Assembly (NCBI GenBank): GCA_903880005.1
Contig: CAIRNV010000291.1
Coordinates: 22,265-86,264, forward strand
DNA length: 64,000 nucleotides
From: an uncultured Verrucomicrobiota bacterium
GTDB lineage: Bacteria > Verrucomicrobiota > Verrucomicrobiia > Limisphaerales > UBA9464
Reading direction: 5' to 3'
Shown: positions 1 to 64,000 of the stretch, in pieces
Layout of the letters: each line of letters begins with the position of its first letter
Position numbering within the stretch: position 1 is the first letter of the stretch
Translations under genes and position numbers: made by a program
Notes under the pieces: model-generated
Databases searched by the model: none
The model's input: only the letters and a program-made list of their open reading frames with translations
What the model was told of the DNA's origin: nothing

Positions 1-736
1 CCAGCTCCGTCTCCGACTCCGGGAGGTCAAACGGCAGCCGGTTCGTCTCCGCGAAGGCCGCCACCAGGAAAACCACGAACGAGACCGGCTGGTATAAAAC
101 CAGCCATCCATGGTCCGCCTGCCACTGGATCACCCGCGACAGGTTCAGGTCGCCCACGATCATGAACAACGTCACCACGCTCATCCCCATCGCGATCTCG
201 TAGGAGATCATCTGGGCGCTGGACCGGATCCCGCCGAGGAACGGGTACTTCGAGTTCGACGCATACCCCGCCAGCACGATGCCGTACACGCCCAGCGAGA
301 CGATGCCGAAGGTATAAAGGATCCCGACGTCGAGGTCGGCGATCACCATCTTCTGGTCGCCCAGGTTCGACCCGAAGGGAATGACGCACAGGGTCAGGAA
401 CGCGGGGATCACCGTGATGGCCGGGGCCAGCCAGAAGTACACCTTGCGGACGTAGGAGGGGGTGAAGTCCTCCTTCAGCATGAACTTGAGGCCGTCCGCC
501 ATGGGCTGGAACATGCCCCATGACTGGAGCAGGCGGCCGAGGACGGGGATCTTGAGCGCCAAGGGCGGGGCCGTGCGGTTCGGGCCCACGCGGTCCTGGA
601 TGAACGCGGAGACCTTGCGCTCCACGAGCACCGCATAGGCCACGAAGGTCATCACCACGGCGAAGACCACGGCGATCTTCACGGCGCTGAACACCGCGAA
701 CTGCACGGTGGGTTGGCTGAGCAATTCCTCGATCAT
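1..736 (-). CDS. nuoH: NADH-quinone oxidoreductase subunit H, N-terminal ~245 aa (gene continues past window start)
   Basis: Absent from the ORF track because it is open at the window edge. My translation of the reverse strand from ATG 736..734 gives MIEELLSQPTVQFAVFSAVKIAVVFAVVMTFVAYAVLVERKVSAFIQDRVGPNRTAPPLALKIPV. This contains the conserved ERK..Q.R.GPNR N-terminus of NuoH/ND1. It lies 13 nt downstream of the nuoG stop, in canonical order. Confidence 0.85.
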   Translation of the reverse strand, partial: MIEELLSQPTVQFAVFSAVKIAVVFAVVMTFVAYAVLVERKVSAFIQDRVGPNRTAPPLALKIPVLGRLLQSWGMFQPMADGLKFMLKEDFTPSYVRKVYFWLAPAITVIPAFLTLCVIPFGSNLGDQKMVIADLDVGILYTFGIVSLGVYGIVLAGYASNSKYPFLGGIRSSAQMISYEIAMGMSVVTLFMIVGDLNLSRVIQWQADHGWLVLYQPVSFVVFLVAAFAETNRLPFDLPESETEL

Positions 737-749
737 TCGCGTTCCCTCC

Positions 750-2459
750 TCACACCGGCACCGTGACCCCGAGGTCGCCCAGGCGCGCCCACTCCACCCC
801 GGCGAGGGCCGGGACGTCCGAGGCCATGCGGTTGAACAAGCCCTCGATGGAACGCGATGGCTCCACCGCCCCGAGCGCCACCGCAAGCTCCTGGAGCCAT
901 TCCCACTCGGCACGGGCGTCGCCGCGTGGCTCGATGGCCTTGCCGAAGCGCTGGATCCGCCCCTTGCCGTTGATGAAAGTCCCCCGCTTCTCCACGTGCG
1001 CGCATCCCGGAAGCAACACGTGCGCCGCCGCCGTCGTGGCGTTGGGCAGGATGTCGGAGACGACCAGGTTCCCCACCCGGGCCAGCGTCTCGGACGAGAT
1101 GCCCGCCTTGGTCACGTCCTCGCCCAGCACCACCAACGTGCGAATCCGCCCCTCGTCGATGCCGCGCGCGATCTCCGGGATCGTCACGCCCGCCTCCGTG
1201 AACGACACGCCCGTCAGCCGCGCCCCCTGGGAATTCGGGTTCTTGTCGGCGGACACCAGCAGGCGATCGGGCTCGCCCTCGCGCGCAACGGTGTCCGTCA
1301 ACGCGCCCAGCTTGCGGGCGATGCGGGAGACCAGCCACAGCTCCTCGGTCGTCTGGCGCGAGCTGGCGACGAAGGCCACCGAGCCCTTGGGGGCCGACCC
1401 GAGCAAGGCGGCCAGTTCGGCGATGGCGGACGTCCAGTCGGACTCGGCCCCGCGAAGCAGCACCTTGCCGAGGCGGTCGGGCCGGTGAATCCAGCGGTAG
1501 TTCAGGCGCCCGGAGTCGCACATCCACGGGCCGTTGACCGCGTCGTTCTCCCGCGGCTCGTACCGGTGCACGATGCCCTCGCGGGAACCCACGGTGACGC
1601 TGCAGCCGGTGGCGCAGGAGGTGCAGACACTGGGGGTCTCCTTGAGGAACCAGACCCGCATCTTGAAGCGGAAGTCCTTCGAGGTGAGCGCCCCCACGGG
1701 GCAAAGGTCCACCGTGTTGAGGGTGTAGTTATTGTCGAAGGACCGCCCCGGGGCGGAGGCGATGGTGTTATAGGAGCCGCGGTTGACGATCCCCAGGGCA
1801 TCGTCCCCGGCGACGTCGCGGGTGAAGCGGACGCAACGCGTGCACAGGATGCAGCGCTCGTCGTCGAGCATGATGCGCGGCCCGAGGTCCACGGCCTTGG
1901 GCTTGTGGACCTTGGGCTCGACGAACCGGGAGGCCGCCTGGCCGTGCTGGACGGAGTACTCCTGGAGCTTGCACTCGCCCGCCTGGTCGCAGATGGGGCA
2001 GTCGAGCGGATGGTTGATCAGCAGCGACTCAAGCACCGCCTCGCGCATCTGCTTCGTGGCGGGGGACGCGGCATGGATCTCCATCCCGGGCGAGATGGGC
2101 GTGGCGCAGGCGATGGCCCCGCGCGGCGTCTGCGGCTCGTAGGGCAGGACCGACCTGGCCATCTTGGGCGACCCGTCCTCGTTCAGGACGGGCTTGCGGG
2201 TCGCCGGGTCCATCATGGGGGTGCTGAACTCCACGAGGCACATCCGGCAGTTGCCCGCCACCGGCAGCTTGTGGTGGTAGCAGTAATGCGGCACCTCCAC
2301 GCCCGCGATCTTGCAGGCTTGCAGCATCGTCGTCGGCTGCATCTTGCCCTGCCAATCGGGCATCGTCTTGGGCACCTCGATCTCGCGGCCATCCACCTTC
2401 ACGCGGACTTTCTCCACGGGCGGCGGCGCGGCGGGCGCGTTGGTCACGGCGTTCGACAT
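750..2459 (-). CDS. nuoG: NADH-quinone oxidoreductase subunit G (75 kDa Fe-S subunit)
   Basis: Part of ORF 750..2597. I place the start at the internal ATG 2459 (MSNAVTNAPAAPPPVEKVRVKVDGREIEV), 7 nt after the nuoF stop. Cys clusters CYHHKLPVAGNCRMCLVEF, HPLDCPICDQAGECKLQ and CILCTRCVRF are present, followed by a molybdopterin-like domain. Confidence 0.9.
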   Translation of the reverse strand: MSNAVTNAPAAPPPVEKVRVKVDGREIEVPKTMPDWQGKMQPTTMLQACKIAGVEVPHYCYHHKLPVAGNCRMCLVEFSTPMMDPATRKPVLNEDGSPKMARSVLPYEPQTPRGAIACATPISPGMEIHAASPATKQMREAVLESLLINHPLDCPICDQAGECKLQEYSVQHGQAASRFVEPKVHKPKAVDLGPRIMLDDERCILCTRCVRFTRDVAGDDALGIVNRGSYNTIASAPGRSFDNNYTLNTVDLCPVGALTSKDFRFKMRVWFLKETPSVCTSCATGCSVTVGSREGIVHRYEPRENDAVNGPWMCDSGRLNYRWIHRPDRLGKVLLRGAESDWTSAIAELAALLGSAPKGSVAFVASSRQTTEELWLVSRIARKLGALTDTVAREGEPDRLLVSADKNPNSQGARLTGVSFTEAGVTIPEIARGIDEGRIRTLVVLGEDVTKAGISSETLARVGNLVVSDILPNATTAAAHVLLPGCAHVEKRGTFINGKGRIQRFGKAIEPRGDARAEWEWLQELAVALGAVEPSRSIEGLFNRMASDVPALAGVEWARLGDLGVTVPV

Positions 2460-2466
2460 GGTCGGG

Positions 2467-3873
<1,407 letters not shown>

Positions 3874-3924
3874 GGTCGTGCTTGACTGGTTTGGTTTCCT
3901 CTATAGCCTCACGCGCCTATCGAC

Positions 3925-3998
3925 TGCCCGATGGTGTAACGGTAGCACAGCAGACTCTGGATCTGTTTGTCATGGTTCAAATCCATGTCGGGCAGCCA
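3925..3998 (+). tRNA. tRNA-Gln (anticodon CTG), CCA encoded
   Basis: Manual fold. Acceptor stem TGCCCGA/TCGGGCA. D-arm region GGTGTAACGGTAGCAC. Anticodon stem GCAGA/TCTGT with loop CT-CTG-GA. T-arm CATGGTTCAAATCCATG. Discriminator G plus CCA, 74 nt in total. Coordinates were cross-checked against the overlapping track ORF 3882..4331. Confidence 0.85.
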
Positions 3999-4120
3999 AC
4001 CTCCGCCGAGGCTGGCCAACGTCGAGTCCCCCGCCCTGCAATCCACGCCCCACAACGCCCCGCCCCACAACGCCCCGCAGAAGGCTCGCGCGCCGTGGCC
4101 ATGTCCTGCCGAAGGCCCTT

Positions 4121-4624
4121 TCACCTCGACCCTCCCTTCCCACTGCCGGCCGCCACGATCCGGTCGCAATCCGCCGTCGTGCACCGCTCCACCAAGTCGT
4201 CGTTCACCATCACCACGGGGGCCGTGCCGCAGCTCGCAAGGCACTCGACAAACTCGACCGTGAAGCCGCCGTCGGGCGTCGTCTGCGGCCCATGCCGGCC
4301 GGCGTCCAGGCCGAGCTTCTCCACGAAGTGACGCCGGATCGCGGCCGATCCAGCCAGGGCGCAGCTCAGCGTTCGGCAGACCTTCACGTGGGTGCGACCC
4401 AGGGGCTGCTGCCGGAACATGGGGTAGAAGGTGACCAGCTCGTGGACGTTGATCGGCTGCAACCCCAGCTTCGCCGCCGTCCATTCGACGGCCTCGTTCG
4501 ACACGTGGCCGAAGTGCTCCTGCAACGCATGCAGGAACATCAGGGACGCGCTTCGCCTCTGTGGATAATGCGTGGCCAGCTCGTCGAGCTGCGCCTCCAG
4601 TGCTGCGGGTACTTTGAAGCTCAT
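4121..4624 (-). CDS. nuoE: NADH-quinone oxidoreductase subunit E (24 kDa, 2Fe-2S)
   Basis: 167-aa ORF with the thioredoxin-like 2Fe-2S pattern VCRTLSCALAG ... ECLASCGTAPVVMVND. It lies between nuoD and nuoF. Confidence 0.9.
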   Translation of the reverse strand: MSFKVPAALEAQLDELATHYPQRRSASLMFLHALQEHFGHVSNEAVEWTAAKLGLQPINVHELVTFYPMFRQQPLGRTHVKVCRTLSCALAGSAAIRRHFVEKLGLDAGRHGPQTTPDGGFTVEFVECLASCGTAPVVMVNDDLVERCTTADCDRIVAAGSGKGGSR

Positions 4625-4633
4625 CGTGCGTTG

Positions 4634-5923
4634 CTAGCGGTCGGCCTCGCCCATGACAAAGTCGATGGAACCCAGGATCGAGACGACGTCGGACATCAGG
4701 TGCCCGGGGAGGACGGCGGGAAGGACGCCCAGGTTGACGAAGGAAGGCGCCCGTATCTTGAGGCGGTACGGCGTGCCCCCGCCCCTGCTGTTGATATAGA
4801 ACCCGAGCTCGCCCTTTGGGTTCTCCGCGCCGAAGTACACCTCGCCGGGCGGGGCGTTGATTCCCTGCGTGACCAGCATGAACTGGTGGATCAGCTCCTC
4901 CATGCTGGTCATCACCCTCGACTTCGGTGGGAGGAACACCTTGCCGTCGGCCACCTGGACGGGCTCGTGGGCCTTGTTGTCATGGCCGCCCGGGAGGCGG
5001 GACAGGGCCTGCCTCAGGATGCGGACGCTCTGTCGCATCTCCTCCATCCGCACGAGGTAACGGTCGTAGCAATCGCCCACCTGCCCCACGGGAACGTCAA
5101 ACTCGAGGTCCTTGTAGCAAAGGTAAGGAGAGGCCTTGCGCACGTCGTAGTCCACGCCGCTGCCGCGCAGGTTGGGCCCCGTGATCCCAAAGTCCACCGC
5201 CATGGCCCCAGGGATGACGCCCACGTCGCGGGTTCGGTCCACGAAGATGCGGTTGCGGGTCAGCAGCCGCTCCACGTCGTCCAAGGTGGCCAGCACCTCG
5301 TCGCAAAACTTCTCCACCTTGCCGGCCCAGCCTTCGGGCAGGTCCCGGGTGACGCCGCCGATGCGTGTATAGCTCGTGGTGAAACGCGCCCCCGTGAGCC
5401 ACTCGGCAAAGTTATAGATCTTCTCGCGCTCCGTGAACGTGTGGAGGAAGACGGTCATGGCACCCACGTCCATCGCGAACGCCCCGAGCCCCAGCAGGTG
5501 GGCCGAGATGCGGGCCAGCTCGCAGCAAATCACGCGGATGTACTGGCAACGCGGCGGCAGGGAGTCGTGGATGCCCAGCAGCTTCTCCACCGCCAGCGCA
5601 TAGGCGACGTTGTTGGCGAGCGGGGCCAGGTAGTCCAACCGGTCCGTATAAGGCACGAACTGGTTGTACGTCATGTTCTCCGCGATCTTCTCGTCGCCGC
5701 GGTGGAGGTAGCCCAGGTCGGGGATGGCGCGGGTGATCGTCTCGCCGTCCATCTCCACCAGCAGGCGCAGCACGCCATGGGTGGACGGGTGGGATGGCCC
5801 CATGTTCAGCGCCAGCAGCTCCCCCTGCCCCTCAAGGTCGGGCGAGGCGGCGCCGGGGGGAACGTGGCCGGAGCCGGCGCGGGCCGCCGTATCCTTGAAC
5901 TCGATGGTCTGCGTGGTCGCCAT
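4634..5923 (-). CDS. nuoD: NADH-quinone oxidoreductase subunit D (49 kDa)
   Basis: 429-aa ORF with LNMGPSHPSTHGVLRL and a C-terminal DVVSILGSIDFVMGEADR, typical of NuoD/Nqo4. Confidence 0.95.
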   Translation of the reverse strand: MATTQTIEFKDTAARAGSGHVPPGAASPDLEGQGELLALNMGPSHPSTHGVLRLLVEMDGETITRAIPDLGYLHRGDEKIAENMTYNQFVPYTDRLDYLAPLANNVAYALAVEKLLGIHDSLPPRCQYIRVICCELARISAHLLGLGAFAMDVGAMTVFLHTFTEREKIYNFAEWLTGARFTTSYTRIGGVTRDLPEGWAGKVEKFCDEVLATLDDVERLLTRNRIFVDRTRDVGVIPGAMAVDFGITGPNLRGSGVDYDVRKASPYLCYKDLEFDVPVGQVGDCYDRYLVRMEEMRQSVRILRQALSRLPGGHDNKAHEPVQVADGKVFLPPKSRVMTSMEELIHQFMLVTQGINAPPGEVYFGAENPKGELGFYINSRGGGTPYRLKIRAPSFVNLGVLPAVLPGHLMSDVVSILGSIDFVMGEADR

Positions 5924-5938
5924 GGGTCGTCGGTGGTC

Positions 5939-6520
5939 CTACTCCTCCGGGGTTCGCGCGCGGGGTTCCCGCAGCGTGCTCTCGGCCGTGGTCGGCACCG
6001 TCACGAACGGGCCTCCCTCCAACGGGGCGGTCCGGGTGAAGGCCACCTCCGGGAGCTCCGTGGGCTTGCCTGCCAACGGGAAGTCCTTCCTCAAGGGATG
6101 GTACGGATACCCGTCCCACATGAGGATTCGCCGCAGGTCCGGATGGCCTGCGAACCGGATCCCCATCATGTCCCACGCCTCGCGCTCGTGCCAGTCGGCC
6201 GTCCGCCAAACCCCCGAGACCGTGGGCAACTCGGACGCCTCCTCGGACACGTGCGTCTTCAGGCGCAGATGAACGCCGTGGCCGACCCCATACAGCTCAT
6301 AGACCAGCGTCCAGCGTGGGTCCGAGCCGTAGTTGTCGATGCTGCAAAGGTCGAGGAGCATGTCGAAGCCGAGCGCCCCCTTGGCCACCTTGCAGACGTC
6401 CGCGATGCGGGAGGGGTCCGAGACGACGACGGTGACCTCACCGCGGAACTCGGAGGGCTCGCCGAGGACGTCGCCAAAGGCTTCGCGCAATTGCTGCGCC
6501 AGTTCGATGGGGGTGGGCAC
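5939..6520 (-). CDS. nuoC: NADH-quinone oxidoreductase subunit C (30 kDa)
   Basis: In-frame part of ORF 5939..6805. I propose a GTG start at 6520..6518 (VPTPIELAQQLREAFG), immediately after the nuoB stop at 6523. Contains WHEREAWDMMGIRFAGHPDLRRILMWDGY. The longer track ORF would overlap nuoB. Confidence 0.8.
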   Translation of the reverse strand: MPTPIELAQQLREAFGDVLGEPSEFRGEVTVVVSDPSRIADVCKVAKGALGFDMLLDLCSIDNYGSDPRWTLVYELYGVGHGVHLRLKTHVSEEASELPTVSGVWRTADWHEREAWDMMGIRFAGHPDLRRILMWDGYPYHPLRKDFPLAGKPTELPEVAFTRTAPLEGGPFVTVPTTAESTLREPRARTPEE

Positions 6521-6522
6521 GG

Positions 6523-7137
6523 CTAGACCTTGAGCTGCTGGGTTTCCTCGGCATGCGTGGCGGAAAGCTCGAGGCCGAGCCGGCCGTAGCGGGCGGGCCC
6601 GGAATCCTTCTTGAGCGTGCGGGTGATGGGCTCCCGGCCCACCTTGGCCTGGAGTTTCATCAGGGCGTCCAGCAACGCCTCCGGCCGCGGGGGACATCCG
6701 GCGATGTACACGTCCACCGGCACGATGTTGTCCACGCCCTGAAGCACGGCATAGGACCTGTACATGCCCCCGGTTGAGGCGCAGGCCCCCATGGCGATGA
6801 CCCACTTGGGCTCGGCCATTTGCTCGTAGATGCGACGCACCGCGAGGGCCATCTTATAGGTCACCGTGCCCGCCACGATCATGACGTCAGACTGGCGGGG
6901 CGAGAAGCGCATGACCTCGGAGCCGAAGCGGGAGATGTCGAAGCGGCTGGCACCGGCCGCCATGAGCTCGATGGCGCAGCAAGCGAGGCCCATGGGCATG
7001 GGCCACAACGAGTTCTTGCGGAACCAGTTCAAGGCGGCGTCCAACTGGGTATGGACGACCTCGCCCTCGATCTTCGAGTTATAGCCGATCTCGGCGTTGT
7101 GGATGCGACCCGACACGGGCGACATGGAGGTTTCCAT
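6523..7137 (-). CDS. nuoB: NADH-quinone oxidoreductase subunit B (20 kDa, N2 cluster)
   Basis: ORF 6523..7230. I prefer the internal ATG at 7137 ([13 protein letters not shown]...), because the extension would cover an upstream palindromic site. Motifs [18 protein letters not shown] and AGCPPRPE are present. Confidence 0.9.
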
Positions 7138-7209
7138 AGTGAATGGCCCTGCGCTAGGGCCGCGACCGGCGCACGCTATGGTTGCCCTGTTGGGGCTGCA
7201 AGCGGCTTT

Positions 7210-7225
7210 TGTGAATTGTTTCACA
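7210..7225. promoter_or_regulatory. Perfect TGTGA-N6-TCACA palindrome (CRP/FNR-family type site) upstream of nuoB
   Basis: The sequence ttTGTGAattgttTCACAag lies in a locally AT-rich patch, 73-88 nt upstream of the preferred nuoB start. Coordinates were checked against track ORF 7097..7471. Confidence 0.4.
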
Positions 7226-7427
7226 AGCACGCCCGCGCACGTGCCAACCCCTCGGCATCCAAGCCATCGCGTCGCCCATCAACCGTGCCGCATTCCAGAT
7301 CACGAAGGGCCTGAACAACGCCTCCCCGCGAACAAATCCCCAGACAGCACAAACGCCCCGGCCGAAGCCGGCCGGCCATGGCATCCGATGCTTGCCGCGC
7401 CCGCCCCTGCCGCTTCAATCCTCGGCC

Positions 7428-7766
7428 ATGACGTTGTTCGAGCGCATCATCGCCCGCCAAATCCCCGCTGACATCGTGTACGAGGACGAGCACGTGATCG
7501 CCTTCCGCGACATCAAGCCGCAGGCGCCGGTTCATGTCGTCCTCATCCCCAAGAACCCCATCCCGAGGATCGCCGAGTCCACGGCCGCCGACGCGGCCGT
7601 CCTGGGTCATCTTCTTGCCACGGCCCCGGAGGTGGCGCGTCGTTGCGGCGTCGCCGACACCGGGTTTCGGTTGGTCATCAACAACGGGCGCGACGCCGGG
7701 GAGACCGTCCCGCACCTGCACTGCCACATCCTGGGTGGACGCCCGTTGTCGTGGCCGCCGGGATGA
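7428..7766 (+). CDS. HIT-family (histidine triad) nucleotide hydrolase
   Basis: ORF 7392..7766. The likely start is MTLFERIIARQIPADIVYEDEHVIAFRDI. The histidine triad HLHCHILGG is near the C-terminus. Confidence 0.85.
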   Translation: MTLFERIIARQIPADIVYEDEHVIAFRDIKPQAPVHVVLIPKNPIPRIAESTAADAAVLGHLLATAPEVARRCGVADTGFRLVINNGRDAGETVPHLHCHILGGRPLSWPPG

Positions 7767-7797
7767 GGGCGCCTCGCAAACCCGGCCCGACCGGCCA

Positions 7798-8520
7798 TCA
7801 GGACGCGATGGGAGCGTCCCCGCGTCGAGCCTTCCACAAGAGCCAGACCATCTCCTCGAAGAATGCGCTGGTGCGGGGGTAGGCGATGAAGTCCTCCACG
7901 TGCTCGACGGCCGCGCCATCGGTGAGGTTGTGGGCTCCACGATTGAAGATGGCCCCTGGCAACCGTTGGTGCAGTTGGCGCACCAGGAGCACGAGGTTCT
8001 GCCCGGGCGACCTCCCATGCATGCTGGGCTCGTGATGAAAGTGGAGGTGTTCGAGGCTCGCGTGGTACCGGAGCGTCGCGTCGCCAAACACGATCTCGAG
8101 CCTTACGGCCTGCCGGTCGTAGCCCACCGCAACCAGCCGGATGCCCGGGTACGGCACGTCCGTGTGTTCCTCGCGGGCGTTGAGCAAGCGAAGGAACTGG
8201 GGGTAGAACTGGAACCCCACGAACAATGCGGGCTCGGGCAGCCGCGGCAGGTCCCCCTCGGCCACCAATTCCACGTGGACCCCTTCGGCCGCCAGGGACG
8301 CGGCGACGTTCTGGGCGTCGTCCCCGTCCAGGTCCCGCGCGAGGATCCCGTAGGCGTCGTCGGCCACGAACATGGCGTCGGCCGCCGAAAGGGCATGGCT
8401 GGACAGGAAGGCCTTGCGGAGGGCCTCGATGGGAGGGGCCTCCATGGTGGTTTGCATCAACGCGTAAGTCATCGTGAGGCCTCGAATGCTGTGTGCGCGC
8501 CCAACGGCCCGCCGTTTCAT
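7798..8520 (-). CDS. hypothetical protein (no recognisable motifs)
   Basis: 240-aa ORF, 22 nt downstream of the lipid kinase gene on the same strand. An alternative ATG at 8472 (MTYALMQ) is preceded by GAGG. I recognise no family. Confidence 0.5.
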   Translation of the reverse strand: MKRRAVGRAHSIRGLTMTYALMQTTMEAPPIEALRKAFLSSHALSAADAMFVADDAYGILARDLDGDDAQNVAASLAAEGVHVELVAEGDLPRLPEPALFVGFQFYPQFLRLLNAREEHTDVPYPGIRLVAVGYDRQAVRLEIVFGDATLRYHASLEHLHFHHEPSMHGRSPGQNLVLLVRQLHQRLPGAIFNRGAHNLTDGAAVEHVEDFIAYPRTSAFFEEMVWLLWKARRGDAPIAS

Positions 8521-8541
8521 CCCCTGCCCCCGCCCGCCCTG

Positions 8542-9438
8542 TCAATCGCGACGTTGTCCCCGTCGCCCCGTGATGACGCGCAAGGATCGCGGCTCCACGA
8601 GGAATCGGGCGGGCAACGCGCCCATGTCGTCGCCCTCCACCTGGAAGCGCGCCCCCGTATCCCGGCTGCTCAGGACGAACGACGACGCCTGGAAATGGGA
8701 GACGCCCGGCAAGGACTCGGCCCGCCCGTGCCAGGCCGCCAACGCGGCCCGCGCCATCGCCAGGACGTTCGCGCGCCGCAGCACGGCTAGATCCAGCACG
8801 CCATCATCCCATGCAGCCGACGGGAACACGCGAAACCCTCCCCCGTAGAGGCGACCGTTGCCGATTAGGACCAAGTGGCCGCGGGCCGCAAATCCGGTTC
8901 CGGCGACATCAATCTCCGGGAGTCGGCTGGCCAAGGCCCCAAGGCCGGCCCACACGTAGGCCAGCGGGCCCGTCCACTGCTTCAAGCCCCACCGCACGCG
9001 ACGGATGGCCTCCGCATCAAGCCCAGCTCCCGCGAGTTGAACGAAGCGTCGCATGCCGCCCCCATGCTCGGCGCAGGCGACGTCCAACAGGGACGTCCTC
9101 CCCTCCAGGATGGTCTTCCATGACTCGCCAGGATCCATCGGCATGCCCAGTTCACGGGCGAAGACGTTGACCGTGCCCATCGGGAGGATGCCCATGGCCG
9201 GCCGCCGGGCGGGCGGAACCGCGCAGAGTCCATTGACGACCTCGTTGACCGTTCCGTCACCGCCCGCCGCAACGACCACGTCGGCCCCGGCCTCGGCGGC
9301 TTGGCGGGACAACGTGATGGCGTCGCCCGGCCCCGACGTGGGAAGGAGGGTTGAACCAACGGCAATGGAACGAAGGCGTTCCCGCGATGACCGCGCGCGG
9401 TCTCCGCGGGCCGTCGGGTTGAAGACGACGGCGATCAC
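8542..9438 (-). CDS. diacylglycerol/lipid kinase family protein (YegS/BmrU-like)
   Basis: 298-aa ORF with a GTG start (cac at 9436..9438). Contains the DAGK catalytic motifs VVAAGGDGTVNEVVNGL and GILPMGTVNVFAREL. Confidence 0.8.
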   Translation of the reverse strand: MIAVVFNPTARGDRARSSRERLRSIAVGSTLLPTSGPGDAITLSRQAAEAGADVVVAAGGDGTVNEVVNGLCAVPPARRPAMGILPMGTVNVFARELGMPMDPGESWKTILEGRTSLLDVACAEHGGGMRRFVQLAGAGLDAEAIRRVRWGLKQWTGPLAYVWAGLGALASRLPEIDVAGTGFAARGHLVLIGNGRLYGGGFRVFPSAAWDDGVLDLAVLRRANVLAMARAALAAWHGRAESLPGVSHFQASSFVLSSRDTGARFQVEGDDMGALPARFLVEPRSLRVITGRRGQRRD

Positions 9439-9468
9439 GTGGAAGGGATGCGCCGACGCTGCTGGACG

Positions 9469-9867
9469 CTACTGGGGATTCCCGGAAGGGATCACCAATC
9501 GATACTCGGGCGACCAAACGCTCTCGACGTGGCGGGTGGTCACCCCGGGGTACTTGAAGTCGAACCGATACTTATACGCGACGTAGGAACGGCCATCGCT
9601 GATGGGGATCGCGGCCTCCCAGCGGTTGCGGGCGACGGGGACGCGGGTCATCGGATAGAGCTGCCCGTCCATGTCCACCCACGCCTGTACGTCCTCGGGC
9701 TTCACGCCACGCCGCATGGAGTCCCACGACGCCTCGAACGAGTACATCCGGCTTGGATTGGAGGGGACGGTCCGCGGGGTGAAGTTCGAGACGGACGTCG
9801 TCGAGCACCCCGCCAGCAGCAGCGCCGAGCACGCCGTCAGGCACACCAACCAGCTTCGCACGTTCAT
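9469..9867 (-). CDS. small lipoprotein, unknown function
   Basis: Internal ATG at 9867 of ORF 9469..10191 gives MNVRSWLVCLTACSALLLAGCSTT, a signal peptide with lipobox LAGC. The longer ORF would overlap prfC on the opposite strand. Confidence 0.65.
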   Translation of the reverse strand: MNVRSWLVCLTACSALLLAGCSTTSVSNFTPRTVPSNPSRMYSFEASWDSMRRGVKPEDVQAWVDMDGQLYPMTRVPVARNRWEAAIPISDGRSYVAYKYRFDFKYPGVTTRHVESVWSPEYRLVIPSGNPQ

Positions 9868-9982
9868 CGGGGCGGATGCTTCCCGGGCACGCCAACCCTT
9901 GGCAAGGGACATTTCGCAAGACCGCGCGGGACGGGATTCCGTCTCGTCAGGCGTCCGGCTCCTTGGCAGCCTTTGATGGACG

Positions 9983-10837
9983 ATGACCATCGAGCAGGAA
10001 ATCGCGCGGCGCAGGACGTTCGCCATCATCTCGCACCCCGACGCCGGCAAGACGACGTTGACCGAGAAGCTGCTGCTGTACGGCGGGGCGGTCCAGCTCG
10101 CGGGCTCCGTCACCGCACGCAAGAACCAGCGCGCGACCACGTCCGACTGGATGGAGCTGGAGAAGAAGCGCGGCATCTCGATCAGCTCCACCGTCCTGCA
10201 GTTCGAGTACCGGGGCTACTACATCAACCTCCTCGACACCCCCGGCCACAAGGACTTCTCCGAGGACACCTACCGCGTCCTCACCGCCGTGGATGCGGTC
10301 ATCATGGTCATCGACGCCGGCAAGGGCGTCGAAGCGCAGACCCGCAAGCTCTTCGAGGTCTGCTCGCGACGCGGCGTTCCCATCTTCACCTTCATGAACA
10401 AGCTCGACCGCCCGGCCCGCGACCCCATCGGGCTGATGGACGAGCTCGAGGCCGTCCTCGGCATCCGGTCCGTCGCCATGAACTGGCCGTTGGGCAACGG
10501 GTCGGACTTCAGGGGCGTGTACGACCGCCTTGAGAAGAAGGTCCACCTCTTCGAGCGCGTCACGGGCGGCATGTATCGCGCGCCGGTGTCCGTGACCGGG
10601 CTCGACGACCCCGGGGTGGCGTCACGCCTCGACCCCGGCACCTACGCGCAGGTTCGCGAGCAGATCGAGATGATCGAGATGGCCGGGGCGGCCTTTGACC
10701 ATCCGCAGGTCCTGGCGGGCAAGCTGACCCCCGTCTTCTTTGGCTCCGGCGTGAACAACTTCGGGGTCCAGCTCCTGCTCGACAGCTTCCTCCAGTTCTC
10801 GGCCCCGCCCCGCGGGCGCCTGGCCGCCGCCGCCTGA
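9983..10837 (+). pseudogene. prfC: peptide chain release factor 3, truncated to the N-terminal GTPase domain (284 aa versus ~530 aa expected)
   Basis: G-domain motifs AIISHPDAGKTTLTEKLL, DTPGHKDF and NKLDR are present. Similarity runs to ...LLLDSFLQFSAPP, then the ORF ends RGRLAAAA-stop. Only 90 nt remain before the next gene, so the C-terminal ~245 aa are absent. Confidence 0.75.
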
Positions 10838-10927
10838 CGACGCGGACCCGGCCCTGAATCTGCGGTTGGCGAGCCCGTTCAACTTCCATAGCATCGCCTT
10901 GTTCACATTCCTCATCGCTTCACGTCT

Positions 10928-12085
10928 ATGGCCAAGAAACAGATTCGCATCGGTCTCATCGGCTACGGCTTCATGGGCCGTGCCCACTCCAACGCCTTCG
11001 CCAAGGTCGGGCACTTCTTCGACTCCGAGCACGAGATCGTCCTCCAGGCGATCTGCGCGCGCGACGCCGCCAAGGCCCAGGCCTTCGCCGACCGCTGGGG
11101 GTACCGCTCGGTGGAGACCGACTGGAAGAAGCTCATCGCCCGGGACGACATCGACCTCATCGACATCGCCGTCCCCAACAACCTCCACGCCGAGATCGCC
11201 ATGGCGGCCGCGAAGGCGGGCAAGATGATCCTGTGCGAGAAGCCCCTCGCCATGAACCCGAAGGAGGCCGAGAAGATGGTCGCGGCGGTCAAGAAGGCCG
11301 GCGTGCCCAACATGGTCTGGTACAACTACCGCCGTTGCCCGGCCGTCGTCCTTGCCAAGCAACTCATCGACGAGGGCCGCCTGGGCCGCATCTTCCATTA
11401 CCGCGCGAACTTCCTCCAGGACTGGACCATCTCCCCCGAACTCCCCCAGGGCGGCACCGCCCTGTGGCGACTCGACGCCAAGGCCGCCGGCTCCGGCGTC
11501 ACCGGCGACCTCCTCGCCCATTGCATCGACACCGCCCTTTGGCTCAACGGCGGCATCGCCGACGTCAACGCCATGACCGAGACCTTCATCAAGGAGCGGA
11601 AGCACACCCTCACCGGCAAGGTCGAGAAGGTCTCCATCGACGACGCCTGCGCCTTCCTCTGCCACTTCAACAACGGCTCCCTCGGCCTCTTCGAGTCCAC
11701 CCGCTACGCGCGCGGCCACAAGGCCCTCTACACCCTCGAGATCAACGGCGAGCACGCCTCCATCAAGTGGGACCTTCACGACCTGCATCGCCTCCAGTGG
11801 TTTGACCACAAGGACCAAAGCAACCTCCGCGCCTGGCGGTCCATCCATGTGTCCGACGGCGACCATCCCTACCTCAAGAACTGGTGGGTCCCCGGACTCC
11901 AGATCGGATACGAGCACTCCTTCGTTCACCAGGTCGCCGACTTCCTCCACGGCCTCGACACCGGCAAGCCCGCCCGCCCGGACTTCGCCGACGGCTTGGC
12001 CACGGACTACGTCGTCGATGCCGTCCTTTCCTCGGCCAAGGCCCACAAGTGGACCAAGGTCAAGCAGGTCAAGGCCGCCAAGTAA
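10928..12085 (+). CDS. Gfo/Idh/MocA family oxidoreductase
   Basis: 385-aa ORF with an N-terminal Rossmann fold [19 protein letters not shown] and the conserved ILCEKPLA segment. Confidence 0.85.
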
Positions 12086-12195
12086 CAACGAGGCATCGGG
12101 ACGCCGGGAGCACGCCCGTCCTCGGGCTCCGGCGTCCCGCCCCGGCTCGCGGCGGCAACCCTCCCGGCCCTCCATGCGCCGGGAGCAGCGTGGCA

Positions 12196-12250
12196 CCGGC
12201 ATGCTCCCGCTGATCCCTGCAAGGCAAGCGGCTGGAAGCCGCTTCCACTT
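12196..12250. repeat. partial copy of the GC-hairpin mosaic element (hairpin AAGCGGCT-GGA-AGCCGCTT)
   Basis: cggcatgctcccgctgatccctgcaaggcaagcggctggaagccgcttccac matches 57569..57619 at about 45 of 52 positions. It lies between convergent genes. Confidence 0.6.
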
Positions 12251-12378
12251 TCACCGGGTCTGACGGCTTTTCCACGTTTCCACTGGGTGAGGGCTCGGAT
12301 GGTCCCCCAGGGCCTCTCTGCCTTGATGGGACGGCGATTTGCTCGCCTTGGAGCCCTCTTCAATCGCCGGCCATAGGT

Positions 12379-15300
12379 TCACCGCTTCTGCCGCAGCACC
12401 CCGTCCCGGCTCACGAACCACACCTGCGCCGTCGTTCGATCCTCCGTGAACAGGTACACCAACCGGATGTTCGCGGCCGCCAACTCCGCCTTCTGCGCCG
12501 CCGAGACGGACGGGTCCAACGCCGGCTCCAGCAGGAACTCCTCCGAGAAATTGTGATGGTAGGGGTGGTACGTCTGCGCGGACGCCGCGCGCAGTTCCAA
12601 GGGCTCCCGCGTGAGGCCCGTCACCGTCGTCCCCACCCAGGCAATGCAGGGCGCCGTGTAGCCCGCCGACGGCCCCTTGGGCGGCTCCGGCCAGTAGAAC
12701 CGCAACGTCGCGCTCATCCCCGCCGACGTCTTCAACGCCCGTTCCTGCAACAGGCTGCCCGCGTCCACCACAACCTCCACGCCCAGCCGCGCCTCGTCCT
12801 TGAACGTCCGGGCCGGACCCATGAAGTCGAACGTGGGCTGGGACACGAGGTAGTCGGCCCGCGCCACCGCGAACAAGTCTGGAAGCAACAAGACGGGCGA
12901 GACCGCGCCCGGGACGGTCCAAGGCAATTGAAGCGACAAGGTCCATCGCGTCCCCGCCGGGTCACCCATGAGAAACGAGTCCTCCGTCCCGTCCGCGACC
13001 CGGGCGAACGTCGCGCCCGGCCACCCTCCCGGGCCGCCCTCCCAACGCGACGCCATCACGCCCTCGCCCCGTGTCACCACGGCGTCGCGAAGGACCGAGG
13101 CGACGACGTTGCTGGTGGCGACCACCATGTTGCGGCCGTTGAACTCCCAGGTCGCCTTCAGGCGATGCATCGCGAACACGTCCCCCCACTCGCCTTGGAC
13201 CACCGTCAACCTCACGGGCGCGCCAAACAGCAAGGGCACCTGGTTCGCCGGCGGCTTCGGCACGGGAATCTCGCGCACTTGCTTCACCTCCATGCCACGC
13301 AGCGCCGACTTCTTGAACTCGAAGTCCAACGTGTAGGACGTCCGCCCGCCCGACAGCGTCCGATACGCATCCGCCACGCGGTTGAACATCGAGCCCAACG
13401 CGCGGTACTCCGCCTCCCATGCAAGCACGGTCGCGCCCAACGGCATCCGGCCCGACGTCTCCCGCACCGCCAACGCCACGTCTGTCCCGTAGCGATAGCC
13501 ATCCACCACCTCCGGGCGGGCCCCGGGGACGGGATTGGACACGGACTCCGCCCCCTTCTGCGTGACCATCCTCCAGTCGGTGGAGGGCTTGCCGCCAAAC
13601 CCTGCCGTCCAGTTGAGGGTGGTCACGCCATTCGCGAGCTCGTCCTCGTCGGGGTAGGACTCGTGCACCAGGACACCCATGAAGGCGGCGGACTCGTCCA
13701 CGCCGAGCCGTCGGCGTTCCATGAACGCGAGGTCGTTGTAGAAGCTGGCATAGACGCGCTGGATGGCGCGGAAGACGCCCCGCTCGTCCCGTTCCGCCGC
13801 GTCGCATCGGCACGGACCCAAGTCGTCGCCGTCGAGTTCGTCGGGCAGGCATCCGCTGTAGCTGTCGTAGAGGCCCGCCCCGGTGAAGTCCTGGGAGTCC
13901 TCGACGTTGGTCGAGCTGCGGAACCTCAGCTTTCTTTGCACGGGAAGACCGCTTTGCTGCAAGAGCCGGATCACCTCGGCCCGCAACGCCGGGCTGAAGG
14001 ACGCCTCGTTGCGAACCAGGCTGCGGACGCCCGCGAGGCGTGCCTGGGCATCGCCCATGTTCGTGGGCGGGTAGGTCAGCCCGCCCAGCCGCGCGTCCAA
14101 CTCCGCGCGCAACGTCCGTCCATTCGAGAGCCCTTGCCCCATGAAGGCGTCCCACAGGTCGAACGTCAGCGCGATCGCCGGCGGCGAGTTCGTGGGCAAC
14201 GTGCGGCGCAACAACCCGAAGTTCGCCGCCTTGCCGCCCACCTTCGCCATGTCGGCCGGAACCAACGACGTGGCGTCCAACACCAACACCCCGGAACGTT
14301 GGCCCGGCTGGACCTTCAGGACGGGCGGGGCCTTGCGCCGCGCCACCTCCTGCCGCAACGCATCCGGCACCGGACCCTCCAACGCGACCAACTCCACCCG
14401 GGCCGGGTTGTCCGAAACACGCATCACCACCTCGCGCCCGGGCCATTTTCCCCACGCCATGCAACGGTCCCGCAACGCCGCGTCCGCGCTCCATCCAAAC
14501 GGCACCTCAAACGTCCGGGCCAGGATCGCCACGTGCGAGTTCGGCGTGGCGGGCGTCAACGACACGATCCCGGCCACCTGCGGCACCTCGGCCGGGACGG
14601 CATCCGTCAACAGGATGTCGCCGGGCCCCAGGAGCCCGGCTGAATAGGCCTGGGCAATCTCGCCGGCCGGCACGAACAACATGCGCCCCACGGCCCACCC
14701 CGCCGAGTACGCCGCGTCCGCCGTGGTCCAGCGGTCCAGCGAAGCCACCTCGACGCCCCGCGACGACAACCACGCCTTCTCGTCACGGGCCACCTGGGAT
14801 TGCTCCAGCGTCGGGACATAGAACGAACGCCAACCCGGCGGCGCCTGGACCGCCGCCCGCACCCGCGCCGTCCAATCCGCCACCTCCTCGCGCGTGAAGG
14901 CGTCCTGCCCCACCAACTGGATGCCGAACTCGGCCGGTTGGCCCGATCCAGGCAACACCACCGCGCCGGCCACCGCCACGCGCCCGTCGCGGCGCAGCGT
15001 CATGGCGTCGAACTGCGCCCTCGTGGTGCCGGCGAATTCCGGGAGGCGCAACCGCGCCCAGTCGTGGTGGAACAAGTGGCGTTGGCTGTCCTGGAACCAC
15101 ACGCGCCCGGGATCCGACAGGCGAAACAGGAACTTCACCCACCGCACCCCGGGCGACGGCGACGACACGTCAATCGGGGAGTTGATGAAGGGATCGTCGG
15201 GAAGCCGCAGGCCGTTCTTGCCGTCGTCCGTCGCCGTGATGGGCGTGCTGCGAACCCGATAGAAGGCGGCCGTCCCGCCGGGATCCGTCTCGGTGAATCC

Positions 15301-15531
15301 CCAGGAACCGTGGTGGAGCGTCGCGCGCTCGCTCCACGTCGTGAGGTTGAGGCTGCGCTCGATGCGATGAACGCGATTGGTCAGGCCATCGCCGGTCAAC
15401 CGGACCCATCCGTTGGTCACGAGCACCGGTGCATCCAGGACCGCGGCGCGCAGCGCAAGGCCCAGCATCCAGCCCAGTCCTACACACCATGGCGCCCATG
15501 CCCCCATCCAACCGCCGTGCCGCGTCTTCAT
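12379..15531 (-). CDS. large signal-peptide protein with a PEP/pyruvate-binding (PPDK_N / PpsA N-terminal type) domain
   Basis: ORF 12379..15852. I prefer ATG 15531 (MKTRHGGWMGAWAPWCVGLGWMLGLALRA, with GAGG 8 nt upstream); alternatives are at 15537 and 15564. Mid-protein VGGKAANFGLLRR and VYASFYNDLAFMERRRLGV...MGVLVHESY resemble the PPDK_N ATP-grasp. The N-terminus carries a module ending in FYRV. Confidence 0.65.
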   Translation of the reverse strand: MKTRHGGWMGAWAPWCVGLGWMLGLALRAAVLDAPVLVTNGWVRLTGDGLTNRVHRIERSLNLTTWSERATLHHGSWGFTETDPGGTAAFYRVRSTPITATDDGKNGLRLPDDPFINSPIDVSSPSPGVRWVKFLFRLSDPGRVWFQDSQRHLFHHDWARLRLPEFAGTTRAQFDAMTLRRDGRVAVAGAVVLPGSGQPAEFGIQLVGQDAFTREEVADWTARVRAAVQAPPGWRSFYVPTLEQSQVARDEKAWLSSRGVEVASLDRWTTADAAYSAGWAVGRMLFVPAGEIAQAYSAGLLGPGDILLTDAVPAEVPQVAGIVSLTPATPNSHVAILARTFEVPFGWSADAALRDRCMAWGKWPGREVVMRVSDNPARVELVALEGPVPDALRQEVARRKAPPVLKVQPGQRSGVLVLDATSLVPADMAKVGGKAANFGLLRRTLPTNSPPAIALTFDLWDAFMGQGLSNGRTLRAELDARLGGLTYPPTNMGDAQARLAGVRSLVRNEASFSPALRAEVIRLLQQSGLPVQRKLRFRSSTNVEDSQDFTGAGLYDSYSGCLPDELDGDDLGPCRCDAAERDERGVFRAIQRVYASFYNDLAFMERRRLGVDESAAFMGVLVHESYPDEDELANGVTTLNWTAGFGGKPSTDWRMVTQKGAESVSNPVPGARPEVVDGYRYGTDVALAVRETSGRMPLGATVLAWEAEYRALGSMFNRVADAYRTLSGGRTSYTLDFEFKKSALRGMEVKQVREIPVPKPPANQVPLLFGAPVRLTVVQGEWGDVFAMHRLKATWEFNGRNMVVATSNVVASVLRDAVVTRGEGVMASRWEGGPGGWPGATFARVADGTEDSFLMGDPAGTRWTLSLQLPWTVPGAVSPVLLLPDLFAVARADYLVSQPTFDFMGPARTFKDEARLGVEVVVDAGSLLQERALKTSAGMSATLRFYWPEPPKGPSAGYTAPCIAWVGTTVTGLTREPLELRAASAQTYHPYHHNFSEEFLLEPALDPSVSAAQKAELAAANIRLVYLFTEDRTTAQVWFVSRDGVLRQKR

Positions 15532-15866
15532 GTCCATGACCTCATACGATTCCGTGGTTTGCATGCCCTGCCCGCATTGCATGACGTTTGCAAGCCTCCT
15601 TCCAACGCAATCGTGCCCGCTGGCAGCGGCATCCCTGCCGTCGCATGAGAACACGCGACCTACGGCACGGGGTGCAGATGGCAGGGCCGTCCCGGGCCTG
15701 GCTGGGTCAACACCTGCGTCGGGACGCCGCTGCCACAGCCGCCCCTGAACGTTCCGGCCATCCCCTTGCCGGTCGCGGCTCACCCGTTGGTGGACGGCGG
15801 AAGCAAAAAGGCGGCCGGACCGTCGCGCGAAGCGACAAGACCGGCCGCCCATGAGCCTGCCACGCC

Positions 15867-18800
15867 CTACTTGGCGAACGCGGCGTGCTTCGGGTTGCCG
15901 CCAGATTGGAGGTAGGCAACGAGGTTGAGCAACTCGTCCTGGTTGAGGCCGTTGATCATGCCGGCCGGCATGAGCGACACCGGATACGGCTTGCGCGACT
16001 TCACGTCGTCGAGGGCGACGGTCGTGGATTCATCGGGGTTCCTGGGGTCGGCCGTGACCACGAGCTTGCTGCCGTCCACGTAGGTGCGGCCCACGAGGGT
16101 GGAGCCGTCCTTGAGCAAGACCTCCTCGGACCCGTATTGGTCGGAGATGACCTTGGAGGGCTCGATGATGTTCTCCATGAGGTCGCGGAGGGTGTAGCGG
16201 GCGGCGACGCCGGAGAGGTCCGGGCCCACGCCGCCGCCCGAGCCGTCGAACCGATGGCACGCGGCGCAGCCGGTGGAGTTGTACATGGCGCGGCCGTTGT
16301 CGAAGTCGCGGCCGCGCAGCTTGCTGGAGGCCACGGCGAGGACGTCCTCGACCGAGTAGGCGCGGCCGGGGCCCTTGGGTGCGGCGAATTCCTGGGTTGC
16401 GACGGCGACCTTCTTGGTGGAGAGGGCGTCCATGGCGGCGCGCTCGGCGGGGTCGCTGATGGTGGCGAGGGCGTCCTTGCGAATGTTCTCCAGGAAGCCG
16501 CGGAAGCTGTTGCCGCCCTTCCAAGGCGCGGTGCGGGGGAACCAGGAGAAGAACGACTTGCGCAAGGCGGGGGTCCAGCCGGCCTTGGCCTCGCGGAGGA
16601 GGTAGGCGTAGGCGATCTGCTCCTGGTTGGGGCGGCTGGTGGCGGCCTGCGAAAACGCGGTGGCATAGCCCTTGTTGCGGTCCAGGAGGGCGTCGCTCGC
16701 GTACGTCAGGTCGGCGTCGTTGGCCGTGAGCATGAGGGGGACGCTCTTGGCGACGACGGTGGGGGATCCCAGGCGGATCAACGTCCCGGCCAGCTCGCGG
16801 TTGAGCTCGCGCGACTTCGACGGGAAGAGGGCCTCGAGGCGTTGGGTGGTGGCGACCAGCATGGCGCCGTCGGGGTTGCCACGGCGGATGAGGGCGACCT
16901 GGTAGGCGCGCACGGCCGAGAGGCGCGCGGAGTCGTCGAGGCGGGCCATGTCGAGGCCGTTGAGCTTGCCGAGGATTTGGTCGCGATGGGAGCCATTCCC
17001 GACGCGCGCGAGGGCGAGGCAGCCCTCGATGACGGCCCATGAGCGGCGCTCGGCCATGAGGCGGGGGAACCACACGTCGGCGGGTTGGCGCTCGATGGCG
17101 ACGCGGGCGGCGTAACGCACCCAACGGTCCTGATGCGCCAGGTGCGGCCAGGCGGTGGCGATGGCCTCGGTGGGGGTGCCCTCGTCGTGGAGCTTCTCGA
17201 GGCTCTTGCGGAGCTGCTGCGCCGCCGTGGGCCGGGGTCCGGCGGCCGGCGCCGTGCTGTCCTTGCCGACATAGGTCACCCGGTACACCGCCGACTGCGT
17301 CCCGCGACCGCCGATGGCGAAGTACATGGCGCCGTCGCCGGGATGGATGAGCACGTCGGTCAGGGGCAGCGGGCGACCGCTGAGGAACTCCTCCTTCTCG
17401 GCCCGGTAGGCGCCGCCCTCGGGCTTGAGGTGGATGGCGTACATGGTGCCGTAGGTCCAGTCGTTGGCGAAGATGGCGTGCTGGTACTTGCCGGGGAACT
17501 TGGCGCCTTGCCCCGAGACGACGCCCGTGGGGCTGCCTGGCCCGATGTCCACCATGGCGGGGACGCTATCGGGGTAATATGTGGGCCACTTGCCGGCGCC
17601 GGAGCGCCAGCCGAGGTCGCTGCCGCTGGGGGCCATGCAGATGCGCGTGGGCCGGTACCACGGCGATCCGGCGTCCCATTCCATGTCGGAGTCGTACGTG
17701 AAGAGGTCGCCGAGGCTGTTGAAGGCGATGTCGTACTCGTTGCGGTAGCCGTAGCTGACGAGCTCGAAGGTCTTGCCGTCGGGGTCGGTGCGGCAGATGT
17801 AGCCGCCCGGGGCGAGGATGCCGCGGGCATGGCCGTTGGCGTCCCAGAGGCGGGTGACCACCTGGTCCTCGTCCCAGGCGCGGGCGGCGCGGGAGAGTTC
17901 CATGTTCTGGGGGATCTTGGTGTGGTTGCCGCATGCCACGTAGAGGGACTTGCCGTCGGGCGAGAGGACGATGCCGTGGGGGCCATGCTCGCCGCCGCCC
18001 TCGATGCGACGGAGGAGTTGTTCCTCGTCGTATTGGTCGTCGTTGTTGGTGTCGCGCAGGCGCCACAGGCCTTGGCGGCCGCCTTGCTCGTTGACCATCA
18101 CGTAGAGGCTGCCGAAGGCGTGGAGGAGGCCGTGGGCGCCGCCGACCTTGTTGCCGAGCTTTTCCACCTTGGCCTCGCCGCCTGCTGAGGGGAGCGTGAG
18201 GCGATGGAGCCCGCCGCCTTGGTCGCAGGCGATGAGGCGGCCCTTGGGATCCACGGTCATGCTCACCCAGGAGCCCTCGACCGCCTTGGGCACGGTGTGG
18301 ATGAGGTCCACCTTGAAGCCCGCCTTCACCTGGATGTCACCGGTCGCCGTGGCCAACGCGGCGGCGGCCGGGGCTCCCGAAGCGCCCGCACCGGACAAGG
18401 CATCGCCCCAGGGCTCGTCGCCGTACTTGGCGAGGACCTTGGCGGGCTTCCACTCGCCCTTGCCGGGCACCGTCGCCTCCCACGTCGCGTCGGTTTCCAG
18501 GACGGATTCCTTTCCGTCCTGGCCCTTCATGACGAGGCGGGCGACCAACCCGGCGATGTCGCCCTCGTTGGTGGCCTCGACCAGGAGGACGTGCGTGCCC
18601 GGCTTGAGCTTGGCCGTCAGGCTGGCCTTGGAAGGGGCGTTCCAGTCCGCGTTCACGAGGACTTGCTGGCCGTCGAGGAGGACGCGCGCGCCGTTGTCAC
18701 AGGTCAGGAACAGCGTGGCGTCGCGGAGCGGGCCGGTGATCTCGAAGGATCTGCGGAAGTGCGCGGCGGCCTTGCTGCCGGGGGCATCCGACCAAATCCA

Positions 18801-18881
18801 TGATGGCGCGGCGAAGGAAGGGAGGAAGACGAGGCCCGAGAGGGCCGCGGCGACTACCGTGCGGGGGATTCGTTGAAGCAT
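15867..18881 (-). CDS. PVC-type putative membrane-bound dehydrogenase / HEAT-repeat / c-type cytochrome fusion protein
   Basis: ORF 15867..19067. The internal ATG at 18881 gives the signal peptide MLQRIPRTVVAAALSGLVFLPSFAAP. Contains a beta-propeller-like region (HGPHGIVLSPDGKSLYVACGNH) and a C-terminal heme motif STGCAACHRFDGSGGGVGPDLSG. Confidence 0.75.
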   Translation of the reverse strand: MLQRIPRTVVAAALSGLVFLPSFAAPSWIWSDAPGSKAAAHFRRSFEITGPLRDATLFLTCDNGARVLLDGQQVLVNADWNAPSKASLTAKLKPGTHVLLVEATNEGDIAGLVARLVMKGQDGKESVLETDATWEATVPGKGEWKPAKVLAKYGDEPWGDALSGAGASGAPAAAALATATGDIQVKAGFKVDLIHTVPKAVEGSWVSMTVDPKGRLIACDQGGGLHRLTLPSAGGEAKVEKLGNKVGGAHGLLHAFGSLYVMVNEQGGRQGLWRLRDTNNDDQYDEEQLLRRIEGGGEHGPHGIVLSPDGKSLYVACGNHTKIPQNMELSRAARAWDEDQVVTRLWDANGHARGILAPGGYICRTDPDGKTFELVSYGYRNEYDIAFNSLGDLFTYDSDMEWDAGSPWYRPTRICMAPSGSDLGWRSGAGKWPTYYPDSVPAMVDIGPGSPTGVVSGQGAKFPGKYQHAIFANDWTYGTMYAIHLKPEGGAYRAEKEEFLSGRPLPLTDVLIHPGDGAMYFAIGGRGTQSAVYRVTYVGKDSTAPAAGPRPTAAQQLRKSLEKLHDEGTPTEAIATAWPHLAHQDRWVRYAARVAIERQPADVWFPRLMAERRSWAVIEGCLALARVGNGSHRDQILGKLNGLDMARLDDSARLSAVRAYQVALIRRGNPDGAMLVATTQRLEALFPSKSRELNRELAGTLIRLGSPTVVAKSVPLMLTANDADLTYASDALLDRNKGYATAFSQAATSRPNQEQIAYAYLLREAKAGWTPALRKSFFSWFPRTAPWKGGNSFRGFLENIRKDALATISDPAERAAMDALSTKKVAVATQEFAAPKGPGRAYSVEDVLAVASSKLRGRDFDNGRAMYNSTGCAACHRFDGSGGGVGPDLSGVAARYTLRDLMENIIEPSKVISDQYGSEEVLLKDGSTLVGRTYVDGSKLVVTADPRNPDESTTVALDDVKSRKPYPVSLMPAGMINGLNQDELLNLVAYLQSGGNPKHAAFAK

Positions 18882-18977
18882 GGGGAAAAGGACAACTGGA
18901 AGATTGCCGTCATTCAAGCCTTCCATCCGGCAAAGCCGGAAAAGGCCGCTCCTGGCCCAACGGCATCGTCCCGGCCT

Positions 18978-19111
18978 AGCCGGAACGATGCCATGGGGGG
19001 GGGACGTGACTGCGCCGCGGATTCCCTCGCAACGCGAGGAGCGAGCGAGGGACGAAGAGTGGTGCAAGCAGATCGAGCCAGCACGACCGACCCAACTGAA
19101 TCGTCCCGGCT
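18978..19111. repeat. MITE-like inverted-repeat element, divergent long copy (copy 1)
   Basis: Begins agccggaacgatgcc and ends ccaactgaatcgtcccggct. The right half matches the other copies (gcaagcagatcgagccagcacgaccga). It abuts copy 2. Confidence 0.7.
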
Positions 19112-19112
19112 T

Positions 19113-19279
19113 AGCCGGAACGATTCAGTTGGGAGGGAAGTGATTGCGAAGCAGATGCTTGCGCAAGCCGAGGAGTGAGCGAGGCGCGGGCCGGCCCGAG
19201 GCCCGTAACGAGCGAAGGACGAAGGATTTGCGCAAGCAGATCGAGCCAGCACGACCGATCCAACTGAATCGTCCCGGCT
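19113..19279. repeat. MITE-like inverted-repeat element, long form (~167 bp, copy 2)
   Basis: Terminal inverted repeats are AGCCGGAACGATTCAGTTGG on the left and CCAACTGAATCGTCCCGGCT on the right. It is nearly identical to 57248..57414 and, in inverse orientation, to 25017..25183. Confidence 0.85.
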
Positions 19280-19920
19280 TAGGCCTTCGCCGGGGCCTTC
19301 GGCCGCAGGCGGCGCACGACGGCTGCCGCCCCGCACAAGCCGGCCCCGATGGCGGCCCACTCCGAGGGCTCGGGCACGGCGGTGATGGTGATCGTGTTGT
19401 TGCCGGGAAGGTTCAGCGTCTGCGAATCCCCGACACTTGCATTGAAGTCGCTGAGGGTCGCAGCGGCGAACTGCAACTGGCCCGAGATCGTAGTTCCCGA
19501 GATGTATCGATTCGGGAGTCCGATGGCGACGTAGGGGGTGTCCGGGGCGGGAAACGGGAACGTCGCTCCCTGAAAGCCGAAAGTCTGCCCCGAGAAGCCC
19601 GTGGACGGGACAGAACTGCCCGGCAAGCCCAGGACTGAAGACGCATGGATGTAGATGTCCACGGGCGTGATGCCGTCATTGAAGATCAAGCCATTCACGG
19701 GAAACGGGGAAGCTGAACTGAAGGTCGCGCCTCCCGGATTCCCCCCTGCCTGGAAATACAGCAGCCACCCGCTGGTGTTGAACGAGCCTTGGTAGCTGAT
19801 GGTGACGCCGGTGGCGTCTTGGACCATCTGGATGGCAATGAGGTTTTGCGCCTGGATCGACGCGCCAGATGCCGCGGCGACGATGCATGCGAGCTGACGG
19901 AGCTTGGACAGATGCTTCAT
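19279..19920 (-). CDS. PEP-CTERM sorting-domain protein
   Basis: The internal ATG at 19920 gives the signal peptide MKHLSKLRQLACIVAAASGASIQA. The C-terminus VPEPSEWAAIGAGLCGAAAVVRRLRPK shows the PEP motif, a TM helix and a basic tail. Confidence 0.85.
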   Translation of the reverse strand: MKHLSKLRQLACIVAAASGASIQAQNLIAIQMVQDATGVTISYQGSFNTSGWLLYFQAGGNPGGATFSSASPFPVNGLIFNDGITPVDIYIHASSVLGLPGSSVPSTGFSGQTFGFQGATFPFPAPDTPYVAIGLPNRYISGTTISGQLQFAAATLSDFNASVGDSQTLNLPGNNTITITAVPEPSEWAAIGAGLCGAAAVVRRLRPKAPAKA

Positions 19921-20082
19921 ACGGATGTTTCTCCCATTGTTGAAGGGCTCCGCATCGCCACGCCCTGCGGCCAAATGCAGGGAACGCTGAGATGCACAAA
20001 AACCCTTCCCATTACCTTCGCAAGAAGGCCGAAGCATCTTTCAACCATTCTCAACATTTGTTGGGACCCGCGACACCGCCCG

Positions 20083-23000
20083 TCATTCGACGGTCAAGGA
20101 CACGAGGAAAGGGCGAGACCGGCCCTCGCCGACGACGAAGTCGAGGGCTTCAATGGACTGGGCGGGCTCCGGGTTAAGCCAAGTGAATCGAAACAACTGC
20201 GGCCTACGGCCGGATGGGCCGGATGGACGGGTGGGTGAGGACCACGCGACGGCTCGCGCCGAGGTCATGGTCGAGGCGGCCGCAGGGGCCTGGGGGCGGT
20301 CCAACCCGATCGGGAACCCACGAACCGTTCCGTTTGCGAACCGGACCCGCAGGCGGCCGTCTTCCTCTCCTGGTTCCACGAGGTCGCCGTCCACGCCATG
20401 CAGGATGTGCAGGCAACGACAAGGCCTGCCCACGGGAATGCCATGAACCGCCGTCAGGGGAAACGACCCGAAGAGGGGAGCGGCCCTCGCATGCACCATG
20501 CTGCCGAACGTCGGCGGTTCGAGGCGCACCAGGCCCCGGATGTCGAAGGGGATGCCATCGAGAAGGACATGGCCCCGGGGTAGCTCGCGGAACCCGGCCT
20601 GCGGCAACATGTCCAGGGCGTGGGTATAGAAGCGGGCCAGGTTGAGCACGTTGGAGGGCGAGGCCCCGTCGCGCGGTGGAACGGCCAGTCCAGCAAGGAG
20701 CGCTTCCACCGGTCGCTGCGCCTCGGGTGAAACCACGGCCGCCGCCTGCCGGGCATGGAACCGGGCCACCTCCCAGCCGGGGATGGACTCGGCCGCGGTG
20801 GATCGGGCGAGATGCCACCGGGCGGGGTTGGGCGCGGGCATTTCGGGGGCCCATCCCGAGGCGGCCCGAACGCGTTGCTCCCATGTGGCGAGGGCCTCGG
20901 GGTTCATCCACTCCAGGCCGCCTTCCTTGGGGCGACGACCGGAGAGAAGGACGGCCGCATCCAAGAGGGTGGGGGCCGGGGCGACGGCCGGGCTTAGGTC
21001 CCATGTGCGCACGACGCCCTTGCCATCGCAGGTCACCAGGCGATCCCCGCTGGCGAAGGCCGCGAAACGGACCTTTTCAGGATGGGACATCCACGGCGTG
21101 ACGGGTTCCCCGGTGTCGGCGTCGGCCACCCACACGCGGCCATCGGAGTGCGAGGCGACGACCCAGCGGCCGTCGGGGCTGAAGTCGGAAACCGGGGACG
21201 CAAGACCCTCCTGGGGACCGGGGACCGGGTAGAGAGTCGAGCGGTCCAAGTCGATGATGGCGAACCGGCCGTCATCCTGTTCCACGAGCAATTGGCGACG
21301 GCGCGGGTTCCATTTGAGGGAGGTTGAGCGGACCCCCTCCCTGAAAGGAAACGCGAGCCAGGATCCCCTGCCCTCCTGCCATTGGAGGATGCGGATGCGG
21401 TGATCGGAGGTCCGCACGGCGACGAGGGGTTCCCGTGGATGGCAGGCATGGCTCGTGACGGGGCCATCCACGGTGCATCGCCCCAAGACGGGCCGAGGCT
21501 GCTCCCATGAGCAGAAGAACAATTCGTTTCGCGTGGAGGTCTCGGTCCAAAACACGGTCTTGGAGTCGAATGAGAACGCCGGAAGGACGACCGCCGCCGT
21601 GGGATCGACTCGTGGCAACGCCACCTCGCGTTCGATCTGGCCGTTGTCGGCGCGCCATGAGCGAACCCATCCGGCACGGTCCACCGTGACGAGGCGGGAG
21701 GCATCTGGCGTGAAGTGAGAGGCGGCCGGCGCGACCGCATGCGCCAGCGGTTGCCATGTCCATCCTTCCGGCCGCCAGGTCGTGAGGAGGACATCCTGAT
21801 GCCGGGCCGAGAAACCCATCAGCAGGTTCATGATCGCCCAGCGGTTCCCACGAGGAGCCGGGATGACCATGGCCGATGACGCGGGCATGGGGAGGTCCGG
21901 GGAGACATGGACGCGGCCCGTGGCCAGCTCGACGAACGAGAAGGCGGACGTCCCATCCTTCCCCATGATCGCCGCGACGCCGTCCTCCGCGACGAGGGCG
22001 GCGGGGTATGGGAAGCGCGGATGCGCCAACGCCGGCGGCACGCCCTTCAACGCGATGGGATCGGCATCCTCCGTCCGCGCCGTGACGTCCCAGACCCGGA
22101 TCAAGCCGTGTTGGGTGCCCGCGGCGAACCGCGTCGCATCCGGGCTGAACGCGACCGCATGGACCGCGCCCTCGACATGACATGGGTGGGTCACCGGGCT
22201 TCCCGACTGGATGTCCCAGGCCTGAACCCATCCATGGTCGGAACCCATCACGATCAGGCCGCCATCCGGGCCCATGGCATGGCTGATGGAATGGCCGCTC
22301 GGGAGGGCCATGGCTGGAAAGACATTCAGGCCGTCCGCGGCCGAACGCACGGACAGGCCGCCGGGAACATCGGACAGCACGACGCGACGCCCGCCGGCGG
22401 CGATCATGCCCGTGACCGAGCGCATGCCCGGGCTTTGGACGAGGGGCCGGGACCGGGGCGAAGGCCCGAAGTCGAGGATGGAAACCGACGATCCCAAGGG
22501 GCCGTTGGCGGTCGTGACCAGCAACCGATCGTCCTGCGGCCAAAACGTGATGCCCTTCACGTTTTCAGCGAAGCGGAGGGCGGTTCCGTGGGGCGTGCCG
22601 TCCTCCACGCTCCAAACCCGGACGGTGCGGTCCGATCCGCTGCAACCCGAGGCGACGCGGGAGCCGTCCGGGCTGAAGGCGAGCGCGACGGGCATTTCAA
22701 GGTGGCCGCGAAGCGCGCGGCGAACCTGCCCCGTCGTCGTGTCGAGCAACTGGACGTCGGGTTCGCCTCGGCGAACCACGGCGAGGGTGCGATCATCCGG
22801 GCTGAACACGCCCAGCTCGACCCCTTGCACCTCCATGCCGACGGGCTTCCCGCTGGAGGCGTCGAGCACGGCGGCCCGCGAGGACTTCCAGTCGGAGTAC
22901 TGCGGGTTGGTGGCCGTGGGGACCACGAGGACCCGCCGGCCGTCGCGGGAGAATCGGACATCGACGGCCCCGCCCATGCCATGAAAGCGACCCACGCATG

Positions 23001-24279
23001 AGCCCTCGCGCGCCTCCCAAATGCAGACAGAACCCGAGGCGTCGCCCGTCGCAAGGCGCCGTCCGTCCGGGCTGAACGCCACGGAGCAAACGGGGGCCGC
23101 GCCTGCGGCGATGGAGAGGACGGGGCGCGGGGAATGAACCAGGAGTTGGCGGAGACGGACCCTTTGGACGTGGGATTCGCGGGAATCGGATGGCAGGCCG
23201 GCCAGGGATTCCGCGAGCCGGAGCGCGGCGGCCCCGAGGTCCTCCGCCATCAGGTGTTGGACGCCTTCGGCCGCCTGACGACGGGCCTGGGCGACCCGAG
23301 CCCCGAGTTGATGGGCCGCCCGGCGTTGCAACAGGTCCACGCCCATCCATGACGCAGCCACGACGGCCGCCATGGCGACGGCCAGCCGGGCGCCGAGACG
23401 GAGGCGCCGCTGGTGGCGCAGGCGCTTCTGGAGGGAGCCGCCGGACCGGAGCAGGGCGAGGTCGGAGGCCATCTCGGCCGCCGACGGGTAGCGGTCCTCC
23501 CGGCGCGTCGCGCAGGCACGCAGCAGCACGGCATTGAGCTCCCGCAACAACGCCGCGTCGGGGCCCTCGCGCATCGCGGGGCCCGGGCTCGGGAAATCAC
23601 GGCGGTTCATGCCCGTGGCCGCCTCGTAAAGCACGATGCCCAGGCTGTAGAGGTCCGCCTGGGGCGAGTTGGGGCCCTCGGGGGGCACGTACCCTTCCGT
23701 GCCCACGAACGTCTTCGCCTCGGCCAACCCGGCCACGAGCCCGATGTCGGCGAGCTTGGGGCGGCCCCCAACCAGGACGATGTTCGCCGGCTTGATGTCG
23801 CGGTGAATGAGCTGCTGGCCGTGAAGCCGGGCCAGCGCGTCGGCCAGGACCCATCCAATCTCGATGCACTCGGCGGCGGGAATGCGCCGGCGTGAACGCA
23901 AGTCCGACGCCAGCGTCCGGGGCTGGTAACGCGCCGGGTCCATGGAAGGGGCAGCCGCGCCCGCCGACGCCATGTCGTCGGCCAGTTCCATCACGTAGTG
24001 GAAGCAACCCCCGACGGCATCCTCGCCGGTCTGCAAGATGTCCACGAAGCCCTCGTGGGACCGCGAGATTGGCTCGAAGCGGCGAACGCCCGAGAATTCG
24101 CGCTCATAGGAGGACACGTTCTCGAACACGTCGCGCCGCACGACCTTCACGGCCCGCCAGGCGCCTAGGACCGTCTGGGCCAGCCAAACCTGCCCGTAGC
24201 TCCCCTCGCCGATGCATCGGTGGACGGCGTGATCCGGGACCACAGGGCGGGCCGGTTCGCCCCGTTCGGCGTGCGTCAT
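20083..24279 (-). CDS. Ser/Thr protein kinase with WD40 beta-propeller repeats and a large C-terminal domain (~1398 aa)
   Basis: ATG at 24279 (MTHAERGEPARP). Kinase motifs IGEGSYGQVW, AVKVV, LIHRDIKPANIVL, KLADIGL and GTEGYVPPE are followed by a TM segment. Many WD40-like units follow (VAFSPDGRRLATGDASGSVCIWE, LAFSPDGSRVASG...VRVWS). The start overlaps the sigma gene stop as ATGA. Confidence 0.9.
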   Translation of the reverse strand: MTHAERGEPARPVVPDHAVHRCIGEGSYGQVWLAQTVLGAWRAVKVVRRDVFENVSSYEREFSGVRRFEPISRSHEGFVDILQTGEDAVGGCFHYVMELADDMASAGAAAPSMDPARYQPRTLASDLRSRRRIPAAECIEIGWVLADALARLHGQQLIHRDIKPANIVLVGGRPKLADIGLVAGLAEAKTFVGTEGYVPPEGPNSPQADLYSLGIVLYEAATGMNRRDFPSPGPAMREGPDAALLRELNAVLLRACATRREDRYPSAAEMASDLALLRSGGSLQKRLRHQRRLRLGARLAVAMAAVVAASWMGVDLLQRRAAHQLGARVAQARRQAAEGVQHLMAEDLGAAALRLAESLAGLPSDSRESHVQRVRLRQLLVHSPRPVLSIAAGAAPVCSVAFSPDGRRLATGDASGSVCIWEAREGSCVGRFHGMGGAVDVRFSRDGRRVLVVPTATNPQYSDWKSSRAAVLDASSGKPVGMEVQGVELGVFSPDDRTLAVVRRGEPDVQLLDTTTGQVRRALRGHLEMPVALAFSPDGSRVASGCSGSDRTVRVWSVEDGTPHGTALRFAENVKGITFWPQDDRLLVTTANGPLGSSVSILDFGPSPRSRPLVQSPGMRSVTGMIAAGGRRVVLSDVPGGLSVRSAADGLNVFPAMALPSGHSISHAMGPDGGLIVMGSDHGWVQAWDIQSGSPVTHPCHVEGAVHAVAFSPDATRFAAGTQHGLIRVWDVTARTEDADPIALKGVPPALAHPRFPYPAALVAEDGVAAIMGKDGTSAFSFVELATGRVHVSPDLPMPASSAMVIPAPRGNRWAIMNLLMGFSARHQDVLLTTWRPEGWTWQPLAHAVAPAASHFTPDASRLVTVDRAGWVRSWRADNGQIEREVALPRVDPTAAVVLPAFSFDSKTVFWTETSTRNELFFCSWEQPRPVLGRCTVDGPVTSHACHPREPLVAVRTSDHRIRILQWQEGRGSWLAFPFREGVRSTSLKWNPRRRQLLVEQDDGRFAIIDLDRSTLYPVPGPQEGLASPVSDFSPDGRWVVASHSDGRVWVADADTGEPVTPWMSHPEKVRFAAFASGDRLVTCDGKGVVRTWDLSPAVAPAPTLLDAAVLLSGRRPKEGGLEWMNPEALATWEQRVRAASGWAPEMPAPNPARWHLARSTAAESIPGWEVARFHARQAAAVVSPEAQRPVEALLAGLAVPPRDGASPSNVLNLARFYTHALDMLPQAGFRELPRGHVLLDGIPFDIRGLVRLEPPTFGSMVHARAAPLFGSFPLTAVHGIPVGRPCRCLHILHGVDGDLVEPGEEDGRLRVRFANGTVRGFPIGLDRPQAPAAASTMTSARAVAWSSPTRPSGPSGRRPQLFRFTWLNPEPAQSIEALDFVVGEGRSRPFLVSLTVE

Positions 24280-24929
24280 GGCACGGGAGGGTCGGCCTCC
24301 TTGAAGGCCTCGATGGCGCTGCGGAGCTTTCGGCCCAGCCGATGCCGCACGAGGTACACCTGCGCACGGTTGATCCCGAGGGTCTGGGCGATCTCGGATT
24401 CCTCGATGCCGTCGATGACGCTCATGTGCAGGATTTGGTAGTGGGCCGGGCTCGTGGAACGACGGACGCTTTCCATGCCCGCCAGGAGCAGGTGCTCGCG
24501 CCATAGGTCGTCCCATTTCGCCTCAAATGGGGAGTCGCTTGAATCGACGCCGTGCCCCGGCAAGGCCGGGGCGGAAGGGAAATCCAATCGACCGCCCTCG
24601 GTCCCGCGCACGGTTCCCCGGTTGCGCCGCATGTGGTCGATGACCCGCATCTTCGCGATGTGGCAAACCCACGACGCGAAGGAGCCCTTGGAACGGTCAT
24701 AGACGAACCCGGGAATGCTGCGTGCCACCGAGAGCAACGTGTCCTGCACGACGTCGTCCGCATCCTCGTCGCGTAGGCCCGCCTTGACGGAGGCCGCGCG
24801 GATGACGCGGCCGTAATCGGAAAGGAACTGCCGCCAGCTCTCGTGGTCGGCCCAGTCCTTGAGTCGTTCGAGAAAGCTGGACCGCGTCGGCGGCCTGTCA
24901 GGAACGAAGGTCCCCATGTCGCGCGTCAT
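24276..24929 (-). CDS. ECF-type RNA polymerase sigma-70 family factor
   Basis: ATG at 24929 (MTRDMGTF), or at 24917. The region 2-like segment is DDVVQDTLLSVARSIPGFVYDRSKGSFASWVCHIAKMRVIDHMRR. The region 4 HTH is EIAQTLGINRAQVYLVRHRLGRKLR. Confidence 0.85.
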   Translation of the reverse strand: MTRDMGTFVPDRPPTRSSFLERLKDWADHESWRQFLSDYGRVIRAASVKAGLRDEDADDVVQDTLLSVARSIPGFVYDRSKGSFASWVCHIAKMRVIDHMRRNRGTVRGTEGGRLDFPSAPALPGHGVDSSDSPFEAKWDDLWREHLLLAGMESVRRSTSPAHYQILHMSVIDGIEESEIAQTLGINRAQVYLVRHRLGRKLRSAIEAFKEADPPVP

Positions 24930-25016
24930 GTCCTGTTGAAGGTTTCTTGCCAGAGCCCGCCCGCCGAATTGAGGCGGCCATCCACCCTTTTTTCCAGAGC
25001 AATTGTGCCGGCACTT

Positions 25017-25183
25017 AGCCGTAACGACCCTCTTGGATCGGTCGTGCTTGCTCGATCTGCCTCTGCAAATCCTTCGTCCTTCGCTCGTTACGGGCCGCGA
25101 GCTGGCCCGCGCCTCGCTCACTCCTCGGCTTGCGCAAGCATCTGCTTCGCAATCACTTCCCTCCCAACTGAATCGTCCCGGCT
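25017..25183. repeat. MITE-like element, long form, inverted orientation (copy 3)
   Basis: agccgtaacgaccctcttggatcggtcgtgcttgctcgatctgc...cgcaatcacttccctcccaactgaatcgtcccggct. It fills most of the 293-nt gap between the mutS stop and the ECF sigma start. Confidence 0.85.
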
Positions 25184-25222
25184 TGGCCCCATGGCGCATC
25201 CCGACGAGGCCCTTGGGGACGC

Positions 25223-27937
25223 TCAATCGGCGCCCGGCGTTGGGCTCGACTGCGGCGTCCCCGGGGCCCCGGCCGTATCGGCCGGCCATGCGCCGAGGAA
25301 GAGGTCCATTTGCCGGGTGGGTGCCAGCGCCTGGAGCCGACGAGGCCCACGAGATCTCGGGGCGGGGGCGGAGGGGGCATCCGTTGGCGGGGCGGGCGAC
25401 CTGGCGCTCATCAGGGCCTGGAGGTTCAGCTCGCTTTCCTCCAGGACGCGGAGGACGTCCTTGGCGCGGTCGATCACGGGCTGCGGGACGCCGGCCAGCC
25501 GGGCGACCTGGACGCCGTAGCTCTTGTCGGTGCCCCCCGGCAGCACCTTGCGGAGGAAGACCACCTCGTCATTCCACTCGCGGACGGCCACGTGGAAGTT
25601 GGCGACCCTCGGGAGGCGGGTGCCCGGGGCCAGGTCAGGGGAAGCGGCGGCGGCGGCGGGGTCGTTCCATCCCAGCTCGGTGAGCTCGTGGTAATGGGTG
25701 GCAAAGAGGGTCTTGGCCCCAACTTGATGGTGCAGGTGCTCCACGATGCTCCACGCGAGGCTGAGGCCGTCGAACGTGCTCGTGCCGCGCCCGATCTCGT
25801 CGAGGATCACCAGCGAGCGGCGGGTGGCGTTGTTGAGGATGTTGGCGGCCTCGCTCATCTCGACCATGAAGGTGCTCTGGCCCCGCGCGAGGTCGTCGGA
25901 CGCGCCAATCCGGGTGAAGATGCGGTCGAGGAGATCCACGCGGGCGGCGGCGGCGGGGAGGAAGGCGCCGGTGTGCGCCATGAGGGCGAGCAAGGCGACC
26001 TGGCGGATGTAGGTGCTCTTGCCGGCCATGTTGGGGCCGGTGATGAGCATGACCTGCCGGGCCGACGGATCGAGATCGACGTCGTTGGGGACAAACCGTT
26101 CGCCGCCTTGCGCGGCCTCGAGCACCGGATGGCGGCCATCGCGAACGTCGAGGATGCCCTCGTCGCCCACCTCAGGACGGCAATGGCCCCTCAGGCGGGC
26201 GACCTCGGCGAAGGCGGCCAGGACGTCGAGTTGCGCGGCGGCATCGGCGGTGGCCTGGCACGGAGGGAGCTGGGCGAGGACCTCCTCGCGAAGCTTGAGG
26301 AAGATCTCGTGCTCGAGCCGTTGGGCCCGTTCCTGCGCGCCCAGGATCTTTTGCTCCATCGCCTTCAGCTCCGGGGTGATGAAGCGCTCGCCGTTGGCGA
26401 CGGTCTGCTTGCGGATGTACTCGGGCGGGACCTTGGACAGGTGGGCCTTGGTGACCTCGATGAAGTATCCAAAGACGGCGTTGAACCCGACCTTGAGGCT
26501 GGGGATGCCGGCGCGCGCGGCCTCCTCCTGCTGCATCCTCGCGATCCAGTCCTTGCCGCCGGAGGACAAGGCCCGCAGCTCGTCGAGCTCGGGGCTGAAC
26601 CCCTCGCGGATCATCCCGCCCTCCTTGATCGCCATGGGAGGCTCGTCCACGAGGCCGCGCGAGAGGACGTCGGCCAGAGCGGGCAAGGGCTGGAGGGCGG
26701 ACGCGAGCTGGGACAGGAGGGGCGAGGGATTGGAGGCGGCCACCTGCTCGACGAGTTGGCGAAGGCCCGGGACCTGGGCGAGCCCGGCCCGAAGCGCGGC
26801 GAGGTCGCGGGCGTTGCCACCGCCGGAGGACAGGCGCCCCAGGGTGCGCTCGAGGTCGCGCAGCTCCCGCAGCGACTCGCGGAAGGCGTCGAGGCCGGCC
26901 CCGGCATCCAGCCACGACTGGACCGCCTGCTGCCGCGCATGGATCGATCCGACCGACGCCAGGGGCTGGGTCAGCCAGTCGCGCAGGCGACGCGCACCCA
27001 TGGGCGTGACGGTGCGGTTCAGGGCCGAAAACAAGGTCGTGTCGCGTCCGGCGTCCGGGCGCAGGGGCTCGATCACCTCCAGGTTGCGCAGCGAGACGGT
27101 GTCGAGGACGAGGTAGTCCGAGACCTCGTAGCACCGGATCCGGGTCAGGTGCGCGACGTCTCGACGAAGCTGTTGGACGAGGTAATGGAGGACGGCGCCG
27201 GCCGCCGCCACGGCCGCCAGGCGTCCGCGAAGCCCAAAGCCATCGAGGGACCCCACCTTGAAGTGCTCTTGCAAGGTGAACGGCGCGGTCTCGGGCCCGA
27301 ACACCCAGTCCTCATGGGGGGTGACGATGCGGCCGTCGGCGGCGCGAAGGGAGGCGTCCGCGGGACCCTGCGAACGTTCGACGCCCAGCAGGACGTGGAG
27401 GGCATCATCGCCGGACGGCACGAGGATTTCCGCCGGGCGAAGCCTTTCCAGCTCGGCACGCAGGGCCTTGTCGTCAGGGAGCTCCGTGGCACGAAAGTCT
27501 CCGGTGGTGAGGTCCACGAGAGCCAGGCCGAAACGCCCGGATTGCCGGGCGACGCACGCGAGGAAGTTGTTGCGGTCGGCGCTGAGGAGGCGGTCGTCGA
27601 AGTGGGTGCCGGGCGAGAGCACCTGGGAGACGGCGCGCTGGACGAGCTTGCCGGGCTTGGCCTCCTCCATTTGGTCGCACACGGCCACCTTGCGCCCGGC
27701 CTTGAGGAGGCGGCCCACGTAGGCATGGGCGGCGTGGTAGGGGATGCCGCACATCGGGATGCCGTTGCGGCGGGTGAGGGCGACGTTGAGCAGCCCCGCG
27801 GCGGCCTGGGCGTCCTCGAAGAAGAGCTCGTAGAAGTCGCCGAGCCGGAACAGCAGCAAGGCGTCCTTGGGGAGGCCCGACTTGATTTGCCGGTACTGCG
27901 CCATCATGGGCGTCAAGGTGGACTCGGTTCCTGCCAT
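25223..27937 (-). CDS. mutS: DNA mismatch repair protein MutS
   Basis: 904-aa ORF with TPMMAQYRQIK...LFRLGDFYELFFEDA at the N-terminus and the Walker A motif ITGPNMAGKSTYIRQ. DEIGRGTSTFDG is also present. Confidence 0.95.
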   Translation of the reverse strand: MAGTESTLTPMMAQYRQIKSGLPKDALLLFRLGDFYELFFEDAQAAAGLLNVALTRRNGIPMCGIPYHAAHAYVGRLLKAGRKVAVCDQMEEAKPGKLVQRAVSQVLSPGTHFDDRLLSADRNNFLACVARQSGRFGLALVDLTTGDFRATELPDDKALRAELERLRPAEILVPSGDDALHVLLGVERSQGPADASLRAADGRIVTPHEDWVFGPETAPFTLQEHFKVGSLDGFGLRGRLAAVAAAGAVLHYLVQQLRRDVAHLTRIRCYEVSDYLVLDTVSLRNLEVIEPLRPDAGRDTTLFSALNRTVTPMGARRLRDWLTQPLASVGSIHARQQAVQSWLDAGAGLDAFRESLRELRDLERTLGRLSSGGGNARDLAALRAGLAQVPGLRQLVEQVAASNPSPLLSQLASALQPLPALADVLSRGLVDEPPMAIKEGGMIREGFSPELDELRALSSGGKDWIARMQQEEAARAGIPSLKVGFNAVFGYFIEVTKAHLSKVPPEYIRKQTVANGERFITPELKAMEQKILGAQERAQRLEHEIFLKLREEVLAQLPPCQATADAAAQLDVLAAFAEVARLRGHCRPEVGDEGILDVRDGRHPVLEAAQGGERFVPNDVDLDPSARQVMLITGPNMAGKSTYIRQVALLALMAHTGAFLPAAAARVDLLDRIFTRIGASDDLARGQSTFMVEMSEAANILNNATRRSLVILDEIGRGTSTFDGLSLAWSIVEHLHHQVGAKTLFATHYHELTELGWNDPAAAAASPDLAPGTRLPRVANFHVAVREWNDEVVFLRKVLPGGTDKSYGVQVARLAGVPQPVIDRAKDVLRVLEESELNLQALMSARSPAPPTDAPSAPAPRSRGPRRLQALAPTRQMDLFLGAWPADTAGAPGTPQSSPTPGAD

Positions 27938-27984
27938 CGCCTCGACAGACTACGGACACCGGGCGGCGCGGAAAAGGATGCTTA

Positions 27985-28065
27985 CCCGGAACGATTCAGT
28001 TGGATCGGTCGTGCTGGCTCGATCTGCTTCGCCATCACTTCCCTCCCAACGGAATCGTCCCGGCT
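27985..28065. repeat. MITE-like element, short form (~81 bp, copy 4)
   Basis: cccggaacgattcagttggatcggtcgtgctggctcgatctgcttcgccatcacttccctcccaacggaatcgtcccggct. This is the two ends of the long form, without the ~85-bp internal module. Confidence 0.8.
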
Positions 28066-28144
28066 TCGGCCCCTCGAACCGGGCGTTCCTGGGCCCGGAC
28101 GAACGCTCTCGCCCGCCGGGCATGGGTGTGGTTGCGTCTCGGCC

Positions 28145-28921
28145 ATGTTGAACACGGAACCTTTGGTGGCGTTCATCCGGGAACTCGCGGACGCCAGCGC
28201 GCGCGAAATCCTGCCGTACTTCGGCCGCAGGGAGATGGGGCTGGAGATGAAGTCGGACGACACCCCGGTGACGGTGGCGGACCGCGAGGCCGAGCGCGTG
28301 ATGCGGCGGATGATTGAGGCCCGCTTCCCGGGGCATGGGATCGTGGGCGAGGAATTCGGGACGGTGCGCGGCGACGCGGAGTTCGTGTGGGTGCTGGACC
28401 CGATTGACGGCACGAAGTCCTTCATCTCGGCGGTGCCGCTGTTCGGGACCTTGATCGGCCTGCTCCACGAGGGGACCCCCCTGCTGGGTTGCATCCACCA
28501 ACCCGTGCTGCGCCAGCTCATGATCGGGGACGGCCAAGTGACGACGCTCAATGGGTCGCCCGTACGGGCCCGCGCGTGCCGGTCGTTGGCCGACGCGACG
28601 ATGGTGGTGACGGACCCGTTGCATCCCGGGCAGTACCGGGACGGGGCGCGCTACGACGCGTTGTCGAGGAAGGTGCGGGTGGTGCGGACGTGGGGGGATT
28701 GCTACGGCTACCTGCTGGTGGCGGCGGGATGGGCGGACCTGATGGTGGACCCGATCATGAACCCGTGGGACTTGCAGCCGGTGATCCCGATCATCCGGGG
28801 ATCGGGGGCCATGATCACGCAGTGGGCCGGGGGCCCGGCGGAGGCCCGGGGCGCGGACTCCGCGATCGCGGCGACGCCGGGCGTGCACGCGGAGGCCTTG
28901 GCCGTGTTGAACGGGGCCTGA
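28145..28921 (+). CDS. inositol monophosphatase family protein (possibly histidinol-phosphatase type)
   Basis: ATG at 28145 inside track ORF 25310..28921 (MLNTEPLVAFIRELADAS). IMPase motifs are present: DDTPVTVADREAE, WVLDPIDGTKSF and WDLQP. Confidence 0.85.
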   Translation: MLNTEPLVAFIRELADASAREILPYFGRREMGLEMKSDDTPVTVADREAERVMRRMIEARFPGHGIVGEEFGTVRGDAEFVWVLDPIDGTKSFISAVPLFGTLIGLLHEGTPLLGCIHQPVLRQLMIGDGQVTTLNGSPVRARACRSLADATMVVTDPLHPGQYRDGARYDALSRKVRVVRTWGDCYGYLLVAAGWADLMVDPIMNPWDLQPVIPIIRGSGAMITQWAGGPAEARGADSAIAATPGVHAEALAVLNGA

Positions 28922-28952
28922 GCCGGAACGATTCGGTTGGATCGTTACGGCT
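28921..28952. repeat. hairpin-only minimal copy of the MITE-like termini (copy 5)
   Basis: AGCCGGAACGATtcggttggATCGTTaCGGCT. The two inverted termini are joined directly, and the copy starts at the last base of the IMPase TGA stop. Confidence 0.6.
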
Positions 28953-29054
28953 GAGCCGGAGGCGAATCCGCGGCGCCGTCACGTCGGGCTTCCATCGCGC
29001 GTTTTTCCGGGATTCCCCACGGGGCCGTCCTTGGGGCAAGCTCGGGGCTACGTC

Positions 29055-31774
<2,720 letters not shown>

Positions 31775-31775
<1 letters not shown>

Positions 31776-31847
31776 GCCGGAAAGCCTCAGTTGGATCGGT
31801 CGTCCTTGCTTGATCTGCTTCGCCATCACTTCCCTCCCAATTGAACC
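31775..31847. repeat. MITE-like element, short form with degenerate right end (copy 6)
   Basis: agccggaaagcctcagttggatcggtcgtccttgcttgatctgcttcgccatcacttccctcccaattgaacc. It starts at the last base of the valS TGA stop. Confidence 0.7.
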
Positions 31848-31848
31848 T

Positions 31849-32060
31849 AAAAACGGCAGTGGCTGTGGGGATCCGTCAGACCCTCAGGTGGAGCCAAAGG
31901 CTTGGCCCATGCTGTAGGCCGCGTGCCCTCACGCGGCGGCCAGGATGCCGCATTTCCGAGCGTCTCTGGGGCAGAGTGGTAGCGGCATCCTGCCGCTGGA
32001 CGTGATCCAGCCAGAGCCGAGACGGCTCTGCCGCGTTTCCGCCGGGTGAGGGCACCCGGC
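31849..32060. repeat. GC-hairpin mosaic element, copy A
   Basis: The ~150-nt core 31849..31999 aligns with 57436..57585 (aaacggcagtggNtgtggggatccgtcagNccctcaggtNgagccaaaggcttggNcatgctgtaggccgcgtgccctcacgcggcgg...gcggcatcctgccgctgg). It contains the stems GCCGCGT/ACGCGGC and AGGATGCCGC/GCGGCATCCT. Hairpins CAGAGCCG-AGA-CGGCTCTG and CCGGGTG-AGGG-CACCCGG follow the core. Confidence 0.7.
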
Positions 32061-32158
32061 CTACCACCCTGACCGGCCCCTTCCAAACTCACCCGCCGGG
32101 TGAGGTCGCGTCGTCCCGGCGAAGCCCGGCTCCCGACGACCTCGTCCGGGGGCGCCGC

Positions 32159-33376
32159 TCACCACACGATTGCGCGAACGACGGTGTCGGCGGGAAGGGT
32201 TGTCTGCGGGGGGACATCCACGAGGGCGTTGGCAGGGGCCAGCGTGGACAATAGGTGCGACGCCTGGGGACCCGTGGGGTGCACGGTGCCGTCGGGGTGA
32301 AGTTGGACGCGGATGAAATGTCTGCGGGGATCGGGATTGGCGAGCGGGGCGGCCAAGATGCCCGGGCGGGTGGATGGCGCGGGCCGGGGGCACCCGGCGA
32401 GTTGGCGCAGGAGCGGCAGGACCATCAGCACGGTCGTGACAAACGCCGACACGGGGTTGCCCGGGACGCCCAGGAGCAGGGTTTGGTCCCGTTGGCCGGC
32501 GAAGAAGGGTTTCCCGGGCTTCAACGCCAGCTTCCAAAGGTCGATCCGGAACCCCGCCTCGACGGCCACGGAGCGGAGATGGTCGTGGTCGCCCACGGAA
32601 GCCCCGCCCGCCGTCAGGATGACCTGGGCGCCGCGGGCGGCGGCCTCCATGGCGTCGCGGATCTTGGCCGGGTCGTCGGGCACGACCCGGGCATCCACCA
32701 CATGCGCCCCGGCGGATTCACAAAGCCAAGCCATGGGACCGAGGTTGGACTCATGGATCTGACCGGGGGCCAGGTGGGCCATGCCAGCCGGTGCCAGCTC
32801 CGAGCCCGTCCCCAGCAACGCGACGGTGGGCGAGGCATGCAACGGCACGTGGTGGACGCCAGCGGCCAACAACAGGGCCAGCCGTTGCGGGGTCAGGAGA
32901 TCCCCCACGCGCGCCGCCAGTTCCTGCGCCTTGATGTCCTCGCCCTTGAACCGGACCCCTTCCCATGGCTTGACGGGCTCAAGGACAGCCACGGTCCCAT
33001 CCTGGTCGGCATCACAATCCTCCTGCATGACCACCGCGTCGGCCCCCGGCGGCAAGGGCGCCCCGGTGAAGATGCGCGCGGCCTGACCGGGCCCGACATC
33101 CGGGGGAACGGCGGTGCCAGCCGCCGACTGGCCCACCAGCCGGAGGATGGCGGGTCGCCCGTCCCGCGCGGCCGTGTCAGCCGCGCGCACCGCGTAGCCA
33201 TCGAAGGTGGCGTTGTCGAAGGGAGGAAGGGAGCACGTCGCGGCCATGTCGCCGGCTATCCAACGAGGACGACGCGGCGCACCCGGTGCCGCCAGCAACG
33301 CCAGGGACTCGGGACGGCCTGGGTTGGCAGCGACATGGCCGAGGAGACGAGCGAGGGCTTCTTCGTAGGGGAGCAT
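32159..33376 (-). CDS. moeA: molybdopterin molybdotransferase MoeA
   Basis: ORF 32159..33460. I prefer the ATG at 33376 (MLPYEEALARLL), which follows the upstream stop at 33399. MoeA-like segments are present: FDNATFDGYAVRA, PGADAVVMQED, LLGTGSEL and PGNPVSAFVT. Confidence 0.85.
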   Translation of the reverse strand: MLPYEEALARLLGHVAANPGRPESLALLAAPGAPRRPRWIAGDMAATCSLPPFDNATFDGYAVRAADTAARDGRPAILRLVGQSAAGTAVPPDVGPGQAARIFTGAPLPPGADAVVMQEDCDADQDGTVAVLEPVKPWEGVRFKGEDIKAQELAARVGDLLTPQRLALLLAAGVHHVPLHASPTVALLGTGSELAPAGMAHLAPGQIHESNLGPMAWLCESAGAHVVDARVVPDDPAKIRDAMEAAARGAQVILTAGGASVGDHDHLRSVAVEAGFRIDLWKLALKPGKPFFAGQRDQTLLLGVPGNPVSAFVTTVLMVLPLLRQLAGCPRPAPSTRPGILAAPLANPDPRRHFIRVQLHPDGTVHPTGPQASHLLSTLAPANALVDVPPQTTLPADTVVRAIVW

Positions 33377-33398
33377 GGGGCGGCGAGGGATTGGGGGT

Positions 33399-34310
33399 TC
33401 AGGGATGGGCCTCGGGATCCAGCGCGTCGCGGAGGCCGTCGCCGAGGGATTGAAGCGCAAGGAGGGTCAAGCCCAGGAATCCGCCCGGAAAGGCGATGAG
33501 CCACCAGCGGACCTGGATGGGATTGAGCTGGCGGGCACCGTCCTCGATCAACGTGCCCAGGGAGGCATCCGGGGGACGAATGCCCATGCCCAGGAAGCTG
33601 AGGAAGGACTCGTACAGGATGACGGCCGGGACCGTGAGGGTGGCATAGGCCATGACGACGCCGAGCACGTTGGGAAGGAGATGGCGCCGGAGGATGAAGG
33701 CCGGGGACGCCCCGAATTGCCGGCTGGCCAGGATGAAGGGACGGGAACGAAGCGAAAGGACCTGGCCACGGACGATGCGGGCCATGTTGAGCCATGAGAT
33801 GGCCCCGAGGCAGGCGAACAGGAGCAGCATGCGAGCGGCGTCGGCGATCGATGGGAACGCGGGCCGGAGCAGGCTGGTGATGGCGGACTCGGCGGTGCCC
33901 AGGACGAGCATGACGAAGATGACATTGGGAAGGGCGTACAGGAGATCGACGGCGCGCATCATCACGGCATCGATGCGGCCCCCGCCATAGGCGGCCGCCA
34001 TGCCATACGCGGTGCCCACAACGACGCTGATGGCCGCTCCCACCAACCCCGCCATGAGGGAGACACGGGCACCGACGAGGCATCGGGCCAGCAGGTCGCG
34101 CCCATGGATGTCGGTGCCGAAGGGATGACGCGCCGAGGGAGGCTCGAAGACGGCGTCGGAATGAGCGTTGGGGTTGGCAGAAAGAAGGGAGGGCCCGGCG
34201 AGAAGGACGAGGGCGATGAGGACCATGAAGGCCGCGCCCACGACAGCCGGGAGGTTGGAGGTGAACCTCCGCCAGGCGAGGGCGGTTGTGGTGGGGTGCG
34301 TTTCAGGCAT
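33399..34310 (-). CDS. ABC transporter permease (peptide/nickel Opp/Dpp C-type)
   Basis: 303-aa ORF with HPFGTDIHGRDLLAR and multiple TM segments typical of OppC/DppC. It overlaps the upstream permease gene by 8 nt. Confidence 0.8.
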   Translation of the reverse strand: MPETHPTTTALAWRRFTSNLPAVVGAAFMVLIALVLLAGPSLLSANPNAHSDAVFEPPSARHPFGTDIHGRDLLARCLVGARVSLMAGLVGAAISVVVGTAYGMAAAYGGGRIDAVMMRAVDLLYALPNVIFVMLVLGTAESAITSLLRPAFPSIADAARMLLLFACLGAISWLNMARIVRGQVLSLRSRPFILASRQFGASPAFILRRHLLPNVLGVVMAYATLTVPAVILYESFLSFLGMGIRPPDASLGTLIEDGARQLNPIQVRWWLIAFPGGFLGLTLLALQSLGDGLRDALDPEAHP

Positions 34311-35226
34311 GGCGGATCCTGGGGTCGAGCCAGCGATAGGCCATGTCGGTGGCGAGGTTCAGGACCAGGAGGAGCAGCGAATAGACGATGACGAGCCCGA
34401 CCATGAGCGGGTAGTCGCGGCTGAAGAAGCTGTTGATGAAGAACGCGCCCGTGCCCGGGACCTGGAAGATGCGTTCGACCACGAACGAGCCGGTGAGCAG
34501 GTCAGCGAGCATCGGGCCGGCGTAGGACACCACCGGCAACAGCGCCGGTCGAAGGGCGTGCCGGAGGAGGATGGCCGACGGGGCGACTCCCTTGGCTCGG
34601 GCCGCCATGATGAACGGCGAACGGAGCACCTCGGAAAGACCCTCTCGGAAAAGGCGCGCAACGCGCGCGCCGAAGTAGAGGCCGAGGACAAGCACGGGAA
34701 GGATCGCATGGGTCGGGGATGACCATCCGGCGACGGGCAGCCACTCCAGCTTGAGGGCGAAGAGAAGCACAGCCAACGGCGCGAGGACGAAGGTGGGAAT
34801 GCAGACGCCCACCATTGTCAACAGGGCCCCAAGCCAGTCGGGCCAACGCCCGCGCCAGACCGCCCCGGCCATCCCAACGGGGAGGCCGATGGCGAGCGCC
34901 GCGGCGAAGGCGAGGCCGCCCAAGGTCATGGAGACGGGAAGCGCCTGGGCCAGGATGTCGTTGACGCCGTGGTGACGGTACTTGAGGGACGGGCCAAGGT
35001 CGGCATGGGCAAGGCCGGCCAGGAAACGGACGTATTGGCGCCACAGGGGCTCGTCGAGGTGATAACGGGCCTTGAGGGCGGCCTCGACCTCCTTCGACGC
35101 GGGGGCACGTTCACGGTCAAAGGGCCCGCCGGGTGCGGCGCGCATGAGGAAGAAGGCAAGGGAGGCGACCGCCCAGGCCAGGAGCGGGATGGCAAGGAGT
35201 CGGCGAAGGATGGATCGGGCGTCCAT
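34303..35226 (-). CDS. ABC transporter permease (Opp/Dpp B-type)
   Basis: 307-aa ORF beginning ILRRLLAIPLLAWAVASLAFFLMRAAPGGPF. Contains the EAA-loop-like region FIMAARAKGV. Confidence 0.8.
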   Translation of the reverse strand: MDARSILRRLLAIPLLAWAVASLAFFLMRAAPGGPFDRERAPASKEVEAALKARYHLDEPLWRQYVRFLAGLAHADLGPSLKYRHHGVNDILAQALPVSMTLGGLAFAAALAIGLPVGMAGAVWRGRWPDWLGALLTMVGVCIPTFVLAPLAVLLFALKLEWLPVAGWSSPTHAILPVLVLGLYFGARVARLFREGLSEVLRSPFIMAARAKGVAPSAILLRHALRPALLPVVSYAGPMLADLLTGSFVVERIFQVPGTGAFFINSFFSRDYPLMVGLVIVYSLLLLVLNLATDMAYRWLDPRIRHA

Positions 35227-35229
35227 GGA

Positions 35230-36894
35230 TCAAGGGCGACGCGTGCGATGGATGGCCCAGAAGGGGTGTTCGTCGAGGAGGTTGGGATGGACGCCGGCGA
35301 GGCGCTGGGTGTCGAGGGCGTAGAAGCCAACGTAGGAGTAGAGGGGCACGATCGGCGCGGCGTCCCGCAGGAGATGTGCCTCGGCCTGGGCCAGGAGCTG
35401 GAACCTCCGGGCCCGGTCCAGGGTGGCGTTGGCCTCATGGATCAGCGCGTCGTACGAGGGGTCGCGCCATCCGGTGCGGTTGTTGCCGCCGTCCGCGAGG
35501 AACAGGTCGAGGAAGGTGTTGGGGTCGTTGTAGTCGCCAATCCAGGAGCTGCGCATCAGGTCGTAGTCCAGCCGCGACATGTTGTTGAGGTACGTCTTCC
35601 ACTCCAGCGGCCGCAGTTCCATGCGGAGCCCGAGGACGTCATGAAGGGCCGACTGGATCTCGACGGCGATGTGCTCGTGGAGGCGCGACTCGGCATTGTA
35701 CGAGTACTCGAAGGTTCGGAGCCCGTTGCCGCCCGGGTAGCCGGCCTCGGCCAACAGGCGGCGGGCGGCCTCGGGGTCGCGCCCAAGGCCCATGGGAGGC
35801 TGGTAGCCGCCCGTTCCCTGGGGCACGAGATGGGAGGCGGGCGGCTCGCCCATGCGGGTGATCCGCTGGACGATGCGCGTGCGGTCGATGGCCATGGCGA
35901 TGGCCTTGCGGACGCGCGGGTCGTCGAATGGCTTCCGGGTCGTGTTGAAGCGGATGAAGTAGGCGCCCAGGTAGGTATAGGAATGGAAGTCAGGCCGACG
36001 TTGGAGGGCCTCGGCGAGCTCGGACGGGAACATGTCCTTGTCGAGGATGAAGTCCACGTCGCCGACCAGGTACTGGTTGAGGGCGGTATGGGCGGAGTCG
36101 CCCGCCAGCACGTCGATGGTGCCGGCACGCACATTGGACGCGTCCCAATAATGCGGGTTGCGTCGCAGGCGTATGCGGTCGTTGACGCGCCACGAGGCCA
36201 GCGTGTACGGGCCAGAGCAAGGAAGGCCGGGTTGTAGGATCCAACGGTCGCCGCCGCGCTCGACGGCCTCCCGCGGGATCACGGCGAACACACGCGTCGC
36301 GAGCAACTCGAGGAAGAAGGGCGTGGGGTGGCGCAGTCGAACGACGACGGAGCTTCGGGACACCGCATCGACGCCCAGCTTGGAAAGGTCCCGCTCCTTG
36401 CCGGTGGAAATCGCCTCGCCGTTCTCCACGTAGAAGTACTGGCTGGCGTAGTCCGCGCCGGTGAGCGGATCGACGGCTCGTCGAAACGACCAAACGACGT
36501 CCTCGGCGAGGATGGGACGTCCGTCCGACCATGCCGCGTTGGTGCGGATCTGGAAGGTGTAGCGGAGGCCGTCCGGGGAAAGGCTCCAGGACGCCGCCAG
36601 GCCGGGGATGGCGTTGCCGGTCACCGGGTCATAACGGGTCAGGCCCTCGAAGAGGGCCGAGGCAACGCGACCGTCCGCCTGGCCCGTGAGCAGGTGGGGA
36701 TCGAGCGTCTCGGGCTCGCGGCCGTTGTGAAGGATCAGGTCCGCGCGGGAATCAGGTCGGCAGGAGGGCAGGAGCGCGGCCAACGCCAGGAGGAGGACGG
36801 AGGACAACGGGCGCAATGAGGCGAACGAGGCCCAAAAGCGAGACGCCCCGGCCTGGGAGGCCGGGGCGTCTGGGATGCGCGGGAGAGGCTGCAT
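35230..36894 (-). CDS. ABC transporter substrate-binding protein, family 5 (peptide-binding), lipoprotein
   Basis: 554-aa ORF with signal/lipobox LLLALAALLPSC. Family 5 SBP features are present: GLTRYDPVTGNAIPGLA and YNDPNTFLDLF. Confidence 0.8.
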   Translation of the reverse strand: MQPLPRIPDAPASQAGASRFWASFASLRPLSSVLLLALAALLPSCRPDSRADLILHNGREPETLDPHLLTGQADGRVASALFEGLTRYDPVTGNAIPGLAASWSLSPDGLRYTFQIRTNAAWSDGRPILAEDVVWSFRRAVDPLTGADYASQYFYVENGEAISTGKERDLSKLGVDAVSRSSVVVRLRHPTPFFLELLATRVFAVIPREAVERGGDRWILQPGLPCSGPYTLASWRVNDRIRLRRNPHYWDASNVRAGTIDVLAGDSAHTALNQYLVGDVDFILDKDMFPSELAEALQRRPDFHSYTYLGAYFIRFNTTRKPFDDPRVRKAIAMAIDRTRIVQRITRMGEPPASHLVPQGTGGYQPPMGLGRDPEAARRLLAEAGYPGGNGLRTFEYSYNAESRLHEHIAVEIQSALHDVLGLRMELRPLEWKTYLNNMSRLDYDLMRSSWIGDYNDPNTFLDLFLADGGNNRTGWRDPSYDALIHEANATLDRARRFQLLAQAEAHLLRDAAPIVPLYSYVGFYALDTQRLAGVHPNLLDEHPFWAIHRTRRP

Positions 36895-36916
36895 GGGCCT
36901 CCAGGCGAGGGGTTCC

Positions 36917-37291
36917 TCAGGGCTTGGGTGCAGCGGGAGCCGGCGCCGGGGAGGGAGCGGGCGTGGCCGGTGCCGGGGTGCCCGGGGTCACGGGGGCGGC
37001 GGCGGCGGGCTTGTCCAGCAAGTCCTTGATCTTGCTGGTCCGGCTCCGGGATTGCTGCGCCGTCATCACGGCGATGATGAAGCACAGGGCGAGGAAGAGG
37101 GTGGCGGACCACCGGGTGATGGTGGTGAGGGCCGTGCCGGAGCCGGCGCCGAAGATGGCGGCGGTGGACTCGGCCCCGAAGGCGGCCGTGATGCCGGCCT
37201 CCTTCTTGGGGAGCTGCAGGAGGATGAGCAACCCCAGGAACAGGGAGATCACCACGAGGATGAGCGAGAGCAGGTTGATGACGAGTTGCAT
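36917..37291 (-). CDS. secG: preprotein translocase subunit SecG with a Pro/Ala-rich tail
   Basis: The internal ATG at 37291 gives MQLVINLLSLILVVISLFLGLLILLQLPKKEAGITAAFG...LTTITRWSATLFLALCFIIAV, a two-TM SecG pattern. Confidence 0.75.
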   Translation of the reverse strand: MQLVINLLSLILVVISLFLGLLILLQLPKKEAGITAAFGAESTAAIFGAGSGTALTTITRWSATLFLALCFIIAVMTAQQSRSRTSKIKDLLDKPAAAAPVTPGTPAPATPAPSPAPAPAAPKP

Positions 37292-37305
37292 GGCTGAAGC
37301 GTTGG

Positions 37306-38070
37306 CTAGATCGAGTTGCGAATGATTTCCACGAAGCTCTTCGCCTCCAGGGACGCCCCGCCCACCAGGGCGCCATCGACGTCGGGTTGGCCCATGAGCT
37401 CGCAGGCGTTGGAAGGCTTGACGGAGCCGCCGTATTGGATGCGCACGCGGCGGGCAACGGCCTCCCCGTGCATCTGGACGATCACCCCCCGGATGAACGC
37501 GTGAACCTCCTGGGCTTGGGCGGACGTGGCCGTCTTCCCCGTGCCAATGGCCCACACGGGCTCGTAGGCGATGACCGTGGCCTCGACCTGGTCGGCGGAA
37601 AGGCCGGCGAGCGAGCCGCGGGTTTGGCGACCCACGACCTCCTGGGTGATGCCGGCCTCGCGCTCGGCGAGCGTCTCGCCCACGCAGACGATGGGAATGA
37701 GGCTGGCGGCATGGGCGGCAAGGGCCTTGCGGGCGACCAGGGCATCCGATTCCTGCTGGAATTGGCGGCGCTCGCTGTGCCCCAGGATGACGTACCGGGT
37801 GGTCAGGTCACGCAGCATGCCCGCGCACACCTCGCCTGTGAAGGCGCCATACCCGTTGTCGCCCATGTTTTGCGCACCCAGGCGGATGACGGAGTCCGAC
37901 AGCGCCTTGGACACGGCGTCCAGCGCCGTGAAGGCCGGGCACACCACGACATCCACCTCCTTGATGGAACCGAGGTCGCGCTTGAGGTCGGCGACGAGTG
38001 CCAGGGACTCAGCAACGGTTTTGTTGCACTTCCAGTTCCCGGCGATGATCAGCTTGCGGTCTTTTTCCAT
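37306..38070 (-). CDS. tpiA: triose-phosphate isomerase
   Basis: The internal ATG at 38070 gives MEKDRKLIIAGNWKCNKT. Motifs ILGHSERR and VIAYEPVWAIGTGKTA are present. Confidence 0.9.
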   Translation of the reverse strand: MEKDRKLIIAGNWKCNKTVAESLALVADLKRDLGSIKEVDVVVCPAFTALDAVSKALSDSVIRLGAQNMGDNGYGAFTGEVCAGMLRDLTTRYVILGHSERRQFQQESDALVARKALAAHAASLIPIVCVGETLAEREAGITQEVVGRQTRGSLAGLSADQVEATVIAYEPVWAIGTGKTATSAQAQEVHAFIRGVIVQMHGEAVARRVRIQYGGSVKPSNACELMGQPDVDGALVGGASLEAKSFVEIIRNSI

Positions 38071-38164
38071 GCCAAAATGAGGGGGGATGCTATCGGCGGG
38101 CGCGGAGGGTTCCAAGCATTGGTTTTGGGACGAAAAAGAGTTTGCGTGGCATGGCGTGGTGAGG

Positions 38165-38380
38165 TTGAACACAGGGGTTCCTTGAAGGGGCCGCGACGTT
38201 GAGGCGTGGCCCATGCCAGACTTGGATGGAGTTGCGGGAACCCCGTGAGACCCGGGGACGGTTCCGCCACGGTATCGGGTTACAAACCCCCATGTCGCAA
38301 GACGGCCACTGCTGCGGTTCGCCGCAGTGGGAAGGCGGGGGCGAGGATGAGACCCGGAGTCCGGATATCGCGCCAACCAA
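38165..38380 (+). promoter_or_regulatory. cobalamin (B12) riboswitch aptamer
   Basis: The core elements appear in order. GGGGTTCC...GCGGGAACCCC-GTGAGA-CCCGGGGACGGTTCCGCCACGGTA can be compared with the E. coli btuB leader GGGAAUCCAGUGCGAAUCUGGAGCUGACGCGCAGCGGUA. Next comes GCCACTG-(hairpin CTGCGG/CCGCAG)-TGGGAAGGC. Last is a B12-box-like CCCGGAGTCCGG, matching the YCMGGAGACCKG consensus at 11 of 12 positions. Confidence 0.75.
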
Positions 38381-38489
38381 GCTCGTCGGGGCCGCCCAAG
38401 GCGGCCCGCTTCGCCGGCAAAGCGAAGGATGAGGCCAGGCCGTTCCTCGTGTGGGGGACGGCTCGTGAGACGTTTGCTGCCTCCGTTCT

Positions 38490-38514
38490 CCCCTGCCGGG
38501 ACGGGGGCTTTTTT
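38490..38514 (+). terminator. intrinsic terminator in the leader downstream of the riboswitch
   Basis: The stem CCCCTG/CGGGGG (one G-U pair) has loop CCGGGA and is followed by C plus T6 (38509..38514). It lies ~100 nt upstream of the first CDS. Coordinates were checked against track ORF 38429..38635. Confidence 0.6.
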
Positions 38515-38610
38515 GTGCCCGCTTGCGCCATGTGGTGCCAACGGGGCGCGCATCCCCCGGCCCGGACTGGTCTCCGTGCACGCATCGCGTGATGCATCTG
38601 GCCGTCACGC

Positions 38611-39516
38611 ATGGGAACGGGAAGACCCTTCATGACAGAAATTGGAACGAGGCCCGCCACGCGCGTCCTGCGCGGGGCGGCCTTGGCGGCGATCACCTAT
38701 GCCTGCACGTCAGGCATGGCCACACGCGCATGGGCGCAGCATGCGTCGGCCGTGCTCCGGTACGAACCGGGCGCGGGTTATGCGACGGAGTTCGGGACCG
38801 GCGCGGGCTACACCAATGCGGCGGCGGCGCTCGGGGAGCCGAGCCGGTTCACCCCCGGGCCCTTCGGCGGCCCCGTGGATCCCTTCAGCCCGCCGTGGCA
38901 ACCCGACCAAGTCGTTTCCCTCAGCACGGGCAGCATCCTCGAGTTGCAGCTCAATGCCCCCATCCGACGCGACCCGGCCCATCCCTTCGGCATCGACTTC
39001 CTGGTCTTCGGCGGCTCCGGGTTTGTCATCGTCAATGGCGACTACTCCGGCGGTGGCATCACGGACGGGTCGTTGTTCGGGCAAGACGGGGCCGTCCTGC
39101 GCCTGTCCGTGGCGGACGCGGACGGTCCTTGGCTCACGCTCGACCCGGCCATGGCGCCCGCGTTGGAAGGATTGTTTCCCACGGATGGCGCGGGCGACTT
39201 CACCCGCGCCGTGAACCCGGCCCTGAAATCCTCGGACTTCCTGGGCCTTGGCTTGGACGGCATCCGCATGGCCTACGACGGCAGCGGGGGCGGCACCGGC
39301 TACTCGCTGGCGTGGGCGCGCGACGCGTCGGGTCAACCCGCCCTCGTGGATTCGGCCACGCGGATCCGTTTCGAGGTGCTGTCCGGCCGGGTCGAGGTGG
39401 ATGCGGTGGCGGCCGTGCAGGTGGTGCCCGAGCCCGGGCCGACGGCGCTCGGCCTCGGGGCCCTGGCCCTGTTCGCAGCCTGGGGCGGCACCCGTGGCCG
39501 CAAGGAGGCTCGTTGA
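38611..39516 (+). CDS. PEP-CTERM sorting-domain protein (first gene of the riboswitch-led operon)
   Basis: 301-aa ORF; an alternative ATG lies at 38632 (MTEIGTRPATRVLRGAALAAITYA...AWAQ, a signal peptide). The C-terminus VVPEPGPTALGLGALALFAAWGGTRGRKEAR shows the PEP motif, a TM helix and a basic tail. Confidence 0.85.
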   Translation: MGTGRPFMTEIGTRPATRVLRGAALAAITYACTSGMATRAWAQHASAVLRYEPGAGYATEFGTGAGYTNAAAALGEPSRFTPGPFGGPVDPFSPPWQPDQVVSLSTGSILELQLNAPIRRDPAHPFGIDFLVFGGSGFVIVNGDYSGGGITDGSLFGQDGAVLRLSVADADGPWLTLDPAMAPALEGLFPTDGAGDFTRAVNPALKSSDFLGLGLDGIRMAYDGSGGGTGYSLAWARDASGQPALVDSATRIRFEVLSGRVEVDAVAAVQVVPEPGPTALGLGALALFAAWGGTRGRKEAR

Positions 39517-39755
39517 ATCCCTGGGCCGACATCGAGGACTCGCCGGGGACCGTGCCCTCGGAGGCCACGTGCGAGCACGACTTCTACCTGCTCGACGACG
39601 GCCGCATGGTCTTCACGGAGCGGTACCACCTGCGCCGGGGTTACTGCTGCGGAAGCGGTTGCCGGCATTGCCCCTTCGACGCCGAGGGCCGGCCGCTCGC
39701 GCGTTCACACGGGACGATTCCGTCGGGGCGTCCGCCCGCCGGAGGGGCGGCATGA
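39513..39755 (+). CDS. Cys-rich miniprotein (~80 aa; C-x27-CC-x2-C-x2-C, resembles DUF5522-type proteins)
   Basis: This is the C-terminal part of a long spurious-frame track ORF (38523..39755). I propose a TTG start at 39513, preceded by AAGGAGG (39502..39508) and overlapping the upstream TGA as TTGA. The product is (M)NPWADIEDSPGTVPSEATCEHDFYLLDDGRMVFTERYHLRRGYCCGSGCRHCPFDAEG. Confidence 0.5.
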   Translation: MNPWADIEDSPGTVPSEATCEHDFYLLDDGRMVFTERYHLRRGYCCGSGCRHCPFDAEGRPLARSHGTIPSGRPPAGGAA

Positions 39756-40786
39756 TGGGTGGGAGAGCCATCCCGTCCGCAACGCGTGGGCATCGCCCGG
39801 CGCGGTCGTGGGCGCCGCACGTCGTGGCGGTGCTCGCGGGGGTCGCCTGCGCCACCGCGACGGCCGAGGGCTTCGTGGAGGAGTTCGACACGGATCCCGG
39901 GGCCCGAGGTTGGAGGACCTTGGGCGACGGGGCGGCGTTCCGTTGGAACGTAGGCGGCTGGCTGGACGTGGATTGGGATTCAACGCGGCCGAATGGCTTT
40001 TTTGCCCGCGAGCTGCCAGGGCCTGTCACGGAGCGGGACGACTTCGCGTTTGGGTTCGACCTGGTGCTCGACGCGCATGCAGTGGGCGTGGCGCCGGGCA
40101 AGCCGGGGACGTTCCAGATGGCCATCGGCTTGGTGCGGCAGGCGGACGTCCTGGACGCGGGGTTCCGACGGGCCGTCTTCCTCGCGTCGCGCAACCTGGT
40201 CGAGTGGGCGTGGTTCGGGACGGAGCCCTCCGGGATGATCGCGGCGTCCATCTCGCCCGTTGTGGTGCCCTCGGACGGGCGGTTGCCGTGGGGATACGCG
40301 GACAGCTTCGTGGAGCCGGAGACCGGGCTGCGGTACGGGTTCGACCTGACGTACCGGGCGTCGGACCGCACGTTGCGCGTGACGATGAGCCGGGGCGACG
40401 CGCCCGTGGTCACGCTGCGACCCGTCGTCTTGGCGGAGGGATTCCTGGGTTTCGAGGTGGATGCGCTGTCGGTGAATGCGTACAGCGACGCAGGCCAGGA
40501 TCCGCGCTATGCCGGCTCCTTGAGGGCCTCGGCCAAGGTGGACCGCATGCGATGGAGCGGGCCCGGGCCCGTGGTTGGGGGGCTGAGCCTGGAGGCGACG
40601 GCGGCGGGTGCCCGGGTGCGGTTCGGGACGCGAAAAGGATGGCGCTACCTGCTGCAAGCGAGCGAGGACCTGCGGACGTGGGCCGTGGCCTCGGATCCGC
40701 AGACGGGGGACGGCGGGCCGATGACGATGGAGGACACGGCGGCGTTCGGCGGGCGTTTCTATCGCGTGGAGGCGCGTCGGCCATGA
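39752..40786 (+). CDS. secreted hypothetical protein (344 aa) with a C-terminal FYRV-ending module
   Basis: ATG at 39752 overlaps the upstream stop as ATGA and has GGAGG 6 nt upstream. The signal peptide is MMGGRAIPSATRGHRPARSWAPHVVAVLAGVACATATAEG. The protein ends WRYLLQASEDLRTWAVASDP...GGRFYRVEARRP. Confidence 0.7.
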   Translation: MMGGRAIPSATRGHRPARSWAPHVVAVLAGVACATATAEGFVEEFDTDPGARGWRTLGDGAAFRWNVGGWLDVDWDSTRPNGFFARELPGPVTERDDFAFGFDLVLDAHAVGVAPGKPGTFQMAIGLVRQADVLDAGFRRAVFLASRNLVEWAWFGTEPSGMIAASISPVVVPSDGRLPWGYADSFVEPETGLRYGFDLTYRASDRTLRVTMSRGDAPVVTLRPVVLAEGFLGFEVDALSVNAYSDAGQDPRYAGSLRASAKVDRMRWSGPGPVVGGLSLEATAAGARVRFGTRKGWRYLLQASEDLRTWAVASDPQTGDGGPMTMEDTAAFGGRFYRVEARRP

Positions 40787-41520
40787 AGCCATGGGCTCGC
40801 GAGCGGGGCTTCAGCATGGTGGAGCTGATGGCGACGATCTCGGTCGTGGCGTTGCTGGCGGGCTTGTCGTTGCCGGGTCTTGGACGGGCCCGCCAAGCCG
40901 CCGCGAACGCCCGGTGCGTCTCGAACCTCCGGCAATTGGGCCTCGCGGCGCAGCTCTACTGGGACGAGCACGGGGGCCGGGCGTTTGCCGAGCGTCGGGA
41001 GCGGCGTGGCGATGGCTGGGTGTACTGGTTTGGCTGGCTTCAAGACGGGGTGGAGGGTGCGCGAGCCTTCGACGCCAGCGCGGGCGCCCTGTGGCCCTAC
41101 CTGCAGGGGCGCGGCGTCGATGTTTGCCCGTCATTGAACCGGGCCTCGCCGTTGTTCAAGCCCAAGGCACGAGGCGCGGCCCATGGCTACGCCTACAACC
41201 TATTGCTCGGTCCCCGAAACGGAGTTGGCGTCAACGTCCATCAGGTGGGCGCGACGTCCTCGTTGGCCGTGCTGGCCGACGCCGGGCAGGTCAACGACTT
41301 CCAGCCGCCCGCGTCGCCGGAGCGCCCCATGCTCGAGGAGTTCTACTACTTCGGGACCAACGCCCTCGAGGCCACCGTGCACTTCCGCCACGGCCGCCGC
41401 GCGGGCGTGGTCTTCGTCGACGGACACGTGGGCGCTGAGCTTCCCGAGCCGGGCTCCGAGGATGGTCGCCTTGCGCCCCAGGTGCTGGGGCGGTTGGAGG
41501 CGGCGAAGGTCCGTCCCTGA
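40783..41520 (+). CDS. prepilin-type N-terminal cleavage/methylation domain protein, H-X9-DG class (pseudopilin-like)
   Basis: ATG at 40783 overlaps the upstream stop as ATGA. The N-terminus MKPWARERGFSMVELMATISVVALLAGLSLPGL has a G/F cleavage site and a hydrophobic helix. The C-terminal FRHGRRAGVVFVDGH fits H-x9-DG. Confidence 0.8.
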   Translation: MKPWARERGFSMVELMATISVVALLAGLSLPGLGRARQAAANARCVSNLRQLGLAAQLYWDEHGGRAFAERRERRGDGWVYWFGWLQDGVEGARAFDASAGALWPYLQGRGVDVCPSLNRASPLFKPKARGAAHGYAYNLLLGPRNGVGVNVHQVGATSSLAVLADAGQVNDFQPPASPERPMLEEFYYFGTNALEATVHFRHGRRAGVVFVDGHVGAELPEPGSEDGRLAPQVLGRLEAAKVRP

Positions 41521-41550
41521 CCCGGGATGCGGCCTGCGGGCTCCCAGGGA

Positions 41551-41913
41551 TTACCGCGCCAACCGGGCCACGCCCGTTTTGGGGTCGTAATCCATCCGTT
41601 GCCCGGCCGGCATCGGAGGCAACCGGGCGAGCAGGCCCGAACGGACCAGTTCCTGCAGGTCTTCAGGCCACCGGTCCTCCGTCGCCCGGAACTGCTGCAA
41701 TGCCTGCTGGACCTGCGCCAACGAGGCCACGCCCTCCGAATGCTTCTTGGCCTGCCCTTGGACGGCCAAGTAGTCCAACGGCGCCGTCGCCGGGTTTCGT
41801 TCCTGGATCGACGAGCCCGGCTTGGTGCCTCCGTCGCCGCACCCCACGCCACTCACCACGGCCAACAGGGCCAGGATTTTTCCGAACCCCCTCCCGAACC
41901 TCCACGGATTCAT
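41551..41913 (-). CDS. small lipoprotein, unknown function
   Basis: The internal ATG at 41913 gives MNPWRFGRGFGKILALLAVVSGVGCGDGG (signal peptide plus Cys). It is convergent with the riboswitch operon. Confidence 0.6.
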   Translation of the reverse strand: MNPWRFGRGFGKILALLAVVSGVGCGDGGTKPGSSIQERNPATAPLDYLAVQGQAKKHSEGVASLAQVQQALQQFRATEDRWPEDLQELVRSGLLARLPPMPAGQRMDYDPKTGVARLAR

Positions 41914-42011
41914 AACCACCCCAGCGTGCCCCCGGCCCCTGTTGCCGGAAAGCCTCCAATCATGCCGGACCCAATCCAAGCCATGCCACGGGAAGGAACG
42001 GGCCAGGACGT

Positions 42012-42314
42012 TCAATCGAGGGCGAACCAACCGGCCCCGGCGAAGACCAACGCCAGCCCCAGGGCGACCCATGCCCACAGCCACGCCGTGCCCGGCCCGC
42101 GCCCCTTGCGACGCCCGGGCCGGCCCTCGCCCAACTCGCGGGCCACGAAGTCGTCGTAGTCGAACTCGTCGTCCGGGAGATCCAGGCCGTCGGCATGGGC
42201 GGCGTCCGACCATCCATCGCTGGCGGAACTCCCGCAGTGCGGGCACGCACGACGCCCGGCCGGCACGTGCCCGTCGCATGCCGGGCAATCCCCCGGTGGA
42301 CGAAAGGCAGCCAT
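42012..42314 (-). CDS. zinc-ribbon / acidic linker / C-terminal TM protein
   Basis: 100-aa ORF with the zinc-ribbon pattern CPACDGHVPAGRRACPHC, then the acidic stretch DLPDDEFDYDDF, then the TM segment WLWAWVALGLALVFAGAGWF. It lies 10 nt after the folD stop. Confidence 0.6.
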   Translation of the reverse strand: MAAFRPPGDCPACDGHVPAGRRACPHCGSSASDGWSDAAHADGLDLPDDEFDYDDFVARELGEGRPGRRKGRGPGTAWLWAWVALGLALVFAGAGWFALD

Positions 42315-42323
42315 ACGCGCGGG

Positions 42324-43214
42324 TCACGCCGTCTGGCGAGCCGCCGCCTCGACCGTGTTGGCCAGGAGCATGGCGATGGTCATCGGCCCCACGCCTCCCG
42401 GGTTGGGCGTGATGCGTCCCGCGACCGGCCGCACCGCGTCGAAGTCCACGTCCCCCACGAGCAGGGTCGCCCCACGCTTCGCAGGGTCCGGGATGCGGTT
42501 GACGCCCACGTCGATCACGGTGGCGCCCGGCTTGACCATGTCGGCCTTGACGAACCGCGGGACGCCCATGGCGGCAATCAGGATGTCCGCCCGGCGACAG
42601 TGCGCGGCCACGTCGCGGGTCCCGCTATGGCAGACCGTCACCGTGGCGTTCGCATGCCGGCCCTTCTGCAACAAGATCGATGCCATGGGCTTGCCCACGA
42701 TGTTGCCGCGGCCCAGGACGACGACCTCGGCCCCGTCCAACGGGATGCTGGATCGAATGAGAAGCTGGTGAACGCCGGCAGGGGTGCACGGGATGAACCC
42801 ACCCTCGTCGCCCAACAGGAGCCGGCCCACGTTCAAGGGGTGGAATCCGTCCACGTCCTTGCGGGGATCGACGGCGGCGTAGATCACGGCTGGGTCGATG
42901 TGCCGCGGGAGCGGTGCCTGGACCAGCACGCCGTGCCATGACGGATCCGCGTTGAGCCGCGCCATGAGCGCGAGCAGTTCACCCTCGGTGGTCGCTGCCG
43001 GCAGCACGACGGTCTCGGACCGAATCCCCAGCTCGCGCGCCTTGCGTTCCTTCATCCCGACATAGACCTGCGACGCGGGGTCCTCGCCCACGCGGACGAA
43101 GACGATCCCGGGCTGGACGCCCCGCCGGAGGAGATCCTGCGCGCGACGCGATGTTTCGGAGTGGACGTCGGCGGCGATGGCGCGGCCGTCGATAATGGGG
43201 GACATCGGGGGCAT
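42324..43214 (-). CDS. folD: bifunctional methylenetetrahydrofolate dehydrogenase/cyclohydrolase
   Basis: ORF 42324..43358; ATG at 43214 (or 43205) gives MPPMSPIIDGRAIAADV. Motifs YVGMKERKA, DVDGFHPLNVG, VVLGRGNIVGKPMA and ITPNPGGVGPMTIAML are present. Confidence 0.9.
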   Translation of the reverse strand: MPPMSPIIDGRAIAADVHSETSRRAQDLLRRGVQPGIVFVRVGEDPASQVYVGMKERKARELGIRSETVVLPAATTEGELLALMARLNADPSWHGVLVQAPLPRHIDPAVIYAAVDPRKDVDGFHPLNVGRLLLGDEGGFIPCTPAGVHQLLIRSSIPLDGAEVVVLGRGNIVGKPMASILLQKGRHANATVTVCHSGTRDVAAHCRRADILIAAMGVPRFVKADMVKPGATVIDVGVNRIPDPAKRGATLLVGDVDFDAVRPVAGRITPNPGGVGPMTIAMLLANTVEAAARQTA

Positions 43215-43249
43215 GCTGGAACGAAGGGCGATCGAAGGCGAGCAAACGC

Positions 43250-44632
43250 CTACTTGGCGCCGGCACCGGTGAACACGGCGGGAATGGTCCGGAGGAGGAT
43301 CTTGATGTCGAGCCACAGCGACCAGTTGTCGATGTACTCGAGGTCCAGTCGAACCCACTCCTTGAAGTCCTTGACGTCATTGCGCCCACTGACTTGCCAG
43401 AGGCAGGTGAGGCCAGGCGGCACGGAAAGGCGGCGCCGATGCGCCAAGTCGTCAAAGCGCGCCACCTCGTCCACGGGCAAGGGGCGCGGGCCCACGAGGG
43501 ACATCTCCCCGCGAACGACATTGAGCAACTGCGGCAGCTCGTCGATGGACCACTTGCGGAGGAACCTCCCCACCCGCGTGACGCGCGGATCGTTGGTGAC
43601 CTTGAAGACGGGTCCGCTCATCTCGTTCAACGCGGCCAGCTCCTGCTTCAGTTGCTCGGCGTTCGTCACCATGGAGCGAAACTTGAACATCGTGAACGGA
43701 CGCCCGTTCAGGCCCGCTCGTTGCTGGCGGAACAGGATGGGGCCCTTGGATGAAAGCCGGACCGCCAGGGCCGCCGCGACCATGACCGGCGACAAGGCCA
43801 GCAGCAGCGCGCAACCGCCCACGAAATCAATGACCCCCTTCGCCAACGCCTGCCATGAGGCGTCCGGGCCCGACCGAAACACCAGCATCGGGTGACCATG
43901 AATGTCATCGATCGTTGTCTGGGAAATGCGCGTCTGGAAGAAGTCCGCCAGCAACCAAACCTCCACGCCCTCCAGCTCGCACAGGTGGATCGTCGCCTCG
44001 ATCTGCCCAAACATCGAATGCCGCGGGGCCACCAACACCGCGTTGGCCGAGTGCGAGTGAATCCGGTCCGCCAACTCCTTGAGCGACGTCTCGTTCAGGT
44101 CCACCCGGTCCATGACCTCGACGTCCTCCAACCCCCGAAGGCCCAGCAAACCCTCCAGTCGCCCCGCGTCCTCACGGCTGCCCACCAAGATCACCCGCCT
44201 GCGGAGCGAATCCTTGCGACCGACGCCGCGGCTCCAGACGCCCACGAGCCCCTCCTTGCACCACATCAGGCCGGCGGCCACCGGCACGTACAACGCGAAG
44301 ATCAGCCGCGCGCCCTCCGTCTTGCGAAAGAACAGGACGAGGATCGCCGCCAACGCGATGTAGGCGGACGTGCGGAGCAAGATCCACAGGGCCTTCCTCT
44401 GCGACCCCAGCACACCCCGCTGGTAATACCCCTGCGTCTCCAACAACGGGGGTGCCAACGGGGCCACCACCAGCAACAGCCACGCGTACTCGGAGAACGG
44501 CCGGATGATGCGCTCGGGATCGAAGAACTCCAGCGACCGCAGGCCGTGCGTCAGCCAGAAGGCAAAGCCGAACAGGAACGCGTCAACGATCTTGCCGACC
44601 TTCGTGTAAACGTGGCGCTTGCGCCCAAACAT
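43250..44632 (-). CDS. polyprenyl-phosphate sugar phosphotransferase (bacterial sugar transferase, WbaP/EpsB-like)
   Basis: 460-aa ORF with an N-terminal TM bundle. The C-terminal catalytic domain reads FRQQRAGLNGRPFTMFKFRSM...SIDELPQLLNVVRGEMSLVGPRP. Confidence 0.85.
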   Translation of the reverse strand: MFGRKRHVYTKVGKIVDAFLFGFAFWLTHGLRSLEFFDPERIIRPFSEYAWLLLVVAPLAPPLLETQGYYQRGVLGSQRKALWILLRTSAYIALAAILVLFFRKTEGARLIFALYVPVAAGLMWCKEGLVGVWSRGVGRKDSLRRRVILVGSREDAGRLEGLLGLRGLEDVEVMDRVDLNETSLKELADRIHSHSANAVLVAPRHSMFGQIEATIHLCELEGVEVWLLADFFQTRISQTTIDDIHGHPMLVFRSGPDASWQALAKGVIDFVGGCALLLALSPVMVAAALAVRLSSKGPILFRQQRAGLNGRPFTMFKFRSMVTNAEQLKQELAALNEMSGPVFKVTNDPRVTRVGRFLRKWSIDELPQLLNVVRGEMSLVGPRPLPVDEVARFDDLAHRRRLSVPPGLTCLWQVSGRNDVKDFKEWVRLDLEYIDNWSLWLDIKILLRTIPAVFTGAGAK

Positions 44633-44689
44633 GCTCGTTCCTTTCCGACGGGGGCCGCCCCGAACCCCGAAGATTGAGGGCCGCAGGAT

Positions 44690-45427
44690 TCAGGGCGCGC
44701 TTCCGGCGGTCAACTGGAAGTCTCCAATGGATGCCTGGATGAGCGACACGATCGCCTCGTAGGTCGCCTCCTCCTCGCCCGGGTTGCAGTCGGCAAAATA
44801 CGCCACATAGGCCCATCGTTGCAGCACCTGCCCGAGCAGGAGGTCACGGATCAACCACCATTGCCGCTCCAGGTGGCTGTTCGTCAATTGCCCGTCCGCC
44901 ACGAACCAAAACACGTAGATGCCCGATCGCTCGGCCGGTCGGCCCCCGGACATCCCCGTGAAGCGCATGTCATAGCGCTGCACCGGCAGCGGGTACGGCC
45001 GCGGTTGCCGCACCTCCACGGTCATCGCCCGCTTCGTCCGAATGTTCCAACCCTGGCCCGTCAGGCAGTACTCCGGACGGTGAATGCTGGTCCGGTCCGT
45101 CCCCATCAACACGACCGACGCCTGGATCCTCGGCTTGCCCGACCTCGGCTCGTAAATGCGGCGCCCGTAGGACGTGTCCGGCGGCAGGTAGTCCAACTCC
45201 AGCCTCGGGATCGCCTCCACGCTCGTCGCGTACCCGTCCACACGCACCGGCAACGCCACCGAGTTCGTCCGGGCCACCCGCGACTCCTCGTCCAACACGG
45301 GCAGGTTGGTGACCTTTACCCCGGGCTTCCCCAGCCGCACGGAGGTCCTCAAGTGCTGAAGCCCGAACGCCCCGACGCCCACCACCACCAGCGCCGCGAC
45401 AAACCAAGCATGCGAAGAACGTTTCAT
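44690..45427 (-). CDS. exosortase-associated EpsI-family protein
   Basis: The internal ATG at 45427 gives MKRSSHAWFVAALVVVGVGAFGL (a TM anchor). The size (245 aa), position and ATGA overlap with the exosortase stop fit EpsI. The call rests mainly on context. Confidence 0.6.
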   Translation of the reverse strand: MKRSSHAWFVAALVVVGVGAFGLQHLRTSVRLGKPGVKVTNLPVLDEESRVARTNSVALPVRVDGYATSVEAIPRLELDYLPPDTSYGRRIYEPRSGKPRIQASVVLMGTDRTSIHRPEYCLTGQGWNIRTKRAMTVEVRQPRPYPLPVQRYDMRFTGMSGGRPAERSGIYVFWFVADGQLTNSHLERQWWLIRDLLLGQVLQRWAYVAYFADCNPGEEEATYEAIVSLIQASIGDFQLTAGSAP

Positions 45428-46473
45428 GGGATGGATGCCCCTCCTTGAGCGCCGTCCGCCACCCCCGGTGCCCCCGAAGCCCCCACGCCGGCCGGTGCCT
45501 CCTCGTCGGGTTCCCGAAGCAACCGTCCGATGCTGAAAACCCCGGCCAACGCCACGGCGAACGTGATGAAGCCGGCCTTCGTCTCGACCTTGCTCGCCGC
45601 CTCCTGCCCCCACACGTCCGCCACCCCAAACGTCACAATCAATCGAACCACGTTGCCCAGCAGCGCCAACGGCACAGAGCACAACACCAACAGCACCCTC
45701 CGCCCCGTGCCACGCAGGTTCAACCAAGCGAACACCACCGTTAGCAACGTGACGATCGTCAGGCTCCGGATCCCCGAGCACGCCGGGGCCACGTCGAACA
45801 AGAACCCCGCCCGCCCCGCCCCGCCCCCGGGCCGCGGCGGCACCGCCGCAAATTCAACCGACGTCCCCACGCGCGTCAGGCGAATGCTCAGCAGCCCCTT
45901 GCAAATCACCGTCGAGACCCACGTGGACAACAGCCGAAGCCGGAAGGTCAGGCCGTCGAGGTAGGCCGAGATGGGGATGGAAAATGCCAATAGGAAGTAG
46001 GGGAAGAACACCGCCTTGAGCCAGCCCGGTCCCCAGGCCAATCCCATGATGCCGTAAAGCCCCACCAGGAACGCCACGATGGACACCCGGGTCTGCTGCA
46101 CCAGGAAGCCCATCGCGTGCATCACCACCGCCAGCACGATCAACGCCAGCCCCGGCGGCCACGTCCGCGCCGACACCGCCATCAACTCACGCCGCCGCAC
46201 CACCAACAGCACCAGCACCAACCACGGCACGTAACGACCAAACGCATCGTCCGAGTCCGTCCGCTCCGCGTTCGCATGCAGGGCCTCCAGCCACCCAAAC
46301 ACCGACGGAGTGTCCACGTAGCCGAGGACGGAGTTGCCGAGGAAGTGAAACAAGGCAACCCACGCGGCGGCGACGGCCACAAATCCCGCCTTGTTGGGCA
46401 GGCCCGACCACAATTGTCTCAGCTCGCTTAGCATCCCGATCCGGCCTTCATCCTCCGCAGTCGTCGCGGACAT
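45424..46473 (-). CDS. exosortase (EpsH/Xrt family)
   Basis: This is the last 349 aa of the artefactual 1223-aa track ORF; ATG at 46473 (MSATTAEDEG), or 46434. It is polytopic and carries the conserved active-site context FDVAPACSGIRSL and a later GNVVRLIV segment. Confidence 0.8.
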   Translation of the reverse strand: MSATTAEDEGRIGMLSELRQLWSGLPNKAGFVAVAAAWVALFHFLGNSVLGYVDTPSVFGWLEALHANAERTDSDDAFGRYVPWLVLVLLVVRRRELMAVSARTWPPGLALIVLAVVMHAMGFLVQQTRVSIVAFLVGLYGIMGLAWGPGWLKAVFFPYFLLAFSIPISAYLDGLTFRLRLLSTWVSTVICKGLLSIRLTRVGTSVEFAAVPPRPGGGAGRAGFLFDVAPACSGIRSLTIVTLLTVVFAWLNLRGTGRRVLLVLCSVPLALLGNVVRLIVTFGVADVWGQEAASKVETKAGFITFAVALAGVFSIGRLLREPDEEAPAGVGASGAPGVADGAQGGASIP

Positions 46474-46499
46474 GTCGAGCCGCGCGAGCCCCCGCCACG

Positions 46500-47327
46500 C
46501 TAACGCGGCCGCTGCACGCCATTCGTCCAGTTCTTGTGCCACGTGAGCGACCACAGGCCCTCGTTGCGCACCAACTCCGCATGGCCGTCGGTAAACACCA
46601 CGTTGATGGACGCCGGGAGCGGCCCCGACGCCGGCAACGACTTCGGCACGCCGGTGAGGCCCGATCCGTGCCGTGCAAGGACGATGCGCGCCATGCCGGC
46701 GTTCAACCCGGCGTCGCCCTCGCGGAGGTTGGACGCCGGGCGATCCCGCTCCTGCGGCCATGCGTCCACCCACATGCTGTCGCAAAACACCGGCGTCGTC
46801 GTGGGAGCCACGATGTCGGCCTCCGCCCGAAACGCGTTCGCCACCTTCGGGAACAGGCCGGAGCCATCGGGCCAGTCCCCGGCGTACATCCAGCCATTCA
46901 GCGCGTAGCTCCCCGTCCAACGCGGCTCCTTGGACCCGGGCCGCGTCTCCGTCCCCCAGACCCACGACGTGTTGGCGGAACCCGCGGGCTTCTTGGCGTT
47001 GTACGGCGCGACGGGGCAAAGCCGCACCGCATCCACGGCCGAGTACAACTTGACGAGCCCGCGCATCCACAGGTCTCCGCTCAGGGTGTAGGGCAGGATC
47101 CTCCCCGTGTCGTTCACGTACATGAAGTTGGCGAGCCCCAGCTGCTTCAAGTTGCTCCCGCACTTCATCGACATCGCCTTGGCCTTCGCACGACCCAAGG
47201 CCGGCAGCAACATGCCCGCCAAGATCGCGATGATCGCGATGACCACCAGCAACTCGATCAAGGTGAAGCCCCGGCCAGCAGTGGACGGGACGGGGGCGCG
47301 GCGGGGGAAAACGGGACCGGGAACCAT
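46500..47327 (-). CDS. prepilin-type N-terminal cleavage/methylation domain protein (pseudopilin-like, DUF1559-like)
   Basis: The internal ATG at 47327 gives ...[34 protein letters not shown], followed by [11 protein letters not shown]. The C-terminus contains [11 protein letters not shown]. Confidence 0.8.
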
Positions 47328-47392
47328 GCCCCTTGCTAGGCAGTTGCCCCGGATGGAACAAGGAAATTGTCGGGCACGCAGCACCTGCGGGG

Positions 47393-47426
47393 CCAGCACG
47401 ACCGACCCAACGGGATCGCTTCGTCC
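47393..47426. repeat. fragment of the MITE-like element (copy 7)
   Basis: ccagcacgaccgacccaacgggatcgcttcgtcc compares with the canonical ccagcacgaccgatccaactgaatcgtcccggc. It lies in the divergent gap between the pseudopilin-like gene and zwf. Confidence 0.5.
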
Positions 47427-47463
47427 AAGACCCGCCGCTTGAATCCCCGCCCGGCTCGTCGCC

Positions 47464-49041
47464 ATGCTGCCCCCACGGATGAACGACGTCCTCCAACTCG
47501 ATGAACTCCTCGACTCCCGGCTCGACCAAGGCCGACGCCCCGTCGAGCCGTGCACCGTGGTCATCTTCGGCGCCTCCGGCGACCTCACCCTGCGCAAGCT
47601 GATCCCCGCCCTCTATCACCTCCGGCTCGAGGGCTTGATGCCGCAACCCTTCCGCATCATCGGCTTCGCGCGTCGCGACAAGTCCGACGACGCATGGAGG
47701 TCCGAGCTTCGGGAGGCCCTGGGCCGGTTCTCGCGCACCCAACCCGTCAAGGACGACGTCTGGGCCGACTTCGCCTCCAACATCCACTATTGCCAGGCTG
47801 ACATCGCGGACCCCGCCGGATACGTGCGGCTGAAGGCGATGCTTGACGGGTTCCCGGACGAGCGACTGCGCTCCAACCTCCTCTTCTACCTCGCCACAAA
47901 CCCCAGCCAATTCTCCGAGATCACCGCCCACCTCGGCCGCGCCGGATTGCTCCACAAAAAGGAAATGGGCATCACCCCGGAACGCATCGTCGTCGAGAAG
48001 CCCTTCGGACACGACCTCGCCAGCGCCCAGCAACTCAATAGCGACCTCACCCGTTACGCCCACGAGAAGCAGATCTTCCGCATCGACCACTACCTCGGGA
48101 AGGAAACCGTCCAGAACATCCTCACCTTCCGGTTCAGCAACGGCATCTTCGAGCGGCTCTGGAACCGCGAGGCCATCGACCACGTCCAGATCACCGTCGC
48201 CGAGAAGCTCGGCGTCGGGGCTCGCGGCGGCTACTACGAGGAGGCCGGTGCCCTGCGCGACATGGTCCAAAACCACGTCCTGCAAGTCCTCGCCCTCGTC
48301 GGCATGGAACCCCCCGTCTCCCTCGAGGCCGAGTCTGTCCGGGACGAGAAGGTCAAGCTCCTGCGCTCCATCCGCCCCATGTCCCGCGAGACCGTCGCCC
48401 AAAACGTCGTGCGCGGTCAGTACTTCGCAGGCGAGGTCGATGGCGAGCCGCGCCCCGCGTACCGCTCCGAACCCAAGGTCACCCCCAACTCCAACGTCGA
48501 GACCTTCGTCGCCATGCGCCTCTTCATCGACAACTGGCGTTGGTCCGGCGTCCCGTTCTACCTCCGCACCGGCAAGAACCTCCCCCTCTCCGCTTCCGAG
48601 GTCCGCGTCCAGTTCCGGCCTGCCCCCAACGTCCTCTTCAACGCCCACCGCGACATCCGGCTCGACGCCAATTCCCTCACCCTCCGTCTCCAGCCCAACG
48701 AGGGCATGACCCTCCGCTTCAACGGCAAGGTCCCCGGCGGCGGCACCTCCCTCAGGCCCGTCCGCATGAACTTCTCCTACGACTCCGAGTTCGGGGCCTA
48801 CACCCCCGAGGCCTACGAACGCCTCCTCCTCGAAGCTATGGCCGGCGACGCCACCCTCTTCATCCGACGCGACGAGGTCGAGACCGCCTGGGGCATCGTG
48901 GACGCCATCCGCCAGGCATGGGTCGGCAAACCCCTCACCAACCGCGAGTTCTACGGTGCCGGCACCTGGGGGCCCTTCGCCGCCGACGACCTCCTCGCCA
49001 ACGACCACCGCGAATGGCGCAACCCCCAGCGCACCAAGTAA
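47464..49041 (+). CDS. zwf: glucose-6-phosphate 1-dehydrogenase
   Basis: 525-aa ORF with [18 protein letters not shown] (NADP site), [15 protein letters not shown] (active site) and EKPFGHDL. Confidence 0.95.
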
Positions 49042-49066
49042 CCCCCACACGCCAGGCGAACCCGCC

Positions 49067-50539
49067 ATGCCCCCCACGCCTCTCGCCGGCCTCACCGTCC
49101 TCGTCGTCGAGGACGAACCCCTCCTCCGACGTCACATCGCCGCCACGCTCGAACGCCTCGGGGCCGATGTCTCCGCCGCCGACTCCCTCGCGGCCGCTCG
49201 ACGCCACGCCGCGCAGTCCGGCTTCGACTTTGTCCTCCTCGACGTCCACCTCCCCGACGGCCTCGGGACCGACCTGCTCAAGGAAAAGGCCTTCGGAAAC
49301 CACGCCGGCGTCGTTGTCATGACCGCCGAGGGAGGCATCCAAGGAGCCGTCGAAGCCATGAAGCTCGGGGCCCTCGATTACCTCCCGAAGCCCTTCGAGC
49401 CCGAGGCCCTCGCCCTCGCCCTCGCACGGGGCCGTCGCTCACGCCAAGCCGCCCGGGCCGAGGAACATCGCCAGGCCGCCCTCTCGCCCGACCTCAACTT
49501 CTTCTTCGGCGACGTCCTCCGCCCGTTGCAGGCCCAACTCGACCGCATCCTCCTCGCCGACCGCCGCATCGAGACTGGCTTGCCCCCCGTCCTCCTCCTC
49601 GGCGAAACCGGCACCGGCAAGACCACCCTCGCCCGTTGGCTCCACCAAAAGGGACCGCGCGCCGCAGGGCCCTTCATCGAGGCCAATTGCTCCGCCATCC
49701 CCGACTCCCTCGCGGAGTCGGAGTTGTTCGGGCATGAAAAGGGGTCGTTCACCGACGCCCGATCCGCGCGCCTCGGCCTCTTCGAGGCGGCCGCCGGAGG
49801 CACGCTGCTCCTCGACGAAATCAACTCCCTCCCCCACGCCCTCCAGGGAAAGCTCCTCACCGCCATCGAGGAACGCCGCATCCGCCGCGTCGGCGGCAAT
49901 CACCAAATCCCCGTCGATGTCCGCGTCATCGCCGCCTCCAACCAAGACCTTCGCCACGAGGTCACCCGAGGACGCTTCCGGGAGGACCTCTACCATCGCC
50001 TCGACCTGTATCGCGTCGCCATCCCGCCCCTGCGCGAACGCGGCGAGGATGTCCTCCGGTTGGCCCAACACCTCATCCAGCGCATCGGGCAACGCCAACG
50101 CCTCCCCCCACGCCCCATCTCCGCCACCGGTCGCCGCCGCCTCCTTCATTACGCCTGGCCCGGCAACGTCCGAGAACTCGCCCACGAGATCGAACGCGCC
50201 CTCGTCTTCGAGGACGCGCCCGAGCTCGAGTTCACCACGCTCATCGGGTCCTCCCCGGCCCCGAACCCACCCCTTGACGGTGCCTCGCCCGGCTCGCCGC
50301 CCGTCCAAGGACCGGACTGGCTCGTTGCCTCCTACCGGTTCCCCGACGCCGGGTTTTCGCTGGAGGACGCCATCCTGCGCCTCGTGCACCTCGCCCTCGC
50401 GCAAACCCAGAACAACGTCTCCAAGGCCGCGCGCATGCTCGGCGTCTCCCGCGACTACCTGCGCTACCGCCTCGCGCAGCCCAAGCCCGACCCCAAGGCC
50501 GACGCGGCTCGGGAATCAACGGACGCCATCCAACCCTGA
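49067..50539 (+). CDS. sigma-54-dependent response regulator (NtrC family bEBP)
   Basis: ATG at 49067 inside ORF 48956..50539. The receiver domain has VLVVEDEP...[12 protein letters not shown]. The AAA+ domain has [29 protein letters not shown] and [15 protein letters not shown]. The C-terminal HTH is [20 protein letters not shown]. Confidence 0.9.
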
Positions 50540-50784
50540 CCCCACCGCCCCGGACCTGCGGAACCCCGCGACATCGTCCAGCCGACACGACCGAGCCCAC
50601 GGCCACGGCCACGTCATGGGTGCCAGCCCCCAATGCATCGGGTGACTGCGGGCATTCCCCACCCAACCCGCGTGGTCCAACGCCACCCCGACGTCTCGAC
50701 GCACGGGTCGGCCAACCCCGATCCGTTGAAAAAAACCTCGTTTTTTCGGCGTATTTCAAGCGCCCTGACCCGGGATGCCTCCCT

Positions 50785-50800
50785 TGGCATCCGGGCTGCT
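50785..50800 (+). promoter_or_regulatory. sigma-54 (-24/-12) promoter
   Basis: TGGCAT-ccggg-CTGCT compares with the consensus TGGCAC-N5-TTGCW, and the GG-to-GC spacing is exact. It lies ~80 nt upstream of ATG 50881. Coordinates were checked against track ORF 50775..51263. Confidence 0.65.
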
Positions 50801-50880
50801 GATGGAAATCCAGACCCGTCGGAAGGCTCGCAAGAGCAAGCCTCAACACGGGAAATGTCAGCCAGTTAGAAAGGTTCATC

Positions 50881-51339
50881 ATGAAGCTGTTCCGTCACCT
50901 CGCCATCCTCGCCTCCACGGCAGTGGCCCTCGCCACCCTCGCCGGCGATCCCCCCACCCCGCCCTCCAAGCCCGACGACTCCCGCCCGGGTCGGCCCGCC
51001 GGCCCTGGCCGCCCCGGGATGGACATCCCCCGCATCGGCATCCCCAAGGGCGTCGAATTGCCCGAGGACGTGAAGAAGCTCGTCACCCAATACCAGGACG
51101 CCGCCAAGAAGTTCGCCGACGAGCAAAAGGCGCTCATCTCCCAACTCCGCGGCGCCACCGAGGAGGACAAGGCCAAGCTCAAGGAGCAGCTCAAGTCCAA
51201 TCGCGACAAGTTCCTCGAGGACACCAAGCAACTCCGCGCCGACATCCGCGAGCAGGTCCGTGACCTCCGCGCCAAGCTCAAGGAAAACGGCGGGGCCATC
51301 GATGGCGGCGCCGAGGGCAAGGGCAAGGGCCGCAACTAA
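50881..51339 (+). CDS. small secreted helical Lys/Glu-rich protein (152 aa)
   Basis: Signal peptide MKLFRHLAILASTAVALATLAG, then a Pro-rich linker, then a helical region LVTQYQDAAKKFADEQKALISQLRGATEEDKAKLKEQLKSNRDKFLEDTKQLRADIREQVRDLRAKLKE. It is flanked by a sigma-54 promoter and a terminator. Confidence 0.75.
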   Translation: MKLFRHLAILASTAVALATLAGDPPTPPSKPDDSRPGRPAGPGRPGMDIPRIGIPKGVELPEDVKKLVTQYQDAAKKFADEQKALISQLRGATEEDKAKLKEQLKSNRDKFLEDTKQLRADIREQVRDLRAKLKENGGAIDGGAEGKGKGRN

Positions 51340-51360
51340 CCCTCTTCAACGGGCTCACGC

Positions 51361-51395
51361 GCCGACGTCCAGGCATCCTGGGCGTCGGCTTTTTT
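51361..51395 (+). terminator. rho-independent terminator
   Basis: GCCGACGtCCAGG-catc-CCTGGgCGTCGGC is followed by T6 (51390..51395), 22 nt after the stop codon. Coordinates were checked against track ORF 51260..51478. Confidence 0.8.
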
Positions 51396-51474
51396 ATGGT
51401 CGGCTTCCCACGCCCTCCCGCCCGAGGCTTGACCCCATGACCGTTGTGCCGCCCGGCCCGGCCCGCGCCACGCC

Positions 51475-52680
51475 ATGACTTCCGCCGCCAACAACGCCCC
51501 CGCCTCACCGCGTCGTTCCATCGGGGCGCCGTGGCGAACGGGTTCGCAGGCCGCGGCGCGCATCCTCGCCATCATGGCGGCCGCGCGCATCGCGGCCGGT
51601 CCACCCGAGCTGCCGGGCGTCCATCCACAACCCGACGTCGGCCTCTTCTGGGACAGCCTCCTCACCCTCCGCACGGCCGGAGGGCAGAAGCAGAACGCCA
51701 TCTTGTCCGCCTTCAATCCGCAAGACACCCCCCTGCTCGTCGCCGGCATCGAATACTTCGTCTCGCGTCTCCCCGTCGATGGACACGGCTTCACCTTGTT
51801 CGTCTCGGGCGACGAACGCCGCTACCTGAACCCCGTCGAGGTCTCCCCCACCACCGCCGTCGTGCGGGGCGAGCGCACCGTCCTTTCCCAAGCATCCTAC
51901 AAGTGGTACGGCCGCACGTGGGTGCCTTCCATGGCCTTGACCTACCTCCATGCCGAGCAGGCCTTCGACGCGACCGAGATCGCCAGCGACCCGGGCTTCG
52001 TCCGCGCCATCGGCGACAGCATCATGCTTGCCCCGGCCCTGCGGTATCGATTCCCGGCCCACCTGTATGTCGAGGCCGGCCTCCCCGTGAACCGCCAGCT
52101 CTTCCAAGCCCCGGTTTCCAGCCATTGGGAGTACGGCCCCAAGGCACTCGTCGGCCTCGCCTACGGCACCAACTCGTCCGTGGAAATCTCCTTCCAAGAC
52201 ACGTCCCGCCCCTTCGATACCCGCCTCCAAACGGATCCGCTCGGCCAACCGCTGACGGGCACCCTCCTGACCACCCACGACCAGCGATACGAGGTCGCCT
52301 GGCGTCATACGTGGGATGCGCCCCATCGCTTCCAGACCACCCTCCGAGGCTTCCATGTGGCTCGCGCCGACAACGGCGCCGGCTACTCGGACTACACCCG
52401 TCGCGGCGTCGCGGTCGGCACCCGCTTCGACCTCGGACCCTGGGCGCTTCGTTCCCAAGCTCGTTGGTCCACCTACGACTTCGCGCGCCAGATCATCTCC
52501 GTCTTTGAGCCGATCCCGCGCACCCGCGTCGAGACGGATGTCGAGGCCCGAATCGAATACCGTTGGACCCCACGGGTTCGCACTTACGTGGAGTACTTTC
52601 ACGAACGACAGGACTCGAACGTCCCCGCCGACCGCTACCGATCCCACACGTGGCTTGGCGGCATGGAAATGGACTTCTAG
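51475..52680 (+). CDS. putative outer-membrane beta-barrel protein
   Basis: 401-aa ORF with alternating-polarity strands (RYEVAWRHTW, RFQTTLRGFHVAR, VAVGTRFDL, VEARIEYRW, VRTYVEYFH). The C-terminus is ...WLGGMEMDF, ending in an aromatic residue. The start codon is uncertain. Confidence 0.55.
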   Translation: MTSAANNAPASPRRSIGAPWRTGSQAAARILAIMAAARIAAGPPELPGVHPQPDVGLFWDSLLTLRTAGGQKQNAILSAFNPQDTPLLVAGIEYFVSRLPVDGHGFTLFVSGDERRYLNPVEVSPTTAVVRGERTVLSQASYKWYGRTWVPSMALTYLHAEQAFDATEIASDPGFVRAIGDSIMLAPALRYRFPAHLYVEAGLPVNRQLFQAPVSSHWEYGPKALVGLAYGTNSSVEISFQDTSRPFDTRLQTDPLGQPLTGTLLTTHDQRYEVAWRHTWDAPHRFQTTLRGFHVARADNGAGYSDYTRRGVAVGTRFDLGPWALRSQARWSTYDFARQIISVFEPIPRTRVETDVEARIEYRWTPRVRTYVEYFHERQDSNVPADRYRSHTWLGGMEMDF

Positions 52681-52698
52681 CCCCCGTCCTCAGCACCC

Positions 52699-54048
52699 AT
52701 GCAACCCCACGGCACCCCGGACAACCGCCGCCGCCTCCACCCCGGCACCACCGTCATCCTCGCGGCCCTCCTCCTCCTCGCCGTCGCCATCGCTGCGGTC
52801 TTGCTCCCATTCCGCCAGCAACTCCGCCAGCAACTCGCCCACCGCGACGCCTCGGTGCTCGCAGCTCTCGTCCAACAACGCCTGTCCGAACCCCGTCCCG
52901 GACAAGCCGAGGATCCCCTGGCCGCCGTCCTCGACGCCTCCGTCGTCCCCGAATTGCCCGGGCTCCTCGAACTCCATCTCTTCAGCCCCGAGGGCCGCCC
53001 CTTCGTCACCCTCCTCGGTGCCGCCGAATCCCGGCCCGGCCATTCACCATGGTCCGGCGCCGACAACATCCCGTCCTCCCCGAGCCCGAGGTTCCTCCAG
53101 GGCCCACCCCCTCGCATGGACCTTTGGCTTCCTCTTCGGCCCAACGGCCAATCCGAGATCCTCGGGATTGCCTACCTCGCCTTCGACGCGTCCAGCCTGG
53201 CATCCGAATTCGAGATCCTCGATCGCCGCCTTGCCCGTCGCGGAGGGTTCGCCTTCCTGCTCGTGGGTTCTCTCCTCGCCGCCGCCCTTGCTCTCGCGTT
53301 CCAACGCCTCGAGGCCGCCAATCGCAAACTCGCCGCGCGCTCCCACGAACTCGAGGCCGCCAACCGCGAACTCTCCCTCGCCGCCCGCACCTCCGCCATC
53401 GGAGCCGTCGCCTCCCACCTCGTCCACGGACTCCGAAACCCCCTCGCCGCACTCCAGCACGCCGTCGCGTCCGGCACCCACCCCGCCGAGGCCGCCGACC
53501 CCGCCCGCCGCATGCGCTCCATGATCGACGACGTCGTCCGCGTCCTCCGCGATGAGCAAGGCATCGACGGCTTTGAGATTCCCATGGACGAAATCCTCGC
53601 CGAGGCCGCGCGCAAGGCCCGCCTCCAGGCACCCGAGGCCGCCTCGATCCAATGGAACCTCGAAGCCAAGCCCGGCCCGGCCCTCGACAACCGCGCCGCC
53701 AACCTCTGCCTGCTCATCCTCGAAAACCTGTGCGTCAACGCAGCCCAAGCCCTCCATGGCCGCGGACGCATCGCCCTCGCCGCCTCCCCCACCCCCGACC
53801 ATGGATGGCGCATCAACGTCGAGGACAACGGTCCCGGCCTCCCCGAGGACGCCCGGCAACGGCTCTTCATCCCCCAAGCCTCCTCCAAGTCCGGCGGCTC
53901 CGGCCTCGGCCTCGCCTTGAGCCGACACCTCGCACGTCAACTCGGCGGCGACCTTCTCCTGGAAGATTCACGCCCGGGACTCACCCGGTTCGTCCTCGCC
54001 CTCCCGCCGCCTCGCAGCCCAGCCACCCACCACCCATCGCTCAATTGA
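52699..54048 (+). CDS. sensor histidine kinase
   Basis: 449-aa ORF with two TM segments flanking a periplasmic region. A coiled coil is followed by the H-box VASHLVHGLRNPL, the N-box NLCVNAAQAL, the G1 box VEDNGPGLP and the G2 box GGSGLGLALSR. Confidence 0.85.
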   Translation: MQPHGTPDNRRRLHPGTTVILAALLLLAVAIAAVLLPFRQQLRQQLAHRDASVLAALVQQRLSEPRPGQAEDPLAAVLDASVVPELPGLLELHLFSPEGRPFVTLLGAAESRPGHSPWSGADNIPSSPSPRFLQGPPPRMDLWLPLRPNGQSEILGIAYLAFDASSLASEFEILDRRLARRGGFAFLLVGSLLAAALALAFQRLEAANRKLAARSHELEAANRELSLAARTSAIGAVASHLVHGLRNPLAALQHAVASGTHPAEAADPARRMRSMIDDVVRVLRDEQGIDGFEIPMDEILAEAARKARLQAPEAASIQWNLEAKPGPALDNRAANLCLLILENLCVNAAQALHGRGRIALAASPTPDHGWRINVEDNGPGLPEDARQRLFIPQASSKSGGSGLGLALSRHLARQLGGDLLLEDSRPGLTRFVLALPPPRSPATHHPSLN

Positions 54049-54083
54049 CGCCCCGACGTTCCACCGTAGGGTGCCCCCCGTTC

Positions 54084-55319
54084 ATGGAACACGACGCCTC
54101 GTCCGCTACGCCCCCTTCATCCCCGGAGTTCCTCGCCCTCAAGGACTTCCGCCCTTCAGGCCGCGGGCCATGGAACCATGTCCCGGACTCCGATTGGAAC
54201 GACTGGCGCTGGCAAATGAAGAACCGCGTCACCTCCGTCGAGCAACTCGATCGCCTCCTCCCAAGCCTCGCCCCGGCTGAACGCGCCGGGGCCATCCTCG
54301 CCGGCCAATCCAAGCTCGCCCTCGGCATCACCCCGCATTTCTTCTCCCTCATTGATCCGGCCGACCCCCACTGCCCCATCCGTTGGCAGGTCGTCCCACG
54401 CCTCGATGAAACCCACCGTGCCCCATGGGAGATGTCCGACCCCTGCGGCGAGGACTCGCATTCGCCCGTCCCGGGCCTGGTCCATCGTTACCCCGACCGC
54501 GTCCTCTTCCTGGTAACTGATCGCTGCGCTTCCTACTGCCGGTACTGCACCCGGTCGCGCCTTGTCAGCAACGCCAGCGGCTACGACTTCCACCCGGAAT
54601 TCGATCGCCAGATCCAATACATCGCCTCCAACCCCTCCATCCGCGACGTCCTCCTCAGCGGGGGCGATCCCCTCCTCCTCTCCGACGACAAGCTCGCCGA
54701 GCTGCTCGGACGACTCCGCGCCATCCCCCACGTCGAGTTCGTCCGCATTGGCTCCCGCGTCCCCGTCTTCCTCCCCCAACGCATCACGGCCGCCCTGTGC
54801 GAAACCCTCCGCAAGTTCCATCCCCTCTTCATCTCCATCCACGCCAATCACCCGCGTGAACTCACCACCGAGGTCCGCGACGCCCTCGGTCGCCTCGCCG
54901 ACGCCGGCATCCCCCTGGGCAACCAGTCCGTCCTTCTTCGCCACGTCAACGACTCCCCAGAGGTCATGCGCGCCCTCGTCCATAAGCTCCTCCTCTGCCG
55001 CGTCCGGCCCTACTACCTGTACCAATGCGACCTCATTGCGGGGAGCGCCCACCTCCGGGCCAGCGTCGAGCAAGGACTCCAAATCATGGAATCCCTCCGC
55101 GGCCACACCACCGGCTATGCCGTGCCCCAATACGTCATCGACGCCCCGGGCGGCGGCGGCAAAATCCCCGTCAATCCCCCCTACACGCTCGCCCGCCAAC
55201 CCGGCCGAATCCTCGTCCGCAATTTCGAGGGTCGCGTCTTCGAGTATCCCGACGGCGATAACCCGCGCTTTGCCCAACCGGTCCAGGACACCCCCCGCCC
55301 GTCCTTCGACCGGGATTAA
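54084..55319 (+). CDS. kamA: KamA-family radical SAM protein (lysine 2,3-aminomutase-like)
   Basis: ATG at 54084 inside ORF 53652..55319. Contains the radical SAM motif TDRCASYCRYCTRS, SGGDPLLL, and typical KamA blocks (ITPHFFSLID, RPYYLYQCDL, VIDAPGGGGK). Confidence 0.85.
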   Translation: MEHDASSATPPSSPEFLALKDFRPSGRGPWNHVPDSDWNDWRWQMKNRVTSVEQLDRLLPSLAPAERAGAILAGQSKLALGITPHFFSLIDPADPHCPIRWQVVPRLDETHRAPWEMSDPCGEDSHSPVPGLVHRYPDRVLFLVTDRCASYCRYCTRSRLVSNASGYDFHPEFDRQIQYIASNPSIRDVLLSGGDPLLLSDDKLAELLGRLRAIPHVEFVRIGSRVPVFLPQRITAALCETLRKFHPLFISIHANHPRELTTEVRDALGRLADAGIPLGNQSVLLRHVNDSPEVMRALVHKLLLCRVRPYYLYQCDLIAGSAHLRASVEQGLQIMESLRGHTTGYAVPQYVIDAPGGGGKIPVNPPYTLARQPGRILVRNFEGRVFEYPDGDNPRFAQPVQDTPRPSFDRD

Positions 55320-55438
55320 GGGACGGGCTTCGTGCATTGCGGCACAGGACCAAGCATCGACGAGGATCTGGCCAAGGGAGCCCCAACCTTCACGACCGAC
55401 CCCATCCAATCGATTTGGCTAATCTCTCCGAACTGCCC

Positions 55439-55948
55439 ATGCCCAACGCCCGCGCATCCCTTGCCTTGGTCGCGCTCGCATGCATCGCCGCCGCCAGGGC
55501 GGCCCAGACAACGCCCGAAACACCGCCCACCGAACCCCCGCCCCCTCCCCGCTCGTCCGTAGCCAAGGCCCGGTCCGGCGTCACCCGCCCCTTCGGCAAT
55601 GGCACGATCACCCGCCGGTCCGATGCCACCACCTCCACCACCCGGCCCTTCGGCGGCGGATCCATCACCCGCGAGCACCCCGCAAAAGGCAAGCCCCTCA
55701 GCGCCTCCACCCGGCCCTTCGGAACCGGCACGATCACGCGCTGGTCCGACGGGACCACCACTCAAACGCGTCCGTTTGGCAACGGAACCGTCATCACCCA
55801 ATCCAAGCCCGGCCAACAAACCGTCCGGGGACAATCGCGCCCTTATGGAACAGGCTCCATCACCACATGGAGCGACGGGTCCCGAAGCACGACGCGTCCC
55901 TTTGGCCAGGGCGTCCTTCAGCAGGACCAGCCACCCAAGAAACCCTGA
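55439..55948 (+). CDS. secreted tandem-repeat protein (six RP[FY]GxG repeats)
   Basis: The internal ATG at 55439 gives the signal peptide MPNARASLALVALACIAAARAAQ. Six repeats follow: TRPFGNGTITRRSD, TRPFGGGSITRE, TRPFGTGTITRWSDG, TRPFGNGTVITQ, SRPYGTGSITTWSDG and TRPFGQGVL. Confidence 0.7.
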   Translation: MPNARASLALVALACIAAARAAQTTPETPPTEPPPPPRSSVAKARSGVTRPFGNGTITRRSDATTSTTRPFGGGSITREHPAKGKPLSASTRPFGTGTITRWSDGTTTQTRPFGNGTVITQSKPGQQTVRGQSRPYGTGSITTWSDGSRSTTRPFGQGVLQQDQPPKKP

Positions 55949-56040
55949 CGTCATCGCAGCTTAACGGGCACGGATCAGGGAGGGGGGGCGGCACCCATGC
56001 GCGGGATGGCGAGCGAAGCACGAGGCTTTAGCTGAAGGGG

Positions 56041-56077
56041 CCAGCAAGCACGACCGACCTCATTGAATCGTCCCGGC
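56041..56077. repeat. fragment of the MITE-like element (copy 8)
   Basis: ccagcaagcacgaccgacctcattgaatcgtcccggc matches the right end of the long form. It is preceded by gaggctttagctgaa, which resembles 57422..57436. Confidence 0.5.
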
Positions 56078-56160
56078 CCAACCTTGGAGGAAGCCCAAGT
56101 CCTGCGGTTGCACTTTCAGGCCGTTCCCCGCAGGCTGCCCGCGACTTTTGGAACGAAGAA

Positions 56161-57243
56161 ATGAAACCTGTCTTGAGCATCCCTTCCGGCGGGGCGCTGG
56201 ATTTCCTGTCCCTCGGCGCCCTCGTGCATCGACTCGACCCCGGCATCATTCCGTTTCGCAAGGCCACCGAGTGCAAAATCCACGTCAGCGGCGGTGAGTT
56301 TAATTGCGCGGCCAACCTCCAGGATTGCTTCCGCCTCAATACCGGCATCGCCACCGCGATGGCGGATTACCCCATCGGCGACCTCATCGCCGAGCGCGTG
56401 CGTGCCATGGGCGTGAAACCCTTCTACAAGCGGTTCAAGCATAACGGCGTCAACGGCCCCAACATGGCCACCGTCTATAGCGACCAAGGGCTCGGGGTGC
56501 GCGCCCCCGTCGTCTTCTACAACCGGAGCAACGAGGCCGCCGCCCAGCTCAAGCCCGGCGACTTCAACTGGAGCGAAATCTTCGGTGCAGGCGTCCGTTG
56601 GTTCCATAGCGGCGGCATCTTCGCCGCGCTCTCCCAAACCACCGGCGACCTCATCATCGAGGCCATGAAGGCCGCCAAGGCGGCCGGCGCGGTCACCTCC
56701 TTCGACCTCAATTACCGCGAGAAGCTCTGGAACATCTGGGGTGGCCAGGAAAAGGCCTTGTCGGTCATGAAGCGCATCGTCGAGCACGTGGACGTCCTCG
56801 TGGGCAACGAGGAGGACTTGCAAAAGGGCCTCGGCTTGAAGGGCCCCGATGTCCACGCCGCGTCCAAGCTCGACCCGTCCGTCTTCGTCGCCATGATGGA
56901 CGACGTCGTCAGGAGCTTCCCCCAGGTCAAGGTCGTCGCCACCACCCTCCGCGAGGTCCATTCCACCAACCGACATAGCTGGGGCGCCGTCGCATGGATG
57001 GACGGCCAGACCTACCAAGCGCCCACCTGCGAACTGGACGTGCACGACCGCGTTGGGGGAGGCGACGGGTTTGCCTCGGGCCTGTTCTACGGCCTGCTGG
57101 CAGGCGAGCCGCCTAAGGAATGCGTGAAGCTAGGATGGGCCCACGGGGCTTTGCTCACCACGTTCCCCGGCGACACCACCATGGCCACCCTCGAGCAAGT
57201 CAAGGCCTTCGCCCAAGGCGGATCGGCTCGAATCCAAAGGTGA
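56161..57243 (+). CDS. PfkB-family carbohydrate kinase (KdgK-like)
   Basis: 360-aa ORF with the C-terminal PfkB signature DRVGGGDGFASGLFYGLL and mid-protein FDLNYREKLW. Confidence 0.8.
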   Translation: MKPVLSIPSGGALDFLSLGALVHRLDPGIIPFRKATECKIHVSGGEFNCAANLQDCFRLNTGIATAMADYPIGDLIAERVRAMGVKPFYKRFKHNGVNGPNMATVYSDQGLGVRAPVVFYNRSNEAAAQLKPGDFNWSEIFGAGVRWFHSGGIFAALSQTTGDLIIEAMKAAKAAGAVTSFDLNYREKLWNIWGGQEKALSVMKRIVEHVDVLVGNEEDLQKGLGLKGPDVHAASKLDPSVFVAMMDDVVRSFPQVKVVATTLREVHSTNRHSWGAVAWMDGQTYQAPTCELDVHDRVGGGDGFASGLFYGLLAGEPPKECVKLGWAHGALLTTFPGDTTMATLEQVKAFAQGGSARIQR

Positions 57244-57247
57244 CCTA

Positions 57248-57414
57248 AGCCGGAACGATGCTGTTGGGAGGGAAGTGATTGCGAAGCAGATGCTTCCGCA
57301 AGCCGAGGAGTGAGCGAGGCGCGGGCCGGCACGAGGCCCGTAACGAGCGAAGGACGAAGGATTTGCGCAAGCAGATCGAGCAAGCACGACCGATCCAACT
57401 GAATCGTCCCGGCT
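57248..57414. repeat. MITE-like element, long form (copy 9)
   Basis: agccggaacgatgctgttgggagggaagtgattgcgaagcagatgc...gcaagcagatcgagcaagcacgaccgatccaactgaatcgtcccggct. It lies 4 nt after the kinase stop and is near-identical to 19113..19279. Confidence 0.85.
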
Positions 57415-57435
57415 AAGCCGGGAGGCTTTAACCTG

Positions 57436-57700
57436 AAACCGGCAGTGGGTGTGGGGATCCGTCAGGCCCTCAGGTCGAGCCAAAGGCTTGGCTCATGCTG
57501 TAGGCCGCGTGCCCTCACGCGGCGGCAAGGATGCCGCACCACCGGGCGTCCCTGGGGAGGAGTGGCGGCGGCATCCTGCCGCTGGTGCATGCTGGGCAAG
57601 CGGCTGGAAGCCGCTTCCACCTTACCTTGGCCTTTATGGAAGGGGGCAGTAGGCCGGGTTCCCCCACCCGGCGGACGGAGCTGCTGAACCCCTACCGGTT
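57436..57700. repeat. GC-hairpin mosaic element, copy B
   Basis: The core 57436..57585 aligns with 31849..31999. It is followed by hairpin AAGCGGCT-GGA-AGCCGCTT (shared with 12.2 kb) and hairpin CCGGGTt-ccccc-ACCCGG. Confidence 0.7.
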
Positions 57701-57768
57701 AGGCTGCCTCTGACCGGCCACAGCCGCAGGGCTCGGGGGGGCGTCACGCAAGCTCGGCAGACGCAGCC

Positions 57769-58569
57769 CTATTTGGGCAACGACTCGACCAAGGCCTTGA
57801 TCTCGGCGGCAGGCAACTTGAGCAAGGCCTCCTTGATCTGGGCCGGTGTCATGGACGCCGAGGCACCCGCGGCCGCCCCTCCACCCTTCACGGGCACCGC
57901 CTCCAACTCCGCAGCGGCATAGGCATCGGCCTTTGCGGCCGTCTCCTTGCGAATGGCCGCAACCTCCGTCGCCGTGACCGCCGAGGCCTTGTTGCCCCAG
58001 CTATTGCGAATGTACGTGAGAACGTCCGCAATCTGCCCGTCGTCCAAGCTGTCCTTGAACGCGTTCATTTGGTTGTTGTAGTCGGCACCCTTCACCTTCA
58101 CGGGTCCCGCAAGGCCATTGAGCACAATGCGCGCAATGCGGTTGGGCCCCTCCGCCAACACCCACTCCGAACCCGCCAAGGGCGGAAATTGGTTCGGCAA
58201 TCCATTGCCGTCGGCCTGGTGACACGGCTGGCAATACGTCGTGAAAACAATCGCCCCAGCCTTGGCCTGCTTGGCCACCGGATCCTCCGCGCCGCCACCC
58301 CCCTCGACGGGCGGCGGCACCGGGTTGATTTGCGTCTCCGAAAATTCGTCAGCCCTGAAGCCTCCCGAGAAATGCGTCAGGTAGCTGCCCGCCCAAAACA
58401 CCAGGACGCCGATGAAGACCACCAGCCAAAGGTTCAATGGCTCCCGCCCCTCGATCGGCTCGGGCCGCTCGCGCAACACCGCCGCGTGCAACTCAACCAC
58501 GTCGGTCGCCTCGCCCCGATCCAATCCAGGACCGCCGCCCGATGCGGTAATGTGCCTGTCAGCGCTCAT
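57769..58569 (-). CDS. membrane-anchored monoheme c-type cytochrome (CcoP-position subunit of the cbb3 cluster)
   Basis: 266-aa ORF with TM segment LWLVVFIGVLVFWAGSY and heme motif CQPCHQADGNG. Its ATG overlaps the ccoO stop as ATGA. Confidence 0.75.
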   Translation of the reverse strand: MSADRHITASGGGPGLDRGEATDVVELHAAVLRERPEPIEGREPLNLWLVVFIGVLVFWAGSYLTHFSGGFRADEFSETQINPVPPPVEGGGGAEDPVAKQAKAGAIVFTTYCQPCHQADGNGLPNQFPPLAGSEWVLAEGPNRIARIVLNGLAGPVKVKGADYNNQMNAFKDSLDDGQIADVLTYIRNSWGNKASAVTATEVAAIRKETAAKADAYAAAELEAVPVKGGGAAAGASASMTPAQIKEALLKLPAAEIKALVESLPK

Positions 58570-59258
58570 TTGGAAGCAGGAGTATTAGTGGCCGTGGCCG
58601 AGGACTTGGCGTCATCGGACTCGCCCTTGCGGGGCAACGGCGCCTCGGGCAACGGCGAGCTGGTCTTAAGGCTTCGCAGGTAGGCCACCAGTTGCTTGGC
58701 CGCCGCCGTCGGCACCACCTCGAAACCCGCCGGAGCCGCATGCTCGCCCGACAGCTTCAAGGCGTCCGCCGACGGCCCGCGCGCGCCAACCGGCCGAACC
58801 TCAAACAAGAATGGATACGGCGGCATCACGCTGCCCTTCGACGTGATCTGGGGATTGTACAAGTGCGACAGATGCCACTCAACGCTGGGCTGCCGCTCCC
58901 CGATGTTCGTCAGGTCCGGCCCCGTCCGCGATGTCCCCAGCATCACCGGCTTGTCGTAAATGTAGTCACGGCTCACTGTTCGACGCTTGCCCCAGCCCCT
59001 TTCGATGTCCGATCCAAATCCCTCCGGACGCACCTGCTGGCTGTGGCAATAGACGCAGCCCAAGGACCGGTAAATCTCGGCACCCTGCTGGGCCTCGCCC
59101 GGCCGTGCCTGCGGATACACCACCACCACGCCCGCCGCGTTCGTGCTGGTGTCGGGGGTCAAGCCGCCCAATTGGCGGTTCGGCATCAAGACCAAGCCCA
59201 CCCAGCTCGACGCCAGCGTGAACAAGATGCCAAGGAACAGTAGGGGTCCGTAGTTCAT
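58566..59258 (-). CDS. ccoO: cbb3-type cytochrome c oxidase subunit II (CcoO/FixO)
   Basis: The first codon of track ORF 58566..59279 is TTG, so I prefer ATG 59258 (MNYGPLLFLGILF). Contains GAEIYRSLGCVYCHSQQVR and GPDLTNIG. Confidence 0.85.
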   Translation of the reverse strand: MNYGPLLFLGILFTLASSWVGLVLMPNRQLGGLTPDTSTNAAGVVVVYPQARPGEAQQGAEIYRSLGCVYCHSQQVRPEGFGSDIERGWGKRRTVSRDYIYDKPVMLGTSRTGPDLTNIGERQPSVEWHLSHLYNPQITSKGSVMPPYPFLFEVRPVGARGPSADALKLSGEHAAPAGFEVVPTAAAKQLVAYLRSLKTSSPLPEAPLPRKGESDDAKSSATATNTPASK

Positions 59259-59262
59259 GGCC

Positions 59263-60750
59263 TCATTTCCCAACCACAACCGGCGTCTCCTGGCCCGTCA
59301 GCAAGGCCACCACCGGCTTCCGGTACGGCCCAAAAACCCTCGCCAACATCCAGGCCACGTTAGCCACGAAGGCCAAGTGCCCAAGCCCAAGCAACAAACC
59401 CGCGCACGTGCGAAGCTTGAGCCAAGGCAGCGTCCCCTCCACCACCTTGAGGAAGGGCACCGACGCATCGTTCATCGCCAAGCCTTGAAGGAAGCCGCCG
59501 ACGCTCAGCGGAACCACGTACAGGAACAAGCCCAGCGTGCACGCCCAGAAATGGACCGATACCAACCCGAGGCAGGGCCACTCACGGCACGTGATGCGCG
59601 GCAGCACGTAGTACAAGGACCCGAACATCACCATCGTGAAGAAGCCATACACGCCGAGGTGCGCATGGGCGATCGTGTGGTGCGTGAAATGCACCACCTC
59701 GCTGTACGACCTCAGCGAGTTCGCGATACCCTGGAGGCTCGTGAGCGTGTAGCAAACGGCCCCCAGCACCACGAAGCGCAGCGTGGGACTATGCCAAAGC
59801 TTCGAGAAATGACCCCACATCGTGAAATGATGGTTGATCGCCACCACCGTCACCGGCACCAGCATCATCACGCTCGCCACGATCGACACCGTGATCATCC
59901 ACGCGGGCAGCGGCCCGCCAATCAGGTGGTGCAACCCGTTCCAGTTGTAGAACAAGGCCAGCGACCAGAAGCCAAGCACGCTCAGGTAATAGGAGTGGAT
60001 GGGGCGTCCGATGACCTTCGGAATAAAATAGTAGATCGCACCCAGCCCGATCGGCGTGAACCACAAGCCCAGGACGTTGTGTGCAAACCACCAGTTGACG
60101 GCGGCTTGAACCGTCCCACGCACCGGCTCCATCACCAGCATGATCTGCGCGGTCGCATACAACCAAGGGAACCACAGCAGCGCCGCCAGCAGGTACCATT
60201 GGGACACATACAAATGACGCTCGGTCCGGAGCCGGAACGTGATCACCGACCACACGGCGATCATGGCGTAGCTCACGAACAGGATGGGCGTCGCGTATCG
60301 CGGCATCTCCAGCCACTCAATGGAGGTCGAGTCCCCCGCGAGGATTCCCGCCGTCCCCACCGTCAGGCCCAAGTTCCAAAACACCGCCGCCACCGTGGCC
60401 AACCCCGGAGCCACGAAGGGGACCCGGCACAGCCGGCACATCAGCCACAGCGTCACGCCAATCCCCGTCTGCGACGCCCACCCGTAGATCACGGTGTTGA
60501 GATGAGCGGGACGCACGCGCCCAAACGTCAGGAACTCCCACGACGCAAGAAACCCAGGATGGTGCAGCTTGATGCTGGCCACCAACGCCAACAACGTGCC
60601 CAGCAAGAGCCACGCAAGGCCGCTGACCACGAAGAAAAGAACCGGCACGCGGCACGACGCGTCGATCTCCGCCAGCAACGCCCGGCGGCCGTCCCCGGCT
60701 GGCACGTCACCCGGCATCAAAGCCGAAAGGGTCTTGGAGGGCGCACTCAT
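59263..60750 (-). CDS. ccoN: cbb3-type cytochrome c oxidase subunit I (CcoN/FixN)
   Basis: 495-aa polytopic ORF with heme-copper His ligand contexts (NWWFAHNVLGLW, FTHHTIAHAHLGVYGFF) and N-terminal RPAHLNTVIYGW. Confidence 0.9.
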   Translation of the reverse strand: MSAPSKTLSALMPGDVPAGDGRRALLAEIDASCRVPVLFFVVSGLAWLLLGTLLALVASIKLHHPGFLASWEFLTFGRVRPAHLNTVIYGWASQTGIGVTLWLMCRLCRVPFVAPGLATVAAVFWNLGLTVGTAGILAGDSTSIEWLEMPRYATPILFVSYAMIAVWSVITFRLRTERHLYVSQWYLLAALLWFPWLYATAQIMLVMEPVRGTVQAAVNWWFAHNVLGLWFTPIGLGAIYYFIPKVIGRPIHSYYLSVLGFWSLALFYNWNGLHHLIGGPLPAWMITVSIVASVMMLVPVTVVAINHHFTMWGHFSKLWHSPTLRFVVLGAVCYTLTSLQGIANSLRSYSEVVHFTHHTIAHAHLGVYGFFTMVMFGSLYYVLPRITCREWPCLGLVSVHFWACTLGLFLYVVPLSVGGFLQGLAMNDASVPFLKVVEGTLPWLKLRTCAGLLLGLGHLAFVANVAWMLARVFGPYRKPVVALLTGQETPVVVGK

Positions 60751-60941
60751 CGCTTCGACGTCCTTTGGTTCAAGATGATGTCCGTCGCCTCACCCACCGG
60801 CTCCGCCTCGTCGAACGGCAGCAAGGCCGCCCGCTCCGGCATTTGGAATTCCCCGTGGCCCACCGCCCACCGCAACGCCCAAAGCGCCACGGCCGGAACC
60901 GCCAAGGAGCCCGCCGCCATCAGGAGAAACATCGGGGTCAT
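60747..60941 (-). CDS. ccoS: CcoS/FixS-like cbb3 oxidase maturation miniprotein
   Basis: The internal ATG at 60941 gives MTPMFLLMAAGSLAVPAVALWALRWAVGHGEFQMPERAALLPFDEAEP (64 aa, one TM segment plus an acidic tail). Its stop overlaps the ccoN ATG as ATGA. Confidence 0.6.
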   Translation of the reverse strand: MTPMFLLMAAGSLAVPAVALWALRWAVGHGEFQMPERAALLPFDEAEPVGEATDIILNQRTSKR

Positions 60942-60972
60942 CGTCACTCTGTATCCTGTGCGTCCGCCGACA

Positions 60973-61332
60973 TCACTCGAAGCTCTGCGTCTTCTTCGAC
61001 GCCTCCAGTCGCTCCAGCAACTTCGCGCGGCCCTGGCCGGCGTCCTTGCCCCATTCGGCCACCAACACCTCCATCGCCCGGTCAATCGACAAGCGGGCGA
61101 GGTTTTCCTTGCTCCCGTCGATCGCAAAACGAGCCAAATCCGCCTTCGCCTCTTGTTCCAGCTTTTCGCGAACCGCCAAGCGGTTCCTCGCGGCGGCGGC
61201 GTCCACCTCGCCCTCACCCCGCCCCACCACCAGCCATGCCAAGGCTCCGATGATAAGGAACGAGCCGAGGACGCCGACGAACGATGCCAAAACCTTGCGC
61301 ATCCGGGCCGAGCAGCATGTGTTGTCGCTCAT
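60973..61332 (-). CDS. single-TM membrane protein between actF and ccoS (possible accessory ACIII/oxidase subunit)
   Basis: The first codon of track ORF 60973..61344 is TTG, so I prefer ATG 61332 (MSDNTCCSARMRKVLASFVGVLGSFLIIGALAWLVV), followed by a soluble helical domain. It lies 8 nt after the actF stop. Confidence 0.55.
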   Translation of the reverse strand: MSDNTCCSARMRKVLASFVGVLGSFLIIGALAWLVVGRGEGEVDAAAARNRLAVREKLEQEAKADLARFAIDGSKENLARLSIDRAMEVLVAEWGKDAGQGRAKLLERLEASKKTQSFE

Positions 61333-61340
61333 GGTCGTGA

Positions 61341-62645
61341 TCAATGGTGGGTGGCGGCGCCCGCCGCCGGGATTTCATGGTGCGTCACCGCCTCCTTGAG
61401 GCGGGGATCCCGCAGGGGATACGGGGCGGCCGACCCATAGTTCTTGAGGAACATGAAGCCCAGGAACCCGGCCATGCCAAGCCACAGCAGCGGATCCAGC
61501 AGGGAGAACTCAGGCCCCTCCGGGAAGCACACGGGCATCACGTTGAACGTCATGTCCACGTAGTGCATCAGCCATGCCCAAGCCGCCATCGGCAGCATGA
61601 TCGCAGGATTCAGCTTCACGTCCTGGTTCAGCAACGTCAGGAAAGGCACGAAGAAATGGCCGAACAAGATCGTGAACCCCACCCACTTCCAAGCCCCGTG
61701 CTCGCGCCGCACGTACCAGAAGGTCTCCTCGGGGATCGCGGCGTTCCAAATCAGGAAGTACTGCGAGAAGTGGATGTAGGCGTAGAACACCGTGAACGCG
61801 AAGAACCAAACACCCACGTCCTGGACCTGACGCTTGTGGACCACGCCCTTCAACGTGCCCTTGTCCCGCAGCCAAAGGATGATCACCCAAACGGTGATCA
61901 ACGTCGTCCAGACGCTCCCGGCGAAGTAGTAAACGCCGTACATCGTGCTGAAGAACTGGTGCTGCAACGACTTCATCAGGTAGAAGCACCCCAGGGTCAG
62001 GGAGAAGGCAAAATAGAAGATGCCGCCCGCCGCCAACACCCGGGCCTTCCTCGTCCAAATCGCGGCCCCGTCCTTGTCCTGGGCCAACGACCACTTCCTA
62101 AATGTGCGGGCAATCCAGCCCCAGCTCAGCACCAGGGCGGGCAGCAACAGGTTGAAGCCATACTTGTTGAAGAGGACCTTCTTGACGTCCAAGGAGTGGT
62201 CCGTCGCCGGGTCAATCGACAACCAAGGATAGATGTCCTTTTGCAGCACAAGGACCGGGACGAGCAACACCGCCATCCACGGGAACAACAGGCTCGACAA
62301 CTGCTCCGCCACGCGGCGCACCGGAACCGACCACGCCGCGTCAAACAAATGATGGATGAAGACCAGGAACAGGGACCCGATGCAAAGGCTCAGGCAAAAC
62401 ATGTAGGCGGTCAGGTATCGGTGGCCCAAGACCCGGGCAAACGAGGGGGCCTCGCCCGGATGCGAGTGCCCGGCATGGCCGTCGTCCGATGCCGCCTTGG
62501 CCTCGCCGTGGGCTGCCGCGCCTGCCTTGGCCTCGGCCTTCGCCGGGGCGTCCTCGGCCATGGCCCTCCCGAGGCCAACGACCATCGCCAGCGACAGCCC
62601 CAGCACCGCCACGAGCGGCCGCATCCAATTGATCAGCGTCTTCAT
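61341..62645 (-). CDS. actF: alternative complex III subunit ActF (NrfD-like quinol-interacting membrane subunit)
   Basis: 434-aa polytopic ORF with a signal-like N-terminus and a His-rich linker. It follows actE in the canonical actC-D-E-F order, and the NrfD-like segment HFSQYFLIWNAAIPEE is present. Confidence 0.7.
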   Translation of the reverse strand: MKTLINWMRPLVAVLGLSLAMVVGLGRAMAEDAPAKAEAKAGAAAHGEAKAASDDGHAGHSHPGEAPSFARVLGHRYLTAYMFCLSLCIGSLFLVFIHHLFDAAWSVPVRRVAEQLSSLLFPWMAVLLVPVLVLQKDIYPWLSIDPATDHSLDVKKVLFNKYGFNLLLPALVLSWGWIARTFRKWSLAQDKDGAAIWTRKARVLAAGGIFYFAFSLTLGCFYLMKSLQHQFFSTMYGVYYFAGSVWTTLITVWVIILWLRDKGTLKGVVHKRQVQDVGVWFFAFTVFYAYIHFSQYFLIWNAAIPEETFWYVRREHGAWKWVGFTILFGHFFVPFLTLLNQDVKLNPAIMLPMAAWAWLMHYVDMTFNVMPVCFPEGPEFSLLDPLLWLGMAGFLGFMFLKNYGSAAPYPLRDPRLKEAVTHHEIPAAGAATHH

Positions 62646-62653
62646 CGAAATCC

Positions 62654-63280
62654 TTACTTCAACGTCGCCCGCACCGCGTCAGGAACCTCTTCCTTCTTGC
62701 CGAGGCGGCTCACTTGCAACGCCCTCACGTAGGCCACGACCGCCCACCGATCATTGGGGACCAGCTTGTCCGCGTAAGGGTACATCAGGTTCTTCCCGTA
62801 AGTGATCGTGTTGAAGATCTCGCCGTCGGCCATCTTGATGAGCCGCTCGTCATGCAACTTCGCCACGGCCGCCATCCCAAACTTCGTGGTGAAACCATTG
62901 CCGTCTCCGGCCAATCCATGGCAGGGGGCGCAGTAAATGTCGTAGCGTTCACGCCCACGACGGACCAACTCCGCCGTCACAGACAACGGGTTGGCATCCA
63001 CCCATGCACCGTCCGCCTTCTTTCCCGTGGCGGTTTCGTCAAGGGCCCGGGCGGACTCCCGCGAGACGGTCCCCGCCGGGTGAACGCGGCTGCTCTTGCC
63101 ATCGGCAAAACCCGCGAACCCAGCCGTCGTCTGCGGCCTCAACTTGGGCTGCCGGTCCATGTCCGGGAAAACCTCGAGGGGCGGCTTGCGAGACAACCCG
63201 CCGCGCAGGCCGGCGACGCTCACCACGGTGACCACCGCCAGGGCCCAGATGGACAGGAAATATACGAGGAACTTGCGCAT
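62654..63280 (-). CDS. actE: alternative complex III subunit ActE (monoheme cytochrome c)
   Basis: The internal ATG at 63280 gives MRKFLVYFLSIWALAVVTVVSVAG. The heme motif YCAPCHGLAGDGNG and DRWAVVAYVRALQ are present. Confidence 0.75.
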   Translation of the reverse strand: MRKFLVYFLSIWALAVVTVVSVAGLRGGLSRKPPLEVFPDMDRQPKLRPQTTAGFAGFADGKSSRVHPAGTVSRESARALDETATGKKADGAWVDANPLSVTAELVRRGRERYDIYCAPCHGLAGDGNGFTTKFGMAAVAKLHDERLIKMADGEIFNTITYGKNLMYPYADKLVPNDRWAVVAYVRALQVSRLGKKEEVPDAVRATLK

Positions 63281-63281
63281 G

Positions 63282-63827
63282 TCAGGCCTCCACGATCTCC
63301 ACCGCGCTCGCATGGCACTTGTCCTTAAGGAAGGCGCGCGTCGCCTCCTCCGAGAACTTGGGATCCCCCGACTCGATGCAGATGAAGAAGCGGTCGTCGG
63401 AGGCCTTCTTGAAGCGGTTGTTGCGGAGCAACGGGTTGTGCAACCGAGGCAGGCCGTTCAGCAACAGCATCCCAAACAACGTCCCAAACGACCCCAGCAG
63501 GATCGTCAGCTCATAGGACACCGGGAACGCAAACAACGGCGTGAAGAGCGGCTTGCCGCCCACCACCAGGCCGTAGTCGAACTTGTTCATGAACCAAATC
63601 ATGCTCATGCCCGTCGTGAAGCCGGTCACCCCGCCCACGAACGTGAACCAGCCCACCTTGGACTTCTTAACGCCCATCGCGTCGTCCATCCCATGGATGG
63701 GGAAGGGCGTGTAAACGTCCCATTGGGTGAAGCCGGCATCCCGGCACTGGATGGCCGCGTCCATGATGCCCGCCGCCGTGTCGAACTCGGCCAGGATGCC
63801 GTGGGGCTTGTTGCCTGTGGCGCTCAT
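63282..63827 (-). CDS. actD: alternative complex III subunit ActD (DUF3341-type)
   Basis: 181-aa ORF starting HGILAEFDTAAGIMDAAIQCRDAGFTQWDVYTPFPIHG, with two TM segments in the middle. This is the typical ActD layout. Confidence 0.75.
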   Translation of the reverse strand: MSATGNKPHGILAEFDTAAGIMDAAIQCRDAGFTQWDVYTPFPIHGMDDAMGVKKSKVGWFTFVGGVTGFTTGMSMIWFMNKFDYGLVVGGKPLFTPLFAFPVSYELTILLGSFGTLFGMLLLNGLPRLHNPLLRNNRFKKASDDRFFICIESGDPKFSEEATRAFLKDKCHASAVEIVEA

Positions 63828-63850
63828 GCTCTGGATTCCTTTCGCCTGCC

Positions 63851-64000
63851 TTAGTGATGGTCCTTTGCCCCGCCCAACGGGTGGTGGGGATCCGCCTGGG
63901 GCGTCACGCCCTTGACCTCGCTGATCGCAATCGCCGGCAGGAACCGGATGAACAGCAGGAACAGCGTCATGAAGAGGCCGAAGCTCCCCACGAACGTGAG
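63851..64000 (-). CDS. actC: alternative complex III subunit ActC (NrfD-like), C-terminal ~49 aa only
   Basis: My translation of the reverse strand gives [49 protein letters not shown]-stop (stop at 63851..63853). The gene is open at the window end. The identity is assigned mainly from its position upstream of actD. Confidence 0.55.

What the first reader, a model, noticed from the sequence alone, without database searches (positions are those of the whole stretch)
18978..19279. Dispersed MITE-like inverted-repeat element family: at least 9 intergenic copies in 64 kb, here in tandem
Elements are bounded by inverted termini (AGCCGGRACGATTCAGTTGG ... CCAACTGAATCGTCCCGGCT). They occur at 18978..19111, 19113..19279, 25017..25183 (inverted), 27985..28065, 28921..28952, 31775..31847 and 57248..57414, with fragments at 47393..47426 and 56041..56077. 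The long copies are ~167 bp and nearly identical across loci. All copies are intergenic and most lie directly after 3' gene ends. Flanks are often TTA/TAA-like (cTTAgccgg...ccggcTTAgg), which could be a TA/TTA target duplication as in IS630/Tc1-mariner-derived MITEs. That link is an inference, and no transposase lies in the window. At junctions the termini form ~18-bp perfect hairpins, so the copies may also act as terminators or RNA stabilisers. This density, about one copy per 7 kb, implies hundreds of copies genome-wide.
Basis: seen in the sequence. Interest (0 to 1): 0.6.

Follow-up and report, generated by a model that had tools for sequence, protein, structure and literature searches.

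The report
IS1380-type MITE family, Verrucomicrobiota-wide
The repeats are real miniature transposons that share their ends and CTNAG insertion site with IS1380-family insertion sequences across Verrucomicrobiota, which makes them an abundant, apparently undescribed but ordinary kind of mobile DNA.

Summary
The window, from a 68% G+C Verrucomicrobiota genome in a lake metagenome, carries 9-11 intergenic copies of one inverted-repeat family. There are three 167-bp copies, one 134-bp variant, two 81-bp short forms, a 28-bp ends-only form and several fragments.

The 20-nt terminus occurs letter for letter in at least 39 other assemblies, 38 of them labelled as Verrucomicrobiota lineages, ahead of many unrelated interiors. 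It is also the terminus of a 1,489-bp insertion sequence whose 463-aa transposase scores above the NCBIfam IS1380 cut-off.

Full insertion sequences and MITEs are both flanked by CTNAG, and the middle base matches on the two sides. So the target is CTNAG, with a duplication of 5 bp or of its TNA core. TAA and TGA stop codons can supply that core, which fits copies abutting three stop codons.

Contigs of related strains lack two of the window's copies and keep a single CTNAG at each site. Source-metagenome depth suggests several hundred to about 1,000 copies. A collinear 1.5-kb IS contig sits at 4-5.5 times the organism's depth.

Nothing supports a terminator or small-RNA role. Verdict: a new member of a known kind, of moderate interest.

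The parts
18957..18975 (+). Remnant right terminus (CCAACGGCATCGTCCCGGC) of an older copy. It is followed by CTA and then the next copy.
   Evidence: (3 mismatches to the terminus on the - strand) and the sequence.
18978..19111 (+). 134-bp variant copy with a divergent left half and a 34-bp internal deletion.
   Evidence: nhmmer E 6e-18 over profile positions 1-167 and the alignment.
19113..19279 (+). Long form, 167 bp. It is flanked by CTTAG at 19110-19114 and 19278-19282. The right TTA is the reverse complement of the TAA stop of the minus-strand gene 19279-20037.
   Evidence: It folds as one long hairpin at -88 kcal/mol, z -8.3.
25017..25183 (-). Long form in reverse orientation.
   Evidence: (I1, I2).
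27985..28065 (-). Short form, 81 bp. It equals the long form minus 85 bp lost between two AAGCAGAT repeats. It lies between the divergent starts of mutS and the IMPase-family gene.
   Evidence: The same 85-nt junction occurs in other contigs (joint 19148>19234, 8 shared letters).
28918..28955 (+). Ends-only mini form: CCGG..CCGG at 28923-28950 (28 nt) between two CTGAG. The first TGA is the stop of the IMPase-family gene. The form is absent from a related strain.
   Evidence: A DNA contig in X13 joins 28917 to 28951 (record 13), and RNA contigs in X23 and X24 do the same.
28956..29010 (-). Degenerate remnant of an 18978-type copy. The mini form sits at its end.
   Evidence: Inverted pair I15, 18990-19024 with 28964-28998, 80% complementary, and the sequence.
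31775..31847 (-). Short form that starts at the TGA stop of valS (31773-31775). Its far terminus is degenerate and abuts a second repeat family.
47390..47426 (+). Right-end fragment, about 40 nt upstream of zwf.
   Evidence: profile positions 131-164, E 0.005; D1, I20.
56009..56077 (+). Right-half fragment, 69 nt, between a secreted repeat protein gene and the pfkB-family gene.
   Evidence: profile positions 96-166, E 2e-7.
57248..57414 (+). Long form, 5 nt after the pfkB-family stop. It is flanked by CTAAG at 57245-57249 and 57413-57417. It is absent from a related strain.
   Evidence: A contig in X5 joins 57249 to 57418, skipping 168 nt.

Best explanation
These are non-autonomous miniature inverted-repeat transposable elements. 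They are moved in trans by the DDE transposase of a clade of IS1380-family insertion sequences found almost only in Verrucomicrobiota.

The transposase recognises the shared ends, CCGGAACGATTCAG(TTGG). It inserts at CTNAG and duplicates that pentamer or its TNA core.

CTNAG is rare in this G+C-rich genome, and insertions inside genes are lost. Copies therefore pile up between genes. They often sit exactly on a TAA or TGA stop codon, which supplies the TNA.

Each insertion recreates CTNAG at both of its ends. New copies can then land next to old ones, which gives the tandem array at 18957-19279.

Length variants arise by internal deletion. The 81-bp form comes from deletion between two AAGCAGAT repeats, and the 28-bp form keeps only the ends.

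What is shown: the family, its ends, the duplicated flanks, the IS partner in other genomes, and two empty sites in related strains. What is inferred: trans-mobilisation itself, and that the cognate IS sits in this very genome.
For: 1. Family and ends. There are 11 terminus matches against 0.01 expected, and the profile finds all copies.

2. Spread. It is followed by at least 7 unrelated interiors.

3. Partner.
- 1,489-bp elements carry the same ends and a 463-aa ORF.
- The ORF scores 232.8 bits on NF033539 (IS1380 family transposase), cut-off 180, and matches PF13701.
- 17 full copies were found, 8 of them in one long-read MAG.
- 41 loci spanning 53-100% amino-acid identity mostly keep CCGGAACGATTCAG...CTGAATCGTTCCGG with CTNAG beside it.

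4. Duplication.
- 16 of 17 IS copies have the same CTNAG on both sides, with the middle base A, T or G.
- 15 of 31 MITE pairs show a perfect repeat.
- Where both flanks fit CTNAG, the middle base matches in 15 of 18 pairs.
- IS1247, of the same family, makes a 5-bp repeat (PMC3281130, Table 2).

5. Empty sites.
- X13 DNA contig record 13 joins 28917 to 28951. RNA contigs in X23 and X24 show the same joint.
- An X5 contig joins 57249 to 57418.
- Each empty site keeps one CTNAG (sequence).

6. Abundance.
- 893-971 contigs per run lie on the stretch.
- Summed depth over the element's interior is about 1,000-1,500 times the flank depth in four runs.

7. Cognate IS in the source samples.
- A collinear contig of 1,493-1,518 nt carries the same terminus.
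- Its depth is 4-5.5 times the organism's depth in five runs, across a tenfold range of depth.
- In X3, a loose end just beyond the IS terminus reads into a family-A MITE end.
Against: - The IS is therefore tied to this genome only through depth covariation in metagenomes.
- The close IS type of L153 is absent from the source runs at 80% likeness.
- Family A shares only about 19-24 terminal bases with the IS, so it is not a simple deletion derivative of it.
- Several window copies lack a matching duplication: 25017 has CCAAG against CTAAG, and 27985 has CGAAG against GTAAG.
- A 3-bp and a 5-bp duplication cannot be told apart, because the flanking C and G are constant.
- Summed contig depth includes other organisms. 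In X13 the element-to-flank ratio reaches 2,200-4,500.
- The X5 empty site rests on one contig.
- No transposition assay exists.
Confidence: 0.85

Rival explanations
1. An IS630/Tc1-mariner-derived MITE that duplicates TA or TTA.
For: The flanks contain T and A (TTA, TAA) next to the ends.
Against: The T and A are separated by a variable base that is itself duplicated (CTAAG, CTTAG, CTGAG). Every autonomous element found with these ends encodes an IS1380-family transposase. No IS630-type gene turned up in the window or in the loci examined.
Confidence: 0.02
2. A REP/BIME-like palindromic repeat in which the unit is the junction hairpin. It would be spread by a RAYT (Y1 transposase) or kept by a host DNA-binding protein.
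For: Head-to-tail copies make 20-bp palindromes. The remnant terminus at 18957-18975 and the adjoining left end at 18978 carry complementary variant bases (GGCATCG against CGATGCC). Ends-only forms of 28-58 bp exist.
Against: Single copies have a conserved, asymmetric 167-bp interior and a duplicated flank. The ends match those of a DDE insertion sequence. The ends show no GTAG or CGTC head of the kind described for REPs (PMC3733652 abstract). No Y1 transposase domain appears in the window ORFs scanned.
Confidence: 0.03
3. Copies of a structured RNA gene or a cis-regulatory RNA (terminator, attenuator or small RNA) rather than insertions.
For: The element has a very stable fold (-88 kcal/mol, z -8.3). 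The whole-length hairpin holds in 86.9% of cells across 25 copies from many genomes, against 29-40% when partners are slid, and 13 pairs change on both sides. The elements appear in metatranscriptome contigs.
Against: Copies occur in both orientations relative to the upstream gene. There is no Rfam match and no T-run after the hairpins. Copies are present or absent between strains, with duplicated flanks. The element-to-flank depth ratio is about ten times lower in RNA (120-400) than in DNA (2,200-4,500) from the same sample. The covariation comes mostly from two subfamilies, and the free RNAalifold consensus is weak at -8.6 kcal/mol.
Confidence: 0.05
4. MITEs as in the best explanation, but many copies have also been co-opted as hairpins after the stop codon that stabilise or end transcripts. 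Selection, not only target choice, would then keep them at 3' ends.
For: Six of eight loci lie just after a 3' end. The hairpin is kept with compensatory changes. An RNA contig runs from valS 29 nt into the MITE (X24 record 29).
Against: Target preference plus loss of genic insertions already explains the placement. There is no U-tract. Copies also lie in 5' regions (27985, 47390, and 18957-19279 relative to the downstream gene). There are no data on transcript ends or half-lives.
Confidence: 0.15

Closest known systems
IS1380-family insertion sequences (IS1380, IS1247, ISEcp1)
   Same: The partner element has a single DDE transposase above the NCBIfam IS1380 cut-off. Its inverted repeats start with CC, which I recall as the family's usual start. 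Its short direct repeat is compatible with 5 bp, as for IS1247 (PMC3281130).
   Different: The partner is shorter: 1,489 bp against 1,672 bp for IS1247 in that paper. It has a strict CTNAG target. It seems confined to Verrucomicrobiota and is accompanied by many MITE families. The window itself holds only the MITEs.
Stowaway and Tourist-type MITEs of plants, which share only their ends and target with Tc1-mariner or PIF/Harbinger transposons (from general knowledge)
   Same: Many unrelated interiors share one terminus and one target with an autonomous element. The copies are abundant and lie near genes.
   Different: This system is bacterial, the transposase family is different, and the copy number is far smaller.
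piggyBac-derived MITEs of animals (from general knowledge). IS1380 transposases serve as the prokaryotic outgroup of piggyBac in PMC10813416.
   Same: The transposase superfamily is related. The target is short, specific, palindrome-like and A/T-centred, and it is restored as a single copy at empty sites.
   Different: The target is CTNAG rather than TTAA, the host is prokaryotic, and I did not test the excision chemistry.
Correia elements of Neisseria and the ERIC/RUP-type bacterial MITEs (from general knowledge)
   Same: They are 100-170 bp, have terminal inverted repeats, fold as long hairpins, occur in hundreds of intergenic copies and include length variants made by internal deletion.
   Different: The ends, target (TA for Correia) and partner family all differ. 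No promoter or RNase III role has been shown here.
REP/BIME elements with RAYT transposases
   Same: They are abundant extragenic palindromes, often after 3' ends and in head-to-tail pairs.
   Different: These elements have a DDE-type partner, a duplicated flank and a long asymmetric interior. They lack the GTAG or CGTC head (PMC3733652).

Membership tests
MITE (non-autonomous DNA transposon of bacteria) | Small size with no coding capacity | tested here: met
   Copies are 28-167 bp. They lie outside ORFs that have coding signal.
MITE (non-autonomous DNA transposon of bacteria) | Terminal inverted repeats | tested here: met
   The 20-nt ends give 11 matches against 0.01 expected. Inverted pairs I13 and I16 show them directly.
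MITE (non-autonomous DNA transposon of bacteria) | Target-site duplication | tested here: met
   CTNAG lies on both sides with a matching middle base in 15 of 18 informative MITE pairs. The empty sites keep one CTNAG.
MITE (non-autonomous DNA transposon of bacteria) | Many dispersed copies | tested here: met
   There are 9-11 copies in 64 kb, another window of the genome has the family, and 893-971 contigs per run lie on the stretch.
MITE (non-autonomous DNA transposon of bacteria) | Ends and target shared with an autonomous element | tested here: met
   A 1,489-bp IS has the same ends and CTNAG flanks in many Verrucomicrobiota assemblies.
MITE (non-autonomous DNA transposon of bacteria) | Autonomous partner present in the same genome | tested here: inconclusive
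   A collinear contig of about 1.5 kb sits at 4-5.5 times the organism's depth in five runs. The assembly itself could not be searched.
MITE (non-autonomous DNA transposon of bacteria) | Insertion polymorphism between close relatives | tested here: met
   Sites 28918-28950 and 57250-57417 are empty in related strains.
IS1380 family (for the partner element) | Transposase matches the family model above its curated cut-off | tested here: met
   NF033539 scores 232.8 bits against a cut-off of 180, and PF13701 gives E 1.4e-39.
IS1380 family (for the partner element) | Single ORF, short inverted repeats, direct repeat of 4-5 bp | tested here: met
   There is one 463-aa ORF in 1,489 bp, the inverted repeats are 14-18 nt, and the CTNAG repeat is compatible with 5 bp. 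A 3-bp core is not excluded.
IS630/Tc1-mariner-derived MITE | TA dinucleotide target and duplication | tested here: not met
   The flank is C-T-N-A-G with a variable, duplicated middle base.
IS630/Tc1-mariner-derived MITE | IS630-type transposase with the same ends | tested here: not met
   All autonomous elements found with these ends are of IS1380 type. Own genome not searchable.
REP/BIME with RAYT | 20-40-nt palindrome with a GTAG or CGTC head | tested here: not met
   The ends read AGCCGG or CCGG, and the unit has a 167-bp asymmetric interior.
REP/BIME with RAYT | RAYT gene in the genome flanked by the repeats | not testable with these tools
No Y1 transposase domain appears in the window ORFs scanned.
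Known structured RNA family or intrinsic terminator | Rfam match, or hairpin followed by a T-run | tested here: not met
   The only Rfam matches at gathering score are a tRNA and a cobalamin riboswitch elsewhere in the window. Only chance-level matches fall on the element. No terminator-like site falls on any copy.

The most novel reading that the evidence does not exclude
The elements are more than parasites. Their 20-nt ends are letter-identical across at least 39 Verrucomicrobiota assemblies, and family A keeps its whole-length hairpin through compensatory changes. On this reading they have been co-opted phylum-wide as hairpins placed on stop codons, acting as REP-like RNA-end, recombination or DNA-structure elements. 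The IS1380-type transposase would then serve as their maintenance enzyme.
Probability: 0.12. Interest if true: 0.6.

Novelty: new member of a known kind. Interest (0 to 1): 0.4.

Why it matters
- It gives a partner and a target rule to a repeat that may make up a few percent of some Verrucomicrobiota genomes. That share is my own estimate from copy number times element length.
- Logan contigs end at the copies, so the repeat also breaks metagenome assemblies of this phylum.
- I found no paper that describes IS1380-linked MITEs or these termini.
- The CTNAG rule explains why copies abut stop codons without invoking any function.
- The presence or absence of copies between strains gives ready-made population markers.
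- The IS and MITE pair offers a simple system for studying target choice in the prokaryotic relatives of piggyBac.

Tried and rejected
I obtained no genome-wide copy count and no direct transposase search of the assembly.
- Family-specific 31-mer. An exact 31-mer of the family found nothing in genome contigs, so the window's genome is not in that collection.
- Rfam. The gathering scan and the permissive scan gave nothing relevant.
- Consensus fold. The free RNAalifold consensus of 25 copies was weak at -8.6 kcal/mol. The structure test that followed used the fold of one window copy, so it leans towards that structure.
- Terminator scan. No site fell on any copy.
- L153-type IS. Laying it on the source runs found only terminus matches. 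A more distant relative, L191, did find a collinear contig.
- Other partners. ORFs next to solitary termini in ten other loci looked like ordinary host genes by eye. I did not scan them, and they gave no second kind of partner.
- L168. Its transposase copy has an internal stop and could not go into the alignment.
- Literature. Searches for the terminus letters found only unrelated primer sequences.
- Earlier-findings index. It holds no look-alike of the transposase.
- Hairpin-selection reading. I considered treating the complementary variant bases at the 18957/18978 junction as evidence for hairpin selection. I rejected this as too thin, because the same positions vary freely in other copies, for example 57248.

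Full report
**What is there**

The window has 64-69% G+C. Its MutS is most like those of uncultured Verrucomicrobiota, at 67% identity at best. Its sequence is held at 0.93-0.97 of sampled words by four lake-water metagenome runs.

The terminus AGCCGGRACGATTCAGTTGG occurs 11 times at up to 3 mismatches, against 0.01 expected.
- Long forms of 167 bp at 19113-19279 (+), 57248-57414 (+) and 25017-25183 (-). They are 90-96% identical.
- A 134-bp variant at 18978-19111.
- Short forms of 81 bp at 27985-28065 and 31775-31847.
- Fragments at 47390-47426 and 56009-56077.
- An ends-only form at 28921-28952.

I add two remnants: a right terminus at 18957-18975, and a degenerate reverse copy at about 28956-29010 (pair I15).

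The short form equals the long form minus 85 bp lost between two AAGCAGAT repeats. Other contigs of the source metagenome show the same junction.

All copies lie between genes. The neighbours are ordinary core genes, including the nuo operon, mutS, valS, zwf, tpiA and folD. No transposase domain appeared in the 39 ORFs scanned.

**The ends are shared far beyond this genome**

It returned 70 loci from 39 assemblies. All but one are labelled as Verrucomicrobiota lineages, among them Limisphaerales, Chthoniobacterales, Opitutaceae and Verrucomicrobiales.

At least seven unrelated kinds of interior follow the terminus. The window's own kind, family A, is one of them. It recurs in many assemblies.

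**The autonomous partner**

In locus L120 the terminus and its inverted copy lie 1,489 bp apart and enclose one 463-aa ORF. That protein scores 232.8 bits on NCBIfam NF033539, IS1380 family transposase, where the cut-off is 180. It also matches Pfam PF13701.

- Close relatives gave 17 full copies, eight of them in a single long-read assembly.
- A search with an alignment reached 53-100% amino-acid identity in 41 loci. Nearly all are labelled Verrucomicrobiota, and most of those re-examined keep the same ends.
- The protein family has 1,453 clusters at E up to 1e-10 in public data.
- Family A shares only the terminal 19-24 bases with the IS.
- The interiors of L123, L131 and L145 look like the IS subterminal regions printed, so I read them as deletion derivatives. 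I compared them by eye only.

**Target and duplication**

- 16 of the 17 IS copies have the same CTNAG on both sides, with the middle base A, T or G.
- Of 31 MITE pairs, 15 have a perfect repeat.
- Where both flanks fit CTNAG, the middle base matches in 15 of 18 pairs.

The target is therefore CTNAG. Because the outer C and G never vary, I cannot tell a 5-bp duplication (ends CCGG) from a 3-bp one (ends GCCGG). A 5-bp repeat is on record for IS1247 of the same family (PMC3281130, Table 2).

This refutes the IS630/Tc1-mariner reading. The T and A are not adjacent, and the base between them is duplicated.

**Why copies sit on stop codons**

The TNA core can be a TAA or TGA stop.
- The valS stop (31773-31775) and the IMPase-family stop (28919-28921) are the TGA of CTGAG.
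- The stop of the minus-strand gene 19279-20037 is the TAA of CTAAG.
- The pfkB-family stop lies 2 nt before CTAAG.

In the empty allele of the IMPase site the stop is already there, so the stop was the target and not a product of the insertion.

CTNAG is scarce. The window has 48 sites and only 39 outside the copies, the fewest among palindromic pentamers of the same composition.

Each insertion recreates CTNAG at both of its ends. This explains the tandem copies that share one pentamer at 19110-19114 and again at 28951-28955.

**Mobility**

A 1,283-nt DNA contig of a related strain in run X13 has depth 24.3 and differs at about 2% of positions. It runs straight from 28917 to 28951 and so lacks 33 nt, which is the 28-nt element plus one CTGAG (record 13). 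RNA contigs from another sample of that study (runs X23, X24) show the same joint.

A contig in run X5, at the organism's depth there (11.6), joins 57249 to 57418. It lacks 168 nt, which is the 163-nt element plus one CTAAG. This second case rests on a single contig.

The other copies examined are present in those strains, and contigs break inside them.

**Abundance**

- In the four source runs, 893-971 contigs lie on the 1.3-kb stretch, almost all on the element.
- Summed depth over the element's interior is about 1,000-1,500 times the flank depth in each run.
- The junction contigs listed have depths close to that of the organism.
- The tool warns that other organisms add to this sum. In a different lake the ratio is higher still, at 2,200-4,500.

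I therefore read the result as several hundred to about 1,000 copies. That fits the observed one copy per 7 kb. Earlier notes record the family in another window of the same genome.

**Is the partner in this genome?**

The assembly could not be searched. The L153 type of IS is absent from the source runs at 80% likeness.

The L191 type is 74% identical in protein to the query. It picks up a collinear contig of 1,493-1,518 nt that ends in the shared terminus. Its depths are 106-157, 97, 56-69, 50 and 19-22 in five runs. The organism's depths in those runs are about 32, 23, 12.5, 10 and 3-4.

The steady ratio of 4-5.5 suggests four to five IS copies in this organism. In X3, a loose end just beyond the IS terminus reads into a family-A MITE end. 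This is suggestive and not proof.

**Function beyond mobility**

A long copy folds as one hairpin at -88 kcal/mol, z -8.3. Across 25 copies from many assemblies that hairpin holds in 86.9% of cells, against 29-40% when partners are slid, and 13 pairs change on both sides.

Those changes come mostly from two subfamilies. The structure came from one of the sequences, and the free consensus fold is weak.

- No Rfam family matches.
- No hairpin with a T-run falls on a copy.
- Copies occur in both orientations.
- In the same sample, the element-to-flank depth ratio is about ten times lower in RNA than in DNA.
- An RNA contig runs from valS 29 nt into the MITE.

A terminator role therefore has no support. 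A stabiliser role is untested.

**Comparison and novelty**

This is a MITE family with an IS1380-type partner. IS1380 transposases are used as the prokaryotic outgroup of piggyBac (PMC10813416). The short, specific, palindrome-like target that is restored at empty sites fits that kinship.

Searches for IS1380 with MITE, for Verrucomicrobia with MITE, and for the terminus letters found no description of it. I rate it a new member of a known kind. It is abundant and tidy but not surprising in principle.

Noticed in passing
window 31841-31999, 57427-57585 and 12179-12251: A second repeat family of about 150 nt (89% identity between the first two) directly abuts the MITE copies at 31775 and 57248. 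It is followed by different G+C-rich hairpins, and contigs of other strains replace the 31952-32040 segment with other letters.
   Followed up: partly
window 19300-20068 and 55320-57250: In the related strain of run X13 these MITE-bounded stretches have almost no contig at 95% likeness, while the flanks sit at depth about 24. MITE-flanked segments may be strain-variable.
   Followed up: no
window, whole: CTNAG occurs only 48 times in 64 kb (39 outside the MITEs). It is the rarest of the eight palindromic N-centred pentamers of the same composition, which range from 48 to 145. Only four CTAAG/CTTAG sites lie outside the copies.
   Followed up: partly
window 38235-38370 and 3925-3995: A cobalamin riboswitch (60 bits) and a tRNA gene reach Rfam gathering scores.
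   Followed up: no
L120 2124-3622: One full IS copy sits inside a host ORF, so the host reading frame runs on into the transposase frame as a 726-aa chimeric ORF.
   Followed up: no
L168 about 1500-2640: A 45%-identical, stop-interrupted relative of the transposase in a Chthoniobacterales MAG still ends in ATCGTTCCGG followed by CTTAG. The end and the target therefore outlast much protein divergence.
   Followed up: partly
window 18978-19111 versus 28956-29010: The G-run variant (GCCATGGGGGGGGGACGTGAC...) forms a subfamily of its own with at least two copies in the window (pair I15).
   Followed up: no
Logan contigs of runs X1-X4 and X13: Short-read contigs end inside or at the edges of nearly every MITE copy. 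This family is therefore a direct cause of fragmented Verrucomicrobiota assemblies.
   Followed up: no
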